Assembly (NCBI GenBank): GCA_043825875.1
Contig: JBDRRF010000052.1
Location: forward strand, 1-19,450
Length of the DNA: 19,450 nucleotides
Reading direction: 5' to 3'
Source: Pseudomonadota bacterium
GTDB lineage: Bacteria > Desulfobacterota > Desulfobacteria > Desulfobacterales > RPRI01
The notes beneath the pieces are model-generated. The model was not told where the DNA came from and searched no databases. It saw only the letters and a list, made by a program, of their open reading frames with translations. Of the stretch, positions 1 through 19,450 are shown piece after piece. The first letter of the stretch is position 1, and every line of letters begins with the position of its first letter. Position numbers and translations under genes: made by a program.

Positions 1-141
1 AACCATGTCAAGCATTATTTTCTATTTTCAGTCACTACATTGGCTTTTCGACAAACCGCATACTATAATATCAAATAGTTAGATAGTTATGACCGCCAAA
101 TATAATAGATTTTTGCCTGTTTTTGTCGAACTTGGGTTAAC

Positions 142-417
142 TTATTTGGAAATACAGATAGGTGATGAACCTAAAACGCCAAGGAGCTTGATCTTCTTCG
201 CTCTTGGCTCTTTCTTGATCCTTATTTCCAGCCTGAGCGCCTCTGATCGTGTCATTGCCCGGCTTTTAGCTTCGAGGTGGACGGGAAACCTCCCCCGCGT
301 GTAAACCGCCCCCTTTCCGGAGTTGTGGGCCTGGATGCGCTTTAGAAGATTATTGGTTATCCCGCAATAAAGAGTTCCATCAGTGCATCGTACGAGATAA
401 ACAATCCAATTTTTCAT
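142..417 (-). CDS. GIY-YIG nuclease family protein (UPF0213/YhbQ-like)
   Basis: 91 aa ORF with WIVYLVRCTDGTLYCGITNNLLKRIQAHNSGKGAVYTR and RSEALRLE, matching small stand-alone GIY-YIG proteins. Confidence 0.9.
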   Translation of the reverse strand: MKNWIVYLVRCTDGTLYCGITNNLLKRIQAHNSGKGAVYTRGRFPVHLEAKSRAMTRSEALRLEIRIKKEPRAKKIKLLGVLGSSPICISK

Positions 418-790
418 TGATTAATAACTCTCCGCAAGTTTTATTGCTATAATACGGTTATCGGGATGAAACAGTATCTATTCATATTCGTGATGTAAGT
501 TTACCGCAAATTATCTCAACAGCTATCTCTAAATAACCACAGGATATTCGCCAGCCAGAAACCCTTTGATCAGTCTTTAATATGTGTATCATAGTATTAA
601 AATCAGATGTTCAAAAAAAGATATTAATGACTATTGAAGCATAAGTGCTCTCAAATAAAGGTATAAGGCAGATATTCAAAAAGTCTTTCAGCTTGGATGG
701 ATAATAATTAATATAGTTTGGGTAAAAAAGTGCAAACAAAAGAGAGGTTAGATAGCCAGACACTTCTTTGGACTTGTTTAAATTATAAAG

Positions 791-866
791 TGGTGGAGCT
801 GAGGAGGATCGAACTCCTGACCTCATGACTGCCAGTCATGCGCTCTCCCAGCTGAGCTACAGCCCC
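791..866 (-). tRNA. tRNA-Ala (anticodon GGC)
   Basis: Reverse complement GGGGCTGTAGCTCAGCTGGGAGAGCGCATGACTGGCAGTCATGAGGTCAGGAGTTCGATCCTCCTCAGCTCCACCA: 76 nt cloverleaf, anticodon stem CATGA/TCATG around CT-GGC-AG, TTCGA T-loop, G3:U70 alanine identity pair, encoded CCA. Confidence 0.98.
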
Positions 867-880
867 ATTCACTAACTGGC

Positions 881-909
881 CAAGTAACAAATAACATTAA
901 AAGAGTCAA
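881..909 (-). promoter_or_regulatory. Putative sigma70 promoter of tRNA-Ala
   Basis: Minus strand TTGACT (909-904), 17 bp spacer ending TGT, TACTTG (886-881), then a GC-rich GCCAG discriminator-like stretch; 14 nt upstream of the tRNA. Confidence 0.45.
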
Positions 910-929
910 CATTAAAATGTTGCCCCTGG

Positions 930-1799
930 TTACAGGCAATATACAAAAATTTTAGTTGCAATCTTTGCAGCAGTAAACTCCGATACATTAGAGCCATCTA
1001 TTTTCGATAGTTCGTTGATATCTGCTGCAATTACTTTTCTTTTTTTACCGACTGCTTTTATAAGCCTAATAAGCTGCCTGTAAGAAAGGCCCCCGGGTTC
1101 AGGAGTGCCTGTGCCTGGTAAAACCGAAGGATCAAGCCCGTCAAGATCTATAGTCATATATACTTTTTCAGGCAGAGTCCGTACAACTTTATCTATCCAC
1201 GAGTCATCAGAACATTCTATTTTATGCGCATAAAAGGGTTTTAATTTCTTTTTCTTAACATATTCGGATTCTTCTTCAGAAAAAGATCTTATTCCAACTT
1301 GGGTAACCGGTATCTTTATATCATCAACAACTCTTCGCATTACACAGGCATGATTATACTTGCTCCCGTTCCAGATATTTCTCAAATCAAGATGGGCGTC
1401 TACCTGCAACACTCCTATATCAGGATAAATTTGGGCTGCCGCCATTATGGGTCCGATTGAAATTGCATGGTCTCCGCCAAGAGATAATAAAAATTTATCT
1501 TTTTCAAGAACTGCCTTTGCAGCCTTTTTCATTTCTTTGACGGCTTTTTCAGGATCATTTGAGGGGATAAAAGGTTTAAGGGTATGAATACCTATTTCTT
1601 CCCAATTTATCAGAGTTTCTTCATCCATGCTTTCAAGCTGCATTGATGCATCAAGTATATGGTATGGACCATCTTGACTGCCGATTCCATATGATGGCGC
1701 ATTCTCATAGCATAGCGGTAATACAACTATTTTTGCATTATCAAAATCTCTTGGGGGAACTTCATTGCTGCCGAAATAAATTTGTTTTTTTCTTTTCAT
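930..1799 (-). CDS. speB: Agmatinase (arginase/ureohydrolase family)
   Basis: Metal-binding motifs GGDHAIS, DAHLDL, DLDGLDPS and PGTGTPEPGG; directly downstream of an arginine decarboxylase. Start may be ATG 1799 (MKRKK) or 1811 as in the ORF track. Confidence 0.92.
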   Translation of the reverse strand: MKRKKQIYFGSNEVPPRDFDNAKIVVLPLCYENAPSYGIGSQDGPYHILDASMQLESMDEETLINWEEIGIHTLKPFIPSNDPEKAVKEMKKAAKAVLEKDKFLLSLGGDHAISIGPIMAAAQIYPDIGVLQVDAHLDLRNIWNGSKYNHACVMRRVVDDIKIPVTQVGIRSFSEEESEYVKKKKLKPFYAHKIECSDDSWIDKVVRTLPEKVYMTIDLDGLDPSVLPGTGTPEPGGLSYRQLIRLIKAVGKKRKVIAADINELSKIDGSNVSEFTAAKIATKIFVYCL

Positions 1800-1895
1800 A
1801 AAAAACCACATTCAGTCAAAAAATTTTTGCCTTATGATAGATTAAAAAACACTGTTTGGTAAGCTGTATTCGGAAATAGAGAGAAAAGCCGCTAA

Positions 1896-1930
1896 TTTAA
1901 ACCTTTGGCTACTAAAGCCAAAGGTTTAAA
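1896..1930. terminator. Perfect 15-bp stem hairpin between pdaD and speB
   Basis: TTTAAACCTTTGGCT (1896-1910), loop ACTAA, AGCCAAAGGTTTAAA (1916-1930); 11 nt after the pdaD stop; no clean U-tract on the minus strand. Confidence 0.6.
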
Positions 1931-1941
1931 ACGGTTGTGAT

Positions 1942-2487
1942 TTATCCTACAAAAATGGCCGCTGCAACTACTGTAGTCCAGAGATTCCTCTCTGCACCCA
2001 AACAGCCTTGGCTTGTATGTTGTGATTTGACTATCTTTCCGCTCATTTTGTAAACTTCGCGCCGTTCGTCATAGTCTTTATTCGGATCAAAATCGATACC
2101 CAGAGTATTTGCAAGCATTGATGCGGCAAGATCTTCGGCATATTCACCGGCTTCAAGTTCAGTCTGGCCGAATCCGTGATGTTCGGAAAGATATCCGTAA
2201 CGTCCCGGTTCGGCAGGTAAAGCAAGGCCGATACTTGCAACAACTCTTCTGCCAGGCTCATTAATTTGCTCACGAGCCATAACACAATATGTTACTTCAC
2301 CCGCTTCAAGCTTTGAAAGCCCCTTTTCTAAATCTATTATCTTACAACGTGGCGGAAATATAGATGAAACTGTTACTATATTAAGATGCGCAATGCGCGC
2401 ATCGCGAAGAGCATTTTCAAAGGAAGACAATTTTTCCTTCGCTATTCCAAATCCTTTGGTGAAAAACATATACCTTGGTACATACAT
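1942..2487 (-). CDS. pdaD: Pyruvoyl-dependent arginine decarboxylase (PvlArgDC)
   Basis: [25 protein letters not shown] with the Ser-Ser autocleavage site, [19 protein letters not shown]-rich RBS upstream. Confidence 0.93.
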
Positions 2488-2715
2488 GTTTTGTCCCCCC
2501 TTTTTTATTTATTTAAACCAAATAATCATCATAAACTCATGACATAACAATCCTATCTTATAAATTAACAAACATTAAATCAGCTTGCTTGTTTATAAGA
2601 AACTTGCCTTTTTACATATCATAGAATGTATAATCAAGAAAAAAATGTGTTTTAATAATAATAAAAGATTTTTTCTTATAATTCCAACAAGATCAATAAA
2701 TAAATAAACAACAAT

Positions 2716-3939
2716 TTATGATAACTCGTGGCAGGCTTCTCTGATAAGCTTTCCTATTTCCAAATTCTGCGGACATTTCTGTTCAGCAGCGGAAAAATCT
2801 AGATCTGTTAATCTTTTTCTTTCCGAAAAGGGAATTGTTTCAAAAAGCTCTTTTGCTAATACCGGTTCCTTATAATTTCTTGAATACATAAGACAGCGCA
2901 TAAGGTTACCAATAGGAACGGTCCCGGAAACAGCAGCTTCGCAAATCCGGGTGCAGCCGGCGCAGTAGGTACAAGCCGTTTCTTTGGCATATTGATTTAA
3001 AAGTTCTTTTTCAACAGATGAAAGCCTGGTCTTATCTATAGCAGCGGCAATATTGGACATAAGGATGGTAATGCTAGGCATTTGTGAACAAATACTTGCA
3101 ATATCAGGATTTTCCCAGATAGCTTTTAACTTTGCCTGTTTATCGCTATATCCTTTTTTTATAAATCTTCCGGCCATCTCAAGCTCTGTTTCGGAGCTTG
3201 TATTAACCTGTCCTCCGCCTTGAGTTTTCATGGCGGTTAAACCTATTCCTGCTTTTACACAGGCATCTACCGCTTTTTTCATATTATCGGTATGCATAAG
3301 CCTGAAATTATATGTCATCATTATTCCGTCTATCCAGCCGAGACGTGAGGCAGCCATCATATTTTCTTCCATATTGCTGTGAGTGCTGAAACCGAAAAAC
3401 CGTATCTTCTTATCCGCCTTTGCCTTCTCAGCCCATTTTTTAGTGTTATTATCAAGTTCACTTATTTTTTTTAAACCATGAATAAAATACAGATCAACAT
3501 GAGAGGTTTTCATTCTTTCAAGAGACCGGTTCAAAAGGCGGGTCATTCCATCAGGATCTCTATCGTCAGACTTTGATACAAGAAATATTTTTTTTCGCCC
3601 TTCCGGGTATTTATCAAAAAACTTGCCTATACCCTGTTCGCTTTTCCCTCCCTCATAGCAATCAGCAGTATCCCAGTAGGTCACACCCCACTTAATAGCC
3701 TGTTTTAAAAGAAGCTGATTTGACGGTATATCAAACATTCCGCCAAGCGACAGCATAGATACATTCTCGCCTGTTTTGCCGAATGGGCGCTTTGCTACCA
3801 TATCCTTGCCGGTATTTTGCGTTTTATCCGGCATTTTTCCAAGAGAATCGGAAGATGACAGCATTGTTCCCAATCCTGCGATGGATGCGCTTCTCAAAAA
3901 ATCTCTTCGCGAAAAATTTTTTTTATTACTCTTCATCAT
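2716..3939 (-). CDS. Aldo/keto reductase with twin-arginine signal and C-terminal Fe-S Cys cluster
   Basis: SRRDFLR Tat motif; KRPFGKTG, YWDTADCY, SLERMKTSHVDLYFIH (AKR fold); CAGCTRIC...CLMY...CPQ Cys cluster. RBS GGAGGG spacing favours the second ATG (3936). Confidence 0.88.
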   Translation of the reverse strand: MMKSNKKNFSRRDFLRSASIAGLGTMLSSSDSLGKMPDKTQNTGKDMVAKRPFGKTGENVSMLSLGGMFDIPSNQLLLKQAIKWGVTYWDTADCYEGGKSEQGIGKFFDKYPEGRKKIFLVSKSDDRDPDGMTRLLNRSLERMKTSHVDLYFIHGLKKISELDNNTKKWAEKAKADKKIRFFGFSTHSNMEENMMAASRLGWIDGIMMTYNFRLMHTDNMKKAVDACVKAGIGLTAMKTQGGGQVNTSSETELEMAGRFIKKGYSDKQAKLKAIWENPDIASICSQMPSITILMSNIAAAIDKTRLSSVEKELLNQYAKETACTYCAGCTRICEAAVSGTVPIGNLMRCLMYSRNYKEPVLAKELFETIPFSERKRLTDLDFSAAEQKCPQNLEIGKLIREACHELS

Positions 3940-3954
3940 ATCCCTCCACTTGTA

Positions 3955-5889
3955 CTATAAAATAATGGATGCCATCCTGTTTCTAGACTCATTATCGGAT
4001 GTTACTCTTATAGCCCGTTTTGTTCTCACGGGGCATTCATGTTCACAAACTCCACAACCTATACAACGCATCGGATCTATATAAGGTTTCTGAAGTCGGA
4101 TATAAATTTCGGCTATACTTCCATACACCGGTTTTTGTACCCATGGATTAGCTGTTGATATTGAAACCTTTTTTTCAGTATTTTTTATTATGAGCCGTAT
4201 TTTATCATCTTTACCCGGAACTTTACAGAAATAATCTCCTGTTGAAAAAGAACCCGGATTAAAATTTGAATTTGCAAATTCAAGATTAAGCGAATCGGAA
4301 TTTGATATCTCCAATTGCTTACCAACAACGGCAAAAGCCTCTTTAGTTAAAATTGCTTTCGGACTTACAGGACAATTTTCCTGGCATACTATACAGGGTT
4401 TTTCCATAGCCCAGGGAAGACAGCGGCCCACATCTACAAATGCAGTTCCTATCCTCACAGGGCCTTTTGAAGCGAACTTGTTTTTACCCACTTTTTCATC
4501 AAGGTTTAAAGGGCGTATGGCTGATGTCGGGCATATATTACTGCAAGCCACACAATTTAGCTGGCAGCCGCTTGTACCAATTGTAAAATCAAGTGTCGGG
4601 CTCCAAAAACCCTCAATACCCGCTTCTGTTAAAGCAGGCTGAATTACATTGGTAGGACATATTTTCATGCACTGTCCGCATTTTATGCAGCGTGCAAGAA
4701 AACCGGTTTCTTCCAGGGCTCCCGGAGGTCTTATTAATTCGGGATTATTGGCTTTAACTGCGTTCCCGCTTAAGCGAAGCATTGGAATAGCCATAACTCC
4801 CGATACAAAAGAAGTAACCAGTTTTCTTTTTGTAAGATCAGGAGAAGTTATTTCACCTGAGGCGGATGCCGATGTTTTATATCCTATCAGATCATGCGGG
4901 CACACATGCAAACAATTCATACAAAGTACGCATTCGCTTGTTCTGATTTTTGAAGAAGGTGTGCATGCACCTTCGCAATTATGCTCGCATAACAGACAGT
5001 CAGGACATTTATCTTCTGATTTTCCAATTCGCCATATTGAATAACGGCTTAGCAAACCAAAAAGAGCGCCAAGCGGGCAAATGAATCTGCAATAAAATCT
5101 TGGAATGTATAAATTCATAAAAACCGCTGTAAGAAAAACCGCTCCAATAATAAATGCCCCATTATAAAACCTCGTGCTGTGTGAAAGCTTAAAAAAGGTT
5201 CCGTCCATAAGCGGAATCAAAACAAGATTTACCGATCTGTAAAAAAGAGGAATGGGGTCCAACAAACCTGTTTGCAGCGAAGATATTAAAATACGGCTTG
5301 TTTTAGGAAGCATTGATAAAAGTACTAATAATACTGATGCTGCAATAACTGAAATTAAAACATTTTTTGGTTTTGAAATGATTTTAAAAAAGGAGAAAAT
5401 AATTAATAAAAATATAATTGCCGCAATAAAGCTCCAAAAAATTATAGGGCGCTCACTGGAAAAACCTGAGATATATATCAGAAGATCAGACAGGGCAGCG
5501 CTTAAAAGAAATATAAGGAATATATATTTTAAGTTCTGAGCACTTCTATATTTATTATACTCTGCTTTTTTTGCAGCTGATTTCTTTCTGTTTGCAATAT
5601 ATCCCGTAAACTGATGAAGCGTTCCGAAAGGACACAGCCAACCACAGAAAAACCTTCCTATAATAATGGTAATAATAACTGTGGCAAAACCCCATATAAG
5701 ACCGGAATGTATGGAATGCGTTGTAAGAAGAGTTCCTATTGCTGAAAGAGGGTCCAGTTGAATAATCCAGTTTACCGGCCAGCCGCGTAACTGCCACCAT
5801 TCAACACCGGGGGCAGTCACAATACAGAACCAGATTGTGATAATAAAAAAAAAGCCCTGGCTTATTCGTCTTACAGTTGTGATTTTCAT
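3955..5889 (-). CDS. Membrane polyferredoxin: NapH/MauN-like 4Fe-4S binding domain fused to NapG/MauM-like ferredoxin
   Basis: Several TM helices; GRFFCGWLCPFG and RFYCRFICPLGA motifs; six ferredoxin-type Cys clusters; IRPPGA...FLARCIKCGQC as in NapG/MauM. Confidence 0.87.
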   Translation of the reverse strand: MKITTVRRISQGFFFIITIWFCIVTAPGVEWWQLRGWPVNWIIQLDPLSAIGTLLTTHSIHSGLIWGFATVIITIIIGRFFCGWLCPFGTLHQFTGYIANRKKSAAKKAEYNKYRSAQNLKYIFLIFLLSAALSDLLIYISGFSSERPIIFWSFIAAIIFLLIIFSFFKIISKPKNVLISVIAASVLLVLLSMLPKTSRILISSLQTGLLDPIPLFYRSVNLVLIPLMDGTFFKLSHSTRFYNGAFIIGAVFLTAVFMNLYIPRFYCRFICPLGALFGLLSRYSIWRIGKSEDKCPDCLLCEHNCEGACTPSSKIRTSECVLCMNCLHVCPHDLIGYKTSASASGEITSPDLTKRKLVTSFVSGVMAIPMLRLSGNAVKANNPELIRPPGALEETGFLARCIKCGQCMKICPTNVIQPALTEAGIEGFWSPTLDFTIGTSGCQLNCVACSNICPTSAIRPLNLDEKVGKNKFASKGPVRIGTAFVDVGRCLPWAMEKPCIVCQENCPVSPKAILTKEAFAVVGKQLEISNSDSLNLEFANSNFNPGSFSTGDYFCKVPGKDDKIRLIIKNTEKKVSISTANPWVQKPVYGSIAEIYIRLQKPYIDPMRCIGCGVCEHECPVRTKRAIRVTSDNESRNRMASIIL

Positions 5890-6174
5890 TTGGCGTAAAT
5901 GCTTATAAAAGGCTGATGCTTGTTATATGGTAAACTTTTGTCTGCCTGTAAATTTTATAAAATCCGGCAGTCTGTTATTTTAGAATCCTAAAAGGATAAT
6001 ATCACAAAATATTTCAATATTGTATGAAACAAATTACACAAAATATCCTATAACAGCAATATTTTTTTTATTTTCCCCTGGTTTTTTACGTTTATCAGAA
6101 TAATGAATCGATTTAGTTTTTAAGGGTTCGTAAAAAGCTAAATGCGGTTATCCTTTGTTGGATATAAATTAGTC

Positions 6175-6203
6175 TTGACTTAAAACGCTAAACTCCTTAT
6201 GCA
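6175..6203 (+). promoter_or_regulatory. Putative sigma70 promoter of the NSS transporter
   Basis: TTGACT (6175-6180), 17 bp spacer, TATGCA (6198-6203); RBS GAGGAG before ATG 6255. Confidence 0.45.
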
Positions 6204-6254
6204 GGTAGTGCTGTAAAAGCAGGCTCTTATCGTTCAAACCAAGAGGAGACATAA

Positions 6255-7772
6255 ATGGAAAACAGAGGCGCTTGGAAAACAAATACCGGTTTTTTGCTGG
6301 CGGCAATAGGCTCTGCTGTCGGATTAGGCAATATTTGGCGGTTTCCTTATGTGGCCTATGAAAACGGTGGTGGCGCGTTCTTGATTCCTTATGTGATAGC
6401 GCTTATTACAGCCGGTATTCCGATTTTGATGTTAGAGCTTGCTTTAGGGCAAAAAAAGAAAGCATCTGCGCCCATGGCTTTTTCCAAGATTGATTCCAAA
6501 TGGGAATGGCTTGGATGGTGGTCGGTCTCTTTTGTAATGTTCGGCATTGTACTTTACTACATTGTGGTTATAGGTTGGTGCGCCAATTATATGCTTTTTT
6601 CTGTTTTTAAAAGCTGGGGAGCAGATACCAATAATTTTTTCTTCAACAAATTTCTTGCCAAATCAGGCGGCGTCTGGGAGTTTGAGGGGCTAAACTATTC
6701 TATTGTAATCGCTGTATTCATTATATGGTTTCTCAATTGGCTTATCACATATAACGGTATTGAAAAAGGCATTGAAAGAGCGGCGAAACTAATGATGCCG
6801 CTTTTGTTCGTTATTACCGTAATTATTATGGGGTGGGCTATTTCCCTTGATGGTGCAAAAGAAGGCATCCGTCTTTATACAAAACCGGATTTTGCTAAAC
6901 TCCGAAATATTCAGGTTTGGATAGATGCCTATGGCCAGATTTTTTTCTCACTTTCTTTAGGCTTTGGCATTATGATCGCCTATGCTTCTTATCTGCCAAG
7001 AAAAACCAATATTTTAAAAAACAGCCTTATCATCGGTTTTTCAAATAGTTTTTATGAAGTATTTGCCGGTTTCGGAGTTTTTAGCATTTTAGGTTATATG
7101 GCCTTAAAGTTGGGCAAACCCATAGAAGAAGTAGTAACAAGCGGAATCGGCCTGGCATTTGTAGCATATCCGGAGGCAATTTCGCTGCTTCCCTTTGGTC
7201 AGGTTTTTGGTGTTCTTTTTTTCTTCCTGCTGGTTATAGCAGGAATCTCTTCGTCTATTTCAATCATCGAGGCCTTTTCTTCTGCTATCCTCGACAAATT
7301 TGGAATACCCCGCAAAAAAGTTATTACTACCGTCTGCATTATCGGGTTTTTCGGTTCTTTGCTGTTTACTACCCATGCCGGTTTGTTCTGGCTTGATATA
7401 GTGGATCACTTTTTAAACCACTTCGGCCTTGTGACAGTGGGTATCTTGGAAGCTATAGTAATCGGATGGCTTTATAAAACACATCGCTTAAAAAACCACA
7501 TTGTAGATAACCTGGGACTTTCCGGTAACCGGCACCGGGTTTTTAAATACATTATTTTACAGATCTGGATGTACTGCATCAAATTCATAACACCTGTAGC
7601 ACTGGGCATTGCTCTAATCTACAGCCTGATAGAAGAATTTAAAACACCATATGGAGGCTATCCTGTTTCTGCCATAGTTGTGTTAGGCATCGGATGGCTT
7701 CTGGTAACACATCTTTTAGCTTTTGGACTAAGCGGGCTTCCGTGGAAAAAAGAGATAAAACGGGAAGAATGA
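6255..7772 (+). CDS. Sodium-dependent transporter, neurotransmitter:sodium symporter (NSS/SNF) family
   Basis: RGAW...AAIGSAVGLGNIWRFPY, NGGGAFLIPY, QIFFSLSLGFG and GLAFVAYPEAI signature motifs; about 11-12 hydrophobic helices. Confidence 0.95.
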   Translation: MENRGAWKTNTGFLLAAIGSAVGLGNIWRFPYVAYENGGGAFLIPYVIALITAGIPILMLELALGQKKKASAPMAFSKIDSKWEWLGWWSVSFVMFGIVLYYIVVIGWCANYMLFSVFKSWGADTNNFFFNKFLAKSGGVWEFEGLNYSIVIAVFIIWFLNWLITYNGIEKGIERAAKLMMPLLFVITVIIMGWAISLDGAKEGIRLYTKPDFAKLRNIQVWIDAYGQIFFSLSLGFGIMIAYASYLPRKTNILKNSLIIGFSNSFYEVFAGFGVFSILGYMALKLGKPIEEVVTSGIGLAFVAYPEAISLLPFGQVFGVLFFFLLVIAGISSSISIIEAFSSAILDKFGIPRKKVITTVCIIGFFGSLLFTTHAGLFWLDIVDHFLNHFGLVTVGILEAIVIGWLYKTHRLKNHIVDNLGLSGNRHRVFKYIILQIWMYCIKFITPVALGIALIYSLIEEFKTPYGGYPVSAIVVLGIGWLLVTHLLAFGLSGLPWKKEIKREE

Positions 7773-7778
7773 TTTAAA

Positions 7779-7829
7779 GATGAAAACACCCATGGTCTTT
7801 TGAAGCAATGTTTTCCAAAGAGAACTGAT
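7779..7829 (+). pseudogene. IS30-family transposase remnant
   Basis: Translates to DENTHGLLKQCFPKRTD versus the remembered IS30 motif NENTNGLLRQYFPKGTD: 12/17 identical, and all five differences are reachable by single-base changes; no start codon or full ORF. Confidence 0.72.
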
Positions 7830-7951
7830 AAAAGTAACAACTTATTCAAAAATATTGATAAAAGCAACTATACCTGATAATAGATAAAATCTGAATTTAT
7901 CAGATCAAAACATCATGTTAATCACTGGTTGGCTTATAATTAACAGCAATA

Positions 7952-9382
7952 ATGAAATTTCTGATTGATACGAATATAGTTGTACCATTAGAGCCTGGCT
8001 TGAGTTCTGACTTTGAAGTCAATACAGATCACGCATTAGAATTTCATAGGTTAGCACAAAAATCAAAAAACACTCTTCACGTCCATCCCTCAATTTATCA
8101 GGATCTATTAAGAGATAAGATTGATGAAAGAGCTAATTTAAGGAAAAAACTGTTACAAAGATATGAAACAATTGAATCCCCACCCTCATTAAATCTATTA
8201 GAAAAAGAGCATGTTGGTGATCCAGAAAAAGACAGTAATGATTTTGTTGATAATTGCCTTTTAGCATCCGTAAAGGGTGATGCCGTTGATTTTCTTGTCA
8301 CGGAAGATAAAGGGATTCATCGAAAAGCCCGAAGAAGTGGAATAGATTCAAGAGTTTTGTTTCTTCAAGAAGCGATTACTCTTTTATTGGATCTTTTTGA
8401 TAAATCGCCTCCCCCTCCTCCATCCGTTAAAAAAGTTTATGTTTATGAATTAAATGCAAATGATCCAATCTTTGACTCCTTACGTCATGACTATAACCCA
8501 GGATTTGACGAATGGTTGAAAAAGTGTAAAAGAACCCACCGTGAGGCATATACTATCCCAAATCATAACTTGACCTGTTTATCTGGAATTTGTATCTTTA
8601 AAAGTGAAGAATTTCTACCTACAGGCGATAAAGGACGAACCTTAAAATTATGTACTTTTAAGGTATCGGATTTCGAACATGGGAATAGATTTGGTGAGCT
8701 ACTATTTAAAACGGTATTTGATTACGCCGATAACAACAATTACGAATTTGTCTATTTCACTGTTTTTCCAAAGCAAGATGAATTAATAGCTTTTTCGGAA
8801 TCATTCGGGTTTCAGGTTTCAGAGGTACAAAACGATAGAGGAGAATATATAGTCTTTAAGAAACTTTCTTATACCATGGATGATGCTAAAAATTTATCTC
8901 CTCTACAATTTCATATCAATTTTGGACCAAGACGGGTGTTATTTCAGGGTAACTCCACATTTGTTGTTCCAATTAAACCAATTTTTCATGAATCTCGTCC
9001 TTGTGGGAATAGCATCAAGAAAGCTTATCTTTGTCATTCCCCAATCAAACAAATTAGGCCTGGGGATAATATTTTAATATACAGGTCTGATGATATTCGT
9101 GGAATTACAGCCATTGGAGCCGTTGAAGATACGCTAAAGTCTTCAAAGCCAGATGAAATAGCAAGGCACGTTGGATCAAGGACGGTATATAGTTTTGATG
9201 ATATTGTTGATTTCTGCAATAAACCAACGCTGGCTATCAGGTTTCGATATGTTAAAGACATAAACCCACCAATACGATTAAATGAGCTTAAGCAAAAAGG
9301 ATTTCTCGGTGGTGCACCTCAATCAATCATGAAACTCCGACAGGAGGGGGTTATATGGATAAAAACAAAACTAAACATGTGA
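7952..9382 (+). CDS. PIN domain - GNAT acetyltransferase - PUA-like (EVE/ASCH) domain fusion protein
   Basis: PIN: FLIDTNIV...DFVDNCLL...FLVTEDKGI. GNAT: LKLCTFKVSDFEHGNRFGELL...VYFTVF...FSESFGF. C-terminal PUA-like: IRPGDNILIYRS...ITAIGAVED...PIRLNEL...APQSI. Confidence 0.82.
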   Translation: MKFLIDTNIVVPLEPGLSSDFEVNTDHALEFHRLAQKSKNTLHVHPSIYQDLLRDKIDERANLRKKLLQRYETIESPPSLNLLEKEHVGDPEKDSNDFVDNCLLASVKGDAVDFLVTEDKGIHRKARRSGIDSRVLFLQEAITLLLDLFDKSPPPPPSVKKVYVYELNANDPIFDSLRHDYNPGFDEWLKKCKRTHREAYTIPNHNLTCLSGICIFKSEEFLPTGDKGRTLKLCTFKVSDFEHGNRFGELLFKTVFDYADNNNYEFVYFTVFPKQDELIAFSESFGFQVSEVQNDRGEYIVFKKLSYTMDDAKNLSPLQFHINFGPRRVLFQGNSTFVVPIKPIFHESRPCGNSIKKAYLCHSPIKQIRPGDNILIYRSDDIRGITAIGAVEDTLKSSKPDEIARHVGSRTVYSFDDIVDFCNKPTLAIRFRYVKDINPPIRLNELKQKGFLGGAPQSIMKLRQEGVIWIKTKLNM

Positions 9383-9792
9383 TTGCTTTAGCAATAAATC
9401 CTGTTTATGCACACGCAATATTATCAGGTAAAAAGATTGTTGAATTTAGGCGCAACGGTGTGCCTTCTAACATACAAAAAATCGTAATATACTCAACAAA
9501 GCCTGATCAAACAATATTGGGTTATTGCGATGTATCAAAATGTGTTGTCGATTCGCCGGATAATTTATGGAGAGACTTTGGTGAGTCTGGATATATAACT
9601 TATCATGCTTTTTCAAGCTATTATAAAGGGTATGAGGTCGGAAAATGCTATATTATAGAGAATCCTCGCCTTTTTAAGTCACCTTTACCATTAGAAAAAT
9701 GCAAAACTTTTTCGACTGCTCCACAATCATTTACATATTTAGATAAAAATGAGTGGCGTAATTTAAAAAGAAGGAAGACTGTCAACGAGTAA
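9355..9792 (+). CDS. ASCH domain protein
   Basis: AINPVYAHAILSGKKIVEFRR (GxKxxExR ASCH motif), IVIYSTKP, APQSFTY; RBS GGAGGGGG at 9343-9350; overlaps the upstream stop. Confidence 0.88.
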   Translation: MDKNKTKHVIALAINPVYAHAILSGKKIVEFRRNGVPSNIQKIVIYSTKPDQTILGYCDVSKCVVDSPDNLWRDFGESGYITYHAFSSYYKGYEVGKCYIIENPRLFKSPLPLEKCKTFSTAPQSFTYLDKNEWRNLKRRKTVNE

Positions 9793-9848
9793 ATAATATG
9801 TGAGATGGGCTGTCCACAGATTAAACTATCGATTATAGGTGTCTTATA

Positions 9849-10391
9849 ATGAGAAAGCGAATTGCTTTCGTTGGAGGCGTTCACGGGGTAGGAAAAAGCG
9901 TCTTTTGTAGTAAACTATCTGAAAAATTCGAATTTGATCATATTATTGCAAGTAGTTTAATAAATAGAGTACATCATATTGATCTTAAAAACAAATCTGT
10001 AACTAATATAGAAAACAATCAATTAATCCTGGCACAAGAGATAGCAAATTATAGGACTGAGAAAAATACTATTTTGTTGGATGGTCATTTTTGTCTACTA
10101 GATACATTTTCAAATATCCAAGAACTTCCCTTAGAAATATTTAAAGCAATATCACCTTTTGTTTTATTTCTTTTGGTAGATAAGCCATCAACTATTGCCC
10201 GTCGTCTTTCGAAAAGGGATGGCCGTGAATATAGTTCAGAGTTTGTATCGATTTTTCAAGAACGAGAAATAAAATGGGCAGGTTCAGTGGGTGCTGCAAT
10301 AAATGCTCCGATCAGAATTATTGATTTATCTCTTGATTATAAGGATATAGTCAACGATGTCAGCCTTTTTTTGTGCACCGAAGGGCATTAA
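9849..10391 (+). CDS. P-loop nucleotide kinase-like protein (AAA_17/AAA_18, archaeal adenylate kinase-like)
   Basis: N-terminal Walker A GGVHGVGKS, ILLDGHF, lid-like IARRLSKRDG; 180 aa NMP-kinase size. Confidence 0.85.
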   Translation: MRKRIAFVGGVHGVGKSVFCSKLSEKFEFDHIIASSLINRVHHIDLKNKSVTNIENNQLILAQEIANYRTEKNTILLDGHFCLLDTFSNIQELPLEIFKAISPFVLFLLVDKPSTIARRLSKRDGREYSSEFVSIFQEREIKWAGSVGAAINAPIRIIDLSLDYKDIVNDVSLFLCTEGH

Positions 10392-10494
10392 TACAATCTT
10401 GAATTATGAGTCGCCAACAACCGCCTACTTTTAGGCAAAAGGCGTACAACTGTAGCTATTTTTGTTCTTCGTTAGGTGGAGAAAGAGTTTACAA

Positions 10495-11538
10495 ATGATC
10501 AAATTATTTCAAATAACAGTTTTTGTTTTGCTCTTTTTATGTGCACAAATTTCATTTGCTGAAAAAATATTTATTGAATCACGGGTTGCTGATGGGTCGT
10601 GGCGTTCTGAACTTGCTATCGAACCATTAATAGGTCAAAAAGTTTTCTTGCGTGTCAAGGAAATTGATGGAGCTTCAATCCAGTGGTTTCGAATTCAGCC
10701 TAATATTAATATCCGATATAATAATGCGGTTTGGCCCTGGTTACCGAATGCATATAAATGGAAAGGGTTCGATGAAATAAAGTATAGCAGGATTTTACTT
10801 CCCCAATTTGATGGAAAATGGAAAATTAATATATTTCCTAAGAAAGGTTCGGCAGCCTCTCAAAAAGGGTCTTTAATAAAAAACGACTCCCTGCTTTCTT
10901 ATTTTCAAAGACGCCTTTTTGACACAAAAGCAAACGAAAGTTCTTTTGCTTCCAACAACATCGGAAGTTTCTGGTTTCAGGCTGAAGTCACTAAAAGCGG
11001 GCAAAAATTTGCAACACCGGGAATTGAAAGCAAAGACCATCGTGGGCTTTCGAACAAGGTTTTTCGTATTTCAATTAAACAAGGCAATGATCTGCTTGGG
11101 AATTTAACTTCTTATTTCAACGTACCGGCTGTTTTTGGCTCTACTCCTTATCAAGTTAAAAACCATATAGGTATCGATTGCGCTGATGTACTGATGGCAG
11201 CGTATAGTAAATCTAAAAACTTGCCTATAGCCAAGGATTACAATGTTGCTATGCTGACATCGAAATTTAAAACTGTTGTAAAATCACGTATTGAAGATGG
11301 GCAGCCTGTTTCAAAAATCCGATGGCAAAAAGATATACGGGCAGGAGACTTTATTGCGGTTAAATATTCTGTGAATGGTCAGTATCAGCACATTGGTGTT
11401 TTATACAATGACCAAAACGGGAATGGCCTTCTGGACGGAGAAGATTTAATTCTTCACGCAGGTCCCGATCCCCTACACTTTTCTATGATCAAGTCTGGCC
11501 CATTTGATGGTACAATTGCGATTCTCCGTACAGAATAA
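10495..11538 (+). CDS. Secreted protein with C-terminal NlpC/P60-like (papain-fold) domain
   Basis: Signal peptide MIKLFQITVFVLLFLCAQISFA from ATG 10495 (GGAG RBS upstream; the ORF track starts at TTG 10462); GIDCAD...AGDFIAV...YQHIGVLY...ILHA pattern. Confidence 0.62.
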   Translation: MIKLFQITVFVLLFLCAQISFAEKIFIESRVADGSWRSELAIEPLIGQKVFLRVKEIDGASIQWFRIQPNINIRYNNAVWPWLPNAYKWKGFDEIKYSRILLPQFDGKWKINIFPKKGSAASQKGSLIKNDSLLSYFQRRLFDTKANESSFASNNIGSFWFQAEVTKSGQKFATPGIESKDHRGLSNKVFRISIKQGNDLLGNLTSYFNVPAVFGSTPYQVKNHIGIDCADVLMAAYSKSKNLPIAKDYNVAMLTSKFKTVVKSRIEDGQPVSKIRWQKDIRAGDFIAVKYSVNGQYQHIGVLYNDQNGNGLLDGEDLILHAGPDPLHFSMIKSGPFDGTIAILRTE

Positions 11539-11587
11539 ATTGATAACACCCAATAATTGTAAGTGTTTAAAAAAAGGAGGATAGATA

Positions 11588-12187
11588 ATGAGAATTAAGT
11601 TTATTCAAATTTTGTTGATAATTTTTATTTTACAATTTGTTTTTGGTTGTTCTAACGCATTACGTCTAAATTACCAAACGCCGAATGCCGCCAGTTCTAA
11701 AATTGGAAAGATTGTTTTAGTATTAGATGATCAACGCAATCCTGAAAAGGGAGGAAATGACCCGCTGGTAATAGGCAATGTGAGAAATGCTTTTGGGATG
11801 CCTTTTAAAGCTAAAGCTTCTCCGCAAAGAGAGCCATCGAAGGTTATGCGCGAATTGTTATCTTCATGCCTTGCAGCTGCTGGCTATGAGGTAGTTGATG
11901 AATCAAGCAATGCGCCTGTATTACATGCAACACTCAAAAGTTTTTGGAGTGACGGTTATCAACACCAACGAATGTATATTAAGATGCAAACAGAACTTGT
12001 AAAAGAAATCGGCTCATCTCCGGTATGGATATCTTTTGTTGATGTAAACGAAGGTTTTACTGTGAAAACCGCTGGTTTTAAACAAATGAACGCCGGTTAC
12101 GAAAAGATGCTTGAAACCACAAAGAACAAATTATTGACAGATTTTAATCTAAAAGAGTTTTACACAGCGTACAAATCAATAAAGTAA
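11588..12187 (+). CDS. YajG-like lipoprotein
   Basis: RBS AAGGAGG; lipobox VFGC; IVLVLDDQR and LAAAGYEV segments resemble the YajG/Lipoprotein_16 family. Confidence 0.6.
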   Translation: MRIKFIQILLIIFILQFVFGCSNALRLNYQTPNAASSKIGKIVLVLDDQRNPEKGGNDPLVIGNVRNAFGMPFKAKASPQREPSKVMRELLSSCLAAAGYEVVDESSNAPVLHATLKSFWSDGYQHQRMYIKMQTELVKEIGSSPVWISFVDVNEGFTVKTAGFKQMNAGYEKMLETTKNKLLTDFNLKEFYTAYKSIK

Positions 12188-12198
12188 ATAGTAATGAT

Positions 12199-14106
12199 AT
12201 GAAATTATTATTTTCCATTTTTATAGCGATTTTCCTGTCCTGTTTTCTTTTTTTTGGATGCAGTTCGCATTCCGGTTCCATTTATCCAGTTAATGAGCCT
12301 TATTATATTACACCCTGTGAAATTGATGGGGGCTATGCCAAAACCCGCTCTTATGGAGCTCTCTTAAAAGTTTTGGAATCAAAGGGTGGATGGCTCATAA
12401 AATCAGTTGATAATGACATAGTGATTGCCGATGTTTGCCGCGGAAGCAATTGTGTGGAAGTTTCTTTTGAAATAGAAAAAGATGGGGCTATAAAAATAAA
12501 CCTTGTTGACAGTCAGAATGTTAGCTCACGATGGAGGCGTAATCTTGAGAATTACATTACGATCTTAAAAGAACGTCATAAAGAATTCTGCAGGTTAGAC
12601 ATCGCTTTTTTACAAAGCGTGATTAAGAAATATGAAGATTTTACACTTGCAGGTAGAGGATTCGATCAAAAATCGACCATTGATGAAAAAGATCATGAAC
12701 GGACTAGAATTATTGTTTCCCGATTCAAAAATTTAAGAGGACACCAGGAACACAAATGGCTAAGTATCGGTATATCATACCTTCTAAGCGGCTTTCTGAC
12801 CCAAATCAATAATATAGCCGTTGTTGAAAGAGACCTGCTTGAAACAATATTAAAAGAGCAGGCACTTTCTGCTCAAATTGATTACAACAATAAAAACCTC
12901 CCCCAAATTGGCAAATTGGTTGGAGCGGAAATGATAATTACCGGCAGCTATTTAATTGATAATAAAGAAATATCTATAAACACAAAAATGTTTAAAACCG
13001 AAACGGGTGAAATTGTTCAAGCAGATTATATTCGCGGACCTGTAAGTGAAATAAGAAAATTATGTGAAACTGTTATTATAAAAATGATATCAAAACTTAA
13101 TTATCCGTTTTCAGAAAAGGAAAAACACCTTCTTTCCGATAAGGGCCAACAGATGGTTAAAATCATGGAAGCCCTAAGCAATGGCGAACTTTTTCTTGCA
13201 GACGGGAAATTCGACGAAGCAAGAAAATATTATAAAAGAGCTTTGGATATCGAACCATACAACACGGATATACTAAACACAATAAGGTCTATAGATTCCC
13301 GGCTTAAGTCTGTCGCTATTATCAAATTCGACAACATAGGCAAAGAATCCGTTTATGATTATCTATCTATCAAGATACCTGAAGATTTAAATACCATTTT
13401 ATTACAAAAAACCGCTCTTCCTTTAACAGAAAGAATAAACCTTAAAAAAGCTCTGGAAGAACTAAAACTTTCCCAAACGGGATTGGTCGATGAGAAAACG
13501 GCTCCTAAAATTGGAAAGCTTTCCGGAGCATCATATTTGATTACAGGTTCTTTTTCAGTAAAACAAAAAAATATCATTCTTTATGCCAAGCTTATTAACT
13601 CTGAAACAAACAAAATTCTTTTAGCTGAAAGTCTAAGTGGTAAGCTTGAAAACATTTTGCAAACAGAAAACGATATAGCTGATAAATTAATTAATCGGCT
13701 CCGGGATGTTAAATCCATAAAGAATATGTCCGAAAAACTTTTGGCAGGAGAAAAACAACTTCAGATTGTATTAGATGAGTCAAGTATATCCTTTGATTTC
13801 GATAGTGCTACCTTAAATAAAAATAGCTATTTGGTTTTACAGGATCTCGCAAAAGTATTATTAGAATTTCCTGACTATAGAATTGTCGTTGTGGGCCATA
13901 CTGATAACGTAGGTGAAGCTGATTACAATCAGAATTTATCTGAAATGAGGGCACACAGTGTATTAAATTATCTCTTTGATTGTGGCGTTGAAAAAAGCAG
14001 ATTGACAAGCATTGGATATGGTGAAAGCAAACCTATCGTAAAAAATAGCAACGAGACAAATAAATCCCGAAACCGCAGAGTAGAATTCAGAATAATTCAC
14101 TATTAA
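12199..14106 (+). CDS. Lipoprotein with two CsgG/HfaB-like domains, a TPR and a C-terminal OmpA-like peptidoglycan-binding domain
   Basis: Lipobox FFGC; repeated VVERDLLETILKEQALS...IGKLVGAEMIITGSY and LTERINLKKALEELKLS...IGKLSGASYLITGSF; TPR GKFDEARKYYKRALDIEP; OmpA_C FDFDSATL...GHTDNVG...NQNLSEMRA...GYGESKP...NRRVEF. Confidence 0.85.
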   Translation: MKLLFSIFIAIFLSCFLFFGCSSHSGSIYPVNEPYYITPCEIDGGYAKTRSYGALLKVLESKGGWLIKSVDNDIVIADVCRGSNCVEVSFEIEKDGAIKINLVDSQNVSSRWRRNLENYITILKERHKEFCRLDIAFLQSVIKKYEDFTLAGRGFDQKSTIDEKDHERTRIIVSRFKNLRGHQEHKWLSIGISYLLSGFLTQINNIAVVERDLLETILKEQALSAQIDYNNKNLPQIGKLVGAEMIITGSYLIDNKEISINTKMFKTETGEIVQADYIRGPVSEIRKLCETVIIKMISKLNYPFSEKEKHLLSDKGQQMVKIMEALSNGELFLADGKFDEARKYYKRALDIEPYNTDILNTIRSIDSRLKSVAIIKFDNIGKESVYDYLSIKIPEDLNTILLQKTALPLTERINLKKALEELKLSQTGLVDEKTAPKIGKLSGASYLITGSFSVKQKNIILYAKLINSETNKILLAESLSGKLENILQTENDIADKLINRLRDVKSIKNMSEKLLAGEKQLQIVLDESSISFDFDSATLNKNSYLVLQDLAKVLLEFPDYRIVVVGHTDNVGEADYNQNLSEMRAHSVLNYLFDCGVEKSRLTSIGYGESKPIVKNSNETNKSRNRRVEFRIIHY

Positions 14107-14150
14107 AGGCATGGTTGTTGATATGGTTTGTTTTCCAATTTGTTAAGCGC

Positions 14151-14199
14151 TTGACAATATGCCCCACTTGATGTACGCTCAACTGTACACTTAAGGAGG
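14151..14199 (+). promoter_or_regulatory. TA operon promoter, TGTAC operator pair and RBS
   Basis: TTGACA (14151-14156), 17 bp spacer, TACGCT (14174-14179); TGTACG (14172-14177) and TGTACA (14184-14189) 12 bp apart; RBS AAGGAGG (14193-14199). Confidence 0.75.
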
Positions 14200-14209
14200 C
14201 CTTCGTACA

Positions 14210-14443
14210 ATGAGAACGATATCTTTTACAGATTTTCGAAAAAACGCTTCGGGCTTTATTACCGAAGTGGAACATGGAGAGACTCTTATTCTTTTGCGTC
14301 GGGGGAAACCCGTTGCAGAAGTGGTGCCTTTTTCAGATGAAACTTTGCGGAAACCTTCTTGGAAAAAATCCGTGACCCGTTTACAAATCAAAGGCAGTGA
14401 TCTGTCTTCCGCAATCTTAGATGACCGTGAGGCAAACTATTGA
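14210..14443 (+). CDS. Phd/YefM family antitoxin
   Basis: MRTISFTDFRKNASGFITEVEHGETLILLRRGKPVAEVVP Phd/YefM N-terminus; 77 aa; upstream of a PIN toxin. Confidence 0.92.
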   Translation: MRTISFTDFRKNASGFITEVEHGETLILLRRGKPVAEVVPFSDETLRKPSWKKSVTRLQIKGSDLSSAILDDREANY

Positions 14444-14868
14444 GATTGCTTGTTGATTCTTCATCATTTGCCAAAAGATATATCCAGGAAGCGGGCAGCG
14501 AACAGCTTGATGAATTCCTTCAACGGGCTTCAGAATTAGCTGTGTGCGTAATCTTAGTTACCGAACTCTTTTCTGCATTGAACCGACGTTTACGTGAAGG
14601 CGTGCTATCCAGCAAGGATTATCGAAAGGCTAAAGAGCTTTTATTGAATGATGTGAGCGATGCAACTGTCCTACAGCTAACCCCTGCGGTTATTTCACGT
14701 TCTGCCTATCTTTTGGAGAATTCTGTATTACGCGCTATGGACTCTTTGCATGTGGCTTGTGCATTGGAGTGGAAGGCGGATCTCTTCGTCACATCGGACA
14801 AAAGACAATTTGATTCAGCCGTTAGCTCAGGCCTCCGCACAGAATATCTTGGCCAACCTGGTGCTTGA
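14440..14868 (+). CDS. vapC: VapC-family PIN domain toxin
   Basis: LLVDSSSFAKRYIQE, TELFSAL, LRAMDSLHVACA, FVTSDKRQ; TTG start overlaps the antitoxin TGA (TTGA coupling). Confidence 0.92.
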   Translation: MRLLVDSSSFAKRYIQEAGSEQLDEFLQRASELAVCVILVTELFSALNRRLREGVLSSKDYRKAKELLLNDVSDATVLQLTPAVISRSAYLLENSVLRAMDSLHVACALEWKADLFVTSDKRQFDSAVSSGLRTEYLGQPGA

Positions 14869-14873
14869 ACAGA

Positions 14874-15362
14874 ATGGATTACATGTCTATTATAATTTTA
14901 ATTTTAGGAATAATACTTGTTTTAGCCGGTTTGGTAGGTCTAATCCTCCCCATACTTCCGGGCCCTGCTTTAATATGTGCCGGTCTTATCTTTGCCGCAT
15001 GGGCAGACAATTTTTCACACATGGGCAGTGTAACTGTTATTATTTTAATTGCTCTTGCCATTCTGGCTCACACATTAGACTTTATTGCAGCATCGTTTGG
15101 AGTTAATAAATTCGGTGCAAGTCGCTGGGCATCTGTTGGCGCTTTTGTTGGCGGAGTGGTGGGCCTTTTTTTCGGATTGGTTGGTGTTTTTATAGGACCC
15201 TTTATCGGCGCATTTATTGCGGAGCTTATAGCAAGAAACCGTATTGAACCTGCTTTTCGTGCAGGTATTGGCTCCTGGGTGGGAATACTTCTCGGTTCAG
15301 TTGCTAAAGTTGCGCTTGGGTTTGCAATGATAGGAATATATATTATTGCCCGCTTTTTTTAG
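14874..15362 (+). CDS. DUF456 family membrane protein
   Basis: GLILPILPGP, KFGASRWA, GPFIGAFIAEL and Gly-rich TM helices; ATG at 14874 or 14883 is more likely than TTG 14865. Confidence 0.88.
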   Translation: MDYMSIIILILGIILVLAGLVGLILPILPGPALICAGLIFAAWADNFSHMGSVTVIILIALAILAHTLDFIAASFGVNKFGASRWASVGAFVGGVVGLFFGLVGVFIGPFIGAFIAELIARNRIEPAFRAGIGSWVGILLGSVAKVALGFAMIGIYIIARFF

Positions 15363-15367
15363 AAGTA

Positions 15368-15988
15368 CTACTGTTTTTCAATAAGTCCCGCCTGGCGTTT
15401 TATCCTAAGTAGTCCTGGGCTTTTATTAAGATACATAAGAGTTGATGAACAACCCGCTGCTATAAATATTGATTCAATCTGATCAAACAGTACTATTTTA
15501 TCAGGCCATGTAAAGTCTTTTTGCTTTTTTTTTAAATTCTCCCATATCTTTTGCGCAGAAGGATTTTTATCAAATACTTCTTCTATTGCTTTATCACATA
15601 AGAACATTTGACATACAATAGGTTTGACCCGCCACACACAACCTTCCGGAGCCAGATAGATACATTTGTGGTTTGTGCTGGGTGTTTTAATTAATTTTTC
15701 GATGCTATCTAGCTCGGCATTACTTGCGCTAAGAGCATTTATTACTACATCGGCAAAAAAGGTTATTATTCCGTCTTTTGAACAGCAGGCACTCAACCTG
15801 TTTTGATAACAACTCAAGCTGCAAATTTCGGAAAAGTAGTCAGATAAAAATTTATCTGTTTGACTTCGAAACAAGAGATATTCTTTAAGGGGTACTCCCA
15901 GTGTTTGAAGTAATTCGGTTTTCAAATCCGCCATGTGGCAACTAATTATCTGAAGTGCTTCTGTTTGTTCTTTTTGATAGCTGTTCAT
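15368..15988 (-). CDS. Cys-rich hypothetical protein, YkgJ-like zinc/iron-chelating pattern
   Basis: CSLSCYQNRLSACC...CIYLAPEGCVWRVKPIVCQMFLC pattern (CxxxC..CC / C..L...GC....P..C..F.C). Confidence 0.6.
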   Translation of the reverse strand: MNSYQKEQTEALQIISCHMADLKTELLQTLGVPLKEYLLFRSQTDKFLSDYFSEICSLSCYQNRLSACCSKDGIITFFADVVINALSASNAELDSIEKLIKTPSTNHKCIYLAPEGCVWRVKPIVCQMFLCDKAIEEVFDKNPSAQKIWENLKKKQKDFTWPDKIVLFDQIESIFIAAGCSSTLMYLNKSPGLLRIKRQAGLIEKQ

Positions 15989-16024
15989 AACGTTTTTTCT
16001 TAACTATAAAATGTTGTTTATCAA

Positions 16025-16060
16025 TTGACATCCCAATATCTTTTATTATATAAGATATTG
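16025..16060 (+). promoter_or_regulatory. Putative promoter with overlapping palindromic operator
   Basis: TTGACA (16025-16030) and TATAAG (16049-16054) with 18 bp spacer; inverted repeat CAATATCTT (16034-16042) / AAGATATTG (16052-16060). Confidence 0.5.
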
Positions 16061-16221
16061 TCGATAATACAGATTCCTACTTATTCAACTAACGGTTTTA
16101 ATATTAGAACGTTTAATAAAAAATAAGGCAACAAAATTTCCGGTTTAACCTTTGTTTTTCTACGTAAATATTTTTCAAATCCATATTAAATTATCGTCTT
16201 AAAGTTAAAAAGGAGGATTTA

Positions 16222-17043
16222 ATGCAAGCAAAGAATTTTACACTTGGAATTATTGTATCGGTATTAATAATGTTTATATCCACCACCGCTGTGATTGGAG
16301 AAGAAAAGATCCCGGGAGTAAGAGAAGTATCCAACACTAATGAGCACTATTCGGTTTACGAAAAAGACGGGAAAGAATTAAAGCATGGCCTGTATAAAAA
16401 AATGCACGCAAATGGCCAAAAACTTGCGGAAGGTCTATACGATAACGGCAAAAAAGATGGTACCTGGACATATTGGGATAACAAGGGCAAAACTATAAAA
16501 ACCGAAAACTATAAAAAAGGGGATCGGCACGGAAAATGGGCCGAATGGTATTATAACGGAAAAAAACTTTTTGAAGCCGAATACAAAAACGATAAACCTA
16601 TCGGTACAAGATACGAATGGAACATGGACGGAAGCAAAAAGGCCGAAACCGTTTTTACACAAACAAAATTAGGCATACTGGCTGAAAAAACCGCCTGGTA
16701 TACTAATGGCCAACAGCTATCAAAAGGCAGTTATTTAAATGGAAAACTTGATGGAATAGAAACCCGCTGGTATAAAAATGGCCAAAAACAAAGCGAATGC
16801 AACTACGCAAACGGTCAGCGTAACGGACTATATGAAACATGGTACGATGACGGGAAACCTAAATCTGCGGACACCTATGCAAATAGCCGCAAAACAGGAA
16901 AATCAACCGAATGGTATAAAAATGGGCAGAAAAAAGCAGAAGGTGTTTATGCAGATGGAAAAGACGGTTCCTGGTCTTTCTGGAAAAAAACCGGAGAAAT
17001 ACAAAAGCAGGTGCGTTATAAAAAGGGGCGCGTGATAGAGTAG
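16222..17043 (+). CDS. Secreted MORN-variant repeat protein (YwqK-like annotation)
   Basis: RBS AAGGAGG; signal peptide; tandem ~24 aa repeats of the form G..WY.NGQK..E..Y..GK..G. Confidence 0.85.
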   Translation: MQAKNFTLGIIVSVLIMFISTTAVIGEEKIPGVREVSNTNEHYSVYEKDGKELKHGLYKKMHANGQKLAEGLYDNGKKDGTWTYWDNKGKTIKTENYKKGDRHGKWAEWYYNGKKLFEAEYKNDKPIGTRYEWNMDGSKKAETVFTQTKLGILAEKTAWYTNGQQLSKGSYLNGKLDGIETRWYKNGQKQSECNYANGQRNGLYETWYDDGKPKSADTYANSRKTGKSTEWYKNGQKKAEGVYADGKDGSWSFWKKTGEIQKQVRYKKGRVIE

Positions 17044-17092
17044 AAAGTACTTAAAAATTCTTAATGTTTTGCAAACATATTAACAGGAGTTT

Positions 17093-18769
17093 ATGATGGC
17101 AAATAAATTGATACGATATATGCTTATTCTATCAGGCCTGATTCTGTGCGTCCTGTCTACTGCTCTGGCCCAGGATGTTGTTCCCTCCAAAATTAGATCC
17201 GTCACACTCTTTTCCAACCAGGCTCTTGTAACAAGGGAAGCAAAAGTACCCGTTCAAAAGGGCTTAAATGAGATATTTATTGGGGTAGAAGCTTTTAATG
17301 TGGATGCAGATTCAGTATCTGCAAAAGTTTTCGGCAAAGGAGAACTTTACAGCGTTCAGCTAAAAACCATATACCTTGAAAAAGCACCTCAGGAAAACAT
17401 TAAGGATCTTGAAAAAAAACTAAAGGATCTCAAAGCAGCCCGTACAGCTATGACCGATGACATAGATGTTTTAAAAAACAAGGAACGTTTCTTGGAATCG
17501 GTCATAGATTTTTCTAAAACGCAAGTTCCTCAGGATATGAAAACCTCTTTTCCAAAAACCGAAGAACTTACAAAAACATTATCCTTTTTAGGGCAAAGCT
17601 TTGAAGATATCCTTAAGAAACGGCAATCTCTCGTTGAAAAAATCAGCGATACTGATGAAAAGATACAGGTCGTCGCAAAAGAACTAAACGCTCTTGGGTC
17701 ACGGCGTTCAAAAGAAAAAAAGGTTATCGAGATCCTGTTTAATTCTCAAAACACACAAACAGCCAGCATCTCAGCAAGCTATCTCACTTACAATGCTTTC
17801 TGGCAACCGCTTTACAAGGCTTCTGTTCCTACCGATTTGAAATCCGTAAACCTTACAATGTTTGCAAAACTTAACCAGAAAACCGGTGAAGACTGGCAGG
17901 ATATAAATCTTTTCATATCAAACGCTATACCGTTAAGAGGGGCAGCTCTGCCGGATACTCCTTCCTGGATTTTGGATATTATTAAGCCAAGGCCACAAGC
18001 TCTGAATAAAAGAATGAGCTTTTCAGCCAAAGCGTCTGCACCGATGCGAGAAGATAAAGAAGAAATGGCTCTCGATGAAGTCGGCTCTGAGCCGGAAGAA
18101 GCGCAAGAGGCAGATTTTGTAAGTGCTAAAACAAATGTAAGCCCGCTATCTTTCGAATATCAGATGCCACGCGAACTTACTATTGAATCAAAAGACAAAA
18201 CAACCTTGCTACCTCTTTTCAGCAAAACAATAAAAGGCGAGTTCCTGCATTATGCCGTTCCTAAAACATCTCCTTCCGCTTTTCTCATATGCAAAGCAAC
18301 CACAGATACAGAACTTTTAAGCGGTTTAATGAATGTTCATCTTGGTCCTCATTTTATTGGGAAAACTTTTCTTGATGCTAAAAACTCCGGAGATACTTTT
18401 GATTTAAATCTTGGTGCTGACAGGCAAGTTAAAATACAGCATATAAAAATAACTGATAAGAAAAAAGAAACATATTTTGGTTCTTTTGAAAGAAACACGG
18501 TTGTTCGTGAAATGGCTTTTAAAATTAAAATCGAAAATTTAAAGGACAAAGCCATCTCCGTAAATGTTTTAGATAGTATCCCCGTTTCGCGTACAGACAA
18601 AATCAAAATAGAAGATTTGAAGATTACGCCTCAACCAACCGAAAAGAACTATAAAGATCGGGAAGGCGTGTTAAGATGGCTTATTAAGCTACAGCCTAAA
18701 GCAAAAAAAGAAATCACTATTTCTTTTGTAGTAAACTATCCCAAAAACACTCCTGTTTCGGGTTTATAA
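17093..18769 (+). CDS. Mucoidy inhibitor MuiA family protein (DUF4140 + coiled coil + DUF4139)
   Basis: Signal peptide; SKIRSVTLFSNQALVTR (DUF4140); AFWQPLY, QKTGEDW, LNLGAD and GVLRWLIKL (DUF4139). Start may be 17096. Confidence 0.88.
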   Translation: MMANKLIRYMLILSGLILCVLSTALAQDVVPSKIRSVTLFSNQALVTREAKVPVQKGLNEIFIGVEAFNVDADSVSAKVFGKGELYSVQLKTIYLEKAPQENIKDLEKKLKDLKAARTAMTDDIDVLKNKERFLESVIDFSKTQVPQDMKTSFPKTEELTKTLSFLGQSFEDILKKRQSLVEKISDTDEKIQVVAKELNALGSRRSKEKKVIEILFNSQNTQTASISASYLTYNAFWQPLYKASVPTDLKSVNLTMFAKLNQKTGEDWQDINLFISNAIPLRGAALPDTPSWILDIIKPRPQALNKRMSFSAKASAPMREDKEEMALDEVGSEPEEAQEADFVSAKTNVSPLSFEYQMPRELTIESKDKTTLLPLFSKTIKGEFLHYAVPKTSPSAFLICKATTDTELLSGLMNVHLGPHFIGKTFLDAKNSGDTFDLNLGADRQVKIQHIKITDKKKETYFGSFERNTVVREMAFKIKIENLKDKAISVNVLDSIPVSRTDKIKIEDLKITPQPTEKNYKDREGVLRWLIKLQPKAKKEITISFVVNYPKNTPVSGL

Positions 18770-18778
18770 AAGATGTGA

Positions 18779-18808
18779 GAAGGATGGGTGGTTTATAACC
18801 CATCCTTC
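18779..18808. terminator. Hairpin between convergent genes (possible bidirectional terminator)
   Basis: GAAGGATGGGT (18779-18789), 8 nt loop, ACCCATCCTTC (18798-18808); extendable by AAGAT/ATCTT; overlaps the DUF1499 stop codon. Confidence 0.6.
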
Positions 18809-19266
18809 ATCTTGTTATTAAATATAGTACGCAGATTTTCAACCCTTCTTGCATTAACCCTAAAATCCGAATATCCTGTTCTTGCTCCTGAGCGTATGTG
18901 AATAATTCCTTCTGTGGAAACCATCCTGCACTCAAGATCATCTTCAAATTTAAATACCATGGAAGTAAATATAGCCCTAAGATAACCCTCGCGTTCTTCC
19001 TGAATGTTTCCTCCCATACTTGCTATGGATTCTTGAAGAACTTTCCAGGCATTTTCGGGTGAGCCCTGAAAGGTAAGCGGTTTTATACGCGAAAATTCGT
19101 CTCCTGTTTCGCTTGATACACAATTAGGGCTCTCCGGGCATGGCCTTAATTTTCCATCTGTCATCTGTATCCTTATAGATTTTGAAGCACATGATATAAA
19201 AAGAATATTCAATATAAAAATTGTCGATATAATTATAAATATATATCTTTTATCACTGTTTTTCAT
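18793..19266 (-). CDS. DUF1499 domain lipoprotein
   Basis: Lipobox-like FISC; LRPCPESPNCVSS, FKFEDDLE and IHIRSGARTGYSDFRVNARRVENLR motifs; AAGGAG RBS. Confidence 0.9.
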   Translation of the reverse strand: MKNSDKRYIFIIISTIFILNILFISCASKSIRIQMTDGKLRPCPESPNCVSSETGDEFSRIKPLTFQGSPENAWKVLQESIASMGGNIQEEREGYLRAIFTSMVFKFEDDLECRMVSTEGIIHIRSGARTGYSDFRVNARRVENLRTIFNNKMKDGL

Positions 19267-19450
19267 TGGTGGAGACTCCTTAACTCATTGCTGTTTGAAA
19301 CTCAGTTAGGGAACAATAGGGGACGGGTATTGATATATTGATATTAGCTATTCAATAATTTTGAGCCCTTTCTCTTTTATTATCTTTTCGCCCCGTTTTA
19401 TTGATTGACTGGCCGTGGGTTGTGATATTCCAAGCTTTTTGGATAACTCC

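What the first reader, a model, noticed from the sequence alone, without database searches (positions are those of the whole stretch)
7952..10391. Three-gene PIN-GNAT-PUA/EVE + ASCH + nucleotide-kinase module: candidate modification-linked defence/conflict system
Seen: three tightly packed co-oriented genes. Gene 1 fuses a PIN domain with apparently intact acidic residues (IDTN, VDN, TED), a GNAT domain (HGNRFG acetyl-CoA loop) and a PUA-like domain. Gene 2 is a translationally overlapping ASCH protein and gene 3 a P-loop NMP-kinase-like protein. Established: PIN domains are RNases, GNAT toxins (AtaT, TacT) acetylate aminoacyl-tRNA, and PUA-superfamily domains (EVE, ASCH, SRA, YTH) read modified nucleic acid. 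From memory, PIN-GNAT-EVE/ASCH/AAA neighbourhoods were noted in comparative genomics of EVE domains, but I know of no experimental characterisation. Inference: a writer (GNAT), two readers (PUA/ASCH), an effector (PIN) and a nucleotide kinase could sense or install acetylated or otherwise modified bases, for example on phage nucleic acid or tRNA, and trigger RNA cleavage. Its position next to an IS remnant in an accessory islet fits a defence role.
Basis: partly seen in the sequence, partly recalled or inferred. Interest (0 to 1): 0.85.

Follow-up and report, generated by a model that had tools for sequence, protein, structure and literature searches.

The report
Catalogued acetyltransferase-RNase module, damaged copy
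These three genes are a real but already catalogued, still untested bacterial conflict module; this copy has lost a conserved 15-amino-acid piece, and the family looks like an acetyl-adding toxin paired with an acetyl-removing antidote.

Summary
Genes 1 and 2 match PADLOC candidate PDC-M11A/B (E 3e-155, 4e-35), and the PIN-GNAT-EVE + ASCH + AAA_17 layout is described as uncharacterised by Bell et al. 2020. This scan met PDC-M11 before on other DNA. Family-level additions: the ASCH keeps the Lys/Glu/Arg motif that ac4C-removing ASCH enzymes need (72 of 73 loci); a coliphage record labels PIN-less homologues 'GevT toxin / GevA antitoxin' (no paper found); the kinase is optional (6 of 80 loci) but dedicated (76 of 76 kinase loci with room carry the module; 108 ASCH-kinase fusions). 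Best reading: a writer-eraser toxin-antitoxin module in which GNAT acetylates an RNA base, ASCH removes it, PIN cuts marked RNA and the kinase recycles nucleotides. All activities are inferred.

The parts
7767..14873 (.). Accessory islet between the SNF transporter gene and the DUF456 gene (approximate ends)
   Evidence: Same-genus G011 matches window 927-7766 and then 14874-15988 with 146 bases between; G008 diverges after 7790 and has other genes there. GC 0.361 against 0.391 for the genome.
7779..7835 (+). IS30 transposase C-terminal remnant (about 19 codons, no start, no ends found)
   Evidence: tblastn 63% over 19 aa to a same-genus IS30 transposase, E 3e-5 in a small search; weak plasmid hits; no Pfam or NCBIfam hit.
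7952..9382 (+). Gene 1: PIN (about aa 1-150) - GNAT (about 153-307) - EVE/ASCH-like domain (about 332-476); PADLOC PDC-M11A
   Evidence: Pfam, PADLOC E 3e-155 over 1-475, 812 homologues, AlphaFold model of an intact 82%-identical homologue pLDDT 89.6, structure matches: GNAT Z 15-16, C-terminal domain to ZmASCH Z 15, rmsd 2.5-2.8 over 137-139 residues.
8978..8992 (+). Junction of a 45-bp in-frame deletion (15 codons lost after His346), at one copy of a Pro-Ile-Phe/Tyr-His coding repeat
   Evidence: Spacer is 18-24 residues in 115 of 116 aligned proteins and 5 only here; lost L-F-P-E positions are in 114, 115, 114, 109 of 116. A public contig of the probable source run has the same letters at depth 28.5. 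Model loses helix 343-349, pLDDT under 50 at 347-351.
9355..9792 (+). Gene 2: ZmASCH-family ASCH protein with intact GxKxxExR motif; PADLOC PDC-M11B; homologue of the protein labelled GevA antitoxin
   Evidence: Pfam, PADLOC E 4e-35, ZmASCH E 1e-15 over 11-137, invariant K27 E30 R32 Y46 W72 Y89 P123 in 61 of 61, 32% to GevA, E 3e-20 pairwise.
9849..10391 (+). Gene 3: AAA_17 P-loop protein of the nucleoside-monophosphate-kinase type, dedicated to this module family
   Evidence: Pfam AAA_17 E 8e-15; nearest solved proteins are adenylate kinases, E 3.5e-4; archaeal-type adenylate kinase model E 4e-7, far under cut-off; GxHGxGK and LDGHF invariant in 7 of 7; kinase-anchored loci.

Best explanation
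Identity (shown, about 0.97): a member of the (PIN)-GNAT-EVE + ASCH (+AAA_17) operon class, PADLOC PDC-M11, on a recently gained islet, with a deletion in gene 1's C-terminal domain. Mechanism of the family (inferred): a writer-eraser toxin-antitoxin module. (1) The EVE/ASCH-like domain of gene 1 binds RNA, most likely tRNA; (2) the GNAT domain acetylates an amine on it, most likely a base such as cytidine N4; (3) the translationally coupled ASCH protein hydrolyses the acetyl group with its Lys/Glu pair and so acts as an enzymatic antitoxin; (4) when the eraser is lost or outpaced, for example after phage shut-off, marked RNA builds up and the PIN domain cuts it, arresting the cell; (5) the optional kinase rephosphorylates the released, de-acetylated nucleoside monophosphates. 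Domains, residues, linkage and context are shown; every activity, the substrate and the trigger are inferred. In this copy step 1 is probably weakened (about 0.55).
For: ASCH beside gene 1 in 73 of 80 loci; of the other 7, five end within 27 bases of the contig end and two have a truncated gene 1. GxKxxExR in 72 of those 73, and in 130 of 132 ASCH from kinase-anchored loci. A preprint reports that the Lys and Glu of this motif are required for removing ac4C from tRNA and that all 19 ASCH proteins tested, ZmASCH among them, did so in vitro; gene 2 is a full-length ZmASCH homologue. A GenBank phage record labels the PIN-less homologue 'GevT toxin' and its ASCH 'GevA antitoxin'. Gene 1 is found broken beside an intact ASCH in 6 of 80 loci (five in two frames, one split by IS66), as expected of a costly gene. 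The kinase is fused to ASCH in 108 of the 120 listed hits and never seen without the module where there was room (25 of 25, 51 of 51), which points to a shared small substrate; EOLA1, an ASCH of the Glu type, salvages free ac4C (abstract). PIN, GNAT and P-loop residues are conserved.
Against: No activity is measured. The GNAT fold is closest to protein N-terminal acetyltransferases (Naa60, Ard1, RimI, Naa50; Z 15-16, tied) and also matches the aminoacyl-tRNA toxin TacT; it has no TmcA-type ATPase domain, which known ac4C writers need (established knowledge). ZmASCH did not hydrolyse free ac4C and did not lower tRNA ac4C in cells; it was first described as a weak ssRNase. The eraser result is a preprint in which every protein tested was active, so it may be a non-specific remnant, as its authors allow. 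The GevT/GevA labels have no paper that I could find. Bell et al. argue from HsdS-ASCH and HTH-ASCH fusions that these ASCH domains bind modified DNA. The fusion count comes from a search seeded with a fusion. Some broken gene-1 copies may be assembly errors.
Confidence: 0.38

Rival explanations
1. AtaT/TacT-like toxin with a binding antitoxin or regulator: GNAT acetylates the amino acid on charged tRNA (or a protein N-terminus), EVE selects modified tRNAs, PIN degrades the acetylated tRNA, and ASCH neutralises by binding or by regulating expression (close to the proposal of Bell et al. 2020).
For: TacT is among the Foldseek matches (rank 16, E 9e-6) and the top structural matches acetylate alpha-amines. 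HTH-ASCH fusions are common. Gene overlap suits a 1:1 complex. The GevT/GevA labels fit equally well.
Against: No ribbon-helix-helix antitoxin is in the operon. Strict conservation of the ASCH catalytic motif and ASCH-kinase fusions are not explained by binding alone.
Confidence: 0.27
2. DNA-base modification accessory of restriction-modification: GNAT-EVE acetylates a DNA base (Iyer et al. 2013, as cited by Bell et al.), ASCH reads or removes it, and PIN is a back-up effector triggered when the R-M system fails.
For: Type I R-M genes in 16 of 80 loci, a subunit as the next gene in 11; BREX, type II and type III methylases next door in four more. Bell et al. report HsdS-ASCH fusions. PIN-less forms dominate in viral contigs (PIN in 8 of 73 against 40 of 80 in metagenomes).
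Against: 64 of 80 loci, and this window, show no type I gene within the fetched DNA (29 loci are under 10 kb). PIN domains are RNases (established knowledge) and an NMP kinase suits RNA turnover.
Confidence: 0.2
3. Whatever the family does, this particular copy is a decaying relic: the deletion removed gene 1's activity and the islet is neutral cargo.
For: The lost segment is in 115 of 115 homologues and even in the 27%-identical GevT; it is helix 1 of the barrel; fit to ZmASCH drops from rmsd 2.5-3.2 to 3.4-3.8. An IS remnant sits where the promoter should be and no good + strand promoter was found there. The kinase comes from another lineage of the module.
Against: All three frames are open, all catalytic residues of PIN, GNAT, ASCH and kinase are kept, and the barrel still models at high confidence (mean pLDDT 91.3). 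The consensus promoter scan is no better than chance (11 found, 12.1 expected).
Confidence: 0.35
4. The deletion is an assembly artefact at a short repeat and the gene is intact in the cell.
For: The junction lies on a short direct repeat; the genome is assembled from a metagenome.
Against: A separately built public contig of the probable source run spans 7000-11500 in one piece with no difference or gap at depth 28.5; a 12-bp repeat is shorter than usual assembly words. That run may be the source and contigs drop rare variants, so this is not independent.
Confidence: 0.05

Closest known systems
(PIN)-GNAT-EVE + ASCH (+ AAA_17) operons (Bell, Wolf and Koonin 2020, PMC7641849, crediting Iyer et al. 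2013)
   Same: Same domain order, same ASCH partner, same optional AAA_17 gene; same split between PIN-bearing chromosomal and PIN-less prophage forms.
   Different: No type I R-M neighbour at this locus; 15-residue deletion in the EVE-like domain; the paper treats ASCH as a DNA reader and AAA_17 as a non-essential regulator, whereas the motif and fusion data here point to an eraser and a dedicated NMP kinase.
PADLOC candidate PDC-M11 (Payne et al. 2024, bioRxiv 2024.01.29.577857)
   Same: Gene 1 = PDC-M11A (E 3e-155, full length), gene 2 = PDC-M11B (E 4e-35).
   Different: No PDC-M11 model hit gene 3. The paper calls its 145 candidates untested; its tables naming M11 were not visible.
GevT / GevA of Escherichia phage PhiR47_2 (GenBank PV340567 labels only)
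   Same: GNAT-EVE-like protein (27% over 253 columns) overlapping an ASCH gene (32% over 122); both are PDC-M11.
   Different: GevT has no PIN domain and there is no kinase in the record's table; it sits beside cI in a lambdoid phage. The basis of the labels is unknown to me.
ZmASCH (Zymomonas mobilis ZMO0922, PDB 5GUQ) and Glu-type ASCH ac4C deacetylases (TthASCH, EOLA1)
   Same: Gene 2 is a full-length homologue with the octapeptide, Tyr47, Tyr90 and Ser128 equivalents; gene 1's C-terminal domain has the same fold (TM 0.75-0.81 by target).
   Different: Lys53 is Gln here; gene 1's domain has no GxKxxExR; activity of either is untested.
AtaRT / TacAT GNAT toxin-antitoxin systems
   Same: GNAT fold (TacT in the Foldseek list); probable toxicity.
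   Different: No RHH antitoxin; GNAT is fused between PIN and an EVE-like domain; partner is an ASCH protein.

Membership tests
(PIN)-GNAT-EVE + ASCH operon class (Bell 2020) | GNAT domain with EVE fused at its C-terminus | tested here: met
   Pfam EVE over cut-off; GNAT under cut-off here but over in the 78%-identical homologue; structure Z 15-16 for both domains.
(PIN)-GNAT-EVE + ASCH operon class (Bell 2020) | N-terminal PIN domain with acidic active site (in the PIN subtype) | tested here: met
   PIN_3 E 8e-4 (under cut-off); D6, D51, D100, D119 present and conserved. No PIN structure was among the listed fold matches, which the GNAT domain filled.
(PIN)-GNAT-EVE + ASCH operon class (Bell 2020) | ASCH gene in the operon | tested here: met
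   Overlapping gene 2; 73 of 80 related loci.
(PIN)-GNAT-EVE + ASCH operon class (Bell 2020) | AAA_17 gene often present | tested here: met
   Gene 3, Pfam E 8e-15; 6 of 80 related loci.
(PIN)-GNAT-EVE + ASCH operon class (Bell 2020) | Frequent closeness to type I R-M (a tendency, not a rule) | tested here: inconclusive
   None in this window, HsdS genes elsewhere in the genome; 16 of 80 related loci.
(PIN)-GNAT-EVE + ASCH operon class (Bell 2020) | Intact EVE-like domain (helix after strand 1, L-F-P-E motif) | tested here: not met
   15 residues deleted. This marks a damaged allele, not another family.
PADLOC PDC-M11 | Adjacent PDC-M11A and PDC-M11B genes | tested here: met
PADLOC PDC-M11 | PADLOC's own system rule and thresholds | not testable with these tools
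   Only the profiles could be scanned.
Glu-type (GKER) ASCH ac4C deacetylases | Octapeptide Lys, Glu (required) and Arg | tested here: met
   K27, E30, R32 invariant in 61 of 61; requirement from the preprint's section read.
Glu-type (GKER) ASCH ac4C deacetylases | Measured removal of ac4C | not testable with these tools
   Bench assay needed; closest relative ZmASCH active only on tRNA in vitro.
TmcA / NAT10 ac4C writers | GNAT joined to a helicase-like ATPase domain | tested here: not met
   No such domain in gene 1. Feature recalled from established knowledge.
AtaRT / TacAT type II TA | Upstream ribbon-helix-helix antitoxin gene | tested here: not met
   No ORF or family of that kind next to gene 1. 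Feature recalled from established knowledge.
AtaRT / TacAT type II TA | Acetylation of aminoacyl-tRNA | not testable with these tools
   Fold likeness only.
Validated anti-phage system | Measured protection against phage | not testable with these tools
   PDC candidates are described as untested; no test found in searches.

The most novel reading that the evidence does not exclude
PDC-M11 is a widespread toxin-antitoxin and anti-phage family built on reversible acetylation of an RNA base: an ATPase-free GNAT writer, an ASCH eraser acting as an enzymatic antitoxin, a PIN RNase that cuts marked RNA and a dedicated kinase that salvages the released nucleotides. It would give ASCH deacetylase activity its first cognate writer in a conflict system, and the window's deletion allele would be a natural reader-domain mutant.
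Probability: 0.28. Interest if true: 0.78.

Novelty: new member of a known kind. Interest (0 to 1): 0.36.

Why it matters
The locus itself is one of hundreds (812 protein clusters; 442 stretches in species-representative genomes) and is probably a weakened allele, so it is a poor choice for bench work. The family matters more: it has been predicted since 2013-2020 and I found no experimental paper. The 2026 reports that Glu-type ASCH proteins remove ac4C turn a vague 'reader' into a sharp, cheap hypothesis (does ASCH K27/E30 undo what the GNAT does?). If true it would be a new chemistry of toxin neutralisation and a new route to writing acetyl marks on RNA.

Tried and rejected
Complex prediction of an intact gene-1 homologue with its own ASCH: no verdict, not used either way. 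Integron-cassette idea for 10408-10480 (AAC ... GTTAGGT): the bottom strand folds no better than shuffles (z -0.26) and no convincing attC pair was found in a scan of 7700-15400; rejected. Promoter and terminator scan: chance level. Gene 1 as single query in viral contigs: nothing; the kinase alignment later found 73 viral loci. No RNA holder listed for this DNA; two RNA runs of the same study laid nothing; not evidence. Pfam and NCBIfam did not recognise the IS30 fragment. TmcA and PIN structures were not among the listed fold matches; the lists were filled by GNAT entries, so this is inconclusive. Iyer et al. 2013 was not held. Searches for a GevT/GevA paper returned only unrelated papers, Bell 2020 and one preprint that merely uses the phage panel; its reference list was not reached. 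Four TmcA-helicase-like matches in the host genome were not examined. Earlier-finding look-ups by sequence and by place returned nothing.
Full report
1. Observation. The three ORFs exist as described. Pfam gives PIN_3, Acetyltransf_1 and EVE for gene 1, ASCH for gene 2 and AAA_17 for gene 3; the PIN and GNAT scores are under the curated cut-offs. Gene 2 overlaps gene 1 by 28 nt behind an AGGAGG sequence; gene 3 starts 56 nt after gene 2. In an alignment of 116 proteins (the window protein and 115 of the other 119 listed hits; four partial ones left out) the PIN acids D6, D51, D100, D119 and the GNAT glycines G244 and G248 are in 114-116 rows and are present in the window.

2. Surroundings. Same-genus genome G011 runs from the SNF transporter gene straight into the DUF456 gene, so about 7767-14873 is an insertion; G008 has different genes after SNF. 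Of 17 genomes of the genus only this one has a full-length gene 1; G014 has a 31%-identical copy cut by a contig end. The module's GC is 0.348 against 0.391, lower than about 91% of equal-sized genome pieces. A 19-codon IS30 remnant precedes gene 1. The rest of the islet is an unknown secreted protein, two lipoprotein-like genes and a Phd-VapC pair; of these only the OmpA domain hit PADLOC, generically.

3. It is catalogued. Genes 1 and 2 are PADLOC PDC-M11A and B. Payne et al. 2024 call the 145 PDC systems untested (passages; M11 is not named in the main text and the supplement is closed). Bell et al. 2020 describe PIN-GNAT-EVE proteins, nearly always with ASCH and often with AAA_17, near type I R-M, with PIN-less forms in prophages, and say none of the modules was characterised (abstract and passages). 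They credit Iyer et al. 2013, which I could not read. A GenBank record of coliphage PhiR47_2 labels a PIN-less homologue GevT toxin and its ASCH GevA antitoxin; both score as PDC-M11. I found no paper behind the labels and no experimental test of the family in searches (listings only; the two preprints naming PDC-M11 were not read; subscription journals are mostly not held).

4. This copy has a deletion. The closest homologues are 491 aa, the window protein 476. Fifteen residues are missing after His346. The spacer is 18-24 residues in 115 of 116 rows and 5 only here; the lost L-F-P-E positions are in 109-115 rows and L-F-P survives in GevT. In close homologues a Pro-Ile-Tyr/Phe-His word stands at both ends of the lost piece, which suggests slippage between short repeats (inference). 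A public contig of the probable source run has the same letters (not independent). The AlphaFold model of an intact homologue has a helix at 343-349; the window model has none and pLDDT under 50 at 347-351, though the barrel remains. Fit to ZmASCH falls from rmsd 2.5-3.2 to 3.4-3.8. The lost helix aligns to the region that lines the ASCH pocket, so nucleic-acid reading is probably impaired; that is inference.

5. Conservation of the module. A profile scan of species-representative genomes found 442 stretches; the best 80 were kept. ASCH lies beside gene 1 in 73 of 80; five of the rest end at a contig edge and two have a truncated gene 1. The kinase is in 6 of 80. Seen from the kinase, the link is tight: among 80 metagenome loci gene 1 is present in 68 and ASCH in 63; among 73 viral loci 70 and 70; every locus with 2 kb on both sides carries one or both (25 of 25, 51 of 51) (loci are partly redundant). 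A search seeded with the ASCH-kinase fusion of L051 gave 108 two-domain proteins among 120 listed. The PIN domain is in 40 of 80 metagenome and 8 of 73 viral loci, as Bell et al. state. The window is a mosaic: its kinase is 68% identical to that of L103, whose gene 1 is only 27% identical, while the nearest gene-1 and gene-2 relatives tested (L001, L002, L003, L005, L045) show no kinase.

6. Defence context. Type I R-M genes occur in 16 of 80 loci (12 of the 51 loci of 10 kb or more). Of 143 immediate neighbours from 78 loci, 34 hit PADLOC at E 1e-10; dropping three generic hits (TPR, ABC ATPase, HTH) leaves 31 in 27 loci. A small control of 28 other genes from the window and a relative gave one generic hit. 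Six of the 27 loci share one Fic-type neighbour and are not independent; the ORF calling was crude, and the control is small.

7. What the parts suggest. Gene 2 is a full-length homologue of ZmASCH (profile E 3e-30). K27, E30, R32, Y46, W72, Y89 and P123 are invariant in 61 aligned sequences (window plus 60 of the 73; 13 with long extensions, fusions or near-duplicates left out), and GxKxxExR is in 72 of all 73. A 2026 preprint (abstract, passages, sections 21, 22, 25) reports that 19 of 19 ASCH proteins removed ac4C from tRNA in vitro and that the Lys and Glu are required; ZmASCH was inactive on the free nucleoside and in cells. ZmASCH was first reported as a weak ssRNase (passages). A second preprint (abstract, passages, first quarter of section 41) shows EOLA1 salvaging free ac4C and suggests that bacterial ASCH proteins in R-M operons process nucleosides released by tRNA cleavage. 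Gene 1's C-terminal domain, EVE by Pfam, is structurally closest to ZmASCH and weakly similar in profile to gene 2 (E 1.4e-4, probability 52), but has no GxKxxExR; I read it as a non-catalytic duplicate (inference). The GNAT fold is nearest to alpha-amine acetyltransferases and does not reveal the substrate. Gene 3 is nearest to adenylate kinases. Gene 1 is broken beside an intact ASCH in 6 of 80 loci, and another homologue has its own 15-residue deletion in PIN.

8. Mechanism. Most likely (0.38): writer-eraser toxin-antitoxin, with PIN as effector and the kinase for salvage. Rivals: AtaT-like tRNA or protein acetylation with a binding antitoxin (0.27); DNA-base modification tied to R-M (0.20). 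On a separate axis, this copy may be inactive (0.35). Domain content, residues, linkage and context are shown; activities, substrate and trigger are not.

9. Verdict. Real, correctly described, already catalogued and, as far as I could find, untested. New member of a known kind, probably a weakened allele. The value lies in the family-level, directly testable eraser hypothesis. Interest 0.36. Also read without bearing on the result: PMC12839542 and PMC12707154 (passages) and bioRxiv 2025.11.03.685801 (passages). Closed bioRxiv supplements may bear on the definition of PDC-M11 and on ASCH gene neighbourhoods.

Noticed in passing
window 10462-11538 +: Secreted-looking 358-aa protein with no Pfam or NCBIfam family; Atlas leads point to an NlpC/P60-like C-terminal part (feature score 0.79; structure row under the bar) and it has Cys and His motifs that would fit. 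A lead only.
   Followed up: partly
window 12199-14106 +: Lipoprotein-like gene with two CsgG/FlgO-like domains, a TPR and an OmpA domain, inside the islet.
   Followed up: no
window 14210-14868 +: Ordinary Phd/YefM antitoxin and overlapping VapC-type PIN toxin at the right end of the islet.
   Followed up: no
window 930-2487 - and 6255-7772 +: Agmatinase-family, pyruvoyl arginine decarboxylase and SNF transporter genes, conserved in two relatives; ordinary polyamine metabolism.
   Followed up: no
window 9355-9358 and L001-L077 gene junctions: In many loci the ASCH start ATG lies on the codon of gene 1's conserved C-terminal Trp, so that residue may be conserved because of the overlapping start. 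Not counted.
   Followed up: partly
L002 6331-9377: An IS66 transposase gene splits the N-terminus of the gene-1 homologue while the ASCH gene is intact.
   Followed up: partly
L212, L213, L220-L225, L232, L233, L235, L238-L240, L246, L248, L252, L253: Viral loci in which the GNAT and EVE-like parts are two separate ORFs, followed by ASCH, with the kinase convergent on the other strand.
   Followed up: no
L054 9422-10237 +: ASCH extended to 272 aa by a part with no Pfam family.
   Followed up: no
PDB 5GUQ/5GUS: ZmASCH chains are named 'Helix-turn-helix domain-containing protein', like the ASCH genes beside GNAT genes on alphaproteobacterial plasmids; ZmASCH may itself come from this operon class. 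Not checked.
   Followed up: no
window 10408-10480: Short intergenic stretch with AAC and GTTAGGT words reminiscent of an attC site and a 6-bp hairpin; folding is at chance level and it has no second copy in the genome.
   Followed up: yes
Methanothermobacter phage psiM100 8233-9648: A full-length PIN-bearing homologue (30% identity) lies in an 'inserted fragment' of an archaeal phage record.
   Followed up: no
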